A stretch of DNA of 64,000 bases from NCBI RefSeq assembly GCF_003019035.1, contig NZ_CP027447.1. The stretch is one strand, 5' to 3'. Below, one piece after another: positions 1 through 64,000 of this stretch (position 1 is its first letter; the number at the start of each line of letters is the position of its first letter). The DNA is from Escherichia coli. Lineage in GTDB: Bacteria; Pseudomonadota; Gammaproteobacteria; Enterobacterales; Enterobacteriaceae. The notes below the pieces were generated by a model. It did not search any database. It saw only the letters and a list, made by a program, of their open reading frames with translations, and was not told the DNA's origin. Made by a program: the position numbers and the translations under genes.

Positions 1-461
1 AACTGCCTGACGCAGAACTGCCGGACATCAACCCAGCAGATTTGCGCATTGATACTTTCCGCTCGTCAGGGGCGGGGGGGCAGCACGTTAACACCACCGA
101 TTCGGCAATTCGTATTACTCACTTGCCGACCGGAATTGTTGTTGAATGTCAGGACGAACGTTCACAACATAAAAACAAAGCTAAAGCACTTTCTGTACTC
201 GGTGCTCGTATCCACGCTGCTGAAATGGCAAAACGGCAACAGGCCGAAGCGTCTACCCGTCGTAACCTGCTGGGGAGTGGCGATCGCAGCGACCGTAACC
301 GTACTTACAACTTCCCGCAGGGGCGCGTTACCGATCACCGCATCAACCTGACGCTCTACCGCCTGGATGAAGTGATGGAAGGTAAGCTGGATATGCTAAT
401 TGAACCGATTATCCAGGAACATCAGGCCGACCAACTGGCGGCGTTGTCCGAGCAGGAATAA
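1..461 (+). CDS. prfA: peptide chain release factor 1, C-terminal part (5' end lies outside window)
   Basis: Open frame from window edge to stop at 461; translation contains the GGQ motif ([24 protein letters not shown]) of class I release factors; followed by prmC with 1-nt overlap as in enterobacteria. Confidence 0.93.
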
Positions 462-1294
462 TGGAATATCAACACTGGTTACGTGAAGCAATAAGCCAAC
501 TTCAGGCGAGCGAAAGCCCGCGGCGTGATGCTGAAATCCTGCTGGCGCATGTTACCGGCAAAGGGCGTACTTTTATTCTCGCCTTTGGTGAAACGCAGCT
601 GACTGACGAACAATGTCAGCAACTTGATGCGCTACTGACGCGTCGTCGCGATGGTGAACCTATTGCTCATTTAACCGGGGTGCGAGAATTCTGGTCGCTG
701 CCGTTATTTGTTTCGCCAGCGACCTTAATTCCGCGCCCGGATACGGAGTGTCTGGTGGAGCAGGCACTGGCGCGGTTGCCTGAACAGCCTTGCCGTATTC
801 TCGATCTCGGGACGGGTACCGGGGCGATTGCGCTGGCGCTGGCTAGCGAGCGCCCGGACTGCGAAATTACCGCTGTAGATTGTATGCCTGATGCTGTCTC
901 TCTGGCGCAACGTAATGCCCAGAATCTGGCGATCAAAAATATCCACATTCTGCAAAGTGACTGGTTTAGCGCGCTAGCCGGGCAGCAGTTTGCGATGATT
1001 GTCAGCAATCCGCCGTATATTGACGAGCAGGACCCACATCTTCAACAAGGCGATGTCCGCTTTGAGCCGCTCACTGCACTGGTTGCGGCTGACAGTGGAA
1101 TGGCCGACATCGTGCATATCATCGAACAGTCGCGTAACGCGCTGGTATCCGGCGGCTTTCTGCTTCTGGAACATGGCTGGCAGCAGGGCGAAGCGGTGCG
1201 ACAGGCATTTATCCACGCGGGATATCATGACGTCGAAACCTGTCGGGACTATGGTGATAACGAGCGCGTAACGCTCGGCCGCTATTATCAATGA
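461..1294 (+). CDS. prmC: release factor glutamine N5-methyltransferase (PrmC/HemK)
   Basis: 277-aa ORF; SAM-methyltransferase GxGxG (LDLGTGTGAI) and NPPY motif (VSNPPYI); ATG overlaps prfA stop. Confidence 0.95.
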   Translation: MEYQHWLREAISQLQASESPRRDAEILLAHVTGKGRTFILAFGETQLTDEQCQQLDALLTRRRDGEPIAHLTGVREFWSLPLFVSPATLIPRPDTECLVEQALARLPEQPCRILDLGTGTGAIALALASERPDCEITAVDCMPDAVSLAQRNAQNLAIKNIHILQSDWFSALAGQQFAMIVSNPPYIDEQDPHLQQGDVRFEPLTALVAADSGMADIVHIIEQSRNALVSGGFLLLEHGWQQGEAVRQAFIHAGYHDVETCRDYGDNERVTLGRYYQ

Positions 1295-1683
1295 CAAGTT
1301 TTTCTACACTGCTTAGCGTTCATCTCATTAGCATTGCGCTTTCTGTAGGGCTATTAACCTTACGTTTCTGGCTACGTTATCAGAAACATCCACAGGCTTT
1401 TGCTCGTTGGACGCGCATTGTGCCGCCGGTTGTCGATACGCTGTTATTGTTAAGCGGCATTGCGTTGATGGCTAAAGCGCACATCCTGCCATTTTCCGGG
1501 CAGGCACAGTGGCTGACTGAAAAGCTGTTTGGAGTTATCATTTATATCGTTTTGGGTTTTATTGCACTCGATTATCGTCGTATGCACAGTCAGCAGGCGC
1601 GCATTATTGCCTTCCCGCTGGCGTTGGTGGTGCTGTACATCATCATTAAACTCGCCACCACAAAAGTACCGTTACTGGGGTAA
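1291..1683 (+). CDS. ychQ: small inner-membrane protein SirB2/YchQ family
   Basis: 130-aa hydrophobic ORF overlapping prmC stop by 4 nt; conserved position after prmC. Confidence 0.85.
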   Translation: MTSFSTLLSVHLISIALSVGLLTLRFWLRYQKHPQAFARWTRIVPPVVDTLLLLSGIALMAKAHILPFSGQAQWLTEKLFGVIIYIVLGFIALDYRRMHSQQARIIAFPLALVVLYIIIKLATTKVPLLG

Positions 1684-1686
1684 GTC

Positions 1687-2496
1687 ATGAGATCGTTAGC
1701 TGATTTCGAATTTAATAAAGCGCCATTGTGCGAAGGCATGATCCTGGCTTGCGAAGCAATCCGCCGCGATTTTCCCTCGCAAGATGTTTACGACGAACTG
1801 GAGCGTCTCGTTAGTCTGGCGAAGGAAGAAATCAGCCAGCTTCTGCCTTTAGAAGAACAGCTGGAAAAACTGATCGCGCTGTTTTACGGCGACTGGGGAT
1901 TTAAAGCCTCACGCGGCGTTTATCGTCTTTCCGATGCATTATGGCTGGACCAGGTGTTAAAGAATCGACAGGGCAGTGCGGTATCATTAGGTGCCGTTTT
2001 ATTATGGGTCGCGAATCGTCTCGATTTGCCGCTGCTGCCGGTGATTTTCCCTACGCAGCTGATATTGCGCATTGAATGTCCGGATGGCGAAATTTGGCTG
2101 ATTAATCCTTTTAACGGTGAATCGTTAAGTGAACATATGCTGGATGTGTGGTTAAAGGGAAATATCAGCCCGTCGGCGGAACTGTTTTATGAAGACCTTG
2201 ATGAAGCTGATAACATTGAGGTAATCCGCAAATTGCTGGATACACTCAAAGCCTCGTTGATGGAAGAAAATCAGATGGAGCTGGCGCTACGTACCAGCGA
2301 AGCTTTATTACAATTTAACCCGGAAGATCCCTATGAAATTCGCGATCGCGGGTTGATTTATGCGCAACTGGATTGCGAACACGTTGCGTTGAACGATTTA
2401 AGTTATTTCGTTGAACAGTGTCCGGAAGACCCGATCAGCGAAATGATCCGTGCGCAAATAAATAACATCGCGCATAAACATATTGTGCTGCATTAA
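1687..2496 (+). CDS. ychA: SirB1/YchA family protein (transglutaminase-like/TPR)
   Basis: 269-aa ORF directly after ychQ; conserved synteny prfA-prmC-ychQ-ychA-kdsA. Confidence 0.85.
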   Translation: MRSLADFEFNKAPLCEGMILACEAIRRDFPSQDVYDELERLVSLAKEEISQLLPLEEQLEKLIALFYGDWGFKASRGVYRLSDALWLDQVLKNRQGSAVSLGAVLLWVANRLDLPLLPVIFPTQLILRIECPDGEIWLINPFNGESLSEHMLDVWLKGNISPSAELFYEDLDEADNIEVIRKLLDTLKASLMEENQMELALRTSEALLQFNPEDPYEIRDRGLIYAQLDCEHVALNDLSYFVEQCPEDPISEMIRAQINNIAHKHIVLH

Positions 2497-2522
2497 TTAA
2501 TCGACATTTTACTCAAGATTAA

Positions 2523-3386
<864 letters not shown>

Positions 3387-3408
3387 TCTTTTTTGCTTGA
3401 AAAATAAA

Positions 3409-3438
3409 GTCTTAGCGTTCTGCGTTAAGACTTTTTTC
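3409..3438 (+). terminator. rho-independent terminator downstream of kdsA
   Basis: 9-bp stem GTCTTAGCG/CGTTAAGAC (one G-U) with 5-nt loop followed by TTTTTT. Confidence 0.7.
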
Positions 3439-3452
3439 ATGGGTGCCGGATA

Positions 3453-3485
3453 CAAAAAAGGCCGCAGGCTATTACCCCTGCGGCC
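3453..3485 (-). terminator. rho-independent terminator of ldr mRNA
   Basis: Perfect 8-9 bp stem GGCCGCAGG/CCTGCGGCC followed on the minus strand by a T-run (A-run 3453-3459 on plus); lies ~50 nt downstream of the ldr stop. Confidence 0.65.
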
Positions 3486-3534
3486 GGTTTCGGGCGCATA
3501 TTGCCATCACGGCAGCCTGACGCCCGTTTTCACC

Positions 3535-3642
3535 TTACTTCCGGTTACGCCACCAGCTGACAATCGCTGCGGTAATAATTCCCGCCAGGATCGGTGCTGC
3601 CAGGTCGTACCAGAAAGTCATGGCAAACTGCGTGAGCGTCAT
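3535..3642 (-). CDS. ldr: Ldr-family type I toxin peptide (35 aa)
   Basis: Hand translation of minus strand: MTLTQFAMTFWYDLAAPILAGIITAAIVSWWRNRK*; matches the LdrA/B/C small hydrophobic toxin; located between kdsA and chaA where ldr/rdl copies reside in E. coli; not in ORF track because under 60 aa. Confidence 0.85.
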   Translation of the reverse strand: MTLTQFAMTFWYDLAAPILAGIITAAIVSWWRNRK

Positions 3643-3689
3643 ATAGCCGCCTTGTTGTAATGACAACATTTTGCGGCTATTCTTGAATT

Positions 3690-3758
3690 GTTCTGGTTCA
3701 AGATTAGCCCCCGTTCTGTTGTCAGGTTGTACCTCTCAACGTGCGGGGGTTTTCTCTT
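3690..3758 (+). ncRNA. rdl: putative Rdl antisense RNA of the ldr locus (boundaries approximate)
   Basis: Plus-strand hairpin CCCCCG...CGGGGG followed by TTTTCTCTTTCC at about 3708-3760, antisense to the ldr 5' leader; position and size consistent with known ~66-nt Rdl RNAs; 5' end not determined. Confidence 0.4.
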
Positions 3759-4046
3759 TCCAGCAACCAATGCCACCAGGGATAAAGCCCCCGCAACATT
3801 GCGCCTCACCGGATAACTCCGGCTTGGTGTGGATACTACGTCTCAATTCATCTTCACTTCATCCCTGAAATGTTTGCAATGAAGAGTACATTCCGGCTTT
3901 TCAACAGCTGTTGCAGTGGTTTCGTGCAGGTTGTGGTACAGGCTCGCAATTCTGATTAACGACCTGTTCAGGTAGTATGAAGAAATACAATAAGCAGGAA
4001 TTTATATTATCTCCCCCGATTTTCGTCATCGGAGGAGATATAACTG

Positions 4047-5147
4047 TCAGGCAAATATCGTCATCAAATAGGCGGCAAACAGTGCCAGATGCGCTGCGCC
4101 ATTGAGCACGTTAGTACGTCCGGTGGAGAAGGAGATATGGCACAGCACTAAAGAGGCCACCATCACCACCATTTCTGGCGCACCAAGTGCAAACTGCAAT
4201 TCGTTACCCGTCATAAAGGCAATTAGCGTGACGACAGGTACGGTAAGCGAAATGGTTGCTAACACTGAACCAAAGAACAGATTCATCGCGCGCTGGACCT
4301 GGTTGTTCAACACTGCTTTTAACGCACCTAAACCTTCCGGCGACAGAATCAACAGAGCCACCAGGAAGCCAGTAAAGGCGACAGGGGCATTCATGCTGTC
4401 GAGCAATGTCTCCAGCGGGCTGGCGTTCATTTTGGTGACTGCAATAACGGCAATCAGATGGATAATCAACCAGATAGCATGCCACAGGCTGCTATGGGCA
4501 GACGGTTTACCGTGGTGCGGGTCGTCATCATCACTGTCATCTTCGTGCTCGTAGACAAACAAACTTTGATGCGTTTTGGTCTGGATCAGCAAAAATACGC
4601 CATACATTGCCGCAGAAATTAATGCTACCAGTAACGCCTGACCGGTTGAAAAATTCGCCGCAGGCAGAGCCATTGGAAATACCAGTACGATTATCGCCAG
4701 GGGGAACAGCGCAATTAAATACTGCTTGATACCAAACAGATTCATATATTGGGTGGCAAACTTGCGTCCGCCCAACAATAATGAAAAGCCAACCAGCCCA
4801 CCGGTAACAATCATAATGATTGAATAGAGCGTATCACGCATTAGCGTTGGCGCGGCGTCGCCGGTTGCCATTAAAGCTGAAATCAAACTGACTTCAAGAA
4901 TAACCACTGAAAGGCTAAGAATAAGCGAACCGTAAGGTTCTCCCAGGCGATGGGCTAATACGTCCGCATGACGGACAACACTAAAGGCGCTACTTAAAAT
5001 ACCAATAAGAGCAAGAAGATTGATGGCAATGACCACTGGTAGTGTCTGGCTGCTTCCCCACAGGAACAGCACTACCAGCGCCAGAACCGGGAAAATAAGC
5101 GAAGTCTCCTTGTGGCGGGTTTTTACCGCCTCTTGAGCATTTGACAT
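4047..5147 (-). CDS. chaA: Na+(K+)/H+ / Ca2+/H+ antiporter ChaA
   Basis: ORF track 4047..5234 trimmed to ATG at 5147 (MSNAQEAVKTRHKETSLIFPVLALVVLFLWG...), giving 366 aa; polytopic membrane protein with acidic DDSDDDD loop. Confidence 0.93.
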   Translation of the reverse strand: MSNAQEAVKTRHKETSLIFPVLALVVLFLWGSSQTLPVVIAINLLALIGILSSAFSVVRHADVLAHRLGEPYGSLILSLSVVILEVSLISALMATGDAAPTLMRDTLYSIIMIVTGGLVGFSLLLGGRKFATQYMNLFGIKQYLIALFPLAIIVLVFPMALPAANFSTGQALLVALISAAMYGVFLLIQTKTHQSLFVYEHEDDSDDDDPHHGKPSAHSSLWHAIWLIIHLIAVIAVTKMNASPLETLLDSMNAPVAFTGFLVALLILSPEGLGALKAVLNNQVQRAMNLFFGSVLATISLTVPVVTLIAFMTGNELQFALGAPEMVVMVASLVLCHISFSTGRTNVLNGAAHLALFAAYLMTIFA

Positions 5148-5416
5148 TATGGTTATCCCTTTGCAGATGAATTTATCGAAAATGTAAAAAATAGGTAGGA
5201 AAAATAACAGAAAGTGTCTGGATATCGGTAACATTTTACGAATTTTTACCCCGCTGTCGATTTTTTACTCATCGGGCCATAAAAATAAGCAATGCGTTTA
5301 GACAATGTTTGTTTTAGCACTTCTTAAGAAGAGTCTGACATGAAAATTCTTATGTTTTGGCAAGAGTAGATGTTGTTGACCACACTTAATGTTCAACTTT
5401 GTAAAAGGAGTCAACG

Positions 5417-5647
5417 ATGCCGTATAAAACGAAAAGCGATCTGCCGGAAAGCGTAAAGCACGTGCTTCCGTCTCATGCCCAGGATATCTATAAAGAAGCG
5501 TTCAACAGCGCATGGGATCAATATAAAGATAAAGAAGATCGGCGTGATGACGCCAGTCGCGAAGAAACAGCGCATAAAGTGACCTGGGCTGCTGTGAAGC
5601 ATGAATATGCCAAAGGGGATGATGATAAATGGCATAAAAAATCGTAA
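5417..5647 (+). CDS. chaB: cation transport regulator ChaB
   Basis: 76-aa ORF MPYKTKSDLPESVKHVLPSHAQDIYKEAF...; divergent from chaA. Confidence 0.9.
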   Translation: MPYKTKSDLPESVKHVLPSHAQDIYKEAFNSAWDQYKDKEDRRDDASREETAHKVTWAAVKHEYAKGDDDKWHKKS

Positions 5648-5804
5648 AACCGGTAGCTTAGTTAAAGCTATTCGTGCGGTGTTGCCTTGCAAGTGGTCCG
5701 TGGATTGCATATTGTCCCGTTAGTGGTTTCAAAATGAGCAGTAAAAATGTCCGGAAGACACCAAAAAGTTGTCGCAGGGAAGTATGCAGTGGCGGAGGTG
5801 TAAG

Positions 5805-6500
5805 GTGATAACGCGTGATTTCTTGATGAATGCCGATTGTAAAACGGCATTTGGTGCCATTGAAGAATCACTCTTATGGTCAGCAGAACAACGGGCGGCT
5901 TCGCTGGCGGCGACGCTGGCTTGTCGACCTGATGAGGGACCGGTGTGGATCTTCGGTTATGGATCGTTGATGTGGAATCCGGCACTGGAGTTTACCGAGT
6001 CGTGCACCGGTACACTGGTTGGATGGCATCGCGCGTTTTGCCTGCGTCTGACCGCCGGGCGCGGGACTGCGCACCAGCCGGGACGAATGCTTGCACTGAA
6101 AGAGGGCGGACGCACCACAGGCGTCGCCTATCGACTGCCAGAAGAGACGCTGGAGCAGGAACTAACCCTGTTGTGGAAGCGCGAGATGATTACCGGCTGT
6201 TATCTGCCAACCTGGTGTCAGCTTGATCTTGATAATGGACGCACAGTAAACGCCATTGTGTTTATTATGGACCCGCGACATCCAGAATATGAATCTGACA
6301 CTCGCGCTCAGGTCATCGCGCCGTTGATTGCGGCGGCGAGCGGTCCGCTGGGAACCAATGCACAATACCTGTTTTCACTGGAACAGGAGCTTATCAAACT
6401 GGGAATGCAGGACGATGGGCTGAATGATTTGCTGGTATCGGTAAAAAAACTGCTGGCGGAGAATTATCCGGATGCTGTGTTACGGCCGGGATTCGCCTGA
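5805..6500 (+). CDS. chaC: glutathione-specific gamma-glutamyl cyclotransferase ChaC
   Basis: ORF track 5769..6500; ChaC-like sequence (VWIFGYGSLMWNP motif); start ambiguous among TTG 5769, ATG 5784 and GTG 5805. Confidence 0.88.
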   Translation: MITRDFLMNADCKTAFGAIEESLLWSAEQRAASLAATLACRPDEGPVWIFGYGSLMWNPALEFTESCTGTLVGWHRAFCLRLTAGRGTAHQPGRMLALKEGGRTTGVAYRLPEETLEQELTLLWKREMITGCYLPTWCQLDLDNGRTVNAIVFIMDPRHPEYESDTRAQVIAPLIAAASGPLGTNAQYLFSLEQELIKLGMQDDGLNDLLVSVKKLLAENYPDAVLRPGFA

Positions 6501-6543
6501 GTAAACTTCCCTCATAGTGGGGCGTCAGACGCCCCCTCAAACA

Positions 6544-6897
6544 TTAAAATGTGAGCACTTTATCGGCTGACAGCGTCCATTGCGCCAGTTCCACAAGAGT
6601 ACTGATTTCCACCCCATCAATCAGAGGAAGTGTGCTAATCCCGCGTCCGTCAGTACAGGTTTTGCACAATTTCACCGGTACATTCTGAGCGGTAAGGATC
6701 TCCAGCATTTGCTGAATGTTGTAGCCTTCCCCTGGTTTTTGCCCGCGCAACCCGGCTGTGACCGCATCAGACATCAGGAACAGACGCAGATCCAGATTGC
6801 TCTCCTGCTCTCGTAACGCAATGGCCAGCCGCAAGCTGTTAAACAAGGATTCGCTCCCGTAAGGTGCGCCATTGGCAACGATCACGATTTTTTGCAT
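6544..6897 (-). CDS. ychN: DsrE/DsrF-like family protein YchN
   Basis: 117-aa ORF MQKIVIVANGAPYGSESLFNSLRLAIAL... Confidence 0.88.
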   Translation of the reverse strand: MQKIVIVANGAPYGSESLFNSLRLAIALREQESNLDLRLFLMSDAVTAGLRGQKPGEGYNIQQMLEILTAQNVPVKLCKTCTDGRGISTLPLIDGVEISTLVELAQWTLSADKVLTF

Positions 6898-6945
6898 TAT
6901 TTACTCCTGTATTCAGGGAATTAGACACTCATCTTCTATCTTACC

Positions 6946-7072
<127 letters not shown>

Positions 7073-7081
7073 ACCGACGTT

Positions 7082-8476
7082 TTGAGCCGTTTCGTTCCTC
7101 GCATTATTCCGTTTTATTTACTCTTGCTGGCGGCAGGCGGTACAGCTAACGCACAATCTACCTTCGAGCAAAAAGCGGCAAATCCCTTTGATAATAGCAA
7201 TGATGGTCTGCCGGATTTAGGCATGGCACCTGAAAATCATGATGGGGAAAAACACTTTGCTGAAATTGTGAAAGATTTCGGCGAAACCAGTATGAATGAT
7301 AACGGGCTGGATACTGGCGAGCAGGCAAAAGCTTTCGCATTGGGAAAAGTCCGCGATGCGCTTAGTCAACAGGTTAATCAGCACGTAGAGTCCTGGCTAT
7401 CACCGTGGGGAAATGCCAGTGTTGACGTCAAAGTGGATAACGAAGGACATTTCACCGGCAGTCGTGGAAGCTGGTTTGTGCCGTTACAAGATAATGATCG
7501 TTATCTCACCTGGAGCCAGCTTGGTCTTACTCAGCAGGATGATGGGCTGGTGAGCAATGTGGGCGTTGGGCAACGCTGGGCGCGCGGCAGCTGGCTGGTG
7601 GGTTATAACACTTTTTATGACAACTTGCTGGACGAAAATCTTCAGCGAGCGGGCTTTGGCGCTGAAGCGTGGGGCGAATATTTGCGACTATCGGCAAACT
7701 TTTATCAGCCGTTTGCTGCATGGCATGAACAGACAGCCACGCAGGAACAACGGATGGCGCGCGGGTACGACCTGACAGCCCGGATGCGCATGCCGTTCTA
7801 TCAACACCTCAATACCAGTGTCAGCGTAGAACAGTATTTTGGTGATCGTGTCGATTTGTTTAACTCTGGTACGGGTTATCACAATCCCGTCGCGTTGAGT
7901 CTGGGATTAAATTACACCCCTGTGCCCTTAGTCACTGTGACGGCCCAGCATAAACAGGGTGAAAGTGGCGAGAATCAAAATAACCTCGGGCTGAATCTTA
8001 ACTACCGCTTTGGTGTACCGCTCAAAAAACAACTTTCTGCGGGCGAAGTTGCCGAAAGTCAGTCGTTACGTGGTAGTCGCTATGACAATCCGCAGCGAAA
8101 TAATCTTCCGACTCTTGAGTACCGACAGCGAAAAACCCTAACGGTGTTTCTGGCGACACCGCCGTGGGATCTAAAACCTGGCGAAACAGTGCCGCTGAAA
8201 TTACAAATCCGCAGTCGTTACGGTATTCGGCAACTGATTTGGCAGGGCGATACGCAGATATTAAGTTTGACGCCGGGCGCACAAGCCAACAGCGTGGAGG
8301 GCTGGACGCTGATCATGCCTGACTGGCAGAACGGGGAAGGGGCGAGCAATCACTGGCGATTGTCGGTGGTGGTGGAAGATAACCAGGGGCAGCGTGTCTC
8401 CTCCAATGAGATCACGCTAACGCTTGTCGAACCGTTCGATGCATTGTCAAACGACGAACTGCGCTGGGAACCGTAA
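7082..8476 (+). CDS. ychO: invasin/intimin-family outer-membrane beta-barrel protein YchO
   Basis: 464-aa ORF with N-terminal signal peptide (LLLLAAGGTANAQ) and C-terminal Ig-like region; TTG start at 7082 is uncertain. Confidence 0.8.
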   Translation: MSRFVPRIIPFYLLLLAAGGTANAQSTFEQKAANPFDNSNDGLPDLGMAPENHDGEKHFAEIVKDFGETSMNDNGLDTGEQAKAFALGKVRDALSQQVNQHVESWLSPWGNASVDVKVDNEGHFTGSRGSWFVPLQDNDRYLTWSQLGLTQQDDGLVSNVGVGQRWARGSWLVGYNTFYDNLLDENLQRAGFGAEAWGEYLRLSANFYQPFAAWHEQTATQEQRMARGYDLTARMRMPFYQHLNTSVSVEQYFGDRVDLFNSGTGYHNPVALSLGLNYTPVPLVTVTAQHKQGESGENQNNLGLNLNYRFGVPLKKQLSAGEVAESQSLRGSRYDNPQRNNLPTLEYRQRKTLTVFLATPPWDLKPGETVPLKLQIRSRYGIRQLIWQGDTQILSLTPGAQANSVEGWTLIMPDWQNGEGASNHWRLSVVVEDNQGQRVSSNEITLTLVEPFDALSNDELRWEP

Positions 8477-9127
8477 TCAGAAAATGCGCTCCTGATGCAC
8501 CCATACCGCTGCTTCCACGCGAGACTTGAGCTTCATTTTCTTCAGCATGTGCTTGACGTGCACTTTTACTGTGCTTTCGGTGATATCCAGGCGGCGGGCA
8601 ATCATCTTGTTCGGCAAACCCTGGGCAATCAGCTTGAGAATATCGCGCTCGCGTGGGGTTAACTGGTTAACGTCGCGCTCAGTAGTGGCACGGTTTGCGC
8701 GCAAGCTGGCGGCCAGAACAGGCGTTAATGCTTCGCTTAATACCATTTCGCCAGCAGCTGCCTGATGCAATGCTTTCAGCAGATCTTCCGGTTCCATATC
8801 TTTTAACAGATAGCCATCCGCGCCGCGTTTCAGTGCGGTGACCACATCTTCTTCATGGTTAGAGACGCTGAATACCACAATGCGCCCTGAGAGGGACTTT
8901 TCGCGGAGTTTATCCAGCGTTTCCAGACCATTCATGCCGGGCATATTGAGATCTAACAGGATCAGATCGGGATCAAGAGATTCCGCCAGTTCAATACCCT
9001 GTTCGCCATTACTCGCTTCGCCAACCACGGTGATATCTGGTGCCATACTGATAAGCTGTTTTACGCCAGTTCGCAGCATCGGGTGATCGTCGATCAGCAG
9101 GATAGTAGCCGGTTCCTGATTACTCAT
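8477..9127 (-). CDS. narL: nitrate/nitrite response regulator NarL
   Basis: ORF track 8477..9241 trimmed to ATG 9127 ([21 protein letters not shown]...), 216 aa; receiver domain plus LuxR-type HTH; start overlaps narX stop. Confidence 0.95.
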
Positions 9128-10916
9128 GGGTATCTCCTTGGACGTCTGTGAAAGTTTTTTCGGGAATAAAGGTGACAACCACTTCGGTGCCACCTGATTC
9201 ACGACGGCGGACGCGGCAATCGCCTCGTAAACTTTGCGCACGGTCGCGCATTATTATCATGCCGTAGTGATTGCTGCGGATGGCATTTTCAGGCACGCCG
9301 CAGCCGTTATCCTGGACGGTCAGTTTGACCTGATTATCGTTTTGCGCCACCGTCACCACGACCTCACTCGCTTGCGAATGTTTGAGGGCGTTACTTAATG
9401 CCTCACGGGCAATTTGCAACAAGTGGATTGCCTGATGCGAAGGCACCAGACGAGGCGGCAATTGATAATCCAGCTTCACCGGGAAGCCAAATTTGGCGCT
9501 GTACTCTTCGCAACTCGCCTCCAGCGCCGGACGTAATCCAGGCTCGGTGAGCTGCAAGCGGAATGTGGTGAGCAATTCACGCAACTGCGCCCAGGATGCA
9601 TTCAGTTCGTTACGGATCTGACTTAACAGTTCGCGGCTGCTTTCTGGCAGCGCATCGCCCTGCATCTGTAAACAACTCACCTGCATCTTCATGCAAGAGA
9701 GAGATTGGGCAATAGAATCATGCAGTTCGCGCGCAATGGTGGCACGCTCTTCCATCACGATCAACTGTTGCTGACGTTCCTGATGCCGATCCAGCGCCAG
9801 CGTGGCGGTGAGTTGTTCAACCAGGGTATCCACCAGTTGTTGTTGATCATGGCTAAGATGACGCCCCTGCGGCAGGGTCGCCAGCAAAATACCGTACTGC
9901 GTATGAGAGTCAGCCAGCCGCCACTTCAGGGTTGTGCCGCGATCGCCAACGGGTAATATGCCGCGCGGGCAGAGCTGGCAGCCTTTATCATCACAAGTCA
10001 TATCTGGCTGGCAGGTAAACTCCTGATGATTCTCTTCATCATCAGTGTCATACACCCGCAGTTCGATATCACGTAGCAGGGTTAAATTCTGTAAGCCGTT
10101 GAGTACCGGTGACAGGCGTTCACACAGCGGGGCGCGGGAATGCAAACGGCGGTTAGCCTGCCATAAAAAAGAGAGGATCTGATTTTTATGCTCCAGCCCG
10201 GCAGTTTTCTCCTGAACCCGCTGCTCAAGTACGGCATAACTTTCGGCCAGTTCTGCAGACATATTGTTCAATGCAGTTCCAAGCATCGCCATTTCGTTGC
10301 GCCCGCTGATGTTTGCGCGTTGGGTAAAATCGCGATGGCTGACGGCACTCGCCATTGCCAGCAGTTGCCGCCACGGTTGTAGCAGTCGCGCCCGCAACCA
10401 GATAATAGTGAACACCAGTAAAAGTGCCATAAATACCGCCATTACCCGATGGACCAGAACCACTGTTTCAATGCGCATTTCCGTGGTGCGGTCAAAACCA
10501 GATACCAGCTGATCAAGCCCGGCAACAAACTGGCTGACATCCGCTGACACCGTTTCGCGGTTTTGTGCACGCATCAGCGCAGGGATCAGTTCATTACGCC
10601 AGTAATCTTGTAAACCCTGTAATTGCGCCAGTTGTCCGTCTCGTTCCGCTGCTCGAGTCAACTCGGCGCTAAATGCCGTTTGTTCCATTTCTTTAATTAA
10701 GGGCTTGTCTTTCTCGCTTAATGGCACTGCCGCCAACAGACGGTAACTTTGCATGCGCAGCGATCCCGCTTTGTTGATCGCATGGGCGCTGCCCTGAACG
10801 CCTTGCACTAGCCAGCCAGAAACTGCCATCCCTGCCAGTCCAATAGCAGTAGAAAGCAACACAATAAGCGCAACCTGATTAACCAGGGTGAGCGGAGAGA
10901 GACAACGTTTAAGCAT
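9120..10916 (-). CDS. narX: nitrate/nitrite sensor histidine kinase NarX
   Basis: 598-aa ORF with two TM segments, HAMP region, H-box (ELHDSIAQ) and ATPase domain; immediately upstream of narL. Confidence 0.95.
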
Positions 10917-11181
10917 GTAAACCTCTTCCTTCAGGCTTTAAATGAGCAATAACCTTAATGAATGTGACGATACATTCTGGAATGGCAGTATTCTCGGCTA
11001 TTGGCTGAAGTATACCCATACCCGGAAAGAGTTACTCCTTATTTGCCGCGTGGTTAGTCGCTTTACATCGGTAAGGGTAGGGATTTTACAGCACTGTGAA
11101 AAATCTCATAATTTTTATGAAATCACTGTACTCACTATGGGTAATGATAAATATCAATGATAGATAAAGTTATCTTATCGT

Positions 11182-11195
11182 TTGATTTACATCAA
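11182..11195 (+). promoter_or_regulatory. FNR-type site (TTGAT-N4-ATCAA) in narK promoter
   Basis: Sequence TTGATTTACATCAA centred ~66 nt upstream of narK ATG, consistent with a class II FNR-activated promoter. Confidence 0.6.
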
Positions 11196-11254
11196 ATTGC
11201 CTTTAGCTACAGACACTAAGGTGGCAGACATCGAAACGAGTATCAGAGGTGTCT

Positions 11255-12646
11255 ATGAGTCACTCATCCGCCCCCGAAAGGGCTACTGGAGCTGTCATTA
11301 CAGATTGGCGACCGGAAGATCCTGCGTTCTGGCAACAACGCGGTCAACGTATTGCCAGCCGCAACCTGTGGATTTCCGTTCCCTGTCTGCTGCTGGCGTT
11401 TTGCGTATGGATGTTGTTCAGCGCTGTTGCGGTGAACTTACCGAAAGTCGGTTTTAATTTTACGACCGATCAGCTATTTATGTTGACTGCGCTGCCTTCG
11501 GTTTCTGGCGCGTTATTACGTGTTCCATACTCCTTTATGGTTCCTATCTTCGGTGGTCGTCGCTGGACGGCGTTCAGCACCGGTATTCTGATTATTCCTT
11601 GCGTCTGGCTGGGTTTTGCCGTGCAGGATACCTCCACGCCTTATAGCGTCTTCATCATCATCTCTCTGCTGTGCGGCTTTGCTGGCGCGAACTTCGCATC
11701 CAGTATGGCAAACATCAGCTTCTTCTTTCCGAAACAGAAGCAGGGGGGGGCGCTGGGTCTGAATGGTGGTCTGGGCAACATGGGCGTCAGCGTCATGCAG
11801 TTGGTTGCTCCGCTGGTGGTATCACTGTCGATTTTCGCAGTATTTGGTAGCCAGGGTGTCAAACAGCCGGATGGGACTGAGCTGTATCTGGCGAATGCGT
11901 CCTGGGTATGGGTGCCGTTCCTTGCCATCTTCACCATTGCGGCGTGGTTTGGCATGAACGATCTTGCTACCTCGAAAGCCTCCATCAAGGAGCAGTTGCC
12001 GGTACTCAAACGGGGTCATCTGTGGATTATGAGCCTGCTGTATCTGGCAACCTTCGGCTCCTTCATCGGCTTCTCCGCGGGCTTTGCGATGCTGTCAAAA
12101 ACGCAGTTCCCGGATGTTCAGATTCTGCAATACGCTTTCTTCGGGCCGTTTATTGGTGCGCTGGCGCGTTCTGCAGGTGGTGCATTATCTGACCGTCTGG
12201 GCGGAACTCGTGTCACGCTGGTGAACTTTATCCTGATGGCGATTTTCAGCGGCCTGCTGTTCCTGACCTTACCGACTGACGGACAGGGCGGAAGCTTCAT
12301 GGCGTTCTTCGCAGTCTTCCTGGCGCTGTTCCTGACAGCTGGGCTGGGTAGTGGTTCCACATTCCAGATGATTTCCGTGATCTTCCGTAAACTGACAATG
12401 GATCGCGTGAAAGCAGAAGGGGGTTCTGACGAACGTGCGATGCGTGAAGCGGCAACCGACACGGCGGCGGCGCTGGGTTTCATCTCTGCGATTGGCGCGA
12501 TTGGTGGCTTCTTTATTCCGAAAGCGTTTGGTAGCTCGCTGGCATTAACGGGTTCGCCAGTCGGCGCAATGAAAGTATTTTTGATTTTCTATATCGCCTG
12601 CGTGGTGATTACCTGGGCGGTATATGGTCGGCATTCTAAAAAATAA
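11255..12646 (+). CDS. narK: nitrate/nitrite transporter NarK (MFS)
   Basis: ORF track 11249..12646 trimmed to ATG 11255 (MSHSSAPERATGAVITDWRPEDPAFWQQ...), 463 aa, 12-TM MFS. Confidence 0.95.
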   Translation: MSHSSAPERATGAVITDWRPEDPAFWQQRGQRIASRNLWISVPCLLLAFCVWMLFSAVAVNLPKVGFNFTTDQLFMLTALPSVSGALLRVPYSFMVPIFGGRRWTAFSTGILIIPCVWLGFAVQDTSTPYSVFIIISLLCGFAGANFASSMANISFFFPKQKQGGALGLNGGLGNMGVSVMQLVAPLVVSLSIFAVFGSQGVKQPDGTELYLANASWVWVPFLAIFTIAAWFGMNDLATSKASIKEQLPVLKRGHLWIMSLLYLATFGSFIGFSAGFAMLSKTQFPDVQILQYAFFGPFIGALARSAGGALSDRLGGTRVTLVNFILMAIFSGLLFLTLPTDGQGGSFMAFFAVFLALFLTAGLGSGSTFQMISVIFRKLTMDRVKAEGGSDERAMREAATDTAAALGFISAIGAIGGFFIPKAFGSSLALTGSPVGAMKVFLIFYIACVVITWAVYGRHSKK

Positions 12647-12669
12647 ATCTTAATATTTGATTATCCTTT

Positions 12670-12695
12670 GCGCGGCATGATGTCGCGCTTTTTTT
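12670..12695 (+). terminator. rho-independent terminator after narK
   Basis: GCGCG/CGCGC stem with 9-nt loop followed by T7. Confidence 0.6.
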
Positions 12696-12770
12696 ATGCG
12701 TCATTTAGTTACAACATACTCATATTATATGGCTTATTTCGCCGGATTTCATTAAGAGCCATTAATATGT

Positions 12771-12800
12771 TACCCATGGGGAATACTCCTTAATACCCAT
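12771..12800 (+). promoter_or_regulatory. cluster of NarL heptamer-like sites (TACCCAT / TACTCCT) upstream of narG
   Basis: Three TACYYMT-type heptamers at 12771-12777, 12784-12790 and 12794-12800, ~200 bp upstream of the narG FNR site, matching the known architecture of the narG control region. Confidence 0.5.
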
Positions 12801-12933
12801 CTGCATAAAAATCTTAATAGTTTAAATAACTACAGGTATAAAACGTCTTAATTTACAGCGTGTTATGCTGTAACTGCTAATTATCCCAAAGGGGTATCTT
12901 AGGAATTTACTTTATTTTTCATCCCCATCACTC

Positions 12934-12947
12934 TTGATCGTTATCAA
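12934..12947 (+). promoter_or_regulatory. FNR site (TTGATCGTTATCAA) of the narGHJI promoter
   Basis: Near-perfect FNR consensus ~98 bp upstream of narG ATG. Confidence 0.7.
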
Positions 12948-13038
12948 TTCTCACGCTGTTTCAGAGCGTTACCTTGCCCTTAAACATTAGCAATGTCGAT
13001 TTATCAGAGGGCCGACAGGCTCCCACAGGAGAAAACCG

Positions 13039-16000
13039 ATGAGTAAATTCCTGGACCGGTTTCGCTACTTCAAACAGAAGGGTGAAACCTTTGCCGATGG
13101 GCATGGCCAGCTTCTCAATACCAACCGTGACTGGGAGGATGGATATCGCCAGCGTTGGCAGCATGACAAAATCGTCCGCTCTACCCACGGGGTAAACTGC
13201 ACCGGCTCCTGCAGCTGGAAAATCTACGTCAAAAACGGTCTGGTGACCTGGGAAACCCAGCAGACTGACTATCCGCGTACTCGCCCGGACCTGCCAAACC
13301 ATGAACCTCGCGGCTGCCCGCGCGGTGCCAGCTACTCCTGGTATCTTTACAGCGCCAACCGCCTGAAATACCCAATGATGCGCAAACGCCTGATGAAAAT
13401 GTGGCGTGAAGCGAAGGCGCTGCATAGCGATCCGGTTGAGGCATGGGCTTCTATCATTGAAGACGCCGATAAAGCGAAAAGCTTTAAGCAGGCGCGTGGA
13501 CGCGGTGGTTTTGTTCGTTCTTCCTGGCAGGAAGTGAATGAACTGATCGCCGCCTCTAACGTTTACACCATCAAAAACTACGGCCCGGACCGTGTCGCTG
13601 GTTTCTCGCCAATTCCGGCAATGTCGATGGTTTCTTACGCATCGGGTGCACGCTATCTTTCGCTGATTGGCGGTACTTGCTTAAGCTTCTACGACTGGTA
13701 CTGCGACCTGCCTCCTGCGTCTCCGCAAACCTGGGGTGAGCAAACTGACGTACCGGAATCTGCTGACTGGTACAACTCCAGCTACATCATCGCCTGGGGT
13801 TCAAATGTGCCGCAGACGCGTACCCCGGATGCTCACTTCTTTACTGAAGTGCGTTACAAAGGGACCAAAACTGTTGCCGTCACACCAGACTACGCTGAAA
13901 TCGCCAAACTGTGCGATCTGTGGCTGTCACCGAAACAGGGCACCGATGCGGCAATGGCGCTGGCAATGGGTCACGTAATGCTGCGTGAATTCCACCTCGA
14001 CAACCCAAGCCAGTATTTCACCGACTATGTGCGCCGCTACACCGACATGCCGATGCTGGTGATGCTGGAAGAGCGCGACGGTTACTACGCTGCGGGTCGT
14101 ATGCTGCGCGCTGCTGATCTGGTGGATGCACTGGGCCAGGAAAACAATCCGGAATGGAAAACTGTCGCCTTTAATACCAATGGCGAAATGGTTGCGCCGA
14201 ACGGTTCTATTGGCTTCCGCTGGGGCGAGAAGGGCAAATGGAATCTTGAGCAGCGCGACGGCAAAACTGGCGAAGAAACCGAGCTGCAACTGAGCCTGCT
14301 GGGTAGCCAGGATGAGATCGCTGAGGTGGGCTTCCCGTACTTTGGTGGCGACGGCACGGAACACTTCAACAAAGTGGAACTGGAAAACGTGCTGCTGCAC
14401 AAGCTGCCGGTGAAACGCTTGCAACTGGCTGATGGCAGCACCGCACTGGTGACCACCGTTTATGATTTGACGCTGGCAAACTATGGTCTGGAACGTGGCC
14501 TGAACGACGTTAACTGTGCAACCAGCTATGACGATGTGAAAGCTTACACTCCGGCGTGGGCCGAGCAAATCACTGGCGTTTCTCGTAGCCAGATTATCCG
14601 TATTGCCCGTGAATTTGCCGATAACGCTGACAAGACGCACGGTCGTTCGATGATTATCGTCGGTGCGGGGCTGAACCACTGGTATCACCTCGATATGAAC
14701 TATCGTGGTCTGATCAACATGCTGATTTTCTGCGGCTGTGTCGGTCAGAGCGGGGGCGGCTGGGCGCACTATGTAGGTCAGGAAAAACTGCGTCCGCAAA
14801 CCGGCTGGCAGCCGCTGGCGTTTGCCCTTGACTGGCAGCGTCCGGCGCGTCACATGAACAGCACTTCTTATTTCTATAACCACTCCAGCCAGTGGCGTTA
14901 TGAAACCGTCACGGCGGAAGAGTTGCTGTCACCGATGGCGGATAAATCCCGTTATACCGGACACCTGATCGACTTTAACGTCCGTGCGGAACGCATGGGC
15001 TGGCTGCCGTCTGCACCGCAGTTAGGCACTAACCCGCTGACTATCGCTGGCGAAGCGGAAAAAGCCGGGATGAATCCGGTGGACTATACGGTGAAATCCC
15101 TGAAAGAGGGTTCCATCCGTTTTGCGGCAGAACAACCAGAAAACGGTAAAAACCACCCGCGCAACCTGTTCATCTGGCGTTCTAACCTGCTCGGTTCTTC
15201 CGGTAAAGGTCATGAGTTTATGCTCAAGTACCTGCTGGGGACGGAGCACGGTATCCAGGGTAAAGATCTGGGGCAGCAGGGCGGCGTGAAGCCGGAAGAA
15301 GTGGACTGGCAGGACAATGGTCTGGAAGGCAAGCTGGATCTGGTGGTTACGCTGGACTTCCGTCTGTCGAGCACCTGTCTCTATTCCGACATCATTTTGC
15401 CGACGGCGACCTGGTACGAAAAAGACGACATGAATACTTCGGATATGCATCCGTTTATTCACCCGCTGTCTGCGGCGGTCGATCCGGCCTGGGAAGCGAA
15501 AAGCGACTGGGAAATCTACAAAGCCATCGCCAGGAAATTCTCCGAAGTGTGCGTTGGTCATCTGGGTAAAGAAACCGACATCGTCACGCTGCCTATCCAG
15601 CACGACTCTGCCGCTGAACTGGCACAGCCGCTGGATGTGAAAGACTGGAAAAAAGGCGAATGCGACCTGATCCCAGGTAAAACTGCACCGCACATTATGG
15701 TCGTAGAGCGCGATTATCCGGCGACTTACGAACGCTTTACCTCTATCGGCCCGCTGATGGAGAAAATCGGTAATGGCGGTAAAGGGATTGCCTGGAACAC
15801 CCAGAGCGAGATGGATCTGCTGCGTAAGCTCAACTACACCAAAGCGGAAGGTCCGGCAAAAGGTCAGCCGATGCTCAATACCGCAATTGATGCGGCAGAG
15901 ATGATCCTGACACTGGCACCGGAAACCAACGGTCAGGTAGCCGTGAAAGCCTGGGCTGCCCTGAGCGAATTTACCGGTCGTGACCATACGCATCTGGCGC

Positions 16001-16782
16001 TGAATAAAGAAGACGAGAAGATCCGCTTCCGCGATATTCAGGCACAGCCGCGCAAAATTATCTCCAGCCCGACCTGGTCTGGTCTGGAAGATGAACACGT
16101 TTCTTACAACGCCGGTTACACCAACGTTCACGAGCTGATCCCGTGGCGTACGCTCTCTGGTCGTCAGCAACTGTATCAGGATCACCAGTGGATGCGTGAT
16201 TTCGGTGAAAGCCTGCTGGTTTATCGTCCGCCGATCGACACCCGTTCGGTGAAAGAAGTGATGGGGCAGAAATCCAACGGCAACCCGGAAAAAGCGCTCA
16301 ACTTCCTGACGCCGCACCAGAAGTGGGGTATCCACTCCACCTACAGCGACAACCTGCTGATGCTGACTTTAGGTCGCGGTGGTCCGGTGGTCTGGCTGAG
16401 TGAAGCCGATGCCAAAGATCTGGGCATTGCCGATAACGACTGGATTGAAGTCTTCAACAGCAACGGTGCTCTGACTGCCCGTGCGGTTGTCAGCCAGCGT
16501 GTTCCGGCAGGGATGACCATGATGTACCACGCGCAGGAACGTATCGTTAACCTGCCTGGTTCGGAAATTACCCAACAGCGTGGTGGTATCCATAACTCGG
16601 TTACCCGTATCACGCCGAAACCGACGCATATGATCGGCGGCTATGCCCATCTGGCATACGGCTTTAACTACTACGGCACCGTAGGTTCTAACCGCGATGA
16701 GTTTGTTGTAGTGCGTAAGATGAAGAACATTGACTGGTTAGATGGCGAAGGCAATGACCAGGTACAGGAGAGCGTAAAATGA
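13039..16782 (+). CDS. narG: respiratory nitrate reductase A alpha subunit
   Basis: 1247-aa ORF; N-terminal Fe-S binding HxxxCxxxC-type motif region (STHGVNCTGSCSWKIY) and molybdopterin oxidoreductase signature. Confidence 0.97.
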   Translation: MSKFLDRFRYFKQKGETFADGHGQLLNTNRDWEDGYRQRWQHDKIVRSTHGVNCTGSCSWKIYVKNGLVTWETQQTDYPRTRPDLPNHEPRGCPRGASYSWYLYSANRLKYPMMRKRLMKMWREAKALHSDPVEAWASIIEDADKAKSFKQARGRGGFVRSSWQEVNELIAASNVYTIKNYGPDRVAGFSPIPAMSMVSYASGARYLSLIGGTCLSFYDWYCDLPPASPQTWGEQTDVPESADWYNSSYIIAWGSNVPQTRTPDAHFFTEVRYKGTKTVAVTPDYAEIAKLCDLWLSPKQGTDAAMALAMGHVMLREFHLDNPSQYFTDYVRRYTDMPMLVMLEERDGYYAAGRMLRAADLVDALGQENNPEWKTVAFNTNGEMVAPNGSIGFRWGEKGKWNLEQRDGKTGEETELQLSLLGSQDEIAEVGFPYFGGDGTEHFNKVELENVLLHKLPVKRLQLADGSTALVTTVYDLTLANYGLERGLNDVNCATSYDDVKAYTPAWAEQITGVSRSQIIRIAREFADNADKTHGRSMIIVGAGLNHWYHLDMNYRGLINMLIFCGCVGQSGGGWAHYVGQEKLRPQTGWQPLAFALDWQRPARHMNSTSYFYNHSSQWRYETVTAEELLSPMADKSRYTGHLIDFNVRAERMGWLPSAPQLGTNPLTIAGEAEKAGMNPVDYTVKSLKEGSIRFAAEQPENGKNHPRNLFIWRSNLLGSSGKGHEFMLKYLLGTEHGIQGKDLGQQGGVKPEEVDWQDNGLEGKLDLVVTLDFRLSSTCLYSDIILPTATWYEKDDMNTSDMHPFIHPLSAAVDPAWEAKSDWEIYKAIARKFSEVCVGHLGKETDIVTLPIQHDSAAELAQPLDVKDWKKGECDLIPGKTAPHIMVVERDYPATYERFTSIGPLMEKIGNGGKGIAWNTQSEMDLLRKLNYTKAEGPAKGQPMLNTAIDAAEMILTLAPETNGQVAVKAWAALSEFTGRDHTHLALNKEDEKIRFRDIQAQPRKIISSPTWSGLEDEHVSYNAGYTNVHELIPWRTLSGRQQLYQDHQWMRDFGESLLVYRPPIDTRSVKEVMGQKSNGNPEKALNFLTPHQKWGIHSTYSDNLLMLTLGRGGPVVWLSEADAKDLGIADNDWIEVFNSNGALTARAVVSQRVPAGMTMMYHAQERIVNLPGSEITQQRGGIHNSVTRITPKPTHMIGGYAHLAYGFNYYGTVGSNRDEFVVVRKMKNIDWLDGEGNDQVQESVK

Positions 16783-18317
16783 AAATTCGTTCACAAGTCG
16801 GCATGGTGCTGAATCTCGATAAGTGCATCGGCTGCCACACCTGTTCAGTTACCTGTAAAAACGTCTGGACCAGCCGCGAAGGCGTGGAATACGCGTGGTT
16901 CAACAACGTGGAAACCAAGCCGGGCCAGGGCTTCCCGACTGACTGGGAAAACCAGGAAAAATACAAAGGCGGCTGGATCCGTAAAATCAACGGCAAACTG
17001 CAGCCGCGCATGGGTAACCGCGCCATGCTGCTGGGTAAAATCTTCGCTAACCCGCATCTGCCGGGGATCGACGATTATTACGAGCCGTTCGATTTTGACT
17101 ATCAGAACCTGCATACCGCGCCGGAAGGCAGCAAGTCGCAGCCGATTGCCCGTCCGCGTTCGCTGATTACCGGCGAACGGATGGCGAAAATCGAAAAAGG
17201 GCCGAACTGGGAAGATGACCTGGGCGGTGAGTTCGACAAGCTGGCGAAAGACAAGAACTTCGACAACATCCAGAAGGCGATGTATAGCCAGTTCGAAAAC
17301 ACCTTCATGATGTATTTGCCGCGCCTGTGCGAACACTGCCTGAACCCGGCATGTGTGGCGACCTGCCCGAGCGGTGCGATTTACAAGCGTGAAGAAGATG
17401 GCATCGTCCTGATCGACCAGGATAAATGCCGTGGCTGGCGTATGTGCATCACCGGATGCCCGTACAAAAAAATCTACTTCAACTGGAAGAGCGGTAAGTC
17501 TGAGAAGTGCATCTTCTGCTATCCGCGTATTGAAGCGGGTCAGCCGACCGTGTGCTCAGAAACCTGTGTCGGTCGTATCCGTTATCTCGGCGTGCTGTTG
17601 TACGATGCCGACGCGATTGAACGTGCGGCAAGTACCGAGAACGAGAAAGATCTCTACCAGCGTCAGCTGGATGTGTTCCTCGATCCGAACGATCCGAAAG
17701 TCATCGAGCAGGCGATTAAAGACGGTATTCCGCTGAGCGTTATTGAAGCCGCACAGCAGTCACCGGTTTATAAAATGGCGATGGAATGGAAACTGGCGCT
17801 GCCGCTGCATCCGGAATATCGCACACTGCCGATGGTCTGGTACGTGCCGCCTCTGTCTCCGATTCAGTCTGCAGCAGATGCGGGTGAGCTGGGCAGCAAC
17901 GGCATTCTGCCAGACGTCGAAAGCCTGCGTATTCCGGTACAGTATCTGGCGAATCTGCTGACCGCCGGTGATACCAAACCGGTACTGCGCGCGCTGAAAC
18001 GTATGCTGGCAATGCGTCATTATAAACGTGCTGAAACCGTTGACGGGAAAGTGGATACCCGTGCGCTGGAAGAGGTCGGTCTGACCGAAGCCCAGGCACA
18101 GGAGATGTACCGTTATCTGGCGATTGCTAACTACGAAGATCGCTTTGTGGTGCCGAGTAGTCATCGTGAACTGGCGCGGGAAGCCTTCCCGGAGAAAAAT
18201 GGCTGCGGCTTTACCTTTGGTGATGGCTGCCACGGTTCAGATACCAAATTCAATCTGTTCAACAGCCGCCGTATCGATGCCATCGACGTAACCAGCAAAA
18301 CGGAGCCGCACCCATGA
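16779..18317 (+). CDS. narH: respiratory nitrate reductase A beta subunit (Fe-S)
   Basis: 512-aa ORF with four Cys clusters (CIGCHTCSVTC, CEHCLNPACVATCP, CRGWRMCITGCP, CIFCYPR); overlaps narG stop. Confidence 0.97.
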   Translation: MKIRSQVGMVLNLDKCIGCHTCSVTCKNVWTSREGVEYAWFNNVETKPGQGFPTDWENQEKYKGGWIRKINGKLQPRMGNRAMLLGKIFANPHLPGIDDYYEPFDFDYQNLHTAPEGSKSQPIARPRSLITGERMAKIEKGPNWEDDLGGEFDKLAKDKNFDNIQKAMYSQFENTFMMYLPRLCEHCLNPACVATCPSGAIYKREEDGIVLIDQDKCRGWRMCITGCPYKKIYFNWKSGKSEKCIFCYPRIEAGQPTVCSETCVGRIRYLGVLLYDADAIERAASTENEKDLYQRQLDVFLDPNDPKVIEQAIKDGIPLSVIEAAQQSPVYKMAMEWKLALPLHPEYRTLPMVWYVPPLSPIQSAADAGELGSNGILPDVESLRIPVQYLANLLTAGDTKPVLRALKRMLAMRHYKRAETVDGKVDTRALEEVGLTEAQAQEMYRYLAIANYEDRFVVPSSHRELAREAFPEKNGCGFTFGDGCHGSDTKFNLFNSRRIDAIDVTSKTEPHP

Positions 18318-19024
18318 TCGAACTCGTGATTGTATCGCGTCTCCTTGAATATCCGGATGCTGCCTTATGGCAGCATCAACAAGAGATGTTTGAGGCGATT
18401 GCCGCGTCGAAAAATCTGTCGAAAGAAGATGCCCATGCGCTGGGCATTTTCCTGCGCGATTTAACGGCGATGGATCCGCTCGATGCTCAGGCCCAGTACA
18501 GCGAACTGTTCGACCGTGGCCGCGCCACGTCACTGTTGCTGTTTGAACATGTGCACGGCGAATCCCGCGACCGCGGTCAGGCGATGGTAGACCTGCTGGC
18601 GCAGTATGAGCAGCACGGTTTGCAGTTAAACAGCCGCGAATTGCCCGACCATCTGCCGCTGTATCTGGAGTACCTGGCGCAGCTGCCGCAAAGCGAAGCC
18701 GTGGAAGGTTTGAAAGATATTGCGCCGATTCTGGCATTGCTGAGTGCGCGTCTGCAACAGCGTGAAAGCCGTTATGCCGTGCTGTTTGATCTGCTGCTGA
18801 AACTGGCGAATACCGCTATCGACAGCGACAAAGTGGCGGAAAAAATTGCCGACGAAGCGCGCGACGATACGCCGCAGGCGCTGGATGCCGTTTGGGAAGA
18901 AGAGCAGGTTAAATTCTTTGCTGACAAAGGCTGCGGTGATTCAGCAATCACTGCCCATCAACGTCGCTTTGCCGGTGCCGTCGCACCGCAATATCTGAAT
19001 ATCACCACCGGAGGACAGCACTAA
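18314..19024 (+). CDS. narJ: nitrate reductase assembly chaperone NarJ
   Basis: 236-aa ORF overlapping narH stop. Confidence 0.95.
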
Positions 19025-19701
19025 TGCAATTCCTGAATATGTTCTTCTTTGATATCTACCCGTACATAGCCGGGGCGGTCTTCCTGATTGGTAGCTGGCT
19101 GCGTTATGACTACGGGCAGTACACCTGGCGCGCGGCGTCCAGCCAGATGCTGGATCGCAAAGGGATGAACCTGGCATCGAACCTGTTCCATATCGGTATT
19201 CTGGGGATTTTTGTCGGTCACTTCTTCGGTATGTTGACGCCGCACTGGATGTATGAAGCCTGGCTGCCGATTGAAGTGAAACAGAAAATGGCGATGTTTG
19301 CTGGTGGTGCCAGCGGTGTGCTGTGTCTGATTGGCGGCGTGCTGTTGCTGAAGCGTCGTCTGTTCAGCCCACGCGTGCGTGCAACCACTACCGGAGCGGA
19401 TATCCTGATCCTGTCGCTGCTCGTTATCCAGTGCGCGCTGGGCTTGCTGACCATTCCGTTCTCCGCCCAACATATGGACGGTAGCGAGATGATGAAACTG
19501 GTTGGCTGGGCGCAGTCGGTAGTGACCTTCCACGGTGGCGCTTCTCAACACCTTGATGGTGTGGCGTTTATCTTCCGTCTGCACCTGGTGCTGGGGATGA
19601 CGTTATTCCTGCTGTTCCCGTTCTCGCGTCTGGTGCACATCTGGAGCGTCCCGGTGGAGTATCTGACACGTAAGTATCAGCTGGTGCGCGCTCGTCACTA
19701 A
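19024..19701 (+). CDS. narI: respiratory nitrate reductase A gamma subunit (cytochrome b)
   Basis: 225-aa hydrophobic ORF overlapping narJ stop by 1 nt. Confidence 0.95.
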
Positions 19702-19722
19702 GCGAATTTTAGTTCACATAGA

Positions 19723-19745
19723 CCCTGCTTCGGCGGGGTTTTTTT
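19723..19745 (+). terminator. rho-independent terminator of narGHJI
   Basis: Stem CCCTGC/GCGGGG with TTCG tetraloop followed by T7, 22 nt after narI stop. Confidence 0.7.
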
Positions 19746-19884
19746 ATGGGCACGGTGCGGGGTGAGTTGTCGGATGCGCTTCGCTTATCCGAACTTCAGG
19801 GGAGGATATTTTAGGTCCGGTAAACGCGGTGCCATCGGGCAGAATTAGCTCGGAGTAACAGGTTTTGAGTATTTCAGGAAGTAT

Positions 19885-19969
<85 letters not shown>

Positions 19970-20002
19970 AGGGGTAATTCAAATTCTGAGGTAATGCTTG
20001 AG

Positions 20003-20087
<85 letters not shown>

Positions 20088-20138
20088 CACGGGGTAATGC
20101 TTTTTACTGGCCTGCTCCCTTATCGGGAAGCGGGGCGC

Positions 20139-20166
20139 ATCATATCAAATGACGCGCCGCTGTAAA
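20139..20166 (-). promoter_or_regulatory. tyrT promoter (-35 TTTACA, 16-bp spacer, -10 TATGAT, GC-rich discriminator)
   Basis: Minus-strand sequence TTTACAGCGGCGCGTCATTTGATATGATGCGCCCCGCTTCCCGATAAGGG is the classical stringently controlled tyrT promoter; about 43-nt leader to the tRNA 5' end. Confidence 0.8.
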
Positions 20167-20247
20167 GTGTTACGTTGAGAAAAATGAACTGGTTGCGTAA
20201 TTTTCATCCGTAACGGATTAAAGGTAACCAGTTATTTTTGCTGGCGA

Positions 20248-21090
20248 TTAAAGAATAATCGTCCGATTACCGTAAACAAAGACGCGCTGCGCCAGTACTT
20301 TGTAGAGTGCGCGACTTAAGACGTTTTTCTCGACGTCACGACCTGCGCGCATCATATCTTCAGCTGTGTAGGTATGATCGACATGAATAACGTCCTGCAT
20401 GATGATTGGACCTTCGTCCAGATTGTCATTCACATAGTGAGCGGTTGCGCCAATAATCTTCACGCCACGTTCATAGGCCTGGTGATAAGGACGTGCGCCG
20501 ATAAACGCTGGCAGGAATGAATGGTGAATATTGATGATCTTATTCGGGAAGCGTGCCACAAATTCTGGCGTTAATACCCGCATATACTTCGCCAGCACCA
20601 CGTAGTCAGGCTGATAAGCATCAATGGCATCCGCCATCTTTTGATCGTGCTCGTTGCGACTTAATCCTTCATGACTTACCAGCTCAAACGGAATATCAAA
20701 ACGCTCAACCAGAGAACGTAAAGTATCGTGGTTACCAATAACTGCCGCGATTTCGACATCCAGGCCGCCGTAATTGGCTTTCATCAACAAATCGCCAAGG
20801 CAATGCGCCTCTTTAGTGACCAGAATCACTATCCGGCGACGACCGGCAGGATTCAGCTCACGTACGGAGCCTTCTGGCAATGCGCTGTCGAGATCCGCCA
20901 GCAGGGTGGAATCATTAAAAATTCCTTCCAGTTCCGTGCGCATAAAAAAGCGCCCGGTACGGTGATCAACAAATTCATTGTTCTGCACGATATTTAACTC
21001 GTGCTTGTAGCAAATATTGGTAATACGTGCGATCAGACCTTTTTGGTCCGGACAAATAGTACGCAGAACTTTACGTTGGAGTGAATGCAT
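20248..21090 (-). CDS. purU: formyltetrahydrofolate deformylase
   Basis: 280-aa ORF with N-terminal ACT domain and C-terminal formyltransferase domain. Confidence 0.93.
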   Translation of the reverse strand: MHSLQRKVLRTICPDQKGLIARITNICYKHELNIVQNNEFVDHRTGRFFMRTELEGIFNDSTLLADLDSALPEGSVRELNPAGRRRIVILVTKEAHCLGDLLMKANYGGLDVEIAAVIGNHDTLRSLVERFDIPFELVSHEGLSRNEHDQKMADAIDAYQPDYVVLAKYMRVLTPEFVARFPNKIINIHHSFLPAFIGARPYHQAYERGVKIIGATAHYVNDNLDEGPIIMQDVIHVDHTYTAEDMMRAGRDVEKNVLSRALYKVLAQRVFVYGNRTIIL

Positions 21091-21139
21091 TGCTGGAAAA
21101 ACCTTGTTGAGAGTGTTTGCTAAACCGTACCGTCAACCA

Positions 21140-21598
21140 TTATTGGCCGCAGCACTTTTTAAATTTTTTACCTGAACCACAAGGGCAGGGATCGTTGCGG
21201 CCAAACTGCGGACGTGTACCGTCAATATAGTACCATTGACCGTTTTCTTTCAAAAATCGCGAACGTTCAATGATTGCACCTGTTTTGCCACCTTCGGTAA
21301 ATCGAGCAACAAAACTGACAAATCCGATATTGTCGGCGTCCTGCCAACAATGTTCAAATACGGTCAATCCCAACCATTCAGTATGCGCAAATCCGGCCAT
21401 CAATTCGGCACGTAACGCCGCCGCTCCACAAGATGGATGCCAGGTCTTTATTAAATAATCTGCGTCTTTCATCACAAAAGCGCAGTAACGCGAACGCATG
21501 AGATGTTCTGGATCAGGTGCAACCTTTTCACCAGACACATAAGGGTGGCAACATAGGCTATACTCGACAGCACTACCACAGGGACAAAGCTGAGACAC
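21140..21598 (-). CDS. ychJ: SEC-C metal-binding motif protein YchJ
   Basis: ORF track 21140..21619 trimmed to GTG 21598 (152 aa); CPCGS motifs at both ends (SQLCPCGSA..., [16 protein letters not shown]). Confidence 0.85.
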
Positions 21599-21710
21599 AA
21601 ATAATCTCCCTGGAAACAATAACGGCGTATTAACCGCCTGAGTAGCACTATGTTAACCGAGCAGTAGCGATGTGGCTACGATTGCATTCCAGGGGAATCT
21701 TGCGGGAATA

Positions 21711-22616
21711 ATGAGAAAGATAAAAATAGGGCTGGCGCTGGGATCTGGCGCGGCGAGAGGTTGGTCGCATATTGGCGTTATTAATGCGCTAAAAAAAGTG
21801 GGTATTGAAATTGATATCGTTGCAGGATGCTCAATTGGTTCGCTGGTGGGCGCGGCCTATGCATGCGATCGATTATCTGCGCTGGAAGATTGGGTAACCT
21901 CTTTCAGTTATTGGGATGTTTTACGCCTGATGGATCTCTCCTGGCAGCGCGGTGGGTTACTGCGCGGCGAGCGTGTCTTCAATCAATATCGCGAAATAAT
22001 GCCTGAAACAGAGATCGAAAATTGTTCCCGTCGCTTCGCGGCTGTTGCCACCAATTTAAGTACTGGGCGCGAATTATGGTTTACTGAAGGCGATCTCCAT
22101 CTTGCTATTCGTGCATCATGCAGTATTCCAGGACTAATGGCACCCGTTGCGCATAACGGCTACTGGCTGGTTGATGGCGCTGTAGTTAACCCAATTCCTA
22201 TTTCGCTCACGCGTGCATTGGGTGCTGATATTGTGATAGCGGTCGACCTGCAGCACGATGCTCATTTGATGCAACAAGATCTGCTCTCCTTTAATGTCAG
22301 TGAAGAAAATAGCGAGAATGGTGATTCTCTGCCGTGGCATGCGCGTCTGAAAGAAAGGTTGGGCAGCATAACGACACGTCGGGCGGTGACAGCGCCAACG
22401 GCAACAGAGATTATGACCACTTCTATCCAGGTGCTGGAGAACCGCCTTAAAAGGAACCGCATGGCAGGTGATCCGCCCGATATTCTGATTCAACCTGTTT
22501 GCCCGCAAATATCTACGCTTGATTTCCATCGCGCGCACGCTGCCATTGCGGCTGGGCAGCTGGCAGTGGAAAAGAAAATGGACGAACTTTTGCCGTTGGT
22601 ACGCACCAACATTTGA
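21711..22616 (+). CDS. rssA: patatin-like phospholipase RssA
   Basis: ORF track 21672..22616 trimmed to ATG 21711 (MRKIKIGLALGSGAARG...), 301 aa; GxSxG lipase motif (GCSIGS). Confidence 0.9.
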   Translation: MRKIKIGLALGSGAARGWSHIGVINALKKVGIEIDIVAGCSIGSLVGAAYACDRLSALEDWVTSFSYWDVLRLMDLSWQRGGLLRGERVFNQYREIMPETEIENCSRRFAAVATNLSTGRELWFTEGDLHLAIRASCSIPGLMAPVAHNGYWLVDGAVVNPIPISLTRALGADIVIAVDLQHDAHLMQQDLLSFNVSEENSENGDSLPWHARLKERLGSITTRRAVTAPTATEIMTTSIQVLENRLKRNRMAGDPPDILIQPVCPQISTLDFHRAHAAIAAGQLAVEKKMDELLPLVRTNI

Positions 22617-22707
22617 CCAGAATTTTTATCTACACTTAAGTTAATTCTGACAGGCGCAGGTGGCAATAGCATGCCACTATTGAGTAAAGCCAGTCAGGGG
22701 AGAGAAC

Positions 22708-23721
22708 ATGACGCAGCCATTGGTCGGAAAACAGATTCTCATTGTTGAAGATGAGCAGGTATTTCGCTCGCTTCTGGATTCGTGGTTTTCCTCATTGGGA
22801 GCGACAACGGTACTGGCGGCTGATGGGGTGGATGCCCTTGAGTTGCTGGGAGGTTTCACTCCAGACCTGATGATATGTGATATCGCGATGCCACGAATGA
22901 ACGGGCTTAAACTGCTGGAACATATACGCAACAGAGGTGACCAGACACCAGTTCTGGTGATATCTGCCACTGAAAATATGGCAGATATTGCCAAAGCGTT
23001 ACGTCTGGGCGTTGAAGATGTTTTGCTGAAACCAGTTAAAGATCTGAATCGCTTGCGCGAGATGGTTTTTGCCTGTCTCTATCCCAGCATGTTTAATTCC
23101 CGCGTTGAGGAAGAGGAAAGGCTTTTTCGCGACTGGGATGCAATGGTTGATAACCCTGCCGCAGCGGCGAAATTATTACAGGAATTGCAACCGCCGGTTC
23201 AGCAGGTGATTTCCCATTGCCGGGTTAATTATCGACAATTGGTTGCCGCGGACAAACCCGGCCTGGTGCTTGATATTGCCGCACTTTCGGAAAACGATCT
23301 GGCATTTTATTGCCTTGATGTCACCCGAGCTGGACATAATGGCGTACTTGCTGCCTTGTTATTACGCGCATTGTTTAACGGATTATTACAGGAACAGCTT
23401 GCACACCAAAATCAACGGTTGCCAGAGTTGGGCGCGTTATTGAAGCAGGTAAACCATTTACTCCGTCAGGCCAATCTGCCGGGGCAGTTTCCGCTATTAG
23501 TTGGCTATTATCATCGCGAACTGAAAAATCTCATTCTGGTTTCTGCGGGTCTGAATGCGACGTTAAATACCGGCGAACACCAGGTACAAATCAGTAATGG
23601 TGTTCCGTTAGGCACTTTAGGTAACGCTTATTTGAATCAATTGAGCCAGCGATGCGATGCCTGGCAATGTCAAATATGGGGAACCGGTGGTCGGCTTCGC
23701 TTGATGTTGTCTGCAGAATGA
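22708..23721 (+). CDS. rssB: response regulator RssB (adaptor for RpoS proteolysis)
   Basis: 337-aa ORF with CheY-like receiver (ILIVEDEQVFRSLL..., DLMICDIAMP) and PP2C-like C-terminal domain. Confidence 0.93.
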   Translation: MTQPLVGKQILIVEDEQVFRSLLDSWFSSLGATTVLAADGVDALELLGGFTPDLMICDIAMPRMNGLKLLEHIRNRGDQTPVLVISATENMADIAKALRLGVEDVLLKPVKDLNRLREMVFACLYPSMFNSRVEEEERLFRDWDAMVDNPAAAAKLLQELQPPVQQVISHCRVNYRQLVAADKPGLVLDIAALSENDLAFYCLDVTRAGHNGVLAALLLRALFNGLLQEQLAHQNQRLPELGALLKQVNHLLRQANLPGQFPLLVGYYHRELKNLILVSAGLNATLNTGEHQVQISNGVPLGTLGNAYLNQLSQRCDAWQCQIWGTGGRLRLMLSAE

Positions 23722-23922
23722 GCAAACGATAACGCGGGCTAAATTTGCATTACCTGCTAATGTCGGCTGGTGGTACTATCGTCGCCATTCGTATAAGTAA
23801 TTGTCTTAATTATGCTAACTCGCCTCCTTTTCAGAACTTAGCCCCTTCGGGGTGCTGATATACTGGGATGCGATACAGAAATATGAACACGTTCAAAACA
23901 CGAACAGTCCAGGAGAATTTAA

Positions 23923-24831
23923 ATGGCTGCCATTAATACGAAAGTCAAAAAAGCCGTTATCCCCGTTGCGGGATTAGGAACCAGGATGTTGCCGGCGACG
24001 AAAGCCATCCCGAAAGAGATGCTGCCACTTGTCGATAAGCCATTAATTCAATACGTCGTGAATGAATGTATTGCGGCTGGCATTACTGAAATTGTGCTGG
24101 TTACTCACTCATCTAAAAACTCTATTGAAAACCACTTTGATACCAGTTTTGAACTGGAAGCAATGCTGGAAAAACGTGTAAAACGTCAACTGCTTGATGA
24201 AGTGCAGTCTATTTGTCCGCCGCACGTGACTATTATGCAAGTTCGTCAGGGGCTGGCGAAAGGCCTGGGACACGCGGTATTGTGTGCTCACCCGGTAGTG
24301 GGTGATGAACCTGTGGCTGTTATTTTGCCTGACGTTATTCTGGATGAATATGAATCCGATTTGTCACAGGATAACCTGGCAGAGATGATCCGACGCTTTG
24401 ATGAAACGGGTCATAGCCAGATCATGGTTGAACCGGTTGCTGATGTGACCGCATATGGCGTTGTGGATTGCAAAGGCGTTGAATTAGCGCCGGGTGAAAG
24501 CGTACCGATGGTTGGCGTGGTTGAAAAACCAAAAGCGGATGTTGCGCCGTCTAATCTCGCTATTGTGGGGCGTTACGTACTTAGCGCGGATATTTGGCCG
24601 TTGCTGGCAAAAACCCCTCCGGGAGCTGGTGATGAAATTCAGCTCACCGACGCAATTGATATGCTGATCGAAAAAGAAACGGTGGAAGCCTATCATATGA
24701 AAGGGAAGAGCCATGACTGCGGTAATAAATTAGGTTACATGCAGGCCTTCGTTGAATACGGTATTCGTCATAACACCCTTGGCACGGAATTTAAAGCCTG
24801 GCTTGAAGAAGAGATGGGCATTAAGAAGTAA
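23923..24831 (+). CDS. galU: UTP-glucose-1-phosphate uridylyltransferase
   Basis: 302-aa ORF; nucleotidyltransferase motif [26 protein letters not shown]. Confidence 0.95.
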
Positions 24832-24855
24832 CATCCGTATCGGTGTTATCCACGA

Positions 24856-24887
24856 AACGGCGTTGAGCAATCGACGCCGTTTTTTTA
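24856..24887 (+). terminator. rho-independent terminator after galU
   Basis: Stem AACGGCGT/ACGCCGTT with 10-nt loop followed by T7. Confidence 0.7.
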
Positions 24888-24920
24888 TAGCTTATTCTTA
24901 TTAAATTGTCTTAAACCGGA

Positions 24921-24948
24921 CAATAAAAAATCCCGCCGATGGCGGGAT
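24921..24948 (-). terminator. rho-independent terminator after hns
   Basis: Stem ATCCCGCC/GGCGGGAT with GATG loop; on minus strand followed by TTTTTATT. Confidence 0.7.
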
Positions 24949-24975
24949 TTTTAAGCAAGTGCAATCTACAAAAGA

Positions 24976-25389
24976 TTATTGCTTGATCAGGAAATCGTCG
25001 AGGGATTTACCTTGCTCATCCATTGCTTTTTTGATTACAGCTGGAGTACGGCCCTGGCCAGTCCAGGTTTTAGTTTCGCCGTTTTCGTCAACGTAGCTAT
25101 ATTTTGCCGGACGCTGAGCACGTTTAGCTTTGGTGCCAGATTTAACGGCAGCAAGGCTATTCAGCAGTTCGTTCGGGTCAATACCGTCAGCGATCAGCAT
25201 TTCGCGATATTGCTGCAGTTTACGAGTGCGCTCTTCAACTTCAGCAGCAGCCGCGCTTTCTTCTTCGCGACGTTCGTTAACAACAACTTCTAATTTTTCC
25301 AGCATTTCTTCCAGCGTTTCAAGTGTACATTCTCTTGCCTGCGCACGAAGAGTACGGATGTTGTTCAGAATTTTAAGTGCTTCGCTCAT
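24976..25389 (-). CDS. hns: nucleoid-associated protein H-NS
   Basis: 137-aa [44 protein letters not shown]...; C-terminal DNA-binding motif TWTGQGRTP. Confidence 0.97.
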
Positions 25390-25992
25390 TGTAGTAATCT
25401 CAAACTTATATTGGGGTGGTTTGTTGAGGTAATAATAGAGCCTTAAATTCAGTTGTGCAATAGCCAGGAATGTAAGGAATTCAAAATTGTTCTTTATTTT
25501 GTGCCGCCAATAAATATCTTTTCATAAAATTAGCCAGAAAAGACGCGGCATATAGCCCTATTTGCACCGATGATTTCGCAGCACGTGAGGTTAAAACTTC
25601 CTGATTCATGTCACATTTTATGGGGAGATTATCGTAGGCTGACGACCTTTCAGTCTTCTGTATTAGTCGTGTTTACGAGAATTCCCTATTAAGCGAATGA
25701 TGAAAAGTAGAACAGTCGCAATAAGAGCAGGGACTTAGTATTGCACTATCTCCAGGAGGTCAACAGAGGGCTATTACTTGCGCAACAGGTTAAAGATTGT
25801 GAATAGTTACCAGCAGTCATTTACCCGCTTATAACAAGCGAGGCAGTTGTAATGATAGCTCAGAAGGATTATGCAAGGCTTCGTAAGGGAGAACGCATAT
25901 ACCACTTCTGTGCATACTGTTGAGCTGTAAAACTGACGAATTATGATAAACTCCAGCCAACTTTAATTCATATCATTGAGGGCCTGTGGCTG

Positions 25993-26610
25993 ATGGCACA
26001 GCTATATTTCTACTATTCCGCAATGAATGCGGGTAAGTCTACAGCATTGTTGCAATCTTCATACAATTACCAGGAACGCGGCATGCGCACTGTCGTATAT
26101 ACGGCAGAAATTGATGATCGCTTTGGTGCCGGGAAAGTCAGCTCGCGTATAGGTTTGTCATCGCCTGCAAAATTATTTAACCAAAATTCATCATTATTTG
26201 ATGAGATTCGTGCGGAACATGAACAGCAGGCAATTCATTGCGTACTGGTTGATGAATGCCAGTTTTTAACCAGACAACAAGTATATGAATTATCGGAGGT
26301 TGTCGATCAACTCGATATACCCGTACTTTGTTATGGTTTACGTACCGATTTTCGAGGTGAGTTATTTATTGGCAGCCAATACTTACTGGCATGGTCCGAC
26401 AAACTGGTTGAATTAAAAACCATCTGTTTTTGTGGCCGCAAAGCAAGCATGGTGCTGCGTCTTGATCAAGCAGGCAGACCTTATAACGAAGGTGAGCAGG
26501 TGGTTATTGGTGGTAATGAACGCTACGTTTCTGTATGCCGTAAACACTATAAAGAAGCGTTAGAAGTCGGCTCATTAACGGCTATTCAGGAAAGGCATCG
26601 CCACGATTAA
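25993..26610 (+). CDS. tdk: thymidine kinase
   Basis: 205-aa ORF; P-loop SAMNAGKST and zinc-ribbon cysteines. Confidence 0.95.
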
Positions 26611-26912
26611 TAAGAATTTCTTTACTGACAGGGTGAGCAGGGCGCTTTTATCCTGTCAGTTCGTTTTACTCACTTCATCCGGTGTATATACCCTTCTCGA
26701 CAGTTCTTTAACGCCACTATACCCCTCACAGAGCGCTTATACACCGACATTGACTTGTAACCTGTAAAGTACAATATCGCTGTGTGTAGGCGTTATACAT
26801 CGCCGTAAATATGATGAAGGCAAATGCTGTCGATTTATGGGAAAGTTGCTTTGGGTAAAACAAAAAAACGGCCCCAGAAGGGACCGTTTATGTTGCCAGA
26901 CAGCGCTACTGA

Positions 26913-29588
26913 TTAAGCGGATTTCTTCGCTTTTTTCTCAGCTTTAGCCGGAGCGGCTTCTTTTTTCGCTGCAGTTTCACCTTCTACATAATCACGACCG
27001 TAGTAGGTATCCAGCAGAATCTGTTTCAGCTCGGAGATCAGTGGGTAACGCGGGTTAGCGCCGGTGCACTGGTCATCGAATGCATCTTCAGACAGTTTAT
27101 CCACATTCGCCAGGAAGTCTGCTTCCTGAACGCCAGCTTCACGGATAGATTTCGGAATACCCAGTTCAGCTTTCAGCGTTTCCAGCCATGCCAGCAGTTT
27201 CTCGATCTTAGCAGCAGTACGGTCGCCCGGTGCGCTCAGACCCAGGTGGTCAGCAATTTCAGCATAACGACGGCGAGCTTGCGGACGGTCATACTGGCTG
27301 AATGCAGTCTGCTTGGTCGGGTTGTCGTTCGCGTTGTAGCGAATAACGTTACAAATCAGCAGGGCGTTTGCCAGACCGTGCGGAATATGGAACTGGGAAC
27401 CCAGTTTGTGCGCCATTGAGTGACATACACCCAGGAAGGCGTTCGCAAACGCGATACCCGCGATAGTTGCTGCACTGTGAACACGTTCACGCGCTACCGG
27501 ATTTTTAGATCCTTCGTGGTAGGACGCTGGCAGATATTCTTTCAGCAGTTTCAGCGCCTGCAGAGCCTGACCATCAGAGAACTCAGATGCCAGTACAGAA
27601 ACATAAGCTTCCATGGCGTGAGTTACTGCGTCCAGACCACCGAAAGCACACAGGGACTTCGGCATGTCCATAACCAGGTTGGCATCGACAATCGCCATAT
27701 CCGGGGTCAGCGCATAGTCTGCCAGCGGATATTTCTGACCAGTAGCGTCGTCAGTTACAACCGCAAACGGAGTGACTTCAGAACCTGTACCAGAAGTGGT
27801 GGTGACAGCGATCATTTTCGCTTTCACGCCCATTTTCGGGAACTTGTAGATACGTTTACGGATATCCATAAAGCGCAGCGCCAGTTCTTCGAAGTGAGTT
27901 TCCGGATGTTCGTACATGACCCACATGATCTTCGCGGCGTCCATCGGGGAACCACCACCCAGCGCGATAATCACGTCTGGTTTGAAGGAGTTTGCCAGTT
28001 CTGCACCTTTACGAACGATGCTCAGGGTCGGGTCAGCTTCTACTTCGAAGAAGACTTCAGTTTCAACGCCTGCTGCTTTCAGTACGGAAGTGATCTGATC
28101 AGCATAACCATTGTTGAACAGGAAGCGGTCAGTCACGATGAGCGCACGTTTGTGGCCATCAGTAATCACTTCATCCAGCGCGATTGGCAGAGAGCCACGG
28201 CGGAAGTAGATAGATTTCGGAAGTTTGTGCCACAACATGTTTTCAGCTCGCTTAGCAACGGTTTTCTTGTTGATCAGGTGTTTCGGACCAACGTTTTCAG
28301 AGATGGAGTTACCACCCCAGGAACCACAACCCAGAGTCAGGGAAGGTGCGAGTTTGAAGTTATACAGGTCACCGATACCACCCTGAGAAGCCGGGGTGTT
28401 AATCAGGATACGAGCCGTTTTCATTTTCTGACCGAAGTAAGAAACGCGAGCCGGTTGGTTATCCTGGTCAGTGTACAGGCAAGAGGTATGACCGATACCG
28501 CCCATAGCAACCAGTTTCTCTGCTTTTTCTACCGCGTCTTCGAAATCTTTAGCGCGGTACATTGCCAGAGTCGGGGACAGTTTTTCATGTGCGAACGGTT
28601 CGCTTTCATCAACAACGGTCACTTCACCGATCAGAATCTTGGTGTTTTCTGGTACAGAGAAGCCTGCCAGTTCAGCAATTTTATAGGCTGGCTGACCAAC
28701 GATAGCCGCGTTCAGCGCACCGTTTTTCAGGATAACGTCCTGAACAGCTTTCAGCTCTTTACCCTGCAACAGATAGCCGCCGTGGGTTGCGAAACGTTCA
28801 CGTACTGCGTCATAAACAGAGTCAACAACAACAACAGACTGTTCAGAAGCACAGATTACGCCGTTGTCGAAGGTTTTGGACATCAGTACAGATGCAACTG
28901 CACGTTTGATATCAGCAGTTTCATCGATAACAACTGGCGTGTTACCCGCGCCTACACCGATAGCTGGTTTACCGGAGCTGTATGCGGCTTTAACCATGCC
29001 CGGACCACCAGTCGCGAGGATCAGGTTGATGTCTGGGTGGTGCATCAGTGCGTTAGACAGTTCAACAGAAGGTTGATCGATCCAGCCGATCAGATCTTTC
29101 GGAGCACCGGCAGCGATAGCAGCCTGCAGAACGATATCAGCTGCTTTGTTGGTTGCATCTTTTGCACGCGGGTGCGGGGAGAAGATAATGGCGTTACGGG
29201 TCTTCAGGCTGATCAGCGATTTGAAGATAGCAGTTGAAGTCGGGTTAGTGGTCGGAACGATACCGCAAATAATACCGATTGGTTCAGCGATAGTGATGGT
29301 ACCAAAAGTGTCGTCTTCAGACAGAACACCACAGGTTTTTTCATCTTTATAGGCGTTGTAGATATATTCAGAAGCAAAGTGGTTTTTGATCACTTTATCT
29401 TCGACGATACCCATGCCGGATTCGGCAACGGCCATTTTCGCGAGTGGGATTCGAGCATCTGCAGCAGCCAGAGCGGCGGCGCGGAAGATTTTGTCTACTT
29501 GCTCTTGAGTGAAACTGGCATATTCACGCTGGGCTTTTTTTACACGCTCTACGAGTGCGTTAAGTTCAGCGACATTAGTAACAGCCAT
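26913..29588 (-). CDS. adhE: bifunctional acetaldehyde-CoA/alcohol dehydrogenase
   Basis: 891-aa [45 protein letters not shown]...; N-terminal aldehyde DH and C-terminal Fe-ADH domains. Confidence 0.97.
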
Positions 29589-30064
29589 AATGCTCTCCTG
29601 ATAATGTTAAACTTTTTTAGTAAATCATCTGCTCGAATACGAGAGTATAGTCAGTGCGGTGATGATTTGCTTAACCGATGAAAATCAAAAGCTTACTCGC
29701 GCTCACACTCACTGTGATTTACTAAAAGAGTTTAAACATTAGAGTTATTATCTCTAATGCGTCACTTCCAGGTGGCGTAAGCAAGATTACTCACTTCTGG
29801 GTACTGATTACGTGATCCAAATCAAATTTTTGCAAAGCTGACACCTTTCAGCATCGCTTTTCGCCATTATAGCTAACAGTTAATAAATTGTAGTATGATT
29901 TGTTGGCTACATTATCATGTTTTGCACAACCAGATAACAATAACGAATGATAGCAATTTTAAGTAGTTAGGAGGTGAAAAATGCTGTCAAAAGGCGTATT
30001 GTCAGCGCGTCTTTTTAACCTTATTTATGGCTAACATTATCCGGCTTTTGCTTCGGAGCTAACC

Positions 30065-30712
30065 GTGATTCAGACCCTTTTTGATTTTCCCGTTTACTTC
30101 AAATTTTTCATCGGGTTATTTGCGCTGGTCAACCCGGTAGGGATTATTCCCGTCTTTATCAGCATGACCAGTTATCAGACAGCGGCAGCGCGAAACAAAA
30201 CTAACCTTACAGCCAACCTGTCTGTGGCCATTATCTTGTGGATCTCGCTTTTTCTCGGCGACACGATTCTGCAACTTTTTGGTATATCAATTGATTCGTT
30301 CCGTATCGCCGGGGGCATCCTGGTGGTGACGATAGCGATGTCGATGATCAGCGGCAAGCTTGGCGAGGATAAACAGAACAAGCAAGAAAAATCAGAAACC
30401 GCGGTACGTGAAAGCATTGGTGTGGTGCCACTGGCGTTGCCGTTGATGGCGGGGCCAGGGGCGATCAGTTCTACCATCGTCTGGGGTACGCGTTATCACA
30501 GCATTAGCTATCTGTTTGGTTTCTTTGTGGCTATTGCATTGTTCGCTTTATGTTGCTGGGGATTGTTCCGCATGGCACCGTGGCTGGTACGGGTTTTACG
30601 CCAAACCGGCATCAACGTGATCACGCGTATTATGGGGCTATTGCTGATGGCATTGGGGATTGAATTTATCGTTACTGGTATTAAGGGGATTTTCCCCGGC
30701 CTGCTTAATTAA
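30065..30712 (+). CDS. ychE: MarC-family inner-membrane protein YchE
   Basis: 215-aa hydrophobic ORF MIQTLFDFPVYFKFFIGLFALVNPVGIIPVFI... Confidence 0.9.
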   Translation: MIQTLFDFPVYFKFFIGLFALVNPVGIIPVFISMTSYQTAAARNKTNLTANLSVAIILWISLFLGDTILQLFGISIDSFRIAGGILVVTIAMSMISGKLGEDKQNKQEKSETAVRESIGVVPLALPLMAGPGAISSTIVWGTRYHSISYLFGFFVAIALFALCCWGLFRMAPWLVRVLRQTGINVITRIMGLLLMALGIEFIVTGIKGIFPGLLN

Positions 30713-31449
30713 TTCCTTTCAAATGAAACGGAGCTGTCATGCTCCGTTTACTTCGTCATTATTTTTACTTTGTTCCCGCGCAGTTATCAAAAGCAAAAGG
30801 AATGGGTGAAAATATTCTTCTCAAATTACAGTTGGTTATAAGGATTTCCTTAACTGCTTCTCCTCACCATCATGTTATTTTCGCCACATCATAATCCTGG
30901 GCTTGCTGAAGAATAATTGAAATGATATTAGTAATTCCACTGCCTTTGGTAGAGGAAAGTGCTAAATAATAATCAATTGTTAAATTATTGTGCATTTCAC
31001 TACTGGAACTGTAATCAGAAAAGAGAGACATGCTTAACCAATCTCTATTTAATTGAATTAAAAGATGTTTGTTAAGACATGGATGCAAGCTATAGATTCT
31101 GATACGGTCAATAAAAGAGAATTGCTTAACAATTTTGCAAAATGTATTGGCGAGTAAGAACCGCATTTGGTACTTTCCGGGCAACCGCCAGACGATTCTT
31201 TATTGGTAATGAGAATAATTAACAATTAAAGAGCGTCGCGAAAGAATAATGTGTCTCGACAGGGGAGACACAGTACGAATCGACATAAGGTGATCGTCTG
31301 AATCACCAGAATAAATAAAGTCGGTGATAGTAATACGTAACGATAAAGTAACCTGACAGCAGAAAGTCTCCGAGCCTGTGCAGGGTCCCAATCCGGGATT
31401 ACACATGCTGGTTAATACCAGTAATTATAATGAGGGAGTCCAAAAAACA

Positions 31450-33081
31450 ATGACCAACATCACCAAGAGAAGTTTAGTAGCAGCTGGCGTTCTGGCTGCG
31501 CTTATGGCAGGGAATGTCGCGCTGGCAGCTGATGTACCCGCAGGCGTCACACTGGCGGAAAAACAAACGCTGGTACGTAACAATGGTTCAGAAGTTCAGT
31601 CATTAGATCCGCACAAAATTGAAGGTGTTCCGGAGTCTAATATCAGCCGAGACCTGTTTGAAGGCTTACTGGTCAGCGATCTTGACGGCCATCCGGCACC
31701 TGGCGTCGCTGAATCCTGGGATAATAAAGACGCGAAAGTCTGGACCTTCCATTTGCGTAAAGATGCGAAATGGTCTGATGGCACGCCAGTCACAGCCCAA
31801 GACTTTGTGTATAGCTGGCAACGTTCTGTTGATCCGAACACCGCTTCTCCGTATGCCAGTTATCTGCAATATGGGCATATCGCCGGTATTGATGAAATTC
31901 TTGAAGGGAAAAAACCGATTACCGATCTCGGCGTGAAAGCTATTGATGATCACACATTAGAAGTCACCTTAAGTGAACCTGTTCCGTACTTCTATAAATT
32001 ACTTGTTCACCCATCAACTTCACCGGTGCCAAAAGCCGCTATCGAGAAATTCGGCGAAAAATGGACCCAGCCTGGTAATATCGTCACCAACGGTGCCTAT
32101 ACCTTAAAAGATTGGGTCGTAAACGAACGAATCGTTCTTGAACGCAGCCCGACCTACTGGAACAACGCGAAAACCGTTATTAACCAGGTAACCTATTTGC
32201 CTATTGCTTCTGAAGTTACCGATGTCAATCGCTACCGTAGTGGTGAAATCGACATGACTTATAACAACATGCCGATCGAATTGTTCCAGAAGCTGAAAAA
32301 AGAGATCCCGGACGAAGTTCACGTTGATCCATACCTGTGCACTTATTATTACGAAATTAACAACCAGAAACCGCCATTCAACGATGTACGTGTGCGTACC
32401 GCACTGAAACTGGGTATGGACCGCGATATCATTGTTAATAAAGTGAAAGCGCAGGGCGACATGCCAGCCTATGGTTACACTCCACCGTATACTGATGGCG
32501 CAAAATTGACTCAGCCGGAATGGTTTGGCTGGAGCCAGGAAAAACGTAACGAAGAAGCGAAAAAACTGCTGGCTGAAGCGGGTTATACCGCAGACAAACC
32601 GTTGACCATCAACCTGTTGTATAACACCTCCGATCTGCATAAAAAGCTGGCGATTGCTGCCTCTTCATTGTGGAAGAAAAACATTGGTGTAAACGTCAAA
32701 CTGGTTAACCAGGAGTGGAAAACGTTCCTCGACACCCGTCACCAGGGCACTTTTGATGTGGCCCGCGCAGGCTGGTGTGCAGACTACAACGAACCAACTT
32801 CCTTCCTGAACACCATGCTGTCGAACAGCTCGATGAATACCGCGCATTATAAGAGCCCGGCCTTTGACAGCATTATGGCGGAAACGCTGAAAGCGACTGA
32901 CGAGGCGCAGCGCACAGCTCTGTACACTAAAGCAGAACAACAGCTGGATAAGGATTCGGCCATTGTTCCTGTTTATTACTACGTGAATGCGCGTTTGGTG
33001 AAACCGTGGGTTGGTGGCTATACCGGCAAAGATCCGCTGGATAATACCTACACCCGGAATATGTACATTGTGAAGCACTAA
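31450..33081 (+). CDS. oppA: oligopeptide ABC transporter periplasmic binding protein
   Basis: ORF track 31378..33081 trimmed to ATG 31450 (MTNITKRSLVAAGVLAALMAGNVALA signal peptide), 543 aa. Confidence 0.95.
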   Translation: MTNITKRSLVAAGVLAALMAGNVALAADVPAGVTLAEKQTLVRNNGSEVQSLDPHKIEGVPESNISRDLFEGLLVSDLDGHPAPGVAESWDNKDAKVWTFHLRKDAKWSDGTPVTAQDFVYSWQRSVDPNTASPYASYLQYGHIAGIDEILEGKKPITDLGVKAIDDHTLEVTLSEPVPYFYKLLVHPSTSPVPKAAIEKFGEKWTQPGNIVTNGAYTLKDWVVNERIVLERSPTYWNNAKTVINQVTYLPIASEVTDVNRYRSGEIDMTYNNMPIELFQKLKKEIPDEVHVDPYLCTYYYEINNQKPPFNDVRVRTALKLGMDRDIIVNKVKAQGDMPAYGYTPPYTDGAKLTQPEWFGWSQEKRNEEAKKLLAEAGYTADKPLTINLLYNTSDLHKKLAIAASSLWKKNIGVNVKLVNQEWKTFLDTRHQGTFDVARAGWCADYNEPTSFLNTMLSNSSMNTAHYKSPAFDSIMAETLKATDEAQRTALYTKAEQQLDKDSAIVPVYYYVNARLVKPWVGGYTGKDPLDNTYTRNMYIVKH

Positions 33082-33166
33082 TGGCAATACGTGGGGCAGG
33101 CGTGTCCTGCTCCACGGTGTCTGATTTTTATCGCATTACAGAAGGCACAGGCCAGAAGGTAGGGCA

Positions 33167-34087
33167 ATGTTAAAATTTATTCTACGTCGCTGTCTGGAAG
33201 CGATTCCGACGCTATTTATTCTTATTACTATTTCGTTCTTTATGATGCGCCTCGCTCCGGGCAGTCCTTTTACCGGCGAACGTACTTTACCACCGGAAGT
33301 GATGGCCAATATCGAAGCGAAATATCATCTAAATGATCCGATCATGACACAGTATTTCAGCTACCTGAAACAACTGGCGCATGGCGATTTCGGTCCATCG
33401 TTTAAATATAAAGATTATTCGGTCAATGACCTGGTTGCATCCAGTTTTCCCGTTTCTGCCAAACTGGGAGCCGCAGCATTTTTTCTTGCGGTAATACTGG
33501 GTGTTAGTGCTGGCGTTATTGCCGCATTAAAGCAAAACACCAAATGGGACTATACCGTGATGGGGCTGGCAATGACCGGGGTTGTTATCCCCAGTTTTGT
33601 GGTTGCGCCATTATTAGTCATGATATTTGCGATCATTTTGCATTGGCTGCCGGGCGGTGGCTGGAATGGTGGAGCGCTTAAATTCATGATATTGCCAATG
33701 GTGGCGTTATCACTCGCCTATATCGCCAGTATTGCGCGTATTACCCGTGGCTCTATGATTGAGGTTTTACACTCCAACTTTATTCGTACTGCCCGGGCGA
33801 AAGGGTTACCTATGCGGCGGATCATTTTACGCCACGCATTAAAACCTGCTCTGTTACCCGTGCTCTCCTATATGGGCCCTGCATTTGTCGGCATTATTAC
33901 CGGTTCTATGGTCATCGAAACCATTTATGGTTTGCCGGGGATTGGGCAATTGTTCGTTAATGGTGCATTGAACCGTGACTATTCCTTAGTGTTAAGCCTG
34001 ACCATCCTGGTTGGTGCTTTAACCATTTTGTTTAATGCCATTGTCGATGTGCTATATGCGGTTATCGACCCGAAAATCCGTTACTGA
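33167..34087 (+). CDS. oppB: oligopeptide ABC transporter permease
   Basis: 306-aa membrane ORF following oppA. Confidence 0.95.
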   Translation: MLKFILRRCLEAIPTLFILITISFFMMRLAPGSPFTGERTLPPEVMANIEAKYHLNDPIMTQYFSYLKQLAHGDFGPSFKYKDYSVNDLVASSFPVSAKLGAAAFFLAVILGVSAGVIAALKQNTKWDYTVMGLAMTGVVIPSFVVAPLLVMIFAIILHWLPGGGWNGGALKFMILPMVALSLAYIASIARITRGSMIEVLHSNFIRTARAKGLPMRRIILRHALKPALLPVLSYMGPAFVGIITGSMVIETIYGLPGIGQLFVNGALNRDYSLVLSLTILVGALTILFNAIVDVLYAVIDPKIRY

Positions 34088-34101
34088 TACTGGAGCTCGC
34101 G

Positions 34102-35010
34102 ATGATGTTAAGTAAGAAAAACAGCGAGACGCTGGAAAATTTCAGTGAAAAGCTGGAGGTCGAAGGGCGCAGCTTGTGGCAGGACGCACGTCGACGTTTT
34201 ATGCATAACCGTGCGGCGGTTGCCAGTCTGATAGTGCTGGTGCTGATCGCGTTATTTGTCATCCTGGCACCGATGCTTTCGCAGTTTGCCTATGACGATA
34301 CTGACTGGGCGATGATGTCCAGCGCCCCGGATATGGAGTCCGGTCACTACTTTGGTACTGACTCATCTGGTCGCGACCTGCTTGTGCGCGTTGCGATTGG
34401 CGGGCGTATCTCACTCATGGTCGGTGTTGCTGCGGCACTGGTGGCAGTGGTCGTGGGGACACTTTATGGTTCGCTTTCCGGTTATCTGGGCGGTAAAGTG
34501 GATTCGGTAATGATGCGTCTGCTGGAAATCCTCAACTCCTTCCCATTCATGTTCTTCGTCATTTTGCTGGTGACCTTTTTCGGTCAAAACATCCTGCTGA
34601 TTTTCGTGGCGATTGGCATGGTTTCCTGGCTGGATATGGCTCGTATTGTGCGTGGGCAAACCCTGAGTCTGAAGCGCAAAGAGTTTATTGAGGCGGCACA
34701 AGTTGGCGGTGTATCGACGCCGGGCATTGTTATTCGCCACATTGTGCCGAACGTACTCGGTGTGGTGGTGGTCTACGCATCGCTTCTGGTGCCCAGCATG
34801 ATCCTCTTTGAATCTTTCCTTAGCTTCCTGGGGTTGGGGACGCAAGAGCCGTTAAGCAGCTGGGGCGCATTGCTGAGTGATGGCGCGAACTCGATGGAAG
34901 TCTCTCCATGGTTACTGTTGTTCCCAGCGGGATTCCTCGTGGTGACGCTATTTTGTTTCAACTTTATCGGCGATGGCTTGCGTGATGCCCTCGACCCGAA
35001 AGATCGTTAA
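34102..35010 (+). CDS. oppC: oligopeptide ABC transporter permease
   Basis: 302-aa membrane ORF. Confidence 0.95.
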   Translation: MMLSKKNSETLENFSEKLEVEGRSLWQDARRRFMHNRAAVASLIVLVLIALFVILAPMLSQFAYDDTDWAMMSSAPDMESGHYFGTDSSGRDLLVRVAIGGRISLMVGVAAALVAVVVGTLYGSLSGYLGGKVDSVMMRLLEILNSFPFMFFVILLVTFFGQNILLIFVAIGMVSWLDMARIVRGQTLSLKRKEFIEAAQVGGVSTPGIVIRHIVPNVLGVVVVYASLLVPSMILFESFLSFLGLGTQEPLSSWGALLSDGANSMEVSPWLLLFPAGFLVVTLFCFNFIGDGLRDALDPKDR

Positions 35011-35021
35011 GGAGTGCAGCC

Positions 35022-36035
35022 ATGAGCGTAATTGAAACTGCAACTGTGCCGCTCGCACAACAACAGGCTGACGCACTGCTGAACGTGAAAGATTTGCGTG
35101 TCACCTTTAGTACCCCGGACGGCGACGTCACGGCGGTCAATGATTTGAATTTTTCCCTACGTGCCGGAGAAACGCTGGGCATCGTAGGTGAGTCTGGTTC
35201 GGGCAAATCGCAAACCGCATTTGCGTTGATGGGCCTGTTGGCTGCCAACGGACGTATTGGCGGATCGGCAACCTTCAATGGGCGTGAAATCCTCAATTTG
35301 CCAGAGCGTGAACTCAATAAACTGCGAGCTGAACAAATCTCAATGATTTTTCAGGACCCAATGACTTCGTTGAATCCCTATATGCGCGTCGGTGAGCAGT
35401 TGATGGAAGTGCTGATGCTGCATAAGAACATGAGCAAAGCTGAGGCGTTTGAAGAGTCGGTGCGGATGCTCGATGCGGTAAAAATGCCGGAAGCGCGTAA
35501 ACGCATGAAAATGTATCCGCACGAATTTTCTGGCGGCATGCGTCAGCGAGTCATGATTGCGATGGCATTGCTATGTCGACCTAAGCTGCTGATTGCGGAT
35601 GAACCCACTACTGCGCTGGACGTCACCGTACAGGCGCAGATCATGACGCTATTGAATGAACTGAAGCGGGAATTTAATACCGCCATCATTATGATCACCC
35701 ACGATCTTGGCGTGGTGGCGGGGATCTGCGACAAAGTGCTGGTAATGTACGCCGGGCGCACGATGGAATATGGCAACGCGCGCGATGTCTTTTATCAACC
35801 CGTTCATCCTTATTCTATCGGTTTGCTCAACGCGGTGCCGCGTCTCGATGCGGAAGGTGAAACAATGTTGACCATCCCTGGTAATCCGCCAAACCTGCTG
35901 CGATTACCGAAAGGTTGCCCGTTCCAGCCACGTTGTCCGCATGCGATGGAAATTTGTAGTAGCGCACCGCCGCTGGAAGAGTTTACGCCTGGCCGTCTGC
36001 GTGCTTGCTTTAAACCGGTGGAGGAACTGTTATGA
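35022..36035 (+). CDS. oppD: oligopeptide ABC transporter ATP-binding protein
   Basis: 337-aa ORF with Walker A GESGSGKSQ and ABC signature LSGGMRQR. Confidence 0.95.
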   Translation: MSVIETATVPLAQQQADALLNVKDLRVTFSTPDGDVTAVNDLNFSLRAGETLGIVGESGSGKSQTAFALMGLLAANGRIGGSATFNGREILNLPERELNKLRAEQISMIFQDPMTSLNPYMRVGEQLMEVLMLHKNMSKAEAFEESVRMLDAVKMPEARKRMKMYPHEFSGGMRQRVMIAMALLCRPKLLIADEPTTALDVTVQAQIMTLLNELKREFNTAIIMITHDLGVVAGICDKVLVMYAGRTMEYGNARDVFYQPVHPYSIGLLNAVPRLDAEGETMLTIPGNPPNLLRLPKGCPFQPRCPHAMEICSSAPPLEEFTPGRLRACFKPVEELL

Positions 36036-37036
36036 ATGCTGTAACCGAAGGAAGAAAAGTCCTCCTCGAAATCGCCGATCTGAAAGTGCACTTTGAAATC
36101 AAAGATGGCAAACAGTGGTTCTGGCAACCACCGAAAACGCTCAAAGCCGTCGATGGTGTCACTCTTCGCCTGTATGAAGGGGAAACATTAGGTGTGGTAG
36201 GGGAATCGGGATGCGGTAAGTCCACCTTTGCTCGCGCCATCATCGGTTTGGTCAAGGCGACCGACGGTCATGTTGCATGGTTAGGTAAAGAGTTGCTGGG
36301 CATGAAGCCCGATGAATGGCGTGCCGTTCGCAGTGATATTCAGATGATTTTCCAGGATCCGTTGGCATCGCTAAACCCGCGTATGACCATCGGCGAGATT
36401 ATCGCTGAACCGCTGCGTACTTATCATCCGAAAATGTCACGCCAGGAAGTTCGCGAGCGCGTGAAAGCGATGATGCTGAAAGTCGGGTTATTGCCTAACC
36501 TGATTAACCGCTATCCGCATGAGTTCTCTGGTGGGCAGTGCCAGCGTATCGGGATTGCTCGTGCTCTTATTCTTGAACCGAAGCTGATTATCTGTGATGA
36601 GCCGGTGTCGGCGCTGGACGTGTCAATTCAGGCGCAGGTGGTCAACCTGCTCCAGCAGCTGCAACGCGAGATGGGATTGTCATTAATTTTTATCGCTCAC
36701 GACCTGGCCGTGGTAAAACACATTTCCGATCGTGTGCTGGTGATGTATCTCGGCCATGCGGTAGAACTGGGGACCTATGATGAGGTCTACCACAATCCAC
36801 TACATCCTTACACCAGGGCATTGATGTCGGCAGTCCCCATACCTGATCCGGATCTGGAGAAGAACAAAACCATCCAGTTACTGGAAGGGGAATTACCGTC
36901 GCCGATCAACCCGCCTTCCGGTTGTGTTTTCCGTACCCGTTGCCCGATTGCCGGTCCGGAGTGCGCCAAAACACGTCCTGTTCTGGAGGGGAGTTTCAGA
37001 CACGCCGTTTCTTGCCTGAAAGTCGATCCGCTTTAA
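36032..37036 (+). CDS. oppF: oligopeptide ABC transporter ATP-binding protein
   Basis: 334-aa ORF with Walker A GESGCGKST and signature FSGGQCQR; overlaps oppD stop. Confidence 0.95.
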   Translation: MNAVTEGRKVLLEIADLKVHFEIKDGKQWFWQPPKTLKAVDGVTLRLYEGETLGVVGESGCGKSTFARAIIGLVKATDGHVAWLGKELLGMKPDEWRAVRSDIQMIFQDPLASLNPRMTIGEIIAEPLRTYHPKMSRQEVRERVKAMMLKVGLLPNLINRYPHEFSGGQCQRIGIARALILEPKLIICDEPVSALDVSIQAQVVNLLQQLQREMGLSLIFIAHDLAVVKHISDRVLVMYLGHAVELGTYDEVYHNPLHPYTRALMSAVPIPDPDLEKNKTIQLLEGELPSPINPPSGCVFRTRCPIAGPECAKTRPVLEGSFRHAVSCLKVDPL

Positions 37037-37088
37037 ACACAATAAGGGCTGACAGTTGTCAGCCCTTTTTCACGCCGAAAGCGATTAT

Positions 37089-38913
<1,825 letters not shown>

Positions 38914-39055
38914 AGATTAGAAATCCTTTTGAAAGCGCATTGTTATGAGTTTACGCATATGGATTCATCTGGCAAATAAAAACGTGGGAAAAGCACTGGT
39001 CAGCGTCAGGGGCGGGGGTATAATGACCATTCTGTTGTTGCATAGAGTAGTTAAC

Positions 39056-39229
39056 ATGAAGCGGAGTAGAACGGAAGTGGGGCGCTGGCGCATGCAGCGT
39101 CAGGCTAGCCGACGTAAATCGCGTTGGCTTGAGGGGCAGTCGCGCCGAAATATGCGTATCCACAGCATCAGGAAGTGCATTCTAAACAAACAGCGTAACT
39201 CGTTATTGTTTGCGATCTACAATATCTAA
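39056..39229 (+). CDS. yciY: small basic protein YciY (57 aa)
   Basis: ATG at 39056 within ORF track 38945..39229; product MKRSRTEVGRWRMQRQASRRKSRWLEGQSRRNMRIHSIRKCILNKQRNSLLFAIYNI; located between cls and kch as the annotated yciY in E. coli. Confidence 0.5.
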   Translation: MKRSRTEVGRWRMQRQASRRKSRWLEGQSRRNMRIHSIRKCILNKQRNSLLFAIYNI

Positions 39230-39283
39230 ATGTACTGGGCACCATTGCGGTGCCCAATAAGTTTACTTTTCCGTCTTTAAACT

Positions 39284-40537
39284 CTATTTTTGCGCCGATT
39301 CTTTACTTTCAGCTTTCGTTTCTTGTTCATCGTTATCGCTGAAAATGCCATGACCGGAGTTCAACAACATTGAAACGAGCATATCATTATTAATCTCTTC
39401 ACCATTTAAAACTCGCGCCAGAATTTCGCTGCCAAACAGTTGTGGTGAGAGAATAATATCCGGATGTACCATCTTAATCTTATTCAGGTTTTTGCTATCA
39501 CTGACGGCGAGAACTGTTTTGACATCACTGCTCATATCTTTTGCTGAGAGTACAACAAACGCGTTATCTGCATCGTTATCACTCAGCGCCAGAATGGCCC
39601 GGCAACGATCGATTCCCGCTTTCTTTAACACTGAACTGTCATTACTGTCACCGGGGATAACATCGGCGTTATCGCCTAAGCGTTGCTCAAGTTGCTTGAT
39701 ATCATCTTCAGGCAAGTTGCTGATAACCGTTACGTTTTGTCCGCGTTGATTCAGTTGCAGAATCGTATTGATGGCGAGAATCGAATGTCCGCAAACAATA
39801 AAATGATCTTTACGATGCATTGTATGATTGTTTCCTTTTACAAGTTTGTTGAATCCCCCGCGGATAAGCGGACCAAAAATTGAGGTCATAGAGGTGGCAA
39901 AAACGGTAATGCCGGAAATAATGACCGAAATAGTGAACAATCGTGCTGATTCAGAAACAGGGACAATATCGCCATAGCCGACGGTTGACATGGTTTCTAT
40001 CGAAAAATAGAACGCGGTCATCAAACTTTCTATTCGCGGATTAAAACCTTCGCTTAAATAAAGCGCACCGTAGGTGGAGTAAAACAGTAACGTCGTGAAA
40101 CTAATAAATGCGAAAATTGTCCCGGCTGCGGCGCTACTGTGGGAGAAGTCTTTGCGCAGTATCAGCAAAAACACCAGCGTAAAAATGCAAAATCCAATAC
40201 TAAATTTCAGCCAGGGATAAAAATGCAGAGTGTAAATTAGCGCTATCAACAACAAAATGATACTGATTGCCCATGCGAGCTTTGCCCGGAACAGTAAGCC
40301 AATGGAGTTCAGGACAAGAAATACGCCGAGCATAAATAGTGGGGCGTTTGCCAGCAAGGAGAGATCCAGCTCTGAAAATGCTTTGATATGGAAAATATCA
40401 AGCAAATTGACTGACATACCATAGATTGTTTTAAAAATAAGCAATCCATTTAAAAAGACGGCCAGCGCGAGAATGTCGTGCCGTAGGGTCACCCATAACT
40501 TTGTTGCTGTTTGTTTGAATGTAGTCCAGTGACTCAC
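39284..40537 (-). CDS. kch: voltage-gated K+ channel Kch (with RCK domain)
   Basis: ORF track 39284..40555 trimmed to GTG 40537 (417 aa); K+ selectivity filter TVGYGD and C-terminal RCK/TrkA domain. Confidence 0.92.
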   Translation of the reverse strand: MSHWTTFKQTATKLWVTLRHDILALAVFLNGLLIFKTIYGMSVNLLDIFHIKAFSELDLSLLANAPLFMLGVFLVLNSIGLLFRAKLAWAISIILLLIALIYTLHFYPWLKFSIGFCIFTLVFLLILRKDFSHSSAAAGTIFAFISFTTLLFYSTYGALYLSEGFNPRIESLMTAFYFSIETMSTVGYGDIVPVSESARLFTISVIISGITVFATSMTSIFGPLIRGGFNKLVKGNNHTMHRKDHFIVCGHSILAINTILQLNQRGQNVTVISNLPEDDIKQLEQRLGDNADVIPGDSNDSSVLKKAGIDRCRAILALSDNDADNAFVVLSAKDMSSDVKTVLAVSDSKNLNKIKMVHPDIILSPQLFGSEILARVLNGEEINNDMLVSMLLNSGHGIFSDNDEQETKAESKESAQK

Positions 40538-40836
40538 TGATACCTCTGTAACCACAATTTTGTTTAATTATCTCAACGTGCACATTTTCTGAACATACAT
40601 GCAGCGCGTGAATGTGTTAAACAATAGTAGATGACTTTATCCGCAGTAATCAAAGGTTTTGAGTGAGCAACTCTGCGTCAGGAAAGGGCATTTTCCTGAA
40701 TATGTTCACATCATATAAAGAAATACAGATAAAGTTATTATCTGCTTGTGGTGGTGAATGCACTGACCGACCTATAAGGAAAGGCCAAACAAGAACACGG
40801 TTGCAAAAACCGTGCCCTTAAATATTGAATTTCTAT

Positions 40837-41130
40837 TCAGAACACTTTCTTAAATGGTTTCACTGAAACGTGTTCATAGACTCCTGCCGCTACGTACGGG
40901 TCAGCATCGGCCCAGGCCTGAGCTGCTTCCAGCGACTCAAATTCAGCAATAACGGTTGAGCCAGTAAATCCCGCAGCCCCTGGATCGTTACTGTCTACCG
41001 CTGGCATTGGACCGGCGGTCAACAAACGACCTTCATCATGCAGTAACTGTAAACGTGCTAAATGTGCCGGACGAACGGAAAGGCGTTTTTCGAGGCTATC
41101 AGCTTTGTCTTGAGCGTAAATAACATACAA
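40837..41130 (-). CDS. yciI: YciI-like protein (Dabb fold)
   Basis: ORF track 40837..41229 trimmed to TTG 41130 ([34 protein letters not shown]...). Confidence 0.85.
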
Positions 41131-41356
41131 CACAGGCACAACTCCTTGTTCGGGAAAGTTGTAAAGTACGTTATTTGAAAGGGCGAAGATCTGCAACGGA
41201 AAGATGATGTCTTTGTTAAGACCATGCATAAAGTAAGGTCAATTACGCCAAAAATGACATTTTCACTGATCCTGATCGTCTTGCCTTATTGAATATGATT
41301 GCTATTTGCATTTAAAATCGGGGCCTGGTTTTTCTACTGAAATGATTATGACTTCA

Positions 41357-42076
41357 ATGACCCTTGATTTACCTCGCCGCTTCCCCTGGCCGACGTTACT
41401 TTCGGTCTGCATTCATGGTGTTGTTGTGGCGGGTTTGCTCTATACCTCGGTACATCAGGTTATTGAACTACCTGCGCCCGCGCAGCCGATTTCTGTCACG
41501 ATGGTTGCGCCAGCGGATCTCGAACCGCCACAAGCCGTTCAACCACCACCGGAGCCGGTGGTAGAGCCAGAACCGGAACCTGAGCCGATCCCCGAACCGC
41601 CAAAAGAAGCACCGGTGGTCATTGAAAAGCCGAAGCCGAAACCTAAGCCAAAACCGAAGCCGGTGAAAAAGGTACAGGAGCAGCCAAAACGCGATGTCAA
41701 ACCCGTAGAGTCGCGTCCGGCATCACCGTTTGAAAATACGGCACCCGCGCGCCCGACATCAAGTACGGCAACGGCTGCAACCAGCAAGCCGGTTACCAGT
41801 GTGGCTTCAGGACCACGCGCATTAAGCCGTAATCAGCCGCAGTATCCGGCACGAGCACAGGCATTGCGCATTGAAGGGCAGGTTAAAGTTAAATTTGATG
41901 TCACGCCAGATGGTCGCGTGGATAACGTACAAATCCTCTCAGCCAAGCCTGCAAACATGTTTGAGCGTGAGGTGAAAAATGCGATGCGCAGATGGCGTTA
42001 TGAGCCGGGTAAGCCAGGCAGTGGGATTGTGGTGAATATCCTGTTTAAAATTAACGGCACCACCGAAATTCAGTAA
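41357..42076 (+). CDS. tonB: TonB energy transducer
   Basis: ORF track 41306..42076 trimmed to ATG 41357 ([21 protein letters not shown]...), 239 aa; Pro-rich (EP)n/(KP)n spacer. Confidence 0.95.
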
Positions 42077-42115
42077 ACAGAAAGTCAAAAGCCTCCGACC
42101 GGAGGCTTTTGATTA

Positions 42116-42514
42116 TTACTCAACAGGTAAGGCGCGAGGTTTTCCTTCGGGATCAACCGCGACATACTTAAATAATGCTTCTGTTGCTTTATAGCGTTGC
42201 CCGATGGGTTCAGACGCCACTTTTTTCACCCACACTTCAATATTAATGCTGACTGATGTCGTCCCTTTCTGGACACAGCGTGCATAGCAGCACACCACAT
42301 CGCCGACCGCAACCGGCCGTAAGAAAGTCATTCCTTCAACCCGCACGGTCACTACACGACCGTGGGCAATTTCTTTCGCCAGAATAGCGCCGCCAATATC
42401 CATTTGTGACATTAACCAACCACCAAAGATGTCACCATTGGCATTGGTATCGGCGGGCATGGCTAAAGTACGTAAAACAAGATCGCCCTGAGGGACGTTA
42501 TGTGTTGTAGACAT
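42116..42514 (-). CDS. yciA: acyl-CoA thioesterase YciA
   Basis: 132-aa hotdog-fold ORF. Confidence 0.9.
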   Translation of the reverse strand: MSTTHNVPQGDLVLRTLAMPADTNANGDIFGGWLMSQMDIGGAILAKEIAHGRVVTVRVEGMTFLRPVAVGDVVCCYARCVQKGTTSVSINIEVWVKKVASEPIGQRYKATEALFKYVAVDPEGKPRALPVE

Positions 42515-42618
42515 GGTAAAACCGACTTAAAAGGAAAATCACAGGCGCGATGCTACTATGATTTTCCTGAGGAGAACAGAGGAGATACAGCGCCAGCCCC
42601 GAAGGACTGGCAGTCTGG

Positions 42619-43158
42619 TTAGGATTTATCTTCCTGCGGCATGTGGCGGTAGATATAGATACCGCTTAACAATGTGAAGATTAAGGTAAGGGCGGTCAGG
42701 CCAAAGACTTTAAAGTTGACCCAAATATTTTGCGGCAGCCAGAATGCGATGTAGATGTTTGCCAGACCGCAAAGGATAAAGAAAACAGCCCAGGCCAGAT
42801 TCAGCTTCGACCATACCGGTTGCGGCAGGGTGAGTTCTTTACCCAGCATCCGCTGAATTAGCGGCTTTTTCATCACCCATTGGCTGACTAACAGGGCACC
42901 TGCAAACAGGGCATAAATGACAGTAACCTTCCATTTAATAAACTCATCATTGTGGAAGAACAGGGTCAAGCCACCGAAGACGACCACCAGAACAAAAGTG
43001 ATCAGGGCCATCTTCTCAACCTTACGAAAGCGAACCCAGCTATATATAAGCACAATCGCCGTGGCGACGATCAGCGCCGCAGTAGCCGCATAGATGTCAT
43101 AAATCTTGTAAAACGCGAAAAAGACAACCAGCGGTAAAAAATCAAGAAACTGCTTCAT
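42619..43158 (-). CDS. yciB: intracellular septation protein YciB
   Basis: 179-aa polytopic membrane [26 protein letters not shown]... Confidence 0.9.
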
Positions 43159-43187
43159 TTTACGATTCCGTAATCAAATGCTTAAGG

Positions 43188-43931
43188 TTATTGGCGAATC
43201 AACATATACAGGCGGAACAGATAGATGAGCAGTACGGCTGAAATCAGGTTGCTCAAGGTGTTCGCCAGTACGGCACCAATTTCCGGGGTTAATGCGGCAA
43301 AAGAAGAGGCAAAAAGCAGCAACAGTGTTTTTGCCAGCAACCAGCTCAGTACTGCGGGTGCCACCAGACGCATATTCGCCCAAGTCAGCCGCATACTGCT
43401 ACGCATCGAGGCAAAAACGCCCATTTTGTCCTGTACCAACATCACCGGTGCCAGGGCCAGTAAAATGGCCATGATAATTCCCGGAACGACCACCAGCATG
43501 ATGCCAATCTGTACTAAAAGGGTAGTCAGAAAAATCAGAATAAATAACTTTGGCAATATCGGCGCACTGGCACCAATAGCTCGAAGCGCACTGACTCTCT
43601 GACCCGCAGACACCAGCTGGATAATTAATATTACGCCTCCGGCGAGAATGGCGTTACCGATTAATCCTGAAAAAGTGGACGCCGCTGAAGCCTGCAGCAA
43701 AATTTGTTGCTGTTCAGGTGACATATTCTGAACCAGGTCGAACAACCCACTACTGCCGCTAACGGGCACGCCGTCATTGAGCTGCGCAAGCTGTGCATCA
43801 CTGGGTGAGAAAACATGCCCTAACACCACTGTGATAAACGCACATAGCAACGATACCAACAGAATGGTCATAAATTGATTACGGAAGAAATTTCCGGTGT
43901 CACGGTATACGGACTGCGCCGTGATAGACAT
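43188..43931 (-). CDS. yciC: inner-membrane protein YciC (UPF0259)
   Basis: 247-aa hydrophobic ORF. Confidence 0.9.
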
Positions 43932-44125
43932 GCACTCTCCTTGAGTTTTATGCAGGTGTTAATTAGCGGGCAATTGTACCCTGGTTAAGCCTCGGGTGGC
44001 AGCATCAGGTCTTGTATGGAAAAGCATATCTTTGTAAAGCGGAGGTAATAGCTGGCCTTCAGGCGTGGGCAAACCGCGGCAAGTGGCGAGCGAGTTAATA
44101 TTTGCGTAGCGAAAATATTTAAAAA

Positions 44126-44139
44126 TTGATTTAAATCAC
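44126..44139 (+). promoter_or_regulatory. FNR-like site (TTGATTTAAATCAC) upstream of ompW
   Basis: Matches TTGAT-N4-ATCAA with one mismatch; ompW is a known anaerobically induced gene. Confidence 0.4.
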
Positions 44140-44287
44140 ATTAACCAGGATTCTCAATGCAACTTCTAAATTAATCCAGATCAATAAAGGGTGAATTACC
44201 ATATGTAATGTGATCTGTGTAGGATCATTTGTTACCCCAATGTGGGTATATTCGTCACGTTTTTATAACCATAACGACGGAGCGGAT

Positions 44288-44926
44288 ATGAAAAAGTTAA
44301 CAGTGGCGGCTTTGGCAGTAACAACTCTTCTCTCTGGCAGTGCCTTTGCGCATGAAGCAGGCGAATTTTTTATGCGTGCAGGTTCTGCAACCGTACGTCC
44401 AACAGAAGGTGCTGGTGGTACGTTAGGAAGTCTGGGTGGATTCAGCGTGACCAATAACACGCAACTGGGCCTGACGTTTACTTATATGGCGACCGATAAC
44501 ATTGGTGTGGAATTGCTGGCAGCGACGCCGTTCCGCCATAAAATCGGCACCCGGGCGACCGGCGATATTGCAACCGTTCATCATCTGCCGCCAACACTGA
44601 TGGCGCAGTGGTATTTTGGTGATGCCAGCAGCAAATTCCGTCCTTACGTTGGGGCAGGTATTAACTACACCACCTTCTTTGATAATGGATTTAACGATCA
44701 TGGCAAAGAGGCGGGGCTTTCCGATCTCAGTCTGAAAGATTCCTGGGGAGCTGCCGGGCAGGTGGGGGTTGATTATCTGATTAACCGTGACTGGTTGGTT
44801 AACATGTCAGTGTGGTACATGGATATCGATACCACCGCCAATTATAAACTGGGCGGTGCACAGCAACACGATAGCGTACGCCTCGATCCGTGGGTGTTTA
44901 TGTTCTCAGCAGGATATCGTTTTTAA
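44288..44926 (+). CDS. ompW: outer membrane protein W
   Basis: ORF track 44210..44926 trimmed to ATG 44288 (MKKLTVAALAVTTLLSGSAFA signal peptide), 212 aa; C-terminal F (aromatic) beta-barrel terminus. Confidence 0.95.
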   Translation: MKKLTVAALAVTTLLSGSAFAHEAGEFFMRAGSATVRPTEGAGGTLGSLGGFSVTNNTQLGLTFTYMATDNIGVELLAATPFRHKIGTRATGDIATVHHLPPTLMAQWYFGDASSKFRPYVGAGINYTTFFDNGFNDHGKEAGLSDLSLKDSWGAAGQVGVDYLINRDWLVNMSVWYMDIDTTANYKLGGAQQHDSVRLDPWVFMFSAGYRF

Positions 44927-44985
44927 TTCCGCACAAAAACGACCCCGTAATATACGGGGTCAATAAGGACATGGTATAAAGGGTA

Positions 44986-45492
44986 TTATTTCTTCGCTTC
45001 TACGCCATCAGTTTCAGAGCGAATTAAAAATTTCTCAGTTGTTTGCGGAATATGCTGAATCAGCCAGTCGGCCATTTCTTTTTCCTCATTTAAAATCGCT
45101 TCGATGGTTGGAATTGAAGCTGTATCACCGGCATTTTTTGCTGCTGCTAATAGTGAGGTGTAACAGGCGATTTCAAATTGCTCGAAGACATATCCGCTAA
45201 TAGAGCCTTTGACTATTTCATCAGAAGGGAATATACCACCGATTGACTGCCCAAGCGCAGCCATTTTACTCATGGAATCTTTAATGACTGAACGTGAAAT
45301 GTCATTACGATCAAGAATAGTTTCCAGTTGAACAATCTGGTTTTTGGTTTCACTAAGATGTTGTTCAATACGAGCGCGTAGTTCAGGATAATTATCTATA
45401 CGGCTGGCCATGGATTCAAGCATAGATTCGGCTTGCTTTTCCATTGCATGGGCGTCACGTAACCAGTCATGATAATGTTCAATACGATTCAT
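44986..45492 (-). CDS. yciE: ferritin-like DUF892 protein YciE
   Basis: 168-aa ORF MNRIEHYHDWLRDAHAMEKQAESMLESMASRIDNYPELR... Confidence 0.9.
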   Translation of the reverse strand: MNRIEHYHDWLRDAHAMEKQAESMLESMASRIDNYPELRARIEQHLSETKNQIVQLETILDRNDISRSVIKDSMSKMAALGQSIGGIFPSDEIVKGSISGYVFEQFEIACYTSLLAAAKNAGDTASIPTIEAILNEEKEMADWLIQHIPQTTEKFLIRSETDGVEAKK

Positions 45493-45537
45493 GAAAATGT
45501 CCTCTTTATAAAATGACTAAAAGTTAAAGTTCATATT

Positions 45538-45934
45538 TCAGGCTTTATTTTCGGCTTTCTTATTTACGTTATTAAGGGCCAGATCAGTCAGTTTGATGTC
45601 GGTGGCCTTTTCTTCTTCAAGAGTTTCTTTCAGAAGCTTAGCTGCTTTACGGTAACCTAATTGTTCAGCCAGCGTCGCTAATGTCCCGTAACTGGCAATC
45701 TCATAATGCTCGACTTTCTGTGCTGCGGCAATCAGTGCGACATCACGCACTTCGTTTTTCTCGGTACTTTCGATGACCTCATTAGCTTCTTCAATAAGAC
45801 CTTCCATTGCCACACAATTTTTCGTTTGATGTTGCTCTTGCGAGTTTTGCCAGTGCACGGGTTAATTGTTTTTCTGCACTGTAGGTATCTGAAAGCAGGT
45901 GAATAAATACATCTTCAATGGTCTTCATATTCAT
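45538..45934 (-). pseudogene. yciF: yciF (DUF892 paralog of yciE) apparently disrupted by a frameshifting internal deletion
   Basis: N-terminal segment [40 protein letters not shown] (start 45934) runs into stop after CGNGRSY; C-terminal segment ...[43 protein letters not shown]... continues in the +1 frame to 45538; joined product ~30 residues shorter than paralog YciE across the same aligned region. Confidence 0.6.
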
Positions 45935-46019
45935 ATTTTTCTCCAGTGAAATCACTGCGAGCCATACGGCCCGCAGATGCAATTATCTTTATCAGCTGAT
46001 ATTAATAATTAACGGTGAA

Positions 46020-46199
46020 TCAGGATTTTCCTGATTTATTACCACCGCTTTGTTGACCGCCTTTTTTACCTGCTTCGGATGCGCGTTGCGGATCATTTTT
46101 AAAATTACCGCCGCTATGCTGACCGCCTTTACGGCCTACGTCGGATGCCTTCTCACGGTCTTCGGCGAAATTTCCTGAACCACCACGATGTTCGGCCAT
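46020..46199 (-). CDS. yciG: KGG-repeat stress-induced protein YciG
   Basis: ORF track 46020..46256 trimmed to ATG 46199 (MAEHRGGSGNFAEDREKASDVGRKGGQHSGGNF...), 59 aa with repeated KGGQ motifs. Confidence 0.85.
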   Translation of the reverse strand: MAEHRGGSGNFAEDREKASDVGRKGGQHSGGNFKNDPQRASEAGKKGGQQSGGNKSGKS

Positions 46200-46579
46200 G
46201 TTATTTCTCCCGTTGCGTTGCATTGTTTGATTAATATGAGTGTTGTGTGTTGACACTCATTAAAATTAGTCGCAAATGAGTATTAGTCAAATTAAGCGTA
46301 ACGAGAAAAAAGAGGGAAAATATATTTTGAGGAACATTCTGGATATATTAACAATTGCCTGAGGAATAAGTGACTTAGAGAAAATTATTGATTTTACTGG
46401 TGTTATGTTGCGGGATTAATTTGTTTGATTATATTACTGTTGGGCGGAAAAATGACGTAAGTTGACGTTCGACAGGGGTAAACGAAACGGTAGAAAGATA
46501 AATATTAAATGAATTTAGGATTTTTCCGGCTTCGTTAAAGAAAGTTAAAATGCCGCCAGCGGAACTGGCGGCTGTGGGA

Positions 46580-47386
46580 TTAACTGCGCGTCGCCGCTTT
46601 CATCGGTTGTACAAAAGCTTTCAGTGCCGCCAGCATTTTCTCTGGCTCATTAATATGTTGCTCGATGATTTTAACGATGGCCGAACCAGAAATCGCGCCC
46701 GCAGCTCCTGCATCAATCGCTGCTTTTACCTGATCCGGGGCGGAAATACCAAATCCCTGCAATGGAGGTGCAGCGTTGTACTCTTTCAGCTTCGCAACCA
46801 GATGATTGAGGGGTAACGCGGCGCGGTTTTCTGCGCCGGTCACGCCCGCACGCGACAATAAATAGGTGTAACCACGACCGTAAGAGGCTATCTGGCGCAG
46901 CAAGTCGTCATCGGCATTCGGCGGGCAGATAAAGATAGGTGCAACATTATGACGCAACGCGGCCTGGCGGAAAGGCGCGGATTCTTCTACTGGCACATCG
47001 GCAACCAGCACCGAATCGACGCCGACTTTCTCGCACTCGGCATAAAACTCATCAATGCCTTTGTTAAACACCAGGTTGGCATACATCAGCAGGCCAATGG
47101 GAATGGTCGGGTGTTTCTGGCGAATGAGTGCCAGCATCTCAAAGCACTGCGCCGGGGTCACACCTGCCGCAAAGGCACGCAGTGTGGCGTTTTGAATCGT
47201 CGGGCCATCCGCCAGTGGGTCGGAGAAGGGGATGCCTAACTCCAGCGCGTCAGCACCGGCTTCAATTAGCGTATCGATAATTCTCAACGACTGCTCAATG
47301 CCCGGATCACCGAGGGTGACGAAAGGAACGAATGCGCCTTCTTTGCGCTCCTTCAACTGGGCAAACAGAGATTCGTAGCGTTCCAT
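46580..47386 (-). CDS. trpA: tryptophan synthase alpha subunit
   Basis: 268-aa [31 protein letters not shown]... Confidence 0.97.
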
Positions 47387-48579
47387 CAGATTTCCCCTCG
47401 TGCTTTCAAAATATCGTGAACGGTGAAGATGTCTTTATCGCCGCGACCGGAAAGGTTAACCACCAGTAGCTGCTCTTTTTCCGGATTTTCGCGCATCATT
47501 TTCAGCGCATGGGCCAGGGCGTGGGAGGATTCCAGCGCCGGGATGATCCCTTCATGCAGGCAAAGCGTTTTAAAGGCTTCCAGGGCTTCATCGTCGGTAA
47601 TAGACACGTAATCAGCGCGTCCAGTGCTGTTGAGATACGCATGTTGCGGGCCGACGGACGGGAAATCCAGCCCGGCAGAAATGGAGTAAGACTCTTCAAT
47701 TTGCCCGTCTTCGGTTTGCATCATCGGCGCTTTCATACCGAAATAGATGCCCACGCGACCATGTTTTAACGGTGCGCCGTGCTCGCCAGTTTCGATACCG
47801 TGGCCGCCAGGCTCCACACCAATCAGGCCGACGTCGGTTTCGTTGATGAAATCTGCAAACATACCGATGGCATTCGAACCACCGCCAACACAGGCGATAA
47901 CGGCATCCGGCAGGCGACCTTCTCTTTCCAGAATCTGCGCTTTCGTTTCTTCGCCAATCATCCGCTGAAACTCACGCACAATGGTCGGGTAAGGATGCGG
48001 GCCAGCTGCGGTCCCCAGCATATAGTGCGCGGTTTCATAACTGCCGGACCAGTCGCGCAGCGCCTCGTTACAGGCATCTTTCAGCGTCGCGGAACCGCTA
48101 TGCACCGGGATCACTTCTGCACCCATTAAGCGCATACGAAAAACGTTAGGCGACTGGCGCTCGACGTCTTTGGCACCCATATAAATGCGACATTTCAGGC
48201 CGAGCAGGGCGCTGGCAAGGGCCGACGCCACGCCATGCTGACCGGCTCCGGTTTCGGCGATGATTTCCGTTTTACCCATCCGCTTCGCCAGCAACGCCTG
48301 TCCCAGCACCTGGTTGGTTTTATGCGCGCCGCCGTGCAGCAAATCTTCACGCTTGAGATACAGCGTGGTGTTCGTCCCGGCTGTAATGTTCTGGCATTTG
48401 GTCAGTGCGGTTGGACGCCCGGCATAGTTTTTCAGCAGGTCGTTGAACTGGGCCTGAAATTCAGGATCTTTTTGCGCGCTGACAAAAGCTTCTTCCAGCT
48501 GGCGCAGAGCAGGCATCAGGATTTGTGGCACGTACATGCCGCCAAACTCACCAAAATAGGGGTTAAGTAATGTTGTCAT
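47386..48579 (-). CDS. trpB: tryptophan synthase beta subunit
   Basis: 397-aa ORF; PLP-binding region; stop overlaps trpA start. Confidence 0.97.
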
Positions 48580-48590
48580 TGTTCCTTTCC

Positions 48591-49952
48591 TTAATATGCG
48601 CGCAGCGTCTGGAAAACCGAGGCCAAAAGACGTGCGTCTTTGATGCCCGGTTGCGACTCTACAGCAGAATTAAAATCAAGTCCGGCGCAGCCGGTTTGTG
48701 CCGCTTCCACGCAGTTATCTGCGCCTAAGCCCCCCGCCAGCAGAACGTTGCCAAGCGATTGACCATTTAATAGTGACCAGTCGAAACGTTGTCCGCTCCC
48801 GCCCTGACCGTTGTCGAATACATATTTATCGATGTGCTGAAAATCGCGCGCGGGAAGAGTTTCACCGACACTTAAAGCCTTCCAGATGGCGACGTGTGCT
48901 GGCAGAGCCTCACGCAGAGTGTCGATATACAGCTGATCTTCATTACCATGCAGTTGCACTACCGCCAGCGATAACAGCTTAGCTTTGTCCACCACATCGG
49001 CAATATCGTGATTGCGGAACACGCCAACATACTGCAACGGTGCCGCAGCCATCACTTCCTGCGCCTGTTCAACGTTGACGCAACGTGGTGATGTCGCAAC
49101 AAAAATCAACCCACCGTAAATCGCGCCCGCGTCATAAGCTGCTTTAGCATCTTGCCCACGCGTCAGGCCACACACTTTATTCTCACCCAGCAACACCCGG
49201 CGCACGGCGGCGTTCAAATCGTCATGGGCCATCAACGCCGAACCAATCAGAAAACCGTTAGCGAAGTGGCTTAACTCGCGCACCTGGGCGTAAGTATTGA
49301 TGCCGGATTCGCTGATTACCGTCACGTTGTGCCCAAGCTTCGGCGCAAGCTCGCGGGTACGGTTGAGATCAATCGACAAATCACGCAGATCGCGGTTGTT
49401 GATGCCAACGACCTTTGCCCCCAATGCAATGGCGCGCTCCAGTTCCTCTTCATTACTGACTTCGGTCAGCACACCCATCTCCAGACTGTGGGCGACGGCT
49501 GCAAGCTGGCGATATTGTTCGTCATCCAGTACTGAAAGCATTAATAAGCAGGCATCGGCCTGGTAATAGCGCGCCAGATAGATCTGGTAAGGATCGATAA
49601 TGAAGTCTTTACATAAAATCGGCTGCGGGGCGATTTGGCTGACGATGGGGAGGAAATCAAAGCTCCCCTGAAAATATTTCTCATCAGTCAGCACTGAAAT
49701 TGCCGAAGCGTAATGTTTATAAATGGCGGCAATGCGTGCCGGATCGAAATCATCACGGATCACGCCTTTTGACGGCGACGCTTTTTTGCACTCCAGAATA
49801 AACGCCGTGCGTGCACCCTGTAGCGCATCATAAAAATGTCGCGTGCTCGGCTGAATCTCATTCTGAAAACTGGCCAGCGGTTGCTGCTGTTTGCGGGCTT
49901 CTACCCAAATCGCCTTGTCTGCGACGATTTTCGCTAAAACGGTTTGCATCAT
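48591..49952 (-). CDS. trpC: bifunctional indole-3-glycerol phosphate synthase / phosphoribosylanthranilate isomerase
   Basis: 453-aa ORF. Confidence 0.97.
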
Positions 49953-51548
49953 TTACCCTCGTGCCGCCAGTGCGGTGACTCTGTCGTAAGCGGAACCACT
50001 GCGCAGTACCTCAAGAACGGTTTGCGCATTGGCTTGCAGATCTTCATGGCCATGCAGGCGCATTAACATGGCGACATTCGCCGCGACGGCTGCTTCATGG
50101 GCGGCGTCGCCTTTACCTTGTAACAAGCGTGTTAAAATGTCACGGTTTTCTTCCGGTGTTCCGCCTGCCAATTGCTCCTGGTGGTAGGGTGTCAGGCCAA
50201 AATCTTCAGCGGTCAATTGATAGCTCTTAATTTCGCCGTCATGTAGTTCGGCAACGATTGTCGGCGCGTGTAATGAAACTTCATCCATCCCGCCGCTGTG
50301 CACCACTGCCGCGCGTTGATACCCCAGCACGCGCAAGGTTTCGGCAATCGGCAGCACCAGCTCCGGGCTGTAGACACCAATTAACGCCAGCGGAGGATGC
50401 GCCGGGTTAATTAATGGCCCCAGCACATTGAACAGGGTGCGGGTTTTCAGTTGCTGGCGAACCGGCATTGCATGGCGGAATCCGGTGTGATATTTCGGCG
50501 CAAAGAGGAAACAGACGCCTAACTCATCCAGCGCCTGGCGCGATTTATCGGCGTTCATATCAAGATTAATACCGAACGCCGCCAGCAGATCCGACGAGCC
50601 GGATTTACTGGAGACGCTACGGTTGCCGTGTTTCGCCACTTTCAGCCCGCAGGCCGCGGCGACAAACGCACTGGCGGTAGAAATATTGATGCTGTTGCTG
50701 CCGTCACCGCCAGTACCGACGATATCGGCAAACAGATAATCCGGGCGCGGGAATGGCGCGGCGTTTTCCAGTAGCGCGGTTGCTGCCCCGGCGATCTCGT
50801 TCGGGTGTTCACCGCGAATTTTCATGCTCACCAGCGCCGCCGCCAGTTGTTCCGGTTTCAGTTCGCCACGTACCACTGCTGAAAACAGCTGGTGGCTTTC
50901 TTGTTGGCTAAGCGTCTGTGCCTGATACAGTTTTTCCAGAATCGGTTGCAGCGTGTTGGTTGGCTCTAGTTTCTGCTGCGCCCAGGCCAGCGTTTGTTCC
51001 AGCAGGCGAGCGCCCTGGGTAGTAAGAATGGATTCCGGATGGAACTGGAATCCACAAACGCGATCCGCATCATGACGCACCGCCATCACCATGCCATTAA
51101 AATGGGCGTTGATGGTTAAACCGGCCGGAATATTACTGCCAACCAGCGAGTGATAACGCGCCACTGGCAGCGGGGTTGTTAATCCGGCAAACATCGCCTG
51201 ACCGTCATGTTCAATGCTCGACGCTTTACCGTGAAGAATTTCGCCCGCCTGACCGACATAGCCCCCGTAAGCTTCGACAATCGCCTGATGTCCGAGGCAA
51301 ATGCCAATAATTGGCAGCTTGCCACGCAAGCGGGTGAGGAGTTCCGGCATACAACCGGCTTCGCTCGGCACACCGGGGCCAGGAGAAAGCATCAGCACCG
51401 GATTGCTCATCGTCGCCAGGCGTTCAATTAAGGTCTGCGCCGGAATATGGTTGCGGTAAATCACCACGTTATGACCATTGCTGCGCAACTGATCTGCCAG
51501 GTTGTACGTAAAAGAGTCGATATTATCGAGCAGCAGAATGTCAGCCAT
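49953..51548 (-). CDS. trpD: anthranilate synthase component II / anthranilate phosphoribosyltransferase
   Basis: 531-aa ORF with N-terminal glutamine amidotransferase domain. Confidence 0.97.
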
Positions 51549-53110
51549 CAGAAAGTCTCCTGTGCATGATGCGCGGTGGCAATAGCGCGCAGTACAGCGC
51601 GGGCTTTATTACGGGTTTCGTCGGCTTCCGACTGCGGAACAGAATCAAGGACTACGCCAGCACCGGCTTGCACGGTGGCGATACCGTTTTTCACCAGCGC
51701 CGAGCGGATCACAATGCAGGTGTCGAGATCGCCATGCGCGGTGAAATAACCTACCGCGCCGCCGTAGCTGCCGCGGCGACGACCTTCAGCCTCGGCAATT
51801 AACTGCATAGCGCGTACTTTCGGCGCACCGCTTAACGTCCCCATATTCATACAGGCGCGGTAAGCGTGCAGGGCGTCGAGATCGTGGCGCAGCTCACCGA
51901 CCACGCGGGAGACCAGGTGCATCACGTAAGAGTAACGGTCAACTTTGGTAAGATCGGCGACGTAGCGGCTGCCGGGCGTGCAAATGCGTGCCAGATCATT
52001 ACGGGCGAGATCCACCAGCATCAGATGTTCAGAAAGCTCTTTATGATCGGTACGCATTTCCAGTTCGATGCGGCTGTCGAGGTCTCTGTCCAGTGAACCA
52101 TCGGCACGACGACCGCGTGGACGTGTTCCGGCAATCGGGTAAATCTCAATCTGGCGGCTGGTGGCGTCATACTTGAGCGAACTTTCCGGCGACGCGCCAA
52201 ACAGGGTGAAATCATTATCCTGCATAAAAAACATGTACGGGCTGGGATTACTCTTTTTCAGCACGTAATAGGCCGCCAGTGGTGACGGGCAGGGCAGAGA
52301 GAAACGGCGAGATGGCACCACCTGGAAAATTTCTCCGGCGCGAATCGCTTTTTGCAACAAACGCACTACGCCACCGAACTCTTCATCGCTCTGGTTACAT
52401 TCACAACGCATATGCGGCACGGAAACCACCGGCAGCGGTGGCGCGGTTTCGGTCAGTTGCTGGCGAAGTTCGTTCAGGCGAGCAGTGAGACGTTGTTTTT
52501 CTTCTTCATTTGGAGTAAACAGGCTGGCCTGAATGCGGGTGCTTTTCTTCTGATGGTCAATCACCATCAGCGTTTCAGCGAGATAAAAACAGAAATCAGG
52601 GCAGTTATTTTCCGCTGCCAGTTGCGGTAAATCTTCAAACCCCGCCACAAGGTCATAAGAGAACAGGCCGCCAAAGAACATCGCTTCCCGTTCTTCCTTC
52701 GGTACATTCAACAGATTCTGTAATAAGCGGAAAGCGTCAAAAACCGAAAGGGAGCATAAGCGGGCGTCTTCATCCAGCAATGGACTGACAGGGGGGAAGC
52801 GCAGCACGCGGCAGTTTGGTGATTGTTCATTTTCCACACCCGCAGGCAGGGCGTTATCCAGTAATGCCAACAGGGCTTCGCCATTGCCGGAAAGTGCCTG
52901 AATAGTGACAGTGTCACCTAATGCTGTAATGCGCAGCGCACTGTCCACTAGCAATAGACTTTTTAAATCATCTTTGCTGTCGATATCTGCGGATTCCAGC
53001 AGCAGCGTTGCCGGACGATCCCCACACAACTGGTGAAAAAGCGCAGTCGGGTTGTCGCGATAAGCGCCTTTGCAAGTTAGCAGTTCGAGAGTCGGTTTTT
53101 GTGTTTGCAT
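51548..53110 (-). CDS. trpE: anthranilate synthase component I
   Basis: 520-aa [33 protein letters not shown]...; stop overlaps trpD start. Confidence 0.97.
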
Positions 53111-53131
53111 TGTTATTCTCTAATTTTGTTC

Positions 53132-53159
53132 AAAAAAAAGCCCGCTCATTAGGCGGGCT
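53132..53159 (-). terminator. trp attenuator (3:4 terminator hairpin plus U-run)
   Basis: Minus-strand AGCCCGCCTAATGAGCGGGCTTTTTTTT between trpL and trpE. Confidence 0.9.
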
Positions 53160-53201
53160 GGGTATCTGATTGCTTTACGCATGGTGAATACACTGCCCGT
53201 T

Positions 53202-53246
53202 TCAGGAAGTGCGCCACCAACCTTTCAGTACGAAAATTGCTTTCAT
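53202..53246 (-). CDS. trpL: trp operon leader peptide
   Basis: Minus-strand ATGAAAGCAATTTTCGTACTGAAAGGTTGGTGGCGCACTTCCTGA encodes [14 protein letters not shown] with tandem Trp codons. Confidence 0.95.
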
Positions 53247-53276
53247 TGTCGATACCCTTTTTACGTGAACTTGCGT

Positions 53277-53308
53277 ACTAGTTAACTAGTTCGATGATTA
53301 ATTGTCAA
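53277..53308 (-). promoter_or_regulatory. trp promoter with TrpR operator
   Basis: Minus-strand TTGACAATTAATCATCGAACTAGTTAACTAGTACGCAAGTTCAC: -35 TTGACA at 53303-53308 and palindromic operator ACTAGTTAACTAGT at 53277-53290. Confidence 0.9.
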
Positions 53309-53383
53309 CAGCTCATTTCAGAATATTTGCCAGAACCGTTATGATGTCGGCGCAAAAAACATTATCCAGAACGGGAGTGCGCC

Positions 53384-54265
53384 TTGAGCGACACGAATTA
53401 CGCAGTGATTTACGACCTGCACAGCCATACCACAGCTTCCGATGGCTGCCTGACGCCAGAAGCATTGGTGCGCCGTGCAGTCGAGATGCGCGTCGGCACC
53501 CTGGCGATCACCGACCATGACACCACAGCTGCAATCGCACCAGCAAGAGAGGAAATTTCACGTTCGGGACTGGCGCTGAATCTTATTCCCGGCGTGGAAA
53601 TTTCCACGGTCTGGGAAAATCATGAAATTCATATTGTCGGGCTGAATATTGATATTACTCATCCGCTAATGTGCGAGTTCCTCGCGCAGCAGACAGAACG
53701 GCGCAATCAGCGGGCGCAGCTGATTGCCGAAAGACTTGAAAAAGCGCAAATACCTCGGGCACTGGAAGGCGCGCAACGACTGGCGCAGGGCGGTGCGGTG
53801 ACGCGCGGTCATTTTGCGCGTTTCCTTGTGGAGTGCGGAAAAGCCAGTTCAATGGCGGATGTCTTTAAAAAGTATCTGGCGCGCGGGAAAACCGGATACG
53901 TTCCGCCACAGTGGTGTACAATAGAACAAGCTATTGATGTCATTCATCATTCTGGCGGTAAGGCGGTGCTAGCTCATCCTGGGCGGTACAATCTTAGTGC
54001 TAAATGGCTGAAAAGATTGGTTGCGCATTTTGCCGAACACCACGGCGACGCGATGGAAGTCGCGCAGTGCCAGCAATCGCCCAATGAACGCACCCAGCTG
54101 GCGACACTTGCGCGTCAGCATCATTTATGGGCATCACAAGGATCTGATTTTCATCAGCCATGCCCGTGGATCGAACTGGGTCGTAAACTCTGGCTGCCCG
54201 CAGGCGTTGAAGGCGTCTGGCAGCTATGGGAACAGCCGCAGAACACCACAGAGAGGGAATTATGA
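53384..54265 (+). CDS. yciV: PHP-domain 5'-3' exoribonuclease (RNase AM) YciV/TrpH
   Basis: 293-aa ORF; PHP metal-binding motif YDLHSHTTASDG; TTG start. Confidence 0.9.
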   Translation: MSDTNYAVIYDLHSHTTASDGCLTPEALVRRAVEMRVGTLAITDHDTTAAIAPAREEISRSGLALNLIPGVEISTVWENHEIHIVGLNIDITHPLMCEFLAQQTERRNQRAQLIAERLEKAQIPRALEGAQRLAQGGAVTRGHFARFLVECGKASSMADVFKKYLARGKTGYVPPQWCTIEQAIDVIHHSGGKAVLAHPGRYNLSAKWLKRLVAHFAEHHGDAMEVAQCQQSPNERTQLATLARQHHLWASQGSDFHQPCPWIELGRKLWLPAGVEGVWQLWEQPQNTTEREL

Positions 54266-54882
54266 GCCAGTTTTTTTATATTCATCCTGATAACCCGCAG
54301 CAACGTCTGATCAACCAGGCGGTGGAGATCGTGCGTAAAGGCGGGGTGATTGTTTATCCAACTGATTCCGGCTATGCGCTCGGCTGTAAAATTGAAGATA
54401 AAAACGCGATGGAGCGTATTTGTCGTATTCGCCAGCTGCCGGACGGTCACAACTTTACCCTGATGTGTCGCGATCTTTCTGAACTCTCGACCTATTCATT
54501 TGTCGATAACGTTGCGTTTCGTTTAATGAAAAACAACACGCCGGGCAACTATACCTTCATCCTGAAGGGGACGAAGGAGGTGCCACGCCGTCTGTTGCAG
54601 GAAAAACGCAAAACAATCGGTATGCGTGTGCCGTCTAACCCGATTGCGCAGGCGTTGCTTGAAGCACTGGGCGAACCGATGCTTTCCACTTCGCTAATGC
54701 TGCCAGGCAGCGAATTTACCGAATCCGATCCCGAAGAAATTAAAGACCGTCTGGAAAAACAGGTAGATTTGATTATTCACGGCGGCTATCTCGGGCAGAA
54801 ACCAACAACGGTTATTGATCTTACCGATGATACGCCGGTCGTGGTGCGTGAAGGCGTAGGTGATGTGAAGCCTTTCTTATAA
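54262..54882 (+). CDS. yciO: YrdC/Sua5-family dsRNA-binding protein YciO
   Basis: ORF track 54226..54882 trimmed to ATG 54262 (MSQFFYIHPDNPQQRLINQAVEIVRKGGVIVYPTDSGYALGC...), 206 aa; start overlaps yciV stop. Confidence 0.9.
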   Translation: MSQFFYIHPDNPQQRLINQAVEIVRKGGVIVYPTDSGYALGCKIEDKNAMERICRIRQLPDGHNFTLMCRDLSELSTYSFVDNVAFRLMKNNTPGNYTFILKGTKEVPRRLLQEKRKTIGMRVPSNPIAQALLEALGEPMLSTSLMLPGSEFTESDPEEIKDRLEKQVDLIIHGGYLGQKPTTVIDLTDDTPVVVREGVGDVKPFL

Positions 54883-54909
54883 CAAATTTCGTTCCACGGA
54901 TGGAAGATT

Positions 54910-56799
54910 ATGGCAGGGATATATCGCTGCATTTTGCTGTTGATAGTTGGGCTTTTTTTCTCTTCGTTGAGTTATGCGAAAAACACGGAGATCCCTTCTT
55001 ATGAAGAAGGGATCTCGCTCTTTGATGTTGAAGCCACTCTGCAACCGGATGGGGTGCTCGACATCAAAGAAAATATTCATTTTCAGGCGCGAAATCAGCA
55101 GATTAAGCACGGATTTTATCGTGATTTACCACGACTCTGGATGCAGCCTGATGGGGACGCTGCACTGCTGAACTATCATATTGTTGGCGTCACCCGTGAT
55201 GGTATTCCTGAACCCTGGCATCTTGACTGGCATATCGGGTTAATGAGTATTGTCGTGGGCGATAAACAACGTTTCTTGCCTCAAGGCGACTATCATTATC
55301 AAATTCATTATCAGGTTAAAAATGCTTTCCTGCGTGAAGGGGATTCTGATCTGCTAATCTGGAACGTGACCGGTAACCACTGGCCGTTTGAAATTTATAA
55401 GACCCTATTTTCACTCAAGTTGCCTGATATTGCGGGTAATCCATTTAGCGAAATCGATCTCTTTACTGGAGAAGAGGGCGACACATATCGAAATGGCCGC
55501 ATCCTTGAGGACGGAAGAATTGAATCCCGCGATCCGTTTTATCGTGAAGATTTCACGGTACTCTACCGCTGGCCTCACGCTTTACTTAGCAATGCCCCGG
55601 CTCCACAAACGACGAATATTTTCAGCCATCTTCTTTTACCCTCCACGTCATCGTTGTTAATTTGGTTTCCTTGTCTATTCCTGGTTTGTGGATGGTTATA
55701 TCTCTGGAAGCGCAGGCCGCAATTTACGCCGGTAGATGTGATTGAAACCGATGTCATTCCGCCAGATTACACGCCCGGCATGTTACGTCTCGATGCGAAG
55801 CTGGTTTACGATGATAAAGGTTTTTGTGCCGATATCGTAAATCTGATTGTGAAAGGAAAAATTCATCTGGAAGATCAGTATGATAAGAACCAGCAAATCC
55901 TGATTCGTGTTAATGAAGGCGCGACCAGAAATAATGCGGTATTACTGCCCGCAGAGCAGTTATTACTGGAAGCGTTATTTCGTAAAGGCGATAAGGTCGT
56001 TCTTACGGGGAGACGCAACATAGTCTTACGCAGGGCATTTTTACGGATGCAGAAATTTTATCTGCCGCGTAAAAAGTCTTCGTTTTATCGACCAGATGCG
56101 TTTTTGCAATGGGGTGGACTGGCAATATTGGCGGTCATTCTCTACGGTAACCTGAGTCCCGTAGGTTGGGCAGGAATGAGTCTGGTAGGCGATATGTTTA
56201 TTATGATCTGCTGGATTATTCCTTTTTTATTTTGTTCCCTTGAGCTTTTGTTTGCCCGCGATGATGACAAGCCTTGCGTTAATCGTGTAATCATCACTTT
56301 GTTTTTACCGCTGATTTGTTCAGGCGTGGCCTTTTACTCTCTCTATATCAATGTCGGAGATGTATTCTTTTACTGGTATATGCCAGCGGGTTATTTTAGC
56401 GCTGTTTTCCTGACCGGCTATCTCACTGGCATGGGGTATATTTTTCTGCCAAAGTTTACCCAAACTGGGCAGCAACGTTATGCCCACGGTGAAGCTATCG
56501 TTAACTATCTTGCGCGTAAAGAGGCAGCAACACACAGTGGGCGTCGGCGGAAAGGGGAAACACGGAAACTGGATTACGCGTTGCTAGGTTGGGCAGTCTC
56601 GGCAAACCTTGGCAGAGAATGGGCAGCACGTATCACGCCGTCACTCACAGCGGCTGTTCGCGCCCCGGAAATTGCCCGTAGTGGCGTTTTATTCTCATTA
56701 CAGACGCACCTGAGTTGCGGGGCCTATACCAGTTTGTTGGGGCGGAGCTATTCCGGTGGTGGTTCTGGCGCTGGTGGCGGAGGCGGTAGTGGCTGGTAA
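54910..56799 (+). CDS. yciQ: DUF2207-family membrane protein YciQ
   Basis: 629-aa ORF with signal peptide, several TM helices and Gly-rich C-terminal tail (GGGSGAGGGGGSGW). Confidence 0.85.
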   Translation: MAGIYRCILLLIVGLFFSSLSYAKNTEIPSYEEGISLFDVEATLQPDGVLDIKENIHFQARNQQIKHGFYRDLPRLWMQPDGDAALLNYHIVGVTRDGIPEPWHLDWHIGLMSIVVGDKQRFLPQGDYHYQIHYQVKNAFLREGDSDLLIWNVTGNHWPFEIYKTLFSLKLPDIAGNPFSEIDLFTGEEGDTYRNGRILEDGRIESRDPFYREDFTVLYRWPHALLSNAPAPQTTNIFSHLLLPSTSSLLIWFPCLFLVCGWLYLWKRRPQFTPVDVIETDVIPPDYTPGMLRLDAKLVYDDKGFCADIVNLIVKGKIHLEDQYDKNQQILIRVNEGATRNNAVLLPAEQLLLEALFRKGDKVVLTGRRNIVLRRAFLRMQKFYLPRKKSSFYRPDAFLQWGGLAILAVILYGNLSPVGWAGMSLVGDMFIMICWIIPFLFCSLELLFARDDDKPCVNRVIITLFLPLICSGVAFYSLYINVGDVFFYWYMPAGYFSAVFLTGYLTGMGYIFLPKFTQTGQQRYAHGEAIVNYLARKEAATHSGRRRKGETRKLDYALLGWAVSANLGREWAARITPSLTAAVRAPEIARSGVLFSLQTHLSCGAYTSLLGRSYSGGGSGAGGGGGSGW

Positions 56800-57009
56800 T
56801 CAAGCTGATATTAATCGAAACAAGCTTTAACCATAAAGATAGTGTAGTATGTTGCGCCTCAAAGCCAGGCCGATAAACGTCGAGTCGTTTACTTAAGGCC
56901 TGAAGAGTTCAAACAGACTTTACTATCAGTGAGTCAGATGTAAGTTCTGACTCACTGTTGCACAAAAGCATATCAGACGCCTGGGAAGGCGACACCAAAA
57001 GGAAGCTCT

Positions 57010-57885
57010 ATGAGCGAAAAGCTACAGAAAGTGCTGGCGCGTGCCGGCCACGGCTCTCGCCGTGAAATCGAATCTATTATTGAAGCCGGTCGTGTGAGTG
57101 TTGATGGCAAAATTGCTAAACTCGGCGATCGCGTTGAAGTTACCCCTGGATTGAAAATCCGTATCGATGGTCACCTGATTTCGGTACGTGAGTCCGCTGA
57201 ACAAATTTGTCGCGTTCTGGCCTATTACAAACCGGAAGGTGAGTTGTGTACCCGTAACGATCCGGAAGGACGTCCAACGGTGTTTGACCGTCTGCCAAAA
57301 CTGCGTGGCGCACGCTGGATTGCCGTGGGTCGCCTGGACGTTAATACCTGTGGTCTGCTGCTGTTCACCACCGATGGTGAACTGGCAAACCGTTTAATGC
57401 ACCCAAGCCGTGAAGTTGAACGTGAATATGCCGTGCGTGTATTTGGTCAGGTTGACGACGCGAAACTGCGTGATTTGAGTCGTGGCGTGCAGTTGGAAGA
57501 TGGTCCGGCAGCCTTTAAAACCATCAAGTTCAGCGGCGGCGAAGGGATCAACCAGTGGTACAACGTTACTCTGACCGAAGGCCGTAACCGTGAAGTTCGT
57601 CGTCTTTGGGAAGCGGTTGGTGTGCAGGTGAGCCGCCTGATCCGTGTTCGTTACGGTGATATCCCACTGCCAAAAGGTCTGCCACGCGGTGGCTGGACGG
57701 AGCTGGACCTCGCCCAGACTAACTATCTGCGCGAACTGGTGGAGCTACCGCCAGAAACCAGCTCTAAAGTCGCTGTAGAAAAAGACCGTCGTCGCATGAA
57801 GGCGAATCAGATTCGTCGTGCGGTGAAACGTCACAGTCAGGTGAGCGGCGGTCGTCGTTCTGGCGGACGTAATAATAACGGTTAA
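57010..57885 (+). CDS. rluB: 23S rRNA pseudouridine(2605) synthase RluB
   Basis: 291-aa ORF with S4 domain and RsuA-type catalytic motif; Arg/Gly-rich C-terminus. Confidence 0.93.
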
Positions 57886-57906
57886 TTTAAGTTAAGTATA
57901 AAATAA

Positions 57907-57929
57907 AGGCCCTGCGGGGCCTTTTCTTC
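57907..57929 (+). terminator. rho-independent terminator after rluB
   Basis: Perfect stem AGGCCC/GGGCCT with TGCG loop followed by TTTCTTC. Confidence 0.7.
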
Positions 57930-58054
57930 ATTTGAAGTATGATAAATAGTCGCAGTATTTTAATTTAATTTCATACTTGCTTATGAATATTACCAGGAAA
58001 TAGCCACATTACTATTTAATTATCTGAGATAAACTCAACGTCAAGAGGTGGGTT

Positions 58055-59077
58055 ATGATTAGATATAGTGGAATATTTCTATCGCTGTTAATGCTTTCAG
58101 GTTGTGCAACCGAAGCATTGAAGAATGAACAAGCTGAAACTGTTATTACTGCGGGTAACAAGGCGGTTGCGGCGAATGCAAGTTTCTTTAAACAATACTA
58201 TGCTTCTCGTGAAAATTTCCTTGTTAATTTTTATGCGACTAATCCGGATTGTGCATTGCGACCTGATTATGAAACGATTATGGAAAATAATACTAATAAA
58301 GAGTCCTTATGTATGCAATCAGAGAAAGGGGACAAAACATCGTATAAAGACGTTACTAAAGTTCAATTGGCAACAACAGAAAAACAAAAGCTACTGGCTT
58401 CACTTGAGGTCGTTAACAGTATGAGCTCCTATGTGGAGTTGTTGACGGTGGATATGGATGTTGACGATAGTAAACAAATTATATTACTTAATCAGGCGCT
58501 CGATCATGCAAACAACGCCCAAAAACTACTTGGACTTTCAGAAGGTGAAGAACTGACTAAGTCAGCTGTAGCTGTTAAAGATTTAGTTCAATATTTCAAT
58601 GGATTATATAAAGAGAAGATTAAATCAGAAAATGTTGGTAAAACGGTAGGTAGTGACTGGCCACGACTTCAAAGAAATTTACAAGATTTACTTGAAGATA
58701 TAGCAACGAAACAGCAGCAAATGGATCGGAATAATTTTGCGAACATCAGTAATAATTTTTATTACTATAATAAGGCCCGGGAAAATACTAAAAATATAGA
58801 ATTTAAGACATTAAAGAGCAGGCAGGAATTTTTGAGTGCAGTAATTAATCTTAATGAAAGCAGATTGCGTTCATCTGATCCGGCGGCTCCAGCAATACAA
58901 GCTATTAATGCCTTCATGGATAAAGGAAATCATCTACAAGATTTATACTCTAATAAATCTCTTTCAAAAGCGGATTTAGAGCGTAGGAATGAGATCCTGC
59001 GTGCTCAAGTTATTAGTGGTCTTCAGGCGTCAGAGGAGCTGGCAAAACTTCTTATTGCCAGCGGAGTTATGTTATAG
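58055..59077 (+). CDS. predicted lipoprotein of unknown function (340 aa)
   Basis: ATG preceded by AAGAGGTG RBS; N-terminus MIRYSGIFLSLLMLSGC has a signal peptide with LSGC lipobox (Ala at +2, not Asp); remainder Asn/Lys/Gln/Glu-rich, likely helical; no family recognisable by eye. Confidence 0.7.
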   Translation: MIRYSGIFLSLLMLSGCATEALKNEQAETVITAGNKAVAANASFFKQYYASRENFLVNFYATNPDCALRPDYETIMENNTNKESLCMQSEKGDKTSYKDVTKVQLATTEKQKLLASLEVVNSMSSYVELLTVDMDVDDSKQIILLNQALDHANNAQKLLGLSEGEELTKSAVAVKDLVQYFNGLYKEKIKSENVGKTVGSDWPRLQRNLQDLLEDIATKQQQMDRNNFANISNNFYYYNKARENTKNIEFKTLKSRQEFLSAVINLNESRLRSSDPAAPAIQAINAFMDKGNHLQDLYSNKSLSKADLERRNEILRAQVISGLQASEELAKLLIASGVML

Positions 59078-59086
59078 GAGGTCATT

Positions 59087-59395
59087 ATGAACGATGTGCA
59101 AAATCGACGAATACTGGCATTGCTCAATATGCTGTACTATGCCTTAGGAAACCGAACAACTTGCGATATATGTCACAAATATTTTATTCTGGTTTTGTCG
59201 GTAATGAATAATCTGACAATTAATTATGGCTCGCAAACGTCACCAGAACTGACTGGTATTAGTTATGAAGATGCTAATGATTTGATCACTGAATTAATAC
59301 TGTTTATTGAAGACGTCAATGCGGATAATGACATGGAATATCCCGCACACTTGAATAAAATTCAAGCTCTTCTTAATTTTGCCGTGGCTAATTAA
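59087..59395 (+). CDS. small acidic cytoplasmic protein of unknown function (102 aa)
   Basis: ATG 5 nt after AGGAGG RBS that overlaps the stop of the preceding lipoprotein gene (translational coupling); no signal peptide; CDICH motif and acidic C-terminal half. Confidence 0.65.
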   Translation: MNDVQNRRILALLNMLYYALGNRTTCDICHKYFILVLSVMNNLTINYGSQTSPELTGISYEDANDLITELILFIEDVNADNDMEYPAHLNKIQALLNFAVAN

Positions 59396-59416
59396 GCCAT
59401 TCAGTATCTAAAATTA

Positions 59417-59445
59417 GCACCTCAAGAGGCGATCTTTTGAGGTGC
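59417..59445 (-). terminator. hairpin downstream of btuR (probably bidirectional terminator)
   Basis: Inverted repeat GCACCTCAAGA...TCTTTTGAGGTGC immediately after btuR stop and after the cassette's second ORF. Confidence 0.55.
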
Positions 59446-59451
59446 TTTCCC

Positions 59452-60042
59452 TTAATAATCAATCCCTATTTGCGCCTTAACACCGGCATCAAACGCATGT
59501 TTGATGGGGCGCAGCTCACTCACCGTATCCGCCAGTTCAAGAATATCCCGATGACAGCCTCGACCCGTGATAATCACCGTCTGTTGATGTGGACGTTCAT
59601 TTAACGCCTGCACCACTTCTTCCAGTGGCAAATAGTCATACGCCACCATATAAGTCAGCTCATCGAGCAAAACCATATCCAGTGAAGGATCGGCCAGCAT
59701 TCGTTTGGCATGTTGCCAGACTTCACGGCAGGCCGCGGTATCAGATTCGCGATTTTGTGTATCCCAGGTAAAGCCCGTTGCCATCACCTGAAACTCAACG
59801 CCATGTGGCTCCAGTAGATTGCGCTCGCCATTAGGCCAGGTGCCTTTAATAAACTGCACGACGCCCACTTTTTTGCCATGGCCTACTGCACGAGTTGCCG
59901 TACCAAATGCCGCGGTGGTTTTGCCTTTTCCATTGCCGGTAAAGACGATGATAATACCGCGTTCATCCTGGGCCTGGGCCACACGAGCATCGACTTTTTC
60001 TTTCACTCGCTGCTGACGCTGTTGGTAGCGTTCATCACTCAT
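59452..60042 (-). CDS. btuR: corrinoid adenosyltransferase BtuR/CobA
   Basis: 196-aa ORF with P-loop-like GNGKGKTTAAFG. Confidence 0.93.
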   Translation of the reverse strand: MSDERYQQRQQRVKEKVDARVAQAQDERGIIIVFTGNGKGKTTAAFGTATRAVGHGKKVGVVQFIKGTWPNGERNLLEPHGVEFQVMATGFTWDTQNRESDTAACREVWQHAKRMLADPSLDMVLLDELTYMVAYDYLPLEEVVQALNERPHQQTVIITGRGCHRDILELADTVSELRPIKHAFDAGVKAQIGIDY

Positions 60043-60797
60043 TGGGAAATTCCTGGTTTACGGCCCGGTTGGGCGTCAAAGGTCATGCCGGTTTTACGGC
60101 GGCTGTCATCGCCCATCAGCCAGAGGTAGAGCGGCATGATATCAGCGGGGGTTTTAAGTTTCTGTGGATCTTCGGTCGGGAAGGCGCTGGCACGCATTGC
60201 GGTGCGCGTACCGCCTGGGTTAATGCAGTTGACGCGCAGGCGCTGCTGATATTCATCGGCCAGTACCTGCATCATCCCTTCGGTGGCAAATTTCGACGCT
60301 GCATATGCGCCCCAGTTGGCTCGTCCCTGACGTCCAACGCTTGATGAAGTAAAGACCAGTGAACCGGCGTCCGATTTGAGTAATAAAGGAAGCAGTGCCT
60401 GGGTGAGCATAAAGGTGGCATTAACGTTGACCTGTATGACGTCCTGCCAGACCTGTGGATTTTGTTCGCTCATTGGACAAACATCGCCGAGCAATCCGGC
60501 ATTATGCAAAACACCATCCAGACGCGGATAATTAACGGCAATGCGCTGTGCCAGTTGTTGGCAATCTTCGGACGTGCAGGTCAGCAAATCGAGAATAAAC
60601 CACTGTGGCTGACGCCCAGTTTCTTCGTTTATGTGGCTGGCTACCTGACGTAATTTTTCTTCATTACGGCCCAACAGAATCACTGTCGCACCATAGCGTG
60701 CATACGTCATCGCGGCTTCACGACCAATACCATTGCTGGCTCCCGTCACCAGGATAATGCGATCATTGAGTAAATCTTGTTTTGGCTGGTAATGCAT
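60039..60797 (-). CDS. yciK: short-chain dehydrogenase/reductase YciK
   Basis: 252-aa ORF with Rossmann motif TGASNGIG and catalytic YxxxK (YAASKFA); stop overlaps btuR start. Confidence 0.92.
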   Translation of the reverse strand: MHYQPKQDLLNDRIILVTGASNGIGREAAMTYARYGATVILLGRNEEKLRQVASHINEETGRQPQWFILDLLTCTSEDCQQLAQRIAVNYPRLDGVLHNAGLLGDVCPMSEQNPQVWQDVIQVNVNATFMLTQALLPLLLKSDAGSLVFTSSSVGRQGRANWGAYAASKFATEGMMQVLADEYQQRLRVNCINPGGTRTAMRASAFPTEDPQKLKTPADIMPLYLWLMGDDSRRKTGMTFDAQPGRKPGISQ

Positions 60798-61016
60798 GGC
60801 TACTCCTCAACGACGTTGTCTGTCGCGCTGCCAGTGTACTTTAAGACTTTGGGGCTTTATGCCTGAAACAGAAGGGCATTTCAATCAGCCTGGGGCGATA
60901 ACACCGCAAAATGGATACTTTGTCATACTTTCGCTGCAATAACATCTCTGCGAGACGGCTTAACATGCCTGTTGTAAACTGTGAGCCAAAGCGTTGTTTA
61001 ACCAAGGTGGGGACTC

Positions 61017-62066
61017 GTGGAATTGTTGTCTGAATATGGTTTGTTTTTGGCGAAAATCGTTACCGTTGTGCTAGCGATTGCGGCGATTGCCGCCATTATA
61101 GTCAATGTTGCTCAACGTAATAAACGCCAGCGTGGCGAGTTACGGGTCAACAATCTCAGCGAACAGTATAAGGAGATGAAAGAAGAACTGGCCGCGGCGC
61201 TGATGGACTCACATCAGCAAAAACAGTGGCACAAAGCGCAGAAGAAAAAGCACAAGCAAGAAGCGAAAGCAGCAAAAGCGAAAGCCAAACTGGGCGAGGT
61301 GGCAACTGACAGTAAACCCCGCGTCTGGGTGCTGGATTTTAAAGGCAGCATGGACGCCCATGAAGTGAACTCGCTACGTGAAGAGATAACGGCGGTACTC
61401 GCAGCATTCAAACCGCAGGATCAGGTTGTACTCCGTCTGGAAAGCCCTGGTGGCATGGTGCATGGTTACGGGTTGGCGGCTTCGCAGCTGCAGCGTCTGC
61501 GTGATAAAAACATTCCTTTAACTGTTACGGTAGACAAAGTCGCTGCCAGCGGCGGTTACATGATGGCCTGTGTGGCGGACAAAATTGTTTCCGCACCGTT
61601 TGCTATTGTGGGTTCCATTGGCGTGGTGGCACAAATGCCCAACTTTAACCGCTTCCTGAAAAGCAAAGATATTGATATCGAACTGCACACCGCCGGGCAG
61701 TATAAGCGCACGCTGACCTTGCTGGGTGAAAACACCGAAGAAGGGCGGGAGAAATTCCGCGAAGAGCTGAACGAAACGCATCAGTTATTTAAAGATTTTG
61801 TGAAGCGTATGCGTCCGTCTCTGGATATTGAACAGGTGGCAACGGGTGAACACTGGTACGGACAACAGGCGGTAGAGAAAGGCCTGGTTGATGAAATCAA
61901 CACCAGTGATGAAGTTATTCTTAGCCTGATGGAAGGCCGTGAAGTGGTCAATGTACGCTATATGCAGCGTAAACGACTCATTGACCGATTCACCGGCAGC
62001 GCGGCAGAGAGCGCCGATCGATTGTTGCTACGCTGGTGGCAGCGGGGTCAAAAGCCATTGATGTAA
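61017..62066 (+). CDS. sohB: S49-family periplasmic serine protease SohB
   Basis: 349-aa ORF MELLSEYGLFLAKIVTVVLAIAAIAAII...; GTG start. Confidence 0.92.
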   Translation: MELLSEYGLFLAKIVTVVLAIAAIAAIIVNVAQRNKRQRGELRVNNLSEQYKEMKEELAAALMDSHQQKQWHKAQKKKHKQEAKAAKAKAKLGEVATDSKPRVWVLDFKGSMDAHEVNSLREEITAVLAAFKPQDQVVLRLESPGGMVHGYGLAASQLQRLRDKNIPLTVTVDKVAASGGYMMACVADKIVSAPFAIVGSIGVVAQMPNFNRFLKSKDIDIELHTAGQYKRTLTLLGENTEEGREKFREELNETHQLFKDFVKRMRPSLDIEQVATGEHWYGQQAVEKGLVDEINTSDEVILSLMEGREVVNVRYMQRKRLIDRFTGSAAESADRLLLRWWQRGQKPLM

Positions 62067-62101
62067 AAGACAAACGCGAGGGTAAGACCTCGCGTTTTGC
62101 T

Positions 62102-62353
62102 TTAATCAACCAGGTGATATTTTTCTGAAAGCACATGGGCCAGGTGTTTGAACATATTAAACACCGCGGTGCTTTTGGCTGTTGGCAATCCTTGTTCATC
62201 TAAAAAGTAGTCGCCGGTAAATACCAGCACGCCATTACGCTGCGTGACGCCGGTGGCTTCAATCCCTGCGAGCGTATCCTCATGCTCACGAATGATTTTG
62301 TTGGCCTCTTTCAACAGCGTCTCGCGGTCGATGGGTTGTGTCTCTTTGTTCAT
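62102..62353 (-). CDS. yciN: YciN (DUF2498) small protein
   Basis: 83-aa [38 protein letters not shown]...; conserved position upstream of topA. Confidence 0.85.
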
Positions 62354-62732
62354 TATTTACTCCTTAAACAAGGACATTAGTCTACGCCAGGCATGGCTTG
62401 CAGACAAATATACCACGCTGATGGCAAGAGCGCCTTACTGGCAACTTTGGATTTTGCATGCTAATAAAGTTGCGTATCGGATTTTATCAGGTACAGTGTG
62501 ACGCTTTCGTCAATCTGGCAATAGATTTGCTTGACATTCGACCAAAATTCCGTCGTGCTATAGCGCCTGTAGGCCAAGACCTGTTAACTCAGTCACCTGA
62601 ATTTTCGTGAACAGAGTCACGACAAGGGGTTGATATCCGCAGAGAGCGAGTCCATATCGGTAACTCGTTGCCAGTGGAAGGTTTATCAACGTGCGACGCA
62701 TTCCTGGAAGAATCAAATTAGGTAAGGTGAAT

Positions 62733-64000
62733 ATGGGTAAAGCTCTTGTCATCGTTGAGTCCCCGGCAAAAGCCAAAACGATCAACAAGTATCTGGGTAG
62801 TGACTACGTGGTGAAATCCAGCGTCGGTCACATCCGCGATTTGCCGACCAGTGGCTCAGCTGCCAAAAAGAGTGCCGACTCTACCTCCACCAAGACGGCT
62901 AAAAAGCCTAAAAAGGATGAACGTGGCGCTCTCGTCAACCGTATGGGGGTTGACCCGTGGCACAATTGGGAGGCGCACTATGAAGTGTTGCCTGGTAAAG
63001 AGAAGGTCGTCTCTGAACTGAAACAACTGGCTGAAAAAGCCGACCACATCTATCTCGCAACCGACCTTGACCGCGAAGGGGAAGCCATTGCATGGCACCT
63101 GCGGGAAGTGATTGGTGGTGATGATGCGCGCTATAGCCGAGTGGTGTTTAACGAAATTACTAAAAACGCGATCCGCCAGGCATTTAACAAACCGGGTGAG
63201 CTGAATATTGATCGTGTTAATGCCCAGCAGGCGCGTCGCTTTATGGACCGCGTGGTGGGGTATATGGTTTCGCCGCTGCTATGGAAAAAGATCGCTCGTG
63301 GTCTGTCTGCCGGTCGTGTGCAGTCGGTGGCGGTTCGCCTGGTGGTCGAGCGTGAGCGTGAAATTAAAGCGTTCGTGCCGGAAGAGTTCTGGGAAGTCGA
63401 TGCCAGCACGACCACGCCATCTGGTGAAGCGTTGGCGTTACAGGTCACTCATCAGAACGACAAACCGTTCCGCCCGGTCAACAGAGAACAAACTCAGGCT
63501 GCGGTAAGTCTGCTGGAAAAAGCGCGCTACAGCGTGCTGGAACGTGAAGACAAACCGACAACCAGTAAACCTGGCGCTCCTTTTATTACCTCTACGCTGC
63601 AACAAGCTGCCAGCACCCGTCTTGGATTTGGCGTGAAAAAAACCATGATGATGGCGCAGCGTTTGTATGAAGCAGGCTATATCACTTACATGCGTACCGA
63701 CTCCACTAACCTGAGTCAGGACGCGGTAAATATGGTTCGCGGTTATATCAGCGATAATTTTGGTAAGAAATATCTGCCGGAAAGTCCGAATCAGTACGCC
63801 AGCAAAGAAAACTCACAGGAAGCGCACGAAGCGATTCGTCCTTCTGACGTCAATGTGATGGCGGAATCGTTGAAGGATATGGAAGCAGATGCGCAGAAAC
63901 TGTACCAGTTAATCTGGCGTCAGTTCGTAGCCTGCCAGATGACCCCAGCGAAATATGACTCCACGACGCTGACCGTTGGTGCGGGCGATTTCCGCCTGAA
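62733..64000 (+). CDS. topA: DNA topoisomerase I, N-terminal part (3' end outside window)
   Basis: ATG at 62733 followed by open frame to window end; hand translation [38 protein letters not shown]... (Toprim domain). Confidence 0.93.

What the first reader, a model, noticed from the sequence alone, without database searches (positions are those of the whole stretch)
3453..3870. Single-copy ldr/rdl type I toxin-antitoxin locus between kdsA and chaA
A 35-aa Ldr toxin ORF (MTLTQFAMTFWYDLAAPILAGIITAAIVSWWRNRK) is encoded on the minus strand with its own terminator, and a plus-strand hairpin plus U-run antisense to its leader fits the Rdl antisense RNA. E. coli K-12 carries three tandem ldr/rdl repeats at this position (ldrABC, from memory); here the kdsA-chaA interval is only ~660 bp and holds one unit. 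The toxin is missing from the ORF track because it is under 60 aa, so it is easy to overlook.
Basis: partly seen in the sequence, partly recalled or inferred. Interest (0 to 1): 0.4.

Follow-up and report, generated by a model that had tools for sequence, protein, structure and literature searches.

The report
Single-copy ldr/rdl toxin-antitoxin locus
This is an ordinary, already well-known E. coli toxin-antitoxin module: a 35-residue Ldr membrane toxin gene with its Rdl antisense RNA, present here as one copy where strain K-12 has three, a state shared by about a quarter of complete E. coli genomes.

Summary

**Identification**
- Window 3535-3642 (-) encodes a 35-aa peptide that matches Pfam Ldr_toxin (83 bits, cut-off 27).
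- Window 3690-3755 (+) matches Rfam rdlD full length (86 bits, cut-off 50). It is 100% identical to K-12 rdlA.
- A hairpin plus T-run terminator ends the ldr transcript at 3453-3485 (-).

**Copy number**
- The kdsA-chaA spacer is 660 bp. K-12 has 1729 bp with ldrABC/rdlABC, so the window holds exactly one long-direct-repeat (LDR) unit.
- This is common. About 1,324 of 5,426 complete E. coli genomes (24%) have one copy, about 1,500 have two, and about 2,600 have three or more.
- The ~65-bp inter-unit junction of K-12 is absent here but present in two-copy arrays of two other Escherichia species. The single copy is therefore probably a recombinational collapse.

**Beyond the finding**
- The 3' UTR is strongly complementary to the ldr ribosome-binding site and start codon (-39.8 kcal/mol; 0 of 1000 shuffles as good). 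This pairing is kept in 13 units from 5 species.
- A leader reading frame that starts inside the Rdl target stays open up to the ldr start in all 13 units.
- Both fit the published but unproven hok/sok-like model.

The peptide differs from LdrA at A4T, I9T and H12Y, and its toxicity is untested. Interest is low.

The parts
3535..3642 (-). ldr toxin CDS, 35 aa plus stop (MTLTQFAMTFWYDLAAPILAGIITAAIVSWWRNRK). LdrA-type allele with A4T, I9T and H12Y relative to K-12 LdrA.
   Evidence: ORF read. Pfam PF13940 at 83.2 bits. Annotated as an Ldr family toxin, WP_096986794.1, in the identical SCU-301 record. The exact peptide is on 129 contigs in the public protein collection. PDB 5LBJ LdrD matches at E 2.8e-9.
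3690..3755 (+). rdl antisense RNA (antitoxin), 66 nt: a single-stranded 5' tail followed by a long terminator hairpin and a U-run.
   Evidence: Rfam RF01813 at 86.3 bits, full length. Fold -26.7 kcal/mol, z -4.55. Identical to K-12 rdlA in the alignments. The K-12 rdlA annotation maps to window 3690-3756.
3453..3485 (-). Intrinsic terminator of the ldr mRNA: stem 3485-3460, T-run 3459-3454.
   Evidence: Terminator scan. Fold -23.2 kcal/mol, z -4.2. Conserved in all 13 units compared.
3453..3828 (-). Predicted ldr mRNA, about 376 nt, with a 186-nt 5' leader. The 5' end is inferred, not mapped.
   Evidence: The 5' end is placed about 5-8 nt downstream of the conserved TAGTAT/TAGAAT hexamer. The whole-transcript fold is -168.3 kcal/mol, z -7.3.
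3833..3838 (-). Putative -10 hexamer of the ldr promoter (TAGTAT). No convincing -35.
   Evidence: Read from the sequence. CGTAG-ATC is conserved between LDR-A/B/C and LDR-D. The consensus promoter scan found nothing here, so this is inferred.
3655..3683 (+). Putative rdl promoter: -35 TTGTAA at 3655-3660, a 17-nt spacer, and -10 TATTCT at 3678-3683, 7 nt before the rdl 5' end.
   Evidence: Read from the sequence. It matches 8 of 12 consensus positions, which is below the scan threshold. The region is identical to K-12 LDR-A. Inferred.
3639..3712 (-). Candidate leader ORF (ldrX-like). An SD-like GGGGG at 3712-3708 is followed after 6 nt by TTG at 3701-3699. Twenty codons then run to a TGA at 3641-3639 that overlaps the ldr ATG (ATGA). 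The SD-like run and the start codon both lie inside the Rdl-complementary stretch.
   Evidence: The frame is open from the invariant GGGGG-N6-TTG to the ldr start in all 13 units. It ends at ATGA in 5 units and is in-frame with ldr in 8. Translation has not been shown.
3493..3525 (-). 3' UTR fold-back element. It is predicted to pair with the ldr ribosome-binding site and AUG region (3634-3669) and with a 5' leader element (3801-3805).
   Evidence: MFE fold of the whole mRNA. An independent RNAalifold consensus gives the same helices. 97% of cells are paired across 13 units, with one compensatory change. Duplex energy is -39.8 kcal/mol against -18.5 +/- 3.2 for 1000 shuffles, none as good.
3634..3669 (-). 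ldr translation initiation region (SD-like AAGGCGG plus AUG), the predicted partner of the 3' UTR element.
3452..3923 (.). The stretch homologous to all three K-12 LDR units, that is, one LDR repeat unit without the ~65-bp inter-unit junction.
   Evidence: BLAST of the spacer against the K-12 spacer. Identity to K-12 unit A is 98.1%, to B 97.6% and to C 97.4%. The junction is absent from the window.
3722..3799 (-). A 25-aa leader ORF (MLRGLYPWWHWLLERENPRTLRGTT) behind GGTGAGG. It was considered as a regulatory ORF and is probably not one.
   Evidence: Present in 11 of 13 units, but frameshifted in K-12 LDR-C and with ACG in place of ATG in Citrobacter sedlakii. It ends 80 nt before the ldr AUG.
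2532..3386 (+). kdsA, the left flank. Its own terminator hairpin is at 3406-3434, followed by a T-run.
   Evidence: Pfam DAHP_synth_1. RefSeq annotation. Hairpin fold -14.9 kcal/mol, z -5.4.
4047..5147 (-). chaA, the right flank.
   Evidence: Pfam Na_Ca_ex. RefSeq annotation.

Best explanation
The locus is one intact copy of the chromosomal Ldr/Rdl type I toxin-antitoxin module (LDR-A/B/C type) of Escherichia coli, sitting between kdsA and chaA.

**Components**
- The minus strand gives a roughly 376-nt, highly structured ldr mRNA. It has a 186-nt leader, a 35-codon ORF for a small inner-membrane toxin, and its own terminator.
- The plus strand gives the 66-nt Rdl RNA. It is perfectly complementary to leader nucleotides 74-139 of the ldr mRNA and does not overlap the ldr ribosome-binding site.

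**Known from K-12 (literature)**
- Overproduced LdrD and LdrA arrest or kill cells. Reported effects are nucleoid condensation, an ATP drop and membrane damage.
- RdlD prevents LdrD toxicity at the level of translation.

**Inferred here, by near-identity (rdl 100%, transcript 5 differences from K-12 LDR-A)**
- The same holds for this unit.

**Predicted here: how translation is kept off**
1. The 3' UTR folds back onto the ldr SD/AUG, like the fbi element of hok mRNA, so the full-length mRNA is translationally inert.
2. ldr translation depends on ribosomes that arrive through a short leader frame. That frame's SD-like GGGGG and TTG start lie inside the Rdl target and it ends at, or runs into, the ldr AUG. 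This corresponds to the 'ldrX' idea of Gerdes and Wagner.
3. Rdl pairing blocks that leader frame.

**Copy number**
The single-copy state is one allele of a common copy-number polymorphism (1, 2 or 3 or more units). It was most likely produced by homologous recombination between units of an older array.
For: **Family identity.** Pfam Ldr_toxin 83 bits. Rfam rdlD 86 bits, full length.

**Synteny and one unit.** The flanks are kdsA and chaA, and the unit count against K-12 ldrABC/rdlABC is exactly one. rdl is identical to K-12 rdlA, and the transcript differs from K-12 LDR-A at 5 positions. The terminators are present.

**Literature.** Toxicity of LdrD and LdrA and repression by RdlD are reported, with the mechanism described as 'thought to act like hok/sok' but unproven (PMC4147584, PMC8309996, PMC7472228, PMC8167048).

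**Fold-back.** It appears in the MFE fold and in the consensus fold of 13 units from E. coli, E. whittamii, Escherichia sp. E1V33 and Citrobacter sedlakii. 97% of cells are paired and there is one compensatory A-U to G-C change. The duplex is -39.8 kcal/mol against -18.5 +/- 3.2, with 0 of 1000 shuffles as good. The UTR segments are nearly invariant between LDR-A and LDR-D, while the ORF between them has diverged.

**Leader frame.** It is open in 13 of 13 units despite four different indel states.

**Copy-number census.** 1,324 genomes have a place covering at least 80% of a 960-bp single-copy query. 2,823 genomes do so for an 1860-bp query that also joins two-copy loci.

**Junction.** The junction segment is absent here but shared by the two-copy arrays of E. 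whittamii and Escherichia sp. E1V33. A K-12 substrain, GM4792, shows a single-copy spacer.
Against: - No expression data exist for this strain. The ldr promoter is recognisable only by a conserved -10, and the consensus scan found no promoter on either strand.
- The peptide carries three non-synonymous and no synonymous differences from K-12 LdrA. One is H12Y, in the FWHD motif that is invariant in the other 12 units, so toxicity of this allele is not guaranteed.
- The fold-back helices are almost invariant. Covariation is therefore not significant against the shuffle controls (covariation score reached by 90 of 500 shuffles).
- The leader frame has only a TTG start. Two of the three frames are open in that segment anyway, so its conservation is weak evidence.
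- I could not read Kawano 2002, Kawano 2012 or Gerdes and Wagner 2007. I therefore cannot say whether my leader frame equals their ldrX, or whether the fold-back has already been described.
- Pseudocitrobacter has a single unit at this locus, so 'single copy is ancestral' is not excluded.
Confidence: 0.93

Rival explanations
1. The single copy is an assembly artefact. The strain really carries two or three 535-bp tandem units that were collapsed into one during assembly.
For: Units are 97-98% identical to one another, which short reads cannot resolve. The only record identical to the window is a single assembly, SCU-301, and I do not know its sequencing technology.
Against: 1,324 complete genomes show the same single-copy structure, and systematic samples of the ranking agree: 14 of 60 rows are single-piece with full coverage. 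One- and two-copy arrays are also seen in other species' assemblies. The window sequence has private substitutions (A4T, H12Y) and no sign of a mixed consensus.
Confidence: 0.05
2. The locus is a decaying or attenuated remnant. The RNA elements are intact, but the T4/T9/Y12 peptide is no longer toxic, so the module is functionally inert.
For: The ORF has three non-synonymous and no synonymous differences from K-12 ldrA. H12 is invariant in the other 12 units. The N-terminal part is reported to matter for LdrA toxicity (PMC8309996). Truncated Ldr ORFs exist in relatives, such as the 30-aa product in Pseudocitrobacter.
Against: The ORF is full length, with the PxxxG motif, the tryptophans and the RNRK tail. 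The Pfam score is far above the cut-off. The exact allele recurs on 129 contigs. T9 is the normal LdrB residue. rdl, the terminator and the leader are all intact.
Confidence: 0.1
3. The real product is the 44-aa ORF that starts at the upstream in-frame ATG (3669-3667; MLSLQQGGYMTLTQ...), or one of the longer forms of 55 aa and above found in some database entries. On this view the 35-aa peptide is not the product.
For: the ORF listing reports the 44-aa form. Databases hold 41-77-aa versions of the same gene.
Against: The upstream ATG is ACG in LDR-D-type units and out of frame in E. whittamii units. It has no SD and sits in the stem predicted to pair with the 3' UTR. The Pfam model and the solved LdrD peptide are both 35 aa.
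Confidence: 0.03
4. It is a hok/sok-family locus rather than ldr/rdl.
For: The Rfam sok model gives a sub-threshold match on the ldr leader: 31.4 bits, E 3.8e-5. T1TAdb notes that some Ldr loci are called Hok/Sok by their RNA features (PMC8594479).
Against: The sok score is far below its gathering score of 59. The peptide matches only Ldr_toxin. rdlD is the best RNA match, far above its threshold.
Confidence: 0.01

Closest known systems
E. coli K-12 ldrA/rdlA, with ldrB/rdlB and ldrC/rdlC: the LDR-A/B/C array between kdsA and chaA
   Same: Same chromosomal position and same orientation. rdl is 100% identical to rdlA. The repeat unit is 98.1% identical to unit A, with the same terminator, leader and 3' UTR.
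   Different: There is one unit, not three, and the ~65-bp inter-unit junction is absent. The peptide differs from LdrA at A4T, I9T (the LdrB residue) and H12Y.
E. coli K-12 ldrD/rdlD (between bcsG and yhjV), the experimentally characterised member
   Same: Same architecture. The leader, the Rdl target, the SD/AUG region and the 3' UTR element are almost invariant. Both peptides are 35 aa, and PDB 5LBJ matches at E 2.8e-9.
   Different: Different locus. The coding sequence is much more diverged. A 1-nt indel puts the leader frame in-frame with ldrD, whereas here it ends at an ATGA overlap.
hok/mok/sok of plasmid R1 and its chromosomal homologues
   Same: It works alike. A stable, structured toxin mRNA has a long leader. 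A short unstable antisense RNA targets the leader and not the toxin SD. A leader frame is proposed to deliver ribosomes to the toxin start. Here a 3' fold-back occluding translation initiation is also predicted.
   Different: It is not a member. The peptide is not Hok, and the Rfam sok model scores only 31 bits against a gathering score of 59. In ldr the 3' element is predicted to pair directly with the toxin's own SD/AUG. No 3' processing step is known to me.
Fst/RNAII (par of pAD1) and the wider Fst/Ldr toxin superfamily
   Same: The toxin has the superfamily signature: a hydrophobic helix with PxxxG (P17-G21), tryptophan after the helix, and a charged C-terminus (PMC2887945, PMC7472228).
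   Different: In Fst-type loci the antisense RNA overlaps the 3' end of the toxin mRNA. Here it overlaps the 5' leader.

Membership tests
Ldr/Rdl type I toxin-antitoxin (LDR) family | A toxin peptide of about 35 aa that matches the Ldr toxin profile | tested here: met
   Pfam PF13940 at 83.2 bits (cut-off 27), covering 35 of 35 positions.
Ldr/Rdl type I toxin-antitoxin (LDR) family | Superfamily signature: a transmembrane helix with PxxxG, a conserved Trp after the helix, and a basic C-terminal cluster | tested here: met
   The sequence shows P17-ILA-G21, W29-W30 and RNRK. The features are as defined in PMC2887945 and PMC7472228.
Ldr/Rdl type I toxin-antitoxin (LDR) family | A cis-encoded ~66-nt antisense RNA of the rdl family | tested here: met
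   Rfam RF01813 at 86.3 bits (gathering 50), model positions 1-66. Identical to K-12 rdlA.
Ldr/Rdl type I toxin-antitoxin (LDR) family | The antisense RNA lies within the 5' leader of the toxin mRNA, upstream of the ORF and not overlapping it | tested here: met
   rdl is at 3690-3755 and the ldr AUG at 3642, leaving a 47-nt gap. This is the family layout given in PMC8594479.
Ldr/Rdl type I toxin-antitoxin (LDR) family | Own promoter and terminator giving a long, stable toxin mRNA | tested here: inconclusive
   The terminator is clear and the transcript is predicted to be very structured (z -7.3). The promoter is only a conserved -10, and the consensus scan was negative. Stability cannot be tested with these tools.
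Ldr/Rdl type I toxin-antitoxin (LDR) family | The peptide is toxic on overproduction and Rdl represses it | not testable with these tools
   Known for LdrD/RdlD and LdrA in K-12. This allele (T4, T9, Y12) has not been tested.
LDR-A/B/C locus (kdsA-chaA) | Located between kdsA and chaA, with ldr on the chaA strand | tested here: met
LDR-A/B/C locus (kdsA-chaA) | A tandem array of three 535-bp units, as in K-12 | tested here: not met
   One unit in a 660-bp spacer. This is a common allele: 1,324 of 5,426 genomes.
Hok/Sok | A Hok-family peptide and a sok RNA above threshold | tested here: not met
   sok RF01794 scores 31.4 bits against a gathering score of 59. There is no Hok Pfam match.

The most novel reading that the evidence does not exclude
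The unsettled question of how Rdl controls Ldr might be answerable from features visible here.

- A conserved 3' UTR element (3493-3525) is predicted to fold back onto the ldr SD/AUG (3634-3669) and onto a 5' leader element. This is a hok-fbi-like lock acting directly on the toxin's own initiation site.
- A short leader frame starts at GGGGG-N6-TTG inside the Rdl target. It stays open to the ldr AUG in all 13 units compared, across four indel states.

If neither feature has been described or tested, a naturally single-copy strain such as this one would be the clean genetic background for testing them. I could not read the primary papers, so the features may already be in print.
Probability: 0.25. 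Interest if true: 0.3.

Novelty: already known. Interest (0 to 1): 0.1.

Why it matters
It matters little beyond correct annotation. The locus is a textbook chromosomal type I toxin-antitoxin module.

Practical points:
- rdl is not annotated in the RefSeq record of the identical strain.
- Copy number at kdsA-chaA is a frequent polymorphism: about 24% of genomes have one unit, 28% two and 48% three or more. That is relevant to anyone who deletes 'all ldr genes' or interprets read depth here.
- A single-copy strain avoids the redundancy that complicates genetics in K-12.
- The conserved 3' UTR to start-site complementarity and the always-open leader frame give concrete, cheap mutational tests of the still-unproven hok-like model for Rdl action.

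Tried and rejected
1. **Consensus promoter scan of 3380-4060.** It found no promoter on either strand. The promoters are therefore inferred only from conserved hexamers.

2. **ORF in the frame that ends at ATGA on the ldr start.** This is the 56-aa form from GTG 3809. I first took it to be the coupling ORF, but it is interrupted in K-12 LDR-B and LDR-C and absent as such in LDR-D-type units. The analysis was then redone from the invariant TTG.

3. **The 25-aa ORF at 3722-3799.** Rejected as a conserved coding element: it is frameshifted in K-12 LDR-C and has ACG in place of ATG in C. sedlakii.

4. **Covariation test of the fold-back.** Too little variation to reach significance.

5. **Attempt to obtain divergent Ldr loci for covariation.** With the 44-aa ORF it returned only E. 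coli and Shigella LdrA-type clusters.

6. **17-mer scan of one genome per species.** It gave 28 loci. Only 9 loci, from 6 genomes (Escherichia, Citrobacter, Pseudocitrobacter), were real and the rest were chance matches. E. albertii L004 lies at a contig end and gave no Ldr ORF.

7. **Primary literature.** Kawano 2012 could not be fetched by DOI, by a guessed PMC id or by PubMed id. Kawano 2002 and Gerdes and Wagner 2007 are not in the library.

8. **Hok/Sok membership.** Rejected.

9. **Other LDR copies in this genome.** The two further LDR-like places that megablast reports in the SCU-301 genome lie outside the window and were not located.

Full report
**What is there**

The window is E. coli. 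The kdsA-chaA spacer and its flanks are 100% identical to strain SCU-301, NZ_CP051751.1. The window is the reverse complement of record positions 2749366-2813365.
- kdsA (2532-3386, +) and chaA (4047-5147, -) flank a spacer of exactly 660 bp.
- On the minus strand, 3535-3642 encodes MTLTQFAMTFWYDLAAPILAGIITAAIVSWWRNRK. It matches Pfam Ldr_toxin over its whole length at 83.2 bits (cut-off 27) and E 1.3e-23. It also matches the solved LdrD peptide 5LBJ at E 2.8e-9.
- RefSeq annotates this CDS in SCU-301 as an Ldr family toxin.
- Downstream of the ORF, a 9-bp GC-rich stem (3485-3460) and a T-run (3459-3454) form an intrinsic terminator.
- On the plus strand, 3690-3755 matches Rfam rdlD from end to end at 86.3 bits (gathering 50) and E 9.4e-19. 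It folds into the expected tail plus long terminator hairpin (-26.7 kcal/mol, z -4.55).
- It is the only rdl match in the 64-kb window.
- Rdl is antisense to the ldr leader. Its 5' end lies 47 nt upstream of the ldr AUG, so it does not cover the ldr ribosome-binding site.

**Comparison with K-12**

- MG1655 has ldrA/rdlA, ldrB/rdlB and ldrC/rdlC in a 1729-bp kdsA-chaA spacer.
- Window spacer positions 1-531 align to K-12 1-531 (98.1%). Positions 66-660 align to K-12 1136-1729 (97.1%), and 66-537 align to the middle unit. The window therefore holds exactly one unit of the 535-bp repeat.
- The unit is closest to K-12 unit A: 98.1%, against 97.6% for B and 97.4% for C.
- rdl is identical to rdlA. 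The whole predicted transcript differs from K-12 LDR-A at five positions.
- Three of those five are non-synonymous changes in the ORF: A4T, I9T (the LdrB residue) and H12Y. None is synonymous.
- H12 is invariant in the 12 other units I compared.
- The exact peptide is nevertheless on 129 contigs in the public collection, where it is named an Ldr toxin.

**How unusual is one copy?**

- With a 960-bp query (spacer plus 150-bp flanks), only single-copy loci can give one place that covers at least 80% of the query. 1,324 of 5,426 complete E. coli genomes do. These include an O25b:H4-ST131 genome.
- In the systematic sample of 60 rows, 15 had full coverage. Fourteen of those were single pieces and one was interrupted by IS200.
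- With an 1860-bp query the tool also joins two-copy loci, and 2,823 genomes reach 80%.
- This gives roughly 24% with one unit, 28% with two and 48% with three or more.
- Variation in Ldr gene number among strains is already in the literature: Table 1 of PMC2887945 lists 2-10 Ldr/Fst genes in Escherichia and Shigella genomes.

**Origin of the single copy**

- The ~65-bp segment that separates K-12 units has no counterpart in the window.
- That segment is present between the two units of the kdsA-chaA arrays of E. whittamii and Escherichia sp. E1V33.
- Recombination between units of such an array removes the junction and gives exactly the structure seen here.
- A K-12 substrain (GM4792) also shows a single-copy spacer.
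- I therefore favour secondary collapse of an older array. Pseudocitrobacter vendiensis has one unit, with a truncated toxin ORF, at the same locus, so a deeper single-copy ancestor is likely.
- Assembly collapse in this particular genome cannot be excluded with these tools, but nothing points to it.

**How it works**

From the literature:
- Overproduced LdrD and LdrA stop growth or kill cells.
- RdlD blocks LdrD toxicity post-transcriptionally.
- The mechanism is 'thought to act like hok/sok' through a proposed leader ORF, ldrX, but it is unproven (PMC4147584, PMC8309996, PMC8167048, PMC8594479).

I looked at the RNA in 13 units: the window, K-12 A-D, E. coli E69, three E. whittamii units, three Escherichia sp. 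E1V33 units and one Citrobacter sedlakii unit.

1. *Fold-back.*
   - The predicted 376-nt mRNA is unusually structured (-168 kcal/mol, z -7.3).
   - In the MFE fold, 3' UTR nucleotides 304-336 (window 3525-3493) pair with the ldr SD/AUG region, nucleotides 160-195 (window 3669-3634), and with leader nucleotides 24-28.
   - RNAalifold finds the same helices independently.
   - 97% of cells are paired across the 13 units. There is one compensatory A-U to G-C change and several G-U/G-C switches.
   - The duplex is -39.8 kcal/mol, against -18.5 +/- 3.2 for 1000 dinucleotide shuffles, none of which is as good.
   - These UTR segments are nearly invariant between LDR-A-type and LDR-D-type units, although the ORF between them has diverged.
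   - Because the helices hardly vary, covariation is not significant. The fold-back is a prediction.

2. *Leader frame.*
   - An invariant GGGGG-N6-TTG (3712-3699) lies inside the Rdl target.
   - It opens a frame that reaches the ldr start without a stop in all 13 units. It ends at an ATGA overlap in five units, including this one (20 codons, 3701-3639), and is in-frame with ldr in eight, across four indel states.
   - This fits the ldrX idea, but the evidence is weak: the start is TTG, and two of the three frames are open in that segment.

3. *Other leader ORFs.* Two other candidates are not conserved.

A sub-threshold Rfam sok match on the leader (31 bits against a gathering score of 59) echoes the known organisational similarity to hok/sok. 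It is not membership.

**Verdict**

The module is an already known kind in a common allelic state. Interest is low at 0.1. The only mildly new material is the comparative support for a 3' UTR fold-back and an always-open leader frame. I could not check either against the primary papers, which are not in the library.

Noticed in passing
window 58055-59077 (+) and 59087-59395 (+): Two adjacent 'hypothetical protein' genes lie between cobO (btuR) and rluB. One is a 340-aa predicted lipoprotein (signal peptide ending in ...LSGC) and the other a 102-aa protein. Neither has a Pfam or PADLOC match. From memory, K-12 has no genes between btuR and rluB, so this may be a small strain-variable islet.
   Followed up: partly
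window 3690-3755 (+): rdl is not annotated in the RefSeq record of the identical strain SCU-301, although it scores 86 bits against Rfam rdlD. Only the Ldr CDS is annotated.
   Followed up: yes
window 3640-3792 (-): The ldr leader gives a sub-threshold match to the Rfam sok model: 31.4 bits, gathering 59, E 3.8e-5. This agrees with the T1TAdb remark that Ldr/Rdl loci can be classed as Hok/Sok by their RNA features.
   Followed up: partly
window ~45538-45928 (-): A ferritin-like-domain gene between yciG and yciE (yciF position) is annotated as a frameshifted pseudogene in SCU-301.
   Followed up: no
window ~43959-44048 (-): A short fragment of a YkgJ-family cysteine-cluster protein gene is annotated between ompW and yciC. 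It is incomplete and lacks its N-terminus.
   Followed up: no
window 30870-31166 (-): A 98-aa hypothetical protein gene lies between oppA and ychE. It has no Pfam match.
   Followed up: partly
L019 1425-1535 (Pseudocitrobacter vendiensis, kdsA-chaA spacer): This is a single LDR unit with an rdl of 85 bits. Its Ldr ORF is cut short: counted from the start that aligns with E. coli Ldr, 30 residues ending ...IVGW, without the basic tail. It is possibly a decaying toxin beside an intact antitoxin RNA.
   Followed up: partly
L025 5559-5837 (Escherichia sp. E1V33, second unit of the kdsA-chaA array): The Ldr ORF carries D13N in the conserved FWHD motif. It is fused in-frame to a long upstream leader frame, giving a 92-aa ORF.
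   Followed up: no
H76, NZ_CP098210.1 (E. coli Z0117EC0051), kdsA-chaA spacer: A single-copy LDR locus interrupted by an IS200C-family element.
   Followed up: no
window 19888-19969 and 20007-20088 (-); 53132-53225 (-): Expected landmarks: two tandem tRNA-Tyr genes and the trp operon leader. Nothing unusual was seen.
   Followed up: no

Follow-up and report, generated by a model that had tools for sequence, protein, structure and literature searches.

The ychO locus

The window, meaning the whole stretch of 64,000 nucleotides of Escherichia coli DNA that was analysed, carries on its plus strand an uninterrupted open reading frame (7082..8476) whose first codon is TTG and which encodes 464 amino acids. 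The list of open reading frames and the RefSeq coding sequence agree with the original prediction on these coordinates and on the TTG codon, and RefSeq begins the gene at the same codon and makes it 1395 nt long in E. coli SCU-301, in O157:H7 (Z1504), and in K-12 MG1655 (b1220, NP_415738.2). The gene and its convergent neighbor lie as follows.

7082..8476, plus strand: ychO (b1220; the same gene as iatA), coding sequence with a TTG start and 464 codons plus a TAA stop (ORF list, RefSeq, NF007556)
8477..9127, minus strand: narL, facing ychO in convergent orientation, its stop codon abutting that of ychO with zero intergenic bases (sequence CCGTAATCAGAA and annotation)

Over a 1701-nt stretch around ychO the window is 100% identical to SCU-301, and a search of 5426 complete E. 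coli genomes, with a match counted at 80% or more coverage of the query, detected the locus in 5420. The RefSeq label under these genome matches reads "ychO: inverse autotransporter invasin YchO," and the protein scores 802.4 bits against the NCBIfam equivalog NF007556 ("YchO/YchP family invasin," cut-off 508), with residues 5-454 aligned to positions 3-452 of the 454 in the model. Together with the Pfam result given below (PF11924, E 5.5e-103), the 802-bit match bears out the name ychO and the placement in the invasin/intimin family that had been proposed from the sequence. YchO/IatA of K-12, of APEC SEPT362, and of SMS-3-5 is the same gene, with the same flanks and the same 1395-nt coding sequence as in the window. 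Identity between the window's ychO and other E. coli ychO is about 98-100%, above the NF007556 equivalog cut-off; the differences of the window strain, which carries the T5 form of an upstream T-run, are allelic only, and there are a few amino acid changes relative to K-12 and O157 (for example, N39S).

In the RefSeq annotation of SCU-301, the upstream neighbors are chaA, chaB, chaC, and ychN (minus strand) and the downstream neighbors narL (minus strand), narX (minus strand), and narK (plus strand), so the predicted location beside the nar regulon stands, with ychN and narL flanking the gene and narX and narK nearby. The order ychN-ychO-narL is found in E. coli SCU-301, O157, and K-12, whereas in three Citrobacter species it is nitrate reductase-ychO-narL, the narL side being kept and the upstream neighbor being a different one, an assimilatory nitrate reductase gene. 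The abutting stop codons of ychO and narL recur in C. koseri and C. rodentium, and ychO-narL is among the overlapping convergent transcript pairs in PMC12288877. A horizontally acquired island was ruled out by a GC content of 0.50-0.53, as in the neighbors, and by the narL synteny in Citrobacter. The open reading frame is thus ychO/iatA, a real, core E. coli gene that has already been described and annotated: the gene, its family, its prevalence, the missing Ig repeats, and the N-terminal extension bearing the signal peptide are all in PMC4787180, PMC6714894, PMC4943183, and RefSeq, and nothing in this account of ychO is new.

Control of ychO by NarL, considered on account of the adjacency of narL, found no support, since the ychN-ychO intergenic region holds one isolated TACYYMT heptamer (6902-6908, overlapping the ychN ribosome-binding region), whereas the narK and narG promoters have clusters of them. 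Scans of 6850-8700 returned one sigma-70 promoter-like site (6872-6900, which falls within the start of ychN or borders on it) and four terminator-like sites, neither class exceeding the shuffled expectation in that interval.

Start codon and signal peptide

N-termini in databases and papers give the protein lengths of 417, 464, and 476 aa. The three starts and the neighboring features are listed here.

7040..7042, plus strand: in-frame TAA, 14 codons upstream of the TTG, at which the ychO frame is closed (in-frame upstream walk)
7047, plus strand: upstream ATG, start of the 476-aa form (P0002 and P0003, proteins from gene calls on metagenome and Logan data)
7082, plus strand: TTG, start of the 464-aa form (RefSeq and K-12)
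7223, plus strand: Met48, start of the 417-aa form (older annotation)
7082..7153, plus strand: predicted Sec signal peptide, residues 1-24 (MSRFVPRIIPFYLLLLAAGGTANA/QS junction; rule-based features)
7154..7408, plus strand: predicted periplasmic N-terminal region, residues 25-109 (helices modelled with low confidence; LysM absent)

The signal peptide was called by a rule-based feature analysis of its n-, h-, and c-regions. The n-region, MSRFVPR, has a charge of +2, the h-region (IIPFYLLLLAAGG, a 13-residue hydrophobic core) has a mean Kyte-Doolittle hydropathy of 2.07, and the c-region, TANA/Q, contains an A-x-A cleavage motif (A-N-A/Q), the pattern AGG(T/H/C)A(S/N/C)A-Q being kept in the Citrobacter orthologues. 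By these features, residues 1-24 are predicted to form a Sec signal peptide, in agreement with the original prediction. The region that follows (residues 25-109) contains the motif NPFDNxxDGLPDLG at about 7184-7222, conserved in E. coli and Citrobacter, and differs from its Citrobacter counterparts at a pN of 0.14-0.15 and a pS of 0.77-0.91. The AF2 pLDDT is below 50 for residues 15-103, and a Pfam scan of residues 25-109 found neither LysM, the peptidoglycan-binding domain of intimin and of larger E. coli members of the family, nor any other domain, detecting only the edge of IAT_beta.

Several observations bear on the choice among the three starts. In this window, no ATG, GTG, or TTG occurs in frame between the TAA at 7040-7042 and the TTG at 7082, and in C. 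rodentium, an in-frame TAA lies only 5 codons upstream of its TTG. The triplets TTG-AGC-CGT are nucleotide-invariant in all aligned E. coli loci and in those of C. koseri, C. rodentium, and C. portucalensis (six coding sequences plus further aligned loci), although pS elsewhere is about 0.7-0.8, near saturation; TTTGAGCCGT is likewise invariant across E. coli and the three Citrobacter species, and the sequence upstream of it diverges, with indels. Shine-Dalgarno complementarity, the point that counts against the TTG, is weak before that codon (− 3.6 kcal/mol) and about as weak before Met48 (− 3.3 kcal/mol).

Export of a beta-barrel outer-membrane protein requires a signal peptide, and the sequence beyond Met48 contains no hydrophobic segment (its best 12-mer has a hydropathy of 0.58), which makes a start there incompatible with an outer-membrane barrel. 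The view that the first internal ATG (7223, Met48) is the true start, yielding a 417-aa protein without a signal peptide, can appeal to the codon being ATG rather than TTG, to a ribosome-binding sequence no worse than that of the TTG by much, and to older annotations such as the APEC SEPT362 entry, which lacks the 141-bp extension encoding the signal peptide (PMC4787180). We nevertheless regard it as very improbable. The 47 codons upstream of Met48 are conserved at the protein level between E. coli and Citrobacter, their pN being much lower than their pS, and include NPFDNxxDGLPDLG directly before M48, so that translation must begin before M48, and the TTG is the start used by RefSeq, by K-12 (NP_415738.2), and by NCBIfam. 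The upstream ATG (7047), which would lengthen the N-terminus by 12 residues to a precursor of 476 aa, is represented by 476-aa forms beginning MVFHFLPEVTDV in the protein collection (P0002 and P0003), is the codon at which the iatA cloning primer of Goh et al. begins, and has an in-frame GTG at the equivalent position in C. koseri and C. portucalensis. In the window, however, this ATG is out of frame and its reading terminates at 7085, so it cannot apply here; about 72% of the sampled E. coli also have it out of frame, strain AST85 has ATT instead, and C. rodentium has neither a start codon nor an open frame at its place. The extension is also not conserved as protein and would put two acidic residues into the n-region, and we give this alternative next to no chance of being the true start. 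The upstream ATG shifts its frame between strains and is not found in every one, which favors the TTG as the start that they share. The original prediction was fair in calling the start uncertain, given that 417-, 464-, and 476-aa versions exist; comparison of the sequences nonetheless allows the ambiguity to be resolved, with translation predicted to start at TTG 7082, the codon that it had picked.

Barrel, linker, and passenger domain

Downstream of the N-terminal region, the protein comprises three further parts.

7409..8014, plus strand: 12-strand inverse-autotransporter beta-barrel, residues about 110-311 (Pfam, PDB matches, AF2, Foldseek)
8015..8116, plus strand: linker with short helices, residues 312-345, with the motif LxGSRYDxxxRNN..LEY (alignment, conservation, AF2)
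8117..8431, plus strand: single Ig-like (intimin D00-like) passenger domain, residues about 346-450 (AF2, Foldseek, weak sequence match)

The profile search that had been suggested as a check on the family assignment finds the invasin/intimin domain: residues 64-341 match Pfam PF11924 (IAT_beta) at an E-value of 5.5e-103 (344.8 bits against a cut-off of 22.3), the sole Pfam family found, which bears out the predicted beta-barrel. In a sequence search of the PDB, residues 108-348 aligned with two crystallised beta-domains, that of invasin (4e1t, E 1.3e-47) and that of intimin (4e1s, E 3.2e-41). The AF2 model, built on 54 diverse homologues, is confident at residues 110-450 (pLDDT about 85-97) and consists there of a 12-strand barrel (111-309), two linker helices (314-317 and 320-326), and one beta-sandwich (345-448). 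Superimposed by Foldseek on 4e1t and 4e1s, the modelled barrel gives TM scores of 0.96 and 0.95 with rmsd values of 1.3 and 1.4 Å, respectively.

In the alignment to the crystallised beta-domains of invasin and intimin, the linker falls on their C-terminal part, and in 54 family members, its R339 is invariant and its G331, R333, D335, and N340 are nearly so. Judging from the homologous structures, we infer that it corresponds to the segment that fills the barrel lumen in intimin and invasin and that it would occupy the pore of YchO in the same way. The domain order in the model is inverted, with the passenger C-terminal to the barrel and joined to it by this conserved linker. YchO is an inverse autotransporter (type Ve secretion; intimin/invasin superfamily) and a short, minimal member of that group.

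Beyond the barrel, only about 120 aa remain, and the protein ends 14 residues after a single Ig-like domain. A separate AF2 model of the C-terminal region (pLDDT 84.6) has about 9 strands in a single beta-sandwich, for which the best Foldseek match is the D00 domain of intimin in 6tqd (E 1.3e-5, rmsd 2.9 Å over 107 columns), followed by generic Ig folds. By sequence, the only match of this region among solved structures is a weak one to the same D00-D0 fragment (6tqd, E 0.018). A homologue search covered 1.8 billion representatives, and most of the 150 homologues listed align up to about query residues 440-455, so that the Ig-like domain has its homologous counterpart in the domain that comes first after the barrel in large members of the family.

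The Ig-like C-terminal repeats described in the original prediction are not present. The C-terminal 123 aa by themselves match no Pfam family, even at E ≤ 10, and so offer no sign of a C-type-lectin-like receptor-binding tip; no Big domain was found by Pfam in the whole protein at E ≤ 1; the two halves of the C-terminal region share no similarity by BLASTP; and the models contain one domain, a single beta-sandwich. YchO carries one D00-like Ig domain and falls outside the intimins and invasins proper.

Relation to other inverse autotransporters

Invasin of Yersinia pseudotuberculosis and intimin of EHEC/EPEC, the founding inverse autotransporters (4E1T, 4E1S, 6TQD), have in common with YchO a signal peptide, a 12-strand IAT_beta barrel (35-39% identity, rmsd 1.3-1.4 Å), the conserved lumen linker, and the first extracellular Ig-like domain of the D00 type. 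YchO differs from them in having no Big_1/Big_2 chain, no C-type-lectin tip, and no LysM, its passenger measuring about 115 aa against roughly 500 aa in theirs, and it reaches only 184 bits against the intimin equivalog, for which the cut-off is 1400. It falls far below the cut-offs of the SinH, intimin, and other named inverse-autotransporter models of NCBIfam, of which SinH is the next-best match (242 bits, cut-off 999). SinH/IatB of Salmonella and ExPEC is likewise a short inverse autotransporter whose passenger is missed by the Pfam Big models (PMC6714894), but it is about 725-743 aa long, lies at another locus, and has a co-encoded partner of the SinI type. ZirT of the Salmonella ZirTSU system resembles YchO in architecture, its IAT barrel being followed by no more than a short C-terminal extension that is Ig/FnIII-like (PMC4943183), and differs from it in the secreted substrates, ZirS and ZirU, that are co-encoded downstream.

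Integrity of the gene and selection

The Citrobacter orthologues of YchO are 461-468 aa long and 76-81% identical to it. Relative to the three Citrobacter species, pS is about 0.7-0.8, near saturation, and pN is 0.07-0.16, and dN/dS comes to about 0.05-0.06 over the whole gene and to 0.11-0.13 over the Ig-like domain; neither a dN/dS near 1 nor frequent frameshifts across the species were seen. These values bear on whether ychO might be the decaying remnant of a larger adhesin of the intimin/invasin type, functionless by itself, an idea to which the lack of the Big repeats, lectin tip, and LysM of the classic members lends itself, as do the failure of one study to detect the YchO/IatA protein and the toleration of an occasional disruption, exemplified by an IS66 insertion in strain S7. 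Against this stand a locus that 5420 of 5426 complete genomes retain with 80% or more of the query covered, a full-length 1395-nt coding sequence in the sampled RefSeq annotations, a length of 461-468 aa kept in Citrobacter, and strong purifying selection in every domain, the passenger included (dN/dS about 0.1, with synonymous sites saturated). Distant relatives are of like length as well (481 aa at 52% identity, with others of 457, 480, and 508 aa), and Heinz et al. (PMC4943183) described the proteins with short extensions as a monophyletic group. Decay is therefore highly unlikely, and the word "fragment" used in the original prediction does not fit: ychO is a full-length, conserved short member of its family.

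Proposed mechanism and function

It is very likely that the account as a whole holds, namely that the gene is ychO/iatA and that it is translated from the TTG into a protein with a signal peptide, a 12-strand barrel, a linker, and one D00-like Ig domain, which is exported as an inverse autotransporter. Following the mechanism of the family, Sec would export the precursor, BAM would insert the barrel into the outer membrane, and the C-terminal domain of about 115 residues would pass outward through the barrel as a hairpin, leaving the linker in the pore and the single Ig-like domain just above the membrane surface.

The published work on function comes from few sources. Pilatti et al. (2016; PMC4787180) reported that deletion of ychO in APEC reduced adhesion, invasion, biofilm formation, and virulence and altered 426 transcripts; complementation restored these traits, adhesion being restored without change in the transcripts of other adhesins, and the authors stated explicitly that YchO has neither Ig-like repeats nor a lectin domain. 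Goh et al. (2019; PMC6714894) described "iatA," a 1,395-bp inverse-autotransporter gene with an FnIII/Ig-like passenger present in 99% of E. coli, in a paper whose main text does not contain the string "ych"; the primers of that study match the 5′ and 3′ ends of ychO, which identifies iatA as ychO, the forward primer (ATGGTTTTTCATTTTTTACCGGAAGTT) being the upstream ATG with a T6 allele of the T-run and the reverse primer the gene's 3′ end. IatA/YchO was not reliably detected in that work, for which its authors blamed a poor antiserum. Heinz et al. (2016; PMC4943183), beyond grouping the short-extension proteins, floated a translocator role of the ZirT kind for them.

The term "adhesin-like" is plausible for YchO on the strength of one APEC mutant study (PMC4787180), and, going by that deletion mutant in the literature, YchO may contribute modestly to adhesion, invasion, and biofilm formation. 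With 426 genes altered in the mutant, the adhesion phenotype may be indirect. A single short domain without a lectin tip does not make a long-reach adhesin like intimin or invasin, a role that its membrane-proximal position makes unlikely, and O-antigen would cover a domain so close to the membrane, which counts against a direct role as an adhesin. These considerations lead to the competing explanation that YchO is a ZirT-like outer-membrane translocator or helper, or that its loss perturbs the envelope, and that it is not itself an adhesin. Such a role was raised by both Heinz et al. and Goh et al. for short-passenger members with an FnIII/Ig-like extension, and it would accommodate both the 426 changed transcripts and the poor placement of a membrane-proximal single domain for reaching host receptors. 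Systems of the ZirT type, however, co-encode their substrates downstream, whereas the neighbors of ychO (ychN on the opposite strand and the convergent narL) offer no candidate partner, nor does the assimilatory nitrate reductase gene beside it in Citrobacter, and complementation of the APEC mutant restored adhesion with the transcripts of other adhesins unchanged. We consider this explanation unlikely, without regarding it as far-fetched, and prefer the reading of YchO as an exported inverse autotransporter with a modest contribution to adhesion.

The upstream T-run

Two features immediately upstream of the TTG determine how the upstream ATG relates to ychO.

7047..7085, plus strand: upstream ATG and 12-codon uORF (MVFHFYRKLPTF followed by a stop), in the +1 frame (translation, frame analysis)
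7058..7062, plus strand: T-run that is polymorphic between strains, being T5 in this one, TTATT in K-12, and T6 in O157 and other strains (alignments)

The TGA of the uORF (7083-7085) overlaps the TTG of ychO (7082-7084) as TTGA. The T-run lies 20 nt upstream of the TTG, and its length sets the frame of ATG 7047 relative to ychO: with one more T, in the T6 allele, the ATG comes into frame and yields the 476-aa form. Searches for exact alleles, which cover only 4110 of the approximately 5420 genomes, counted T5 in 1166, TTATT (the K-12 type) in 2534, and two T6 types in 309 and 101. In a systematic sample of 60 genomes, the length greater by one was found in 17 (about 28%) and was absent, as in the window, from 43 (about 72%); three sampled variants were checked by sequence, and two sampled +1 variants proved to be T6, whereas AST85 has ATT in place of the upstream ATG. 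Phase variation by slipped-strand switching was rejected, the tract being only 5-6 nt long and the T6 alleles carrying linked flanking SNPs. From this pattern, the alleles look lineage-fixed rather than hypermutable or phase-variable.

The polymorphism could conceivably rewire YchO production lineage by lineage, through coupling to the uORF in some lineages and fusion to an in-frame ATG in others, a proposal that we hold to be doubtful. Under it, the uORF stop that overlaps the TTG in five-base alleles could, through termination-reinitiation coupling, be what drives translation from the weak TTG, and in T6 alleles, the in-frame ATG would give the signal peptide a 12-residue acidic extension. 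If both modes were used, the level of YchO expression or the efficiency of its export would differ systematically between E. coli lineages, and the published pIatA, like other constructs that begin at the upstream ATG, might misreport the protein. Confirmation of the TTG start for the window strain is of practical value, as the 417-, 464-, and 476-aa N-termini in databases and constructs are tied to a 1-nt polymorphism of the T-run and call for a caution that may concern anyone expressing YchO/IatA or raising antibodies to it.

Possible alternative start codon of ychO

The role of the ATG upstream of ychO is set by a 1-nt polymorphism in a run of T residues. In approximately 72% of E. coli, this ATG opens a 12-codon upstream open reading frame (uORF) whose stop overlaps the TTG start of ychO (TTGA), and in approximately 28% it is in frame with ychO and yields the 476-aa form of the product; strain AST85 has ATT where others have the upstream ATG. 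The features at and upstream of the start, together with the matches to published primers, are as follows.

Features of the ychO locus (window positions)
6650-6666, + strand: counterpart of the sigma-54 site IA11, TCAGTACAGGTTTTGCA, inside ychN and antisense to it
7047-7085, + strand: upstream ATG and 12-codon uORF, its stop overlapping the ychO TTG as TTGA
7058-7062, + strand: polymorphic T-run, T5 in the window, TTATT in K-12, and T6 in O157-type strains
7047-7073 and 8460-8476: matches of the iatA primers 4366/4367

The published expression construct for iatA, a synonym of ychO, was amplified with primers 4366/4367 and begins at the upstream ATG of the T6 allele, not at the TTG (Goh et al. 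2019, PMC6714894). IatA was not detectable in that study, the main text of which does not use the name ychO, and any link between the non-detection and the start of the construct at the upstream ATG would be speculative.

Flanking sequences and neighborhood

IA11 was identified by ChIP-seq 405 nt upstream of ychO, with the K-12 sequence TCGGTACAGGTTTTGCA (Bonocora et al. 2015). Relative to K-12, the window's sequence is altered in the GG dinucleotide that occupies the -24 element position, which may weaken the site in this strain.

At the other end of the gene, the ychO stop TAA abuts the narL stop (TCA on the + strand, TGA on the - strand; 8474-8479) with zero intergenic bases, so the convergent transcripts must overlap, and the pair is among the overlapping pairs given by ExcludonFinder (PMC12288877). 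The search for an intrinsic terminator between the two genes turned up no convincing candidate. The stops also abut at 4407/4408 in the loci of Citrobacter koseri (L005) and C. rodentium (L006).

Synteny between E. coli and Citrobacter is confined to the ychO-narL-narX-narK side. Where E. coli has chaC and ychN, the loci of C. koseri, C. rodentium, and C. portucalensis (L007) have, within positions 1-3000, an assimilatory-type nitrate reductase gene (Molybdopterin/Fer2_BFD) upstream of ychO and in the same orientation, with a nitrite-reductase-like gene ahead of it. Elsewhere in the window, the segment at about 3535-3642 (- strand) corresponds to an Ldr-family type I toxin that is annotated between kdsA and chaA in the identical SCU-301 genome (L001, 636-743).

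Conservation and loss

The short motif NPFDNxxDGLPDLG (7184-7222, residues 35-47) shows almost no variation between E. coli and Citrobacter, and is located in the periplasmic N-terminal region, in a segment that is disordered in the model. In one complete genome, that of E. coli S7 (NZ_CP107128.1, 1-3823), the IS66-family element ISEc23 splits ychO; loss of the gene is thus tolerated at least occasionally. Thirteen of the approximately 5430 places matching the ychO locus in the E. coli genome search were on plasmid-labelled records, which is unexpected for a chromosomal locus of the core genome; the replicons may be mislabelled, or the plasmids may carry large pieces of chromosome.

Follow-up and report, generated by a model that had tools for sequence, protein, structure and literature searches.

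The window analyzed here, by which we mean the whole 64,000-nucleotide stretch of Escherichia coli DNA (contig NZ_CP027447.1 of assembly GCF_003019035.1), carries tdk and adhE as convergent, adjacent genes. Both were taken from the list of open reading frames (ORFs) and identified with NCBIfam models, which also identified galU, hns, and ychE as further neighbors. The features of the interval, in window coordinates, are as follows:

25993..26610, + strand: tdk, thymidine kinase (205 aa); full-length match to the NCBIfam equivalog model NF003298 (470.5 bits); its stop codon is the left edge of the gap.
26611..26912, unstranded: tdk-adhE convergent intergenic spacer in the allele without an insertion sequence (IS); 302 bp, from the ORF coordinates.
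26624..26660, + strand: tdk intrinsic terminator-like hairpin, ACTGACAGG...CCTGTCAGT followed by TTCGTTTT; predicted RNA fold of -20.5 kcal/mol, z = -3.48.
26866..26889, - strand: putative adhE intrinsic terminator and IS4-family target palindrome; 10-bp stem AAACGGTCCC / GGGGCCGTTT, TTCT loop, T7 run.
26872..26882, unstranded: single unduplicated copy of CCCCAGAAGGG, from junction alignments and target-duplication reconstruction.
26913..29588, - strand: adhE, bifunctional acetaldehyde-CoA/alcohol dehydrogenase (891 aa); match to the NCBIfam equivalog model NF010378 (1514 bits); its stop codon is the right edge of the gap.

Because tdk ends at 26610 and adhE at 26913, the gap is exactly 302 bp long, which bears out the figure of ~300 bp between the two stop codons given in a preliminary description of this DNA. 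The left-hand gene is also annotated as tdk in the human commensal E. coli SCU-301 (NZ_CP051751.1), with which the window shares 100.0% identity over 24.5 kb. SCU-301 belongs to phylogroup F, ST967 (PMC11251922); the window therefore represents a non-K-12 lineage, as the preliminary description had proposed.

That description had also given the K-12 interval as about 1 kb longer and as carrying an IS-related pseudogene, and comparison confirmed both points. The K-12 MG1655 genes end at 1294144 (tdk) and 1295446 (adhE), leaving a gap (1294145-1295445) of 1301 bp rather than the same ~300-bp interval; it is annotated with "insertion sequence:ISZ" and the pseudogene insZ (b4573). The window spacer aligns with that of K-12 end to end except for a 999-bp insertion in K-12, and this surplus is accounted for by a 989-bp ISZ remnant plus a 10-bp target duplication. 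Thus, the tdk-insZ-adhE interval of K-12 shares its flanking genes, tdk terminator, and spacer with the window, whereas its 1301-bp gap has ISZ inside the adhE hairpin, and the 302-bp gap of the window has that hairpin whole.

Each of the two genes is followed by a hairpin of its own. The tdk hairpin lies directly after the tdk stop codon and has a long stem (ACUGACAGG.../...CCUGUCAGU, then UUCGUUUU), of which the terminator scan caught the inner part. This stem is kept in all four aligned alleles, the sole difference being a G/A change that K-12 shows in the loop. The adhE hairpin (26889..26866) starts 23 bases past the adhE stop codon and comprises 10 pairs, 6 of them GC, in the terminator scan, followed by TTTTTTTG; it folds at -20.6 kcal/mol (z = -3.22) and was also picked up as inverted repeat I3. 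A stable GC-rich stem-loop with a U-tract was therefore found after both stop codons (z = -3.5 for tdk and -3.2 for adhE). Called from folding and pattern scanning only, the two hairpins would act as rho-independent terminators of tdk and adhE, respectively. The preliminary description had proposed a shared hairpin terminator region. Instead, the predicted terminators are separate, one per gene, and stand ~205 bp apart. In this the window resembles other gaps between convergent genes with back-to-back intrinsic terminators, where two stable U-tract hairpins likewise mark the two gene ends. The arrangement is not a single bidirectional terminator shared by both genes. On the + strand, only TTTATG comes after the adhE hairpin.

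The insertion that distinguishes K-12 falls within the second of these hairpins. In the alignment with the window, the K-12 insert is 989 bp between direct copies of CCCAGAAGGG, and its insertion point falls in the adhE terminator hairpin, within the loop and 3' arm; neither the ISZ element, of which the window lacks the whole, nor the duplication of CCCAGAAGGG was found by alignment in the window. The ends of ISZ (CAATGCCG.../...CGGCATTG) resemble that of IS4 (TAATGCCG...), with only ~34 terminal bases of DNA similarity in common between the two elements, and its ORF fragments match Nterm_IS4 and DDE_Tnp_1. ISZ is therefore a degenerate element of the IS4 subgroup. Folding of the K-12 sequence shows the native adhE hairpin to be split. 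A terminator-like hairpin is present inside ISZ itself (K-12 sequence L001, 5329..5354, - strand; AACGGCTTCC...GGGAGCCGTT, then TTCTT). Lying downstream of adhE and ~50 bp into ISZ from the adhE side (5354..5329), it could be a candidate surrogate adhE terminator in K-12.

K-12 is not alone in having an insertion here. The bases of 26872..26882 are duplicated elsewhere around ISZ (10 bp, K-12), around IS4 (11 bp), and around a deleted IS4 (11-12 bp, phylogroup B2), whereas the window has one unduplicated target core and no IS between tdk and adhE. Strain CFSAN061771 has an intact IS4 of 1426 bp in the gap, in plus orientation and with an 11-bp duplication of CCCCAGAAGGG. The B2 strains ATCC 11775 and CFT073 have, at the same position, an IS4 that lacks positions 984-1253, in minus orientation and with an 11-12 bp duplication; ISZ is also in minus orientation. 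Since the sequence of ISZ differs from that of IS4 and the two IS4 forms are oppositely oriented, at least three independent insertions must have occurred within the same 10-12 bp. We counted the four alleles in complete E. coli genomes at a threshold of >=80% query coverage in one joined place, so that the following numbers are estimates rather than the outcome of per-genome inspection:

Empty allele: 2203 of 5423 complete genomes (~41%), the 902-bp query being contiguous.
ISZ allele: 1886 of 5423.
Deleted IS4 allele: 1134 of 5423, in B2 strains such as CFT073.
Intact IS4 allele: 190 of 5423.

Together, the four alleles cover 5413 of the 5423 genomes. The empty allele is the commonest single one and extends to distant backgrounds, e.g., O157:H7 EDL933. 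The compact gap had been presented as if it were distinctive; the census does not uphold this, as the allele is diagnostic of no one lineage. Among the deleted IS4 alleles, E. coli ERP001 shows an adhE-side duplication copy (CCCCATAAGGGG) that differs from the tdk-side copy (CCCCTTCTGGGG), the loop bases TTCT having become ATAA in one of the two. In the literature searched, no paper linking IS4 to tdk-adhE was found, and insZ turned up in gene lists only.

Why the same few bases were entered repeatedly may lie in the target preference of the IS4 subgroup. Elements of this subgroup produce 10-13 bp duplications, and "spectacular apparent insertion specificity" has been noted for the target arms of some of them (PMC2266710). 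For comparison, we rebuilt the target sequences of IS4 copies at four further loci: one downstream of bamD, one inside fiu, the resident K-12 site, and one in a prophage. In each, an A-run and CG(G) precede a GC-rich palindromic core, of which 11-14 bp are duplicated, and (C)CG and a T-run follow it. Across the five independent IS4 sites compared, the adhE terminator has the same form, an A-run and a T-run around a GC-rich palindromic core. As read from these sequences, the IS4 target layout is that of a bidirectional-looking terminator, which the adhE terminator fits. Older work gives the IS4 target consensus as AAA-N20-TTT; the string "AAAN20TTT" was not found in the literature searched. IS4 itself appears to have used the site, judging from the intact copy with its 11-bp duplication in 190 genomes and the deleted copy in 1134. 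The adhE terminator of the window equals the reconstructed preinsertion target of the IS4 (insG) copies found in the gap of other strains, and IS4 is a site-specific E. coli element; the window site holds no IS4 sequence, however, and is thus the target and not the element.

A loose target pattern, AAACG N12-18 CGTTT, was rejected as a predictor of insertion. It has four matches in the window, the galU terminator (24855), the ychE terminator (30726), and one other site being matched as well as the adhE hairpin; the features extracted are therefore insufficient to explain the repeated targeting of that hairpin.

Taken with the allele data, these comparisons make it probable that the adhE hairpin forms a natural transposition hot spot for IS4-family elements, with at least three independent insertions in E. 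coli (ISZ, an old minus-oriented IS4, and a recent plus-oriented one), and suggest that the recurrent insertion is caused by IS4 target preference. With a GC-rich hairpin set between an A-tract and a T-tract, the adhE terminator would be the kind of palindrome that IS4-type transposases choose. In other E. coli lineages, IS4-family elements have entered the hairpin loop and 3' arm, duplicating 10-12 bp, and as a consequence of these insertions the native adhE terminator is split in ~59% of complete E. coli genomes. The window strain would never have been hit at the site; having no insertion, it keeps its native adhE terminator.

We conclude that the 302-bp gap is very probably an unoccupied tdk-adhE spacer with two convergent terminators, into which IS4-family elements inserted in other lineages. 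Because it equals the reconstructed preinsertion target, the empty allele is most likely ancestral. Evidence from outside E. coli was sought by exact matching of the 22-nucleotide empty-site sequence ACGGCCCCAGAAGGGNCCGTTT, a scan that recovered E. whittamii as the only true homologue and did not recover E. albertii, E. fergusonii, and others. In E. whittamii, an intact empty site lies beside adhE (95% identity); the available sequence breaks off 11 bp to its left, so that only the adhE side is visible. With one copy of the target core, no scar, the intact site in E. whittamii, and the distribution of alleles, it is most economical to suppose that the site was never occupied, and we infer that the empty state was not restored by excision.

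The same 22-nucleotide pattern was also seen in three metagenome-assembled genomes (L010, L011, and L013), which were rejected as homologues, having no BLAST similarity to the tdk-adhE region. In L011 it occurs twice (2394..2415 and 2568..2589), 174 bp apart. Since only ~0.1 chance matches are expected, the hairpin sequence may recur elsewhere as a terminator or repeat motif.

A different history would lead to the same compact gap: a former IS4-family element may have been cleanly lost in secondary fashion, either by precise excision over the 11-bp repeats or by recombination importing an empty allele, and both routes would give the clean sequence observed. The near relatives of the window speak for such a loss, in that the next-best matches over 24.5 kb (99.3%) have an intact IS4 in the gap, as does SCU-172, another phylogroup F strain (PMC11251922). 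The spacer is also a mosaic, the window matching CFSAN061771 over the first 190 bp and then showing several clustered differences, which suggests recombination in the region. Nevertheless, we consider secondary loss improbable. The window has no scar, only the single copy of CCCCAGAAGGG, and an intact hairpin, and the empty allele is the commonest (2203 genomes), occurring in distant backgrounds such as O157:H7 EDL933 and also in E. whittamii. By comparison, just 190 genomes have the intact IS4 allele, a rarity that suggests recent acquisition by a sub-lineage and not the ancestral state.

The ~205 bp between the hairpins were treated as plain, nondescript noncoding spacer. That they hide an unannotated functional element (a small RNA, a small protein, or regulatory sites) that the IS-free state keeps beside adhE might be read from mechanical ORFs of 44 and 45 aa and from a few TATAC-containing 10-mers that recur in the spacer, but this idea is largely refuted and highly implausible: an Rfam scan of 25300..30200 at E <= 1 gave no match inside the gap, TATAC-type motifs occur at chance frequency (77 observed versus 84 expected), repeats do not rise above chance and form just short two-copy families, the longest open frames differ between alleles with no ORF kept, no other part of the region has diverged from K-12 as much as the spacer (~91% identity versus 98% in adhE), and every insertion falls to the right of the ~205-bp stretch and leaves it intact.

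On the preferred reading of an unoccupied ancestral site, then, the short gap is an ordinary IS presence/absence polymorphism that genome annotations already contain implicitly. It flags a strain-level difference in IS content and helps to set the window outside K-12. A useful by-product is the near-complete census of the locus (four alleles in 5413 of 5423 complete E. coli genomes), according to which the adhE 3' end of the K-12 reference should not be taken as the default state. With three of the four alleles representing separate IS4-family insertions into the same 10-12 bp, the census also illustrates IS4 site specificity; the repeated insertions into the adhE terminator neatly exemplify that known specificity and do not amount to a new kind of feature. 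If the adhE hairpin is indeed a hot spot, the IS-free allele of the window would offer a natural control for IS effects on adhE 3'-end formation or expression.

Beyond the tdk-adhE interval, three further differences from K-12 named in the preliminary description were recovered by comparison. A single ldr copy is present in the window versus ldrA, ldrB, and ldrC in K-12; this lone gene, encoding an Ldr-family type I toxin, lies between chaA and kdsA (3535..3642, - strand), the interval that holds three tandem ldr/rdl copies in K-12. The short tyrT spacer was likewise verified, tyrT and tyrV being separated by 34 bp versus 209 bp in K-12; these two tRNA-Tyr genes occupy 19885..20088 of the window. 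Finally, the extra rluB-btuR cassette proved to consist of two extra ORFs between rluB and cobO/btuR (58055..59395, + strand; 340 and 102 aa), versus a 39-bp gap in K-12. Both are annotated as hypothetical in SCU-301, and no Pfam or PADLOC match was obtained for either. An IS5 (IS5U) present between ychE and oppA in K-12 is missing from the window, which has in this gap a 98-aa hypothetical ORF (30870..31166, - strand) with no Pfam hit. In the SCU-301 annotation, a YkgJ-family gene fragment lies beside ompW/yciC (window 43959..44048), and a frameshifted ferritin-like gene, by position the equivalent of yciF, lies beside yciE (window 45538..45928).

Follow-up and report, generated by a model that had tools for sequence, protein, structure and literature searches.

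yciY of Escherichia coli: a translated, strongly conserved gene for a small arginine-rich protein encoded next to cardiolipin synthase

The subject of this article is YciY, a very small and very basic protein of Escherichia coli whose gene occupies a gap of 370 nt between cls and kch. The window, by which we mean the whole 64,000-nt stretch of E. coli DNA that was analyzed (contig NZ_CP027447.1), has the gene order oppF - yciU(-) - cls(-) - yciY(+) - kch(-) - yciI(-) - tonB(+), and the features that matter for what follows are collected in Table 1. An earlier, sequence-only reading of this DNA had put yciY between cls and kch, correctly, and had described these two neighbors as convergent genes, which they are not. 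Both lie on the minus strand and are therefore co-directional: yciY diverges from the one and converges with the other. The kch reading frame, taken mechanically, reaches a GTG at 40555 (423 aa), whereas the RefSeq protein has 417 aa and a start equivalent to 40537. A match to the Rfam family CRISPR-DR35 inside kch (E 0.13, below the gathering score) is a chance hit.

Table 1. Features of the yciU–cls–yciY–kch region, in window coordinates
Feature	Position	Strand	Details
yciU	37089-37418	-	109 aa, pI 4.05, 30 D/E; HI1450 family dsDNA mimic
cls (clsA), cardiolipin synthase	37453-38913	-	Divergent neighbor of yciY, 142 nt apart in E. coli
Predicted cls promoter	38948-38975	-	-35 TTGCCA 38975-38970; 16-bp spacer; -10 TAAACT 38953-38948; consensus scan 9/12
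Predicted sigma-70 promoter of yciY	38997-39024	+	-35 TGGTCA 38997-39002; 16-bp spacer; -10 TATAAT 39019-39024; consensus scan 10/12
Weak Shine-Dalgarno-like AGAGT	39044-39048	+	GAG at -11 to -9; conserved (A)GAG(T/C) block in the intergenic alignment
yciY coding sequence	39056-39229	+	57 codons including ATG 39056, then TAA 39227-39229
Hairpin, likely terminator	39236-39256		T-GGGCACC / ATTGC loop / GGTGCCC-A; 7 nt past the yciY stop
kch	39284-40537	-	Convergent with yciY

The open reading frame, its strand and its translation, all given in the sequence-only reading, were reproduced exactly, and the name attached to them is right. RefSeq carries the label 'yciY: YciY family protein' at this locus, among the matches listed for complete E. 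coli genomes, and the product matches NCBIfam model NF033701 with 109.8 bits against a cutoff of 30, residues 1–55 lying on profile positions 1–55 of 56. The Pfam family PF26518 (YciY) is precomputed for all YciY homologues in the protein database. The window's reading frame is the E. coli founding member of this family (NF033701/PF26518), with a full-length match to the model, the same length and the same position adjoining cls; we see no difference between the two. A 401-nt region around the gene was found in 5422 of 5426 complete E. coli genomes, most of the query being covered in 5421. The protein was also called extremely basic, and so it is: 13 arginines and 4 lysines (17/57, or 30% basic residues) stand beside 2 glutamates, for a net charge of +15 and a pI of 12.0.

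None of this makes yciY a novel gene: earlier work had annotated it, located its start codon and shown by experiment that it is translated. It belongs to the E. coli small proteins of proven existence, and our analysis leaves the current understanding of it unchanged. In line with the sequence-only reading, the literature searched contains no functional study: yciY is discussed only in a ribosome-profiling paper and is named once as a cloning landmark, neither of them concerned with function. We consider it a good, cheap target for functional work.

The sequence-only reading had left the start codon uncertain, a caution that is now outdated. Nakahigashi et al. 2016 observed a TetRP initiation peak exactly at the yciY ATG (K-12 coordinate 1306812), with a TetRP signal of 192.4, a CmRP signal of 4.17 and a ratio of 46 (PMC4909307). 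Their chromosomal C-terminal yciY-Venus fusion (IVP3), which they used as the positive control, gave expression in both LB and minimal medium (PMC4909307). Together with an ATG that is invariant in 80 of 80 species, these results fix the start at the ATG listed in Table 1. The ribosome-binding site is feeble, with a reported free energy of only -3.0 (PMC4909307). Two longer forms can be drawn on paper, one of 94 aa from an ATG at 38945 and one of 68 aa from an ATG at 39023. Across the 80 loci, the in-frame sequence upstream is not conserved, neither are the two alternative starts, and in 11 species a stop codon lies one to three codons upstream of the accepted ATG; the extensions are therefore not real. 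Both upstream ATGs would also sit at or before the predicted transcription start site.

What lies upstream of the gene looks like a promoter of its own. The perfect -10 hexamer TATAAT is found upstream of yciY in all 80 species, and in 77 it precedes the ATG by 29–33 nt; the -35 element, at 16-bp spacing, reads TGGTNN across species; and the transcription start site is predicted near 39031. The promoter forms a GC island, its spacer having 69% GC and its discriminator (the six bases after the -10) 78% in an intergenic region of 35–37% GC, although E. coli's own discriminator, GACCAT, has only 50%. In its GC-rich spacer and discriminator, its 16-bp spacing and its perfect -10, the site resembles the promoters of the translation apparatus that are controlled by growth rate and ppGpp, which may point to a similar mode of control here. 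The predicted cls promoter stands back-to-back with that of yciY, the -35 hexamers being about 21 bp apart, and no overlap is predicted between the two transcripts. It too is conserved, as is an A/T tract just upstream of its predicted -35; across the 80 species, conservation exceeds 90% in the blocks CATCTGGCAAATAAAAA and GAGTTTACGCAT.

Downstream, the short hairpin that follows the stop codon is a likely intrinsic terminator. The GCACC...GGTGC stem is identical in 77 of 80 species, around 44 different loops, and at least five T residues occur in the next 10 nt in 50 of the 77; a conserved stem followed by a T-rich tract is what points to termination. RNAfold gives -17.5 kcal/mol over positions 39227–39296, with a median z of -2.7 against shuffles. 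A simple terminator scan of the window did not call the hairpin, because the T-tract of E. coli is weak. It would probably serve yciY and, in Escherichia, the convergent kch as well. The stem is fixed in the 80 species despite nearly saturated synonymous sites nearby (pS 0.63), and no compensatory pair changes were seen; the sole explanation we can offer is that constraint on a short bidirectional terminator may hold it. Brenneria and Morganella have unrelated hairpins in its place. In sum, yciY is an independently transcribed and translated gene with its own predicted promoter, a weak Shine-Dalgarno sequence and a hairpin terminator.

Length by itself does not lift this reading frame above chance, as the window contains many spurious ORFs of 50–70 aa. 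Its conservation does. Our sample comprised 80 species of Enterobacteriaceae in about 25 genera, each represented by a single locus, and was collected with ClsA as the bait; since YciY itself was not the bait, the sample is not biased toward genomes that keep the ORF. The frame is intact in all 80 species and exactly 57 aa long in 75. Substitution is codon-periodic, with entropies of 0.34, 0.23 and 1.08 at codon positions 1, 2 and 3 and with 22, 21 and 49 variable sites, respectively, of 53. The pooled Nei-Gojobori pN/pS is 0.16 and the median dN/dS 0.075, whereas the five other frames over the gene have pN/pS values of 0.32–2.4 and are interrupted by stops. The relatively low value of 0.32 in frame -2 is the known artefact of shared wobble positions. 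Constraint is concentrated in codons 1–40 (pN/pS 0.10), where pN is 0.06 and third positions are nearly saturated (pS 0.63), and it relaxes in the C-terminal tail (0.32); cls, over the same set of 80 species, scores 0.055. Of the 13 sites that vary within Escherichia, 12 are synonymous.

Such conservation is beyond chance, and yciY is almost certainly a real, functional protein-coding gene. Nor is it a marginal one: throughout a bacterial order, the constraint on it is as tight as on a housekeeping enzyme. Ribosome profiling and codon-level selection analysis had been proposed as checks on the sequence-only reading, which would have fallen had there been neither ribosome occupancy nor purifying selection; both are present. 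Antisense ORFs at 38951-39163 and 38965-39093 (-) were discarded, being broken by stops in 40–76 of 78 sequences. Conservation as a by-product of the cls promoter was likewise set aside: the predicted cls core promoter and its start site lie outside the ORF, and the substitutions are codon-periodic.

To the constraint on the protein a second one is added. Codons 2–10 (39059-39085) show depressed synonymous variation (relative entropy 0.35 versus 0.67–0.78 elsewhere), the rare arginine codon AGA is kept at codon 5 (39068-39070) in 76 of 80 species, and AGA or AGG at codon 39 (39170-39172) in 73 of 80. This suggests constraint at the level of the mRNA or of codon choice, for which accessibility of the initiation region, dependence on tRNA-Arg(UCU) or a pairing site are suggested as candidate sources.

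Beyond the Enterobacteriaceae, the family does not reach far. A profile search of 1.84 billion representative proteins yielded only 39 YciY clusters, and every named member belongs to the Enterobacterales: Enterobacteriaceae, Morganellaceae (Morganella, Providencia), Pectobacteriaceae (Brenneria, Pectobacterium), Erwinia and Rouxiella. A search for phage homologues found none. There are 22 'plasmid' records that carry yciY, but all bar two are non-mobilizable and some are megabases in size, so that they look like pieces of chromosome, probably mislabelled, and a plasmid origin was rejected. The gene is thus a core gene, confined to one order and passed on vertically. One entry named 'YciY family protein, partial [Listeria monocytogenes]' comes from a 252-nt contig and is probably contamination.

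The position of the gene is as stable as its sequence on one side only. yciY adjoins cls, divergently and at about 142 nt, in all 80 of the ClsA-baited loci, and the same divergent pairing, with a cardiolipin synthase of 486 aa, recurs in Brenneria, Morganella and a metagenomic locus (L083). The neighbor on the other side varies: an MCP gene in Brenneria, yciI in the metagenomic locus and others in Morganella. Only Escherichia has kch as the neighbor (6 of 6 loci, against 0 of 74 in other genera). In the loci examined, insertions recur on the 3' side of yciY, and the promoter side that it shares with cls is never interrupted. cls is therefore the only constant partner of yciY, which is suggestive of a functional tie and not proof of one, because the whole oppF-yciU-cls-yciY-yciI-tonB block is syntenic.

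What kind of protein is it? AlphaFold2, given a 38-sequence alignment, predicts one continuous helix from residue 5 to residue 56 with a pLDDT of 91, although a high pLDDT for an isolated helix is not structural proof. The helix has no greasy side. Its hydrophobic moment falls within the distribution of shuffled sequences (p 0.28 for the whole helix and 0.47 for the best 18-mer), its GRAVY is -1.14 and its most hydrophobic 18-residue window has a mean of 0.04, which leaves neither a transmembrane segment nor a strongly amphipathic helix. A periodicity scan gave no peak at 100–103 degrees (the 3.6-residue or heptad repeat); the strongest was at 135 degrees. Twenty-two positions are invariant among the 38 aligned members: M1, S4, R5, E7, V8, R10, W11, R12, M13, R15, Q16, R20, R23, W24, L25, E26, Q28, S29, R30, R31, I35 and R39. 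They occupy all six 60-degree sectors of the helix. Ten arginines are present in 38 of 38 members, and a further five basic positions are at least 90% conserved; these arginines lie on every face of the helix, together with two invariant tryptophans. Arginine codons 5 and 39 are mostly AGA or AGG, a single transition away from lysine, and they are never lysine in 80 species. It is the identity of arginine, not just its charge, that is preserved. Comparisons of YciY with Pfam, PHROGs and PADLOC matched no family (the copy of Pfam-A searched seems to be without the PF26518 model), and a Foldseek search of the PDB with the single-helix model returned 0 matches, a result that is uninformative.

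The reading that we rank first, tentatively and with somewhat more doubt than belief, is that YciY works by binding RNA. A helix conserved all round, without a core and insistent on arginine is the pattern of the arginine-rich-motif RNA binders, such as Rev and lambda N, and of the extensions of ribosomal proteins, and it is for this pattern that RNA binding comes first. The sequence-only reading had remarked on a resemblance to nucleic-acid-binding or ribosome-associated small proteins, which fits the composition and the single arginine-rich helix predicted here. The proposal runs as follows. YciY would be an arginine-rich alpha-helix of about 50 residues with no hydrophobic face and, for that reason, would neither fold nor enter a membrane by itself; it would probably become ordered only on a polyanionic partner. 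Given the invariant arginines on every face, the two invariant tryptophans and the codons 5 and 39 that never turn to lysine, a structured RNA would be the most likely partner, be it rRNA, a specific transcript or the ribosome, and YciY would bind it much as arginine-rich-motif peptides bind theirs. The helix would fold onto a polyanion that envelops it, through contacts specific to guanidinium groups. The stringent-type features of the promoter would fit a role linked to translation.

How far do the likenesses go? With the arginine-rich-motif peptides (the N proteins of lambda and P22, HIV Rev and Tat), YciY shares a helical, arginine-rich segment that also contains Gln and Trp; residues 9-GRWRMQRQASRRKSRW-24 may be set beside the Rev segment TRQARRNRRRRWRERQR. 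It shares, too, the lack of a hydrophobic core, folding expected only on the partner and conservation of arginine as such: by sequence, then, YciY has the arginine-rich predicted helix, the missing core and the specifically conserved arginines of that class. There is, however, no sequence homology, and those peptides are motifs of 10–20 residues inside larger proteins, whereas YciY is a free-standing protein of 57 aa with a conserved basic core of about 35 residues. The small ribosomal and ribosome-associated proteins bL34, bS21, Sra/bS22 and RMF are alike in size (45–71 aa), in pI (above 11) and in being helical or extended, and the features of the yciY promoter are reminiscent of those of the translation apparatus. 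YciY differs from them in having no ribosomal Pfam homology, in its absence from the solved ribosome structures of the PDB and in its restriction to one bacterial order.

Several searches bear directly on a ribosomal role. A sequence profile search of the PDB found no YciY chain in any entry, the many E. coli ribosome structures included, which argues against a stoichiometric ribosomal component. The same search offered a lead to uS14m (E 0.07–0.8) that came to nothing, since hhalign against E. coli S14 gave a probability of 0.2% and the similarity is compositional. Ribosomal Pfam families searched against all 38 YciY members gave no match. Taken together, these results mean that YciY is not a recognisable or stoichiometric ribosomal protein. 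More generally, the literature and database searches found neither an experiment nor a homology that links YciY to RNA. The only conserved hairpin near the gene is its terminator, the loop of which is not conserved. Lastly, we count against RNA binding the conserved linkage to cls, which directs attention to the membrane instead.

That linkage is the starting point for a different account, in which YciY would be a peripheral peptide, held electrostatically at the membrane, that binds cardiolipin/phosphatidylglycerol (CL/PG) or ClsA and tunes cardiolipin synthesis from the shared promoter region. A peptide of charge +15 would be drawn to anionic lipid; the two genes are adjacent in every one of the 80 species as well as in Brenneria, Morganella and the metagenomic locus, while the gene on the other side changes; and their back-to-back promoters are both conserved. 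There is even a precedent for a cls gene with a helper, as ClsC reportedly needs its neighbor YmdB (Tan et al. 2012 PNAS). YmdB with ClsC, and small proteins of the AcrZ, MgtS and CydX types, have in common with YciY that they are small proteins conserved beside the gene for a membrane enzyme, but such genes are usually co-oriented or operonic and their products mostly hydrophobic and single-pass; yciY is divergent, and its product is hydrophilic, with no TM segment. Against the cardiolipin account, too, are an amphipathic moment no greater than that of shuffled sequences and a best 18-residue hydrophobic mean of only 0.04. Arginine rather than lysine on all faces is not something that generic binding of lipid headgroups requires, and adjacency within a syntenic oppF-tonB block may be merely inherited. 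We think this account unlikely, if worth keeping in mind. Rather less likely is that YciY binds DNA, as a small nucleoid-associated factor or as a local regulator of the cls and yciY promoters, perhaps being the natural ligand of the dsDNA mimic YciU. An extremely basic helix would suit such a role, and the acidic YciU (pI 4.05, 30 D/E) is encoded beside cls in 85 of 88 loci examined; its family member HI1450 has a Kd of 3 uM for HU (PMC3643605). Yet the helix lacks the heptad or 3.6-residue hydrophobic periodicity of a zipper-type, bZIP-like dimer, and it is rich in arginine rather than lysine. An AlphaFold2 model of YciU and YciY joined by a linker, from a paired alignment (a weak test, run with no control), reached a pTM of 0.55 and a mean pLDDT of 71 while confidence in the N terminus of YciY fell, and so does not support a complex; moreover, the YciU family reaches Haemophilus, where YciY is absent.

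The two accounts that remain dispense with an ordinary peptide function or make it a harmful one, and we find both of them highly improbable. If the ORF merely doubled as cls regulatory DNA, as an antisense or regulatory RNA, or as a leader peptide that senses arginine codons, the depressed synonymous variation in codons 2–10 and the rare AGA/AGG codons kept at 5 and 39 would have a ready explanation; but pS far exceeds pN in codons 1–40, the reverse of conservation at the DNA or RNA level. In addition, the predicted cls core promoter and start site lie upstream, over 80 nt from the ORF, and face the other way, no Rfam family matches at the yciY locus, and a leader peptide would want a co-oriented gene downstream, where there is a terminator hairpin after the stop and then a convergent gene. 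That YciY is a cationic peptide with toxic or antimicrobial-like action, say an orphan toxin whose expression is held down, would agree with a short, highly cationic product that contains Arg and Trp and with its weak Shine-Dalgarno sequence (RBS free energy -3.0). YciY, however, lacks the kind of helix, hydrophobic or amphipathic, that type I toxins typically have; neither an antisense sRNA nor an antitoxin is annotated or was detected at the locus; and yciY is a vertically inherited core gene that is absent from phages and genuine plasmids and draws no PADLOC match.

RNA binding, the reading we prefer, can be joined to the position of the gene, at the cost of a good deal of probability. YciY would then be an Enterobacterales-specific, arginine-rich helix that binds RNA or the ribosome, made from a promoter sensitive to growth rate and ppGpp that abuts the cls promoter back-to-back, and it would couple the state of translation to the synthesis of anionic lipid; in a variant, it would form a basic/acidic pair with YciU. 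We regard this combined scheme as very unlikely to be right as it stands. As a plain observation, cls is flanked by two extremes of charge: YciY, with its net +15, on one side and YciU, with its pI of 4.05, on the other.

Follow-up and report, generated by a model that had tools for sequence, protein, structure and literature searches.

The window (the whole 64,000-nt stretch of Escherichia coli DNA analysed here) carries the genes trpB-trpA-yciG-yciF-yciE-ompW in the same order as other E. coli. Three of these make up the yciGFE operon, which is sigma-S-dependent and activated by McbR/YncC, according to a passage of PMC7705038 that cites Beraud 2010 and Hindupur 2006. The first and last genes of the operon are intact, and the middle one, yciF, is interrupted by a deletion that leaves two remnants in different frames:

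44940-44962, minus strand: terminator-like hairpin and T-run after yciE, a putative end of the transcription unit (from a consensus scan only)
44986-45492, minus strand: yciE, intact paralogue of yciF, 168 aa, last gene of the yciGFE operon
45538-45934, minus strand: disrupted yciF, from the ATG at 45934 to the stop at 45538
45816-45934, minus strand: yciF 5′ remnant by alignment, gene nt 1-119 (codons 1-39 and two bases of codon 40)
45815-45816, minus strand: deletion junction, with 104 nt absent between the two bases; the T at 45816 is a 1-nt microhomology
45538-45815, minus strand: yciF 3′ remnant, codons 75-166 with the stop codon (gene nt 224-501), shifted to the +1 frame with respect to the ATG
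45791-45934, minus strand: 47-aa ORF that remains in frame 0, made up of 40 native residues followed by CGNGRSY, with the stop TGA at 45793-45791
45538-45807, minus strand: internal ATG ORF, 89 aa (MEGLIEE...AENKA), its start 14 nt upstream of the premature stop
46020-46199, minus strand: intact yciG (59 aa), which opens the operon and has a lineage-specific A21V substitution
46572-46552: terminator-like hairpin after trpA (consensus scan)

The same consensus scan found no terminator-like site on the coding strand between yciF and yciE, and an Rfam scan of the whole window gave no match in the yciGFE region. Between the premature yciF stop and the yciE start lie 298 nt that are now untranslated; this stretch is A-rich, with 19% C and 22% G. 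An A-rich stretch with C at or below G offers no strong Rho substrate (rut sites). Polarity of the yciF lesion on yciE is expected to be modest at most, because the untranslated stretch should be no strong substrate for Rho.

A tandem pentanucleotide, CGTTG (CAACG on the gene strand), lies in the yciG 5′ UTR directly upstream of the ribosome-binding site, at 46211-46225 (+). There are two perfect copies in the window and in a K-12-like strain, four in strain 2016C-3878 and six in strain PD23; the yciG-trpA spacer measures 380, 390 or 400 nt because this copy number varies. Elsewhere in the window, Rfam matches at the gathering threshold are the rdlD antitoxin RNA at 3690-3755 (+), the trp operon leader at 53132-53225 (-) and two tRNAs at 19888-20088 (-), given as tRNA-Tyr in the record. 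An AT-rich insert of two genes, both annotated as hypothetical, sits between rluB and cobO at 58055-59395 (+). One of its ORFs is 340 aa long and carries a lipoprotein-like signal (MIRYSGIFLSLLMLSGC), the other is 102 aa long; Pfam gave no significant match and PADLOC none. Of 5,426 complete E. coli genomes, 811 have the insert in full length and about 420 others have part of it.

The deletion and the reading frames it leaves

Aligned with three intact E. coli yciF alleles (501 nt, 166 aa), the window shows a single gap of exactly 104 nt and no second indel. The missing segment is gene nt 120-223 or, equivalently, 119-222, given one ambiguous T at window position 45816. Its ends fall within codons 40 and 75, so that residues 41-74 are lost, and the reading frame shifts, as 104 is not divisible by three. 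Upstream of the junction, the N-terminal 40 aa are the same as in intact YciF; minus-strand translation then continues through the seven residues CGNGRSY to a stop. Downstream, the 92 residues encoded by the 3′ remnant are identical to the intact YciF of strain 2016C-3878 and end in ...AENKA at 45538.

These results bear out an earlier sequence-only reading of this DNA, which had described a normal YciF N-terminus running into a stop after seven unrelated residues, a conserved C-terminal portion in the +1 frame, and an adjacent yciE paralogue of 168 aa. It had placed the feature at 45538-45934, which coincides exactly with the ends of the yciF gene. From the comparison with yciE it had judged the joined yciF segments to be about 30 residues short, with some 100 nt gone, a figure that can now be refined to 104 nt and residues 41-74. 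Its proposal that an internal deletion of a length not divisible by three had made yciF a pseudogene or a truncated product agrees with the 104-nt loss and frameshift in the reference-genome alignment. The alternative it had named, that the reference YciF is itself a protein of about 90-130 aa, fails: the reference protein has 166 aa (PDB 2GS4, full-length match).

Translation of the C-terminal remnant would depend on the 89-aa ORF from the ATG at 45807, which would be the sole route to a C-terminal YciF fragment. Inspection of the sequence upstream of this ATG revealed no obvious Shine-Dalgarno motif. Gene callers report the 89-aa ORF in other assemblies. A programmed +1 ribosomal frameshift joining the two remnants was considered and rejected: the orthologues are single 501-nt ORFs and 104 nt of coding sequence are physically absent. 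Frameshifting could not restore residues 41-74, because their coding sequence is gone.

Distribution of the deletion across E. coli genomes

A 701-bp query across the yciE-yciF-yciG locus was compared by megablast with the 5,426 complete E. coli genomes. It matched 4,725 of them, with the full region present in at least 4,565. In the 100 matches listed from other genomes, the query aligns as two pieces over 804-806 bp, against 701 bp in the window; among the matches listed, a one-piece match at 100% identity occurs only in SCU-301 (NZ_CP051751.1). A 40-nt probe centred on the yciF junction, each half of which is too short to seed megablast, gave a single match among the 5,426 complete genomes, again SCU-301. 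Window and SCU-301 are 100% identical over 24 kb, the next best genome reaching 98.9%. SCU-301, a commensal isolated from a human host, belongs to phylogroup F and ST967 (PMC11251922).

As the junction is found in only 1 of 5,426 complete genomes, that lone record could be wrong, in which case the true genome would have an intact yciF and the 104-nt gap would be a mis-assembly of SCU-301. RefSeq/PGAP marks the gene (HHJ43_RS13100) as 'ferritin-like domain-containing protein; frameshifted', and this is the only frameshifted CDS in the surrounding 50 kb of the record, so the SCU-301 assembly is not generally indel-ridden. The one other pseudogene in those 50 kb is a YkgJ fragment, which is also present in 2016C-3878 and CM5 (two of three other strains examined). 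A clean loss of 104 nt is moreover unlike a typical homopolymer error.

Independent data also weigh against an artefact. In a collection of 15 billion proteins (NCBI, ENA and Logan), the 47-aa frameshift product is found exactly, out-of-frame tail and all, on 173 contigs; for the 89-aa C-terminal ORF the count is 186, and the locus tags of the two are adjacent. The identical junction was found in four loci (L006-L009) from different sources and sequencing runs: Logan SRR12584071, Logan SRR24464880, the NCBI draft GCA_002474725.1 and the ENA metagenome contig OKOL01004136.1. Over 6,144 bp, the first three differ from the window by 0, 1 and 1 SNP. The body of the metagenome contig (L006) is identical to the window, and only its ends, apparently chimeric, show a few mismatches; the idea that a divergent background of this contig marks an old or recombined allele was rejected, since the mismatches are confined to the contig ends. 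From the recurrence of the same junction in independent assemblies, together with the contig counts, the yciF deletion is real. The artefact that the sequence-only reading had kept in view is effectively refuted, and we give it practically no weight. Two marks of a genuine pseudogene are found in yciF, namely an ORF disrupted relative to same-species orthologues and a lesion reproduced in independent data.

The same collection gives the extent of the lineage. The lineage-specific alleles of YciG (A21V) and TrpA were found as exact matches on 199 and 168 contigs, respectively, and the longest contig is the same for these two as for the yciF fragments; one intact YciF allele alone is found on at least 1,000 contigs. 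Because the fragment counts (173 and 186) agree with those of the flanking alleles (199 and 168), one clonal E. coli lineage (ST967 for SCU-301) seems to be fixed for the 104-nt deletion, as judged by contig counts and not by a phylogeny. The sequence-only reading had assigned the lesion to 'this strain': it is present there, as stated, but its range is wider and takes in an entire clone, represented by roughly 170-200 assemblies in public collections. In the 132 retained yciF codons the encoded residues are identical to those of the intact 2016C-3878 allele, all differences being synonymous. That the retained residues are unchanged and the carriers lie 0-1 SNP apart over 6 kb suggests a recent event in a young clone.

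The locus itself was without a megablast match in 701 of the 5,426 complete genomes (about 13%), and around 160 more match it partly, for example with yciG only, or with yciE and yciF but no yciG. Judged by these unmatched and partly matched genomes, the yciGFE locus is variably present across E. coli.

Consequences for YciF

Intact YciF has 166 aa, the same length as the protein in PDB 2GS4, and is close to Salmonella YciF (PDB 4ERU). Pfam DUF892 (PF05974) covers residues 5-162, corresponding to profile positions 1-158 of 159. This Pfam family was used for assignment, as an NCBIfam profile scan of intact and truncated YciF, YciE and YciG returned no family match at E ≤ 0.001 and did not reproduce NCBI's name, 'YciE/YciF ferroxidase family'. 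The window has the same locus and gene as these known proteins, and its retained 40 + 92 residues match the intact E. coli allele; it differs from them in having lost 104 nt, the single ORF, Q54 and most of helix 2.

Salmonella YciF binds iron and acts as a ferroxidase, with a di-metal site in which Q54 lies at M2 and E113 at M1 while E143 bridges the two; the mutants Q54A, E113Q and E143D lose both the ferroxidase activity and the in-vivo protection against bile-induced ROS (bioRxiv 10.1101/2023.01.20.524870). Q54 (E. coli numbering, …LEETHGQ54IE…) falls within the deleted residues 41-74, and E113 and E143 are encoded solely in the out-of-frame remnant. An AlphaFold single-sequence model of intact YciF, of low confidence (pLDDT 59) and used for rough helix limits only, places helices at residues 6-34, 38-59 and 67-91. 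On these limits the deletion would cost the ferritin-like bundle the greater part of predicted helix 2, the loop after it and the beginning of helix 3. A YciF lacking the product of these 104 nt could not form the di-metal site even without the frameshift.

It is conceivable that yciF now works as a split gene, the 47-aa and/or 89-aa fragments being made and remaining somewhat active, for instance through association with YciE, the paralogue. Termination-reinitiation is geometrically possible, given the 14 nt between the ATG at 45807 and the premature stop, yet this ATG has no recognisable Shine-Dalgarno sequence. The C-terminal fragment retains E113 and E143, and both fragments are still matched by Pfam DUF892; against this, both are without Q54 and most of helix 2, and a four-helix bundle deprived of one helix is unlikely to fold. 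In Salmonella, Q54A by itself abolishes YciF protection (bioRxiv 10.1101/2023.01.20.524870). Residual function by this route is highly improbable.

Complete loss of function is thus the preferred reading. A functional member of DUF892 would show a single ORF of ~166 aa and the complete set of metal-site residues, neither of which is found in the window, and the orthologous position between trpA and ompW, which is. Whatever the fate of the fragments, no ferroxidase-competent YciF should be possible, and ferroxidase activity, iron binding and oligomer formation are all predicted to be absent; the allele would be null for function, with a null phenotype to be expected from the residues lost. Very probably, then, yciF is a genuine and recent loss-of-function pseudogene that arose by a single 104-bp deletion and looks fixed in one clone.

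As such it is nothing out of the ordinary: a lineage-specific pseudogene, derived from a known stress gene and already flagged publicly, that involves no new element or mechanism; it is itself an instance of the lineage-specific frameshifted pseudogenes that PGAP flags and differs from them in nothing. What is added here is the resolution of the lesion to the base and its placement in a lineage. SCU-301, ST967 and the ~170-200 related assemblies should be treated as naturally yciF-null, yciE-positive and yciG-positive. The lineage could serve as a background for testing the part of YciF in the bile, peroxide and osmotic stress tolerance of a commensal, and the 40-nt junction provides a simple lineage marker.

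Origin of the deletion and other yciF null alleles

The microhomology at the junction amounts to 1 nt only. Simple slippage between direct repeats was rejected for two candidate pairs: AAAT at nt 115/220 predicts an in-frame loss of 105 nt, and the 9-nt AAAATTAAG at nt 114/205 a loss of 91 nt, instead of 104. Most of the lost segment is enclosed by a perfect 10-bp inverted repeat, TTTCATGCGC/GCGCATGAAA (gene nt 130-139 and 213-222); the outer end of its right arm falls on the right breakpoint, while on the left 10 nt separate the arm from the breakpoint, which is outside the repeat. The predicted fold of the region is no better than that of shuffled sequence (z = -1.09), and a hairpin formed by this repeat is a weak idea that may at best have contributed. 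The most likely origin is an illegitimate, RecA-independent deletion by replication slippage or by misjoining at the 1-nt microhomology, which the inverted repeat may have assisted as a hairpin. The deletion shifts the frame after codon 40, so that translation ends after 47 residues and functional YciF would no longer be made.

Several other yciF null alleles occur in E. coli:

L010 (GCA_003401005.1): IS1 at gene nt 119/120
L011: S36* (C107G)
L012: Q60* (C178T)
L013: IS1 replaces yciG and the 5′ end of yciF
L014: IS1 after about codon 62, with the overlap GTTGTGGAG

These alleles resemble that of the window in having the lesion in the N-terminal third, an intact yciE and a C-terminal ORF that is then called. 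They are nonsense mutations or IS1 events (including an IS1-associated deletion) on a K-12-like allele, whereas the window has a clean 104-nt deletion in phylogroup F. A 105-aa internal ORF with a GTG start, called in such yciF-null strains, is indexed in 318 blocks of the protein collection.

The AT-rich boundary GAAAAATT/AAG is both the deletion endpoint in the window and an IS1 insertion site in another strain. In that strain (L010) the IS1 end abuts yciF right after GAAAAATT, the left-breakpoint nucleotide. The deletion could accordingly be the footprint of an ancestral IS1 inserted after GAAAAATT and later excised imprecisely, taking 104 nt of yciF with it. yciF has been struck repeatedly by IS1 (L013 and L014), and the junction microhomology would rise under this account from 1 to 2 nt (TG). 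However, the L010 allele is a different, K-12-like one and so not the ancestor; there is no IS1 remnant at the junction, and no relative of the ST967 allele with an IS1 came to light. The coincidence is also weaker than it looks, as the protein cluster that revealed it collects only fragments of about this length, so that lesions at codons 40-46 were pre-selected; the chance of an exact coincidence is estimated at about 30-50%, which is not significant. An IS1 footprint is therefore improbable, and slippage or misjoining remains the favoured origin of the deletion.

The recurrence of null alleles raises the question of selection. Erosion of sigma-S-dependent functions is well known, and inactivation of YciF might have been selected in a gut-commensal lineage as part of such erosion. 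The apparent fixation of the allele in a clone of about 170-200 assemblies and the five or more further yciF null alleles that arose independently in E. coli would fit this view. If it were true, the 104-nt deletion, S36*, Q60* and the three IS1 events would together mean that loss of the ferroxidase is advantageous in some gut niches. However, several nulls are expected for any dispensable gene, given the very many public E. coli assemblies, and clonal fixation can result from hitch-hiking. Intact YciF is also far commoner, with more than 1,000 contigs for one allele and the full region in 4,565 of 5,426 complete genomes. That yciF is a recurrent target of selected inactivation, its loss being of advantage in some gut niches, is unlikely. 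The other nulls show that yciF is dispensable, not that its loss is selected, and we infer that the loss was neutral.

The reverse of the pattern in the window is seen in strain PD23 (L002, 1-3093), where yciE is frameshifted with an internal stop and yciF is intact; in this strain prophage tail-fibre genes adjoin a truncated ompW.

Follow-up and report, generated by a model that had tools for sequence, protein, structure and literature searches.

A strictly terminal Gly-Trp motif of Escherichia coli YciQ and its occurrence on DUF2207 and TPM-domain membrane proteins

The yciQ gene and the predicted architecture of its product

The DNA considered here, referred to below as the window, is a 64-kb (64,000-nucleotide) stretch from Escherichia coli, and the open reading frame at issue, located on its plus strand, starts with ATG, encodes 629 amino acid (aa) residues and stops with TAA (Table 1). 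This frame is yciQ: its nucleotide identity is 100% with yciQ of E. coli SCU-301 and 94.8% with the K-12 gene, the 631-aa product of which shares ≈ 95% aa identity with the window protein. The gene order rnm-yciO-yciQ-rluB is that of K-12, where the arrangement is trpE-trpL / rnm-yciO-yciQ-rluB. In the Pfam search, the DUF2207 N domain (PF09972) was matched at aa 35–176 with 77.8 bits (cut-off 24.4), and DUF2207_C (PF20990) was matched at aa 284–540 with 35.5 bits (cut-off 33). These domains, together with the identity to yciQ and the K-12 gene order, confirm the DUF2207 membrane protein YciQ that had been named in an earlier reading of the DNA letters (the sequence-only reading).

No NCBIfam model matched YciQ, and neither did PF04536 (TPM_phosphatase) in Pfam, so that YciQ shares only the style of its tail with the TPM family of YgcG. 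A sequence-profile search of the PDB with YciQ returned engineered Gly/Ser linkers and SSB linkers only and no solved DUF2207 structure. Rfam, promoter and terminator scans near yciQ detected only the expected trp leader and nothing relevant to the tail. The gene had also been described as conserved, which calls for qualification: it is cleanly deleted from ≈ 27% of complete E. coli genomes and, given this absence, the species can do without it. Strain IH5 gave a partial yciQ match (H10) that was ignored, since it is pieced together from fragments of genes and probably reflects faulty assembly.

Table 1 Features of yciQ and its product in the window
Feature	Position	Strand	Basis
yciQ CDS, DUF2207 family inner-membrane protein	54910..56799	+	ORF list, Pfam, E. 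coli annotation
Predicted signal peptide, aa 1–23, ending ...LSYA before KNTE	54910..54978	+	Hydropathy peak 2.02 at aa 2–20; AF2 helix 2–16
Predicted periplasmic beta-sandwich domain, aa 24–242, DUF2207 N	54979..55635	+	Pfam; all-beta in AF2, pLDDT >90
TM helix 1, aa 243–266	55636..55707	+	Hydropathy; AF2 helix 246–267
Predicted cytoplasmic alpha/beta domain, aa 267–398	55708..56103	+	Net basic, AF2
TM helices 2–5, aa 399–504	56104..56421	+	Hydropathy; within DUF2207_C match 284–540
Helical region following TM5, predicted to be cytoplasmic, aa 505–588	56422..56673	+	Charge, conservation, AF2
Disordered leash, aa 589–614, variable sequence	56674..56751	+	AF2 pLDDT <50
Gly-rich C-terminal tail SGGGSGAGGGGGSGW, aa 615–629	56752..56796	+	Sequence; upstream half length-polymorphic in E. 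coli
Conserved terminal core AGGGGGSGW, aa 621–629	56770..56796	+	Family consensus xGGGGGxGW-COOH; profile, AF2

Hydropathy and AF2 concur in describing YciQ as a protein with a signal peptide, which is probably cleaved, and five transmembrane (TM) helices. The domain at aa 24–242 is net acidic (19 K+R vs 32 D+E), its predicted fold is similar to that of OST1/ribophorin I and of the M1 aminopeptidase N-domain, and it carries the most conserved motif of the family, DELYWNVTG, which reads DLLIWNVTG (aa 147–155) in the window protein. The domain at aa 267–398 contains 24 K+R vs 16 D+E, with helices and a three-stranded sheet (318–323, 328–333 and 362–365) in the AF2 model, and the AF2 helices matching TM 2–5 are 397–415, 422–451, 457–482 and 495–512. 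The region that follows TM5 has the conserved motifs APTxxG...EGF...AE and LPYAxALxV...W, near-invariant residues T517, G520, G529, L534, E538, L559, P560, A562, A564 and W571, and AF2 helices at 518–543, 556–564, 568–575 and 577–583. The leash is Ser/Gly/Pro/Ala-rich in homologues, and nucleotides 1651–1800 of the gene, which overlap its first 12 residues, are only 81% identical to K-12.

Since the N-domain is exported and five TM helices follow, the tail is predicted to face the cytoplasm, and the topology prediction from hydropathy and AF2, which had been proposed as a check in the sequence-only reading, places it on this side; the C-terminal region, aa 505–629, contains 15 K+R vs 6 D+E. 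In the AF2 model, pLDDT falls below 50 over residues 589–617 (588–614 in the second run), which corresponds to a disordered stretch, and then rises to a mean of 90 over residues 621–629, with beta assignment at 621–622 and 625–628; the pLDDT of this invariant Gly run could stem in part from alignment depth. Two juxtamembrane bridges, 392–393 and 515–516, persist in the AF2 model of tail-less YciQ and are therefore not made by the tail.

The C-terminal motif of DUF2207 proteins and its alleles in E. coli

The window protein ends with ...LGRSYSGGGSGAGGGGGSGW, followed directly by TAA, and 10 of its last 15 residues (SGGGSGAGGGGGSGW) are Gly, for which the binomial chance, calculated by hand with a Gly frequency of ≈ 7.5%, is ≈ 1e-8. 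The Gly-rich tail pointed out in the sequence-only reading is thus indeed present. In a six-frame survey of stop-to-stop ORFs of at least 60 aa, which covered the window and 12 loci (≈ 190 kb), only DUF2207 proteins and YgcG had 8 or more Gly among their last 14 residues.

The HMMER search with YciQ against 1.84 billion cluster representatives yielded 4,381 relatives at E ≤ 0.001, and the conservation set consisted of the 123 full-length (at least 540 aa) proteins among the best 150 of these 4,381. The 123 representatives are those of 50%-identity clusters, were not selected on the tail and are mostly 23–33% identical to YciQ. A terminal W was found in 109 of the 123, and GGGxGGGGGxG[W/R/F]-COOH was present, in register, in 99; the 14 homologues without terminal W were apparently truncated or frameshifted, or ended with ...GGGGGRGR. 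The consensus of the DUF2207 tail is [S/F]-S-G-G-G-x-G-G-G-G-G-x-G-W-COOH. In the profile of the 109 W-enders, anchored at the C-terminus, S or F stands at −13, S at −12 (104/109) and GGG at −11 to −9 (106–107), followed by a variable −8 (G79, S13, R7, A6), GGGGG at −7 to −3 (104–109), a variable −2 (G93, R10), G at −1 (107) and W at 0 (109).

When the 9-mers of the MAFFT alignment of all 123 homologues are ranked by conservation, the tail takes second place (0.87), after the periplasmic DELYWNVTG (0.94) and before the cytoplasmic LPYAxALxV (0.78). The Gly-Trp motif had 106 terminal occurrences, and the seven scored as internal were overlaps inside the tail itself; no residue follows the tail W, and in the DUF2207 homologues the motif is confined to the extreme C-terminus. 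Comparison of the C-termini of orthologs, the other check that had been proposed, therefore shows the tail to be among the most conserved parts of the protein, neither absent nor highly variable, and the label of generic low complexity has to be replaced by that of a position-specific motif found only at the extreme C-terminus. The Gly codons of the tail are a lineage-dependent mix of GGC, GGT, GGA and GGG, and TRF detected no tandem repeat in the tail DNA, which indicates that the constraint acts on the protein and not on the DNA. Thus, the tail is very probably a functionally constrained C-terminal motif. At the same time, it is typical of the DUF2207 family and belongs to a known gene, and does not amount to a new system, just as it had been listed.

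Not every part of the consensus is found in the window allele. It has the core xGGGGGxGW-COOH in the form AGGGGGSGW followed by TAA, but departs from the full GGGxGGGGGxGW preceded by [S/F]-S, with G-S-G at −11 to −9, no [S/F]-S at −13/−12 and no F anywhere; since the upstream GGG block is broken, only the nine-residue core is canonical. The canonical DUF2207 tails, such as those of Klebsiella (GGGFSGGGAGGGGGGGW) and of metagenomic homologues (GGGGFSGGGGGGGGGGGW), agree with the window protein in family, topology and the core xGGGGGxGW, whereas the Klebsiella tail has the full form with preceding F-S and the window tail reads SGGGSG-AGGGGGSGW, without the usual F.

Three alleles were compared within E. 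coli. The K-12 protein (631 aa) ends with SGGGAGGGAGGGGGGGW, differing from the window end (SGGGSGAGGGGGSGW, 629 aa) by a GGCGGC (6-nt) indel in the yciQ tail, and the O157-type allele ends with SGGAAGGGGGGGW. The K-12 tail carries a GGGA duplication, and the 12-residue GGGxGGGGGxGW is present in it, but with G-A at −13/−12. The upstream block varies by two or four residues among the three alleles and AGGGGGxGW is kept; no frameshift was detected in these three sequences, the indels being in frame. Among 59 genomes sampled at even spacing, the span was 6 nt shorter than in the window in 7, equal to it in 7 and 6 nt longer in 45 (classes −6, 0 and +6 nt); two of the 59 spans read +5, since the query took in 3′ non-coding sequence.

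Endings of the same kind on TPM-domain proteins and the lemA neighbourhood

The TPM-domain protein YgcG of E. coli ends with GGFSGGGGSSGGGGASGRW. The homologue search with YgcG gave only near-identical E. coli proteins among the 120 matches listed. A family-blind DNA scan was carried out with the pattern GGN GGN GGN GGN NNN NNN GGN NNN TGG followed by a stop codon, in one genome per species for ≈ 100,000 species, and returned at least 120 loci, with 114 in-frame ORF ends among those listed; the pattern forces Gly at several positions and so reveals carriers of the tail, not its frequency among TPM proteins. Among the matches listed, 93 Gly-rich-ended ORFs had at least 140 aa, and these comprised 76 TPM-domain proteins, 13 proteins with DUF2207_C, 11 of them with the N-domain too, one RRM protein and a few without informative match. 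Among these carriers, the Gly-Trp ending is almost restricted to two families, TPM and DUF2207. The carriers among the matches listed belong to Bacteroidota, Proteobacteria, Campylobacterota, Actinobacteria, Firmicutes, Verrucomicrobiota, Omnitrophota, CPR bacteria, Nanoarchaeota and Methanoperedens.

The tail of the TPM proteins (PF04536, e.g., E. coli YgcG) resembles that of YciQ in being Gly-rich, in following the last TM helix and in its predicted cytoplasmic location, and it resembles the DUF2207 tail in its [F/S]SGGGG block, second GGGG block and terminal Trp. Proteins of both families combine an extracytoplasmic domain with TM segments and often have lemA directly upstream. However, the extracytoplasmic domains are unrelated, the TPM proteins have more GGF repeats and no DUF2207_C, and the register differs, with TPM ends of ...F-G-G-G-G-A-S-G-x-W-COOH against GGGGG-x-G-W for DUF2207; in the scan, the TPM-type tails were ...GGFGGFGGGSFGGGGASG[S/G/R/K/D]W and the DUF2207-type tails were ...SSSGSGGGGFSGGGGGGGGGGGW. 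By a crude topology estimate, two hydrophobic segments were present in 49 of 72 short tail carriers, and the 15 residues past the last hydrophobic segment were net positive in 62 of 81 carriers, by which the tail is predicted to be inside. The Protter topology of Streptococcus mutans SMU.243 is consistent with a cytoplasmic tail (PMC10457818). In the literature searched, the region has received only passing mentions as Gly/Ser-rich and of low complexity (PMC10457818, PMC11237479), with no functional study or motif definition, and the TPM tail was termed merely a "low-complexity segment" in comparative genomics (PMC11237479).

LemA (PF04011) is encoded immediately upstream, often with a 4-nt overlap, in four of seven individually inspected DUF2207 contexts, being absent from those of Serratia, Klebsiella and locus L009. 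With an HMM built from four LemA proteins of DUF2207 contexts, LemA was detected upstream on the same strand for 51 of the 93 tail-bearing genes among the matches listed, and directly upstream in 45 of the 63 tail-gene loci, again among the matches listed, that had at least 1.5 kb of upstream sequence. In the window, the upstream neighbour of yciQ is yciO, not lemA; this HMM found no LemA-like ORF in the 64 kb, and a blastn search with lemA from an enterobacterial context, at DNA-level sensitivity only, gave no match in 5,426 E. coli genomes. E. coli retains canonical tail cores on both YciQ and YgcG without detectable lemA. From its N-terminal TM helix followed by basic residues, the helical domain of LemA would lie in the cytoplasm, on the same side as the tails. 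LemA-like domains have been described as four-helix bundles tied to membrane remodelling (bioRxiv 10.64898/2026.07.15.738315), and LemA-DUF2207 pairs have been mentioned in passing (PMC12631010).

Possible roles of the terminal motif

The strict terminal position, the in-register strand without side chains and the single aromatic last residue, combined with the variable leash, the predicted cytoplasmic location and the occurrence on two unrelated families with a common operon partner, are best accounted for if the C-terminus is a tethered docking peptide, a reading that is put forward here tentatively and that would bear out the earlier suggestion of an interaction motif. A disordered leash of ≈ 30 residues would let the tail reach a structured surface on the inside of the membrane, where the side-chain-free Gly strand, the Trp cap and the free carboxylate would bind; this surface could belong to the same protein, to a neighbouring subunit or to a cytoplasmic partner, for example LemA where it is encoded. 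In this way, the extracytoplasmic domain would be linked to assembly or regulation inside the cell. Both the binding and its target are deduced from the properties of the tail, and the cytoplasmic location and the disordered leash before an ordered end are predicted.

C-terminal peptides with a comparable working principle are known. The C-terminal tail of SSB consists of a Gly-rich disordered linker and a conserved tip, ...DDDIPF, which docks on partners; like the YciQ tail, it has a flexible Gly-rich leash and a short conserved tip that closes with an aromatic residue and its free carboxylate, but the SSB tip is acidic and binds enzymes of DNA metabolism, whereas that of YciQ is an uncharged poly-Gly-Trp on a membrane protein, and the two are not homologous. 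The HbYX motifs of proteasomal ATPases are terminal aromatic-containing peptides that insert into a partner pocket with their free carboxylate; sequence and context differ from those of the YciQ tail, there is no homology, and the comparison concerns the working principle only. Sorting signals (GlyGly-CTERM/rhombosortase, PEP-CTERM/exosortase, LPXTG/sortase) likewise are short conserved terminal signatures on unrelated families, but they comprise a motif, a TM helix and a basic cluster on exported proteins, and YciQ stops at W on the predicted cytoplasmic side. The idea of a sorting signal of the GlyGly-CTERM, PEP-CTERM or LPXTG kind was rejected, as nothing follows the motif, the tail is predicted to be cytoplasmic and no NCBIfam model matched.

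For the TPM family, membrane retention of the cytoplasmic proteins PspA and YdjI in Bacillus subtilis requires YdjH, which interacts with both in two-hybrid assays (PMC8581546). This anchoring may serve, by analogy, as a relevant precedent at the level of the whole YdjH protein; as read from published primers, YdjG would end with ...MGGGF and YdjH with ...SRGSF, which is a lead only. A bolder and unlikely extension of the docking peptide is that the poly-Gly-Trp end, which occurs from bacteria to archaea on almost no other proteins than DUF2207 and TM-anchored TPM proteins, may be a portable cytoplasmic tag by which these recruit or gate membrane-remodelling proteins of the LemA/PspA type; if true, it would define a new class of C-terminal signal and a widespread envelope-maintenance module.

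Several observations count against docking. Docking in cis on DUF2207_C would force another site in TPM proteins, which are without that domain, and in the window allele the upstream GGG block is interrupted, reading G-S-G. The gene is missing from about 27% of E. coli genomes, and the presence of both tails in a species without detectable lemA speaks against LemA as the partner.

Gly-rich tails with spaced aromatics might instead associate with one another and cluster membrane proteins at the cytoplasmic face, as do the weakly self-sticking Gly/aromatic stretches known as "glycine loops" of keratin and loricrin and as LARKS-type segments. The TPM-type tails, with long GGF/GGGF repeats such as GGFGGFGGGSFGGGGASGSW, the two adjacent tail-bearing proteins encoded at each of three loci (L032, L090 and L101) and the self-interaction of B. 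subtilis YdjH in the two-hybrid system (PMC8581546) are in line with such a module. It is nevertheless improbable, given that DUF2207 tails have only one F and one W, the window allele lacking even the F, and that conservation over the last 14 positions is in register and the motif always terminal, neither of which a composition-driven sticker needs.

The term "linker" used in the sequence-only reading would correspond to a passive flexible spacer or entropic bristle without specific contacts. Gly-rich composition, the tolerance of the upstream half to two- or four-residue indels within E. coli and the dispensability of yciQ itself would all suit such a spacer, yet it is a poor candidate: the tail stands at the very end, with nothing to join, the terminal W and the residues at −7 to −3 and −1 are kept in 104–109 of 109 proteins despite synonymous codon turnover, AF2 orders the last nine residues, and the same ending occurs on the unrelated TPM family. 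The actual linker is the preceding disordered Ser-rich stretch (residues 589–617, AF2 pLDDT <50).

Trp favours membrane interfaces, and a terminal Trp lying in the head-group region could fasten the tail to the inner leaflet, where it might form a re-entrant segment by the TM bundle. The predicted position of the tail near the cytoplasmic membrane face and the membrane remodelling to which LemA-type partners are tied (bioRxiv 10.64898/2026.07.15.738315) agree with an anchor of this kind, but a single Trp is weak, the invariant in-register Gly residues are left unexplained and R replaces W in some lineages (...GGGGGRGR), so that this role appears quite improbable.

C-terminal tags, e.g., ssrA, are read by bacterial proteases, and the strictly terminal motif with its non-polar last residue might similarly mark the protein for degradation or quality control, a protease of the cytoplasm or membrane reading it to set the protein level. 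No protease is known to recognise poly-Gly-Trp; moreover, the motif spans bacteria and archaea with differing protease sets, and AF2 predicts a docked rather than an exposed end, which makes a degradation tag quite improbable.

That the tail is a mere by-product of a G-rich slippage tract in the DNA providing phase or length variation, which would accommodate the E. coli length polymorphism within the GGN run, was rejected as scarcely credible in view of the in-frame indels in the three alleles read, the −6/0/+6-nt span classes, the mixed codons, the absence of a TRF repeat or of any frameshift in these alleles, and the conservation of the aa sequence across phyla.

The yciQ allele of the window is thus an ordinary one, the gene being known and dispensable in E. 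coli, and the tail is a small puzzle. The point to be carried forward is the sharply defined, strictly terminal motif common to the DUF2207 and TPM proteins of LemA-type operons. In practice, caution is called for with the C-terminal tags routinely used in localisation and topology screens of membrane proteins, as they would mask the Gly-Trp motif. No mechanism has been established for DUF2207, TM-anchored TPM proteins or LemA, although these membrane proteins are very widespread, and the motif provides a cheap experimental handle on them.

Presence and absence of yciQ in E. coli

yciQ is dispensable and its presence is polymorphic in E. coli, because the gene is cleanly absent from approximately 1,450 of the 5,426 complete genomes while its flanking genes were matched in 5,422; any match to yciQ was obtained in 3,976. 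A second, partial match in E. coli IH5 (NZ_CP168949.1, 5058873-5067829) is surrounded by a row of truncated, unrelated gene fragments (pduS, icmH, traN, bla and others), which gives this region of the record the look of a chimera or misassembly.

Features within and beside yciQ

Shortly after the part of yciQ coding for the predicted signal peptide, codons 27-36 (window 54988-55016, plus strand) contain an inverted repeat, GAGATCCCTTCTT-ATG-AAGAAGGGATCTC, whose 13-bp arms match perfectly around a 3-nt loop. By a rough estimate, fewer than 0.01 such repeats would be expected by chance in 64 kb. The same sequence is found in K-12, and the repeat is not present in the Klebsiella or Serratia orthologues.

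Between rluB and cobO, the window carries ORFs of 340 and 102 aa (together 58055-59395), which are labelled "hypothetical" in strain SCU-301, gave no match in Pfam or PADLOC, and are missing from K-12, where cobO directly follows rluB. The Trp_leader detected with Rfam is ordinary and is expected upstream of trpE.

Other genes for Gly...W tails

The other E. coli gene encoding a Gly...W tail, ygcG, starts 14 nt 3' of yqcG in K-12. In some genomes, two tail-bearing proteins are encoded next to each other; the pair from a Nanoarchaeota MAG comprises proteins of 283 and 659 aa, with a LemA-like ORF upstream of both.

Coordinates of features in the window and in the comparison loci
Feature	Sequence	Position	Strand	Remarks
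Trp_leader	window	53132-53225	-	Rfam, 93.1 bits
ORF, 340 aa	window	58055-59077	+	lipoprotein-like N-terminus (...LLMLSGC)
ORF, 102 aa	window	59087-59395	+	
yciO stop to rluB start	window	54883-57009		compared with L008
yciO, ~100 nt, rluB	L008	2158-2257		yciQ-less arrangement
yciQ block	window	56560-56709		yciQ nt 1651-1800
Further mosaic yciQ segments (versus K-12)	window	54910-55059; 55360-55509		
yqcG	L007 (K-12)	9558-9698		46 aa; annotated "cell envelope stress response protein"
ygcG	L007 (K-12)	9712-10584		
Adjacent tail-bearing pair	L032	5445-6266; 6032-6946		
Adjacent tail-bearing pair	L090	4443-5291; 5889-7865		Nanoarchaeota MAG
Adjacent tail-bearing pair	L101	443-1231; 2060-2242		

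Divergence of yciQ alleles

Relative to K-12, yciQ is mosaic, with an overall nucleotide identity of 94.8% against 98.2% for rnm, 97.6% for yciO and 99.3% for rluB. Identity falls to only 81% in one 150-nt block (yciQ nt 1651-1800) shortly 5' of the Gly-rich tail, and in 1,538 genomes identity to the window over the last 191 nt is no more than 80-90%. This pattern of sequence divergence suggests that yciQ has undergone recombination between divergent alleles, or that the leash, the predicted disordered stretch preceding the tail, is under relaxed or diversifying selection.
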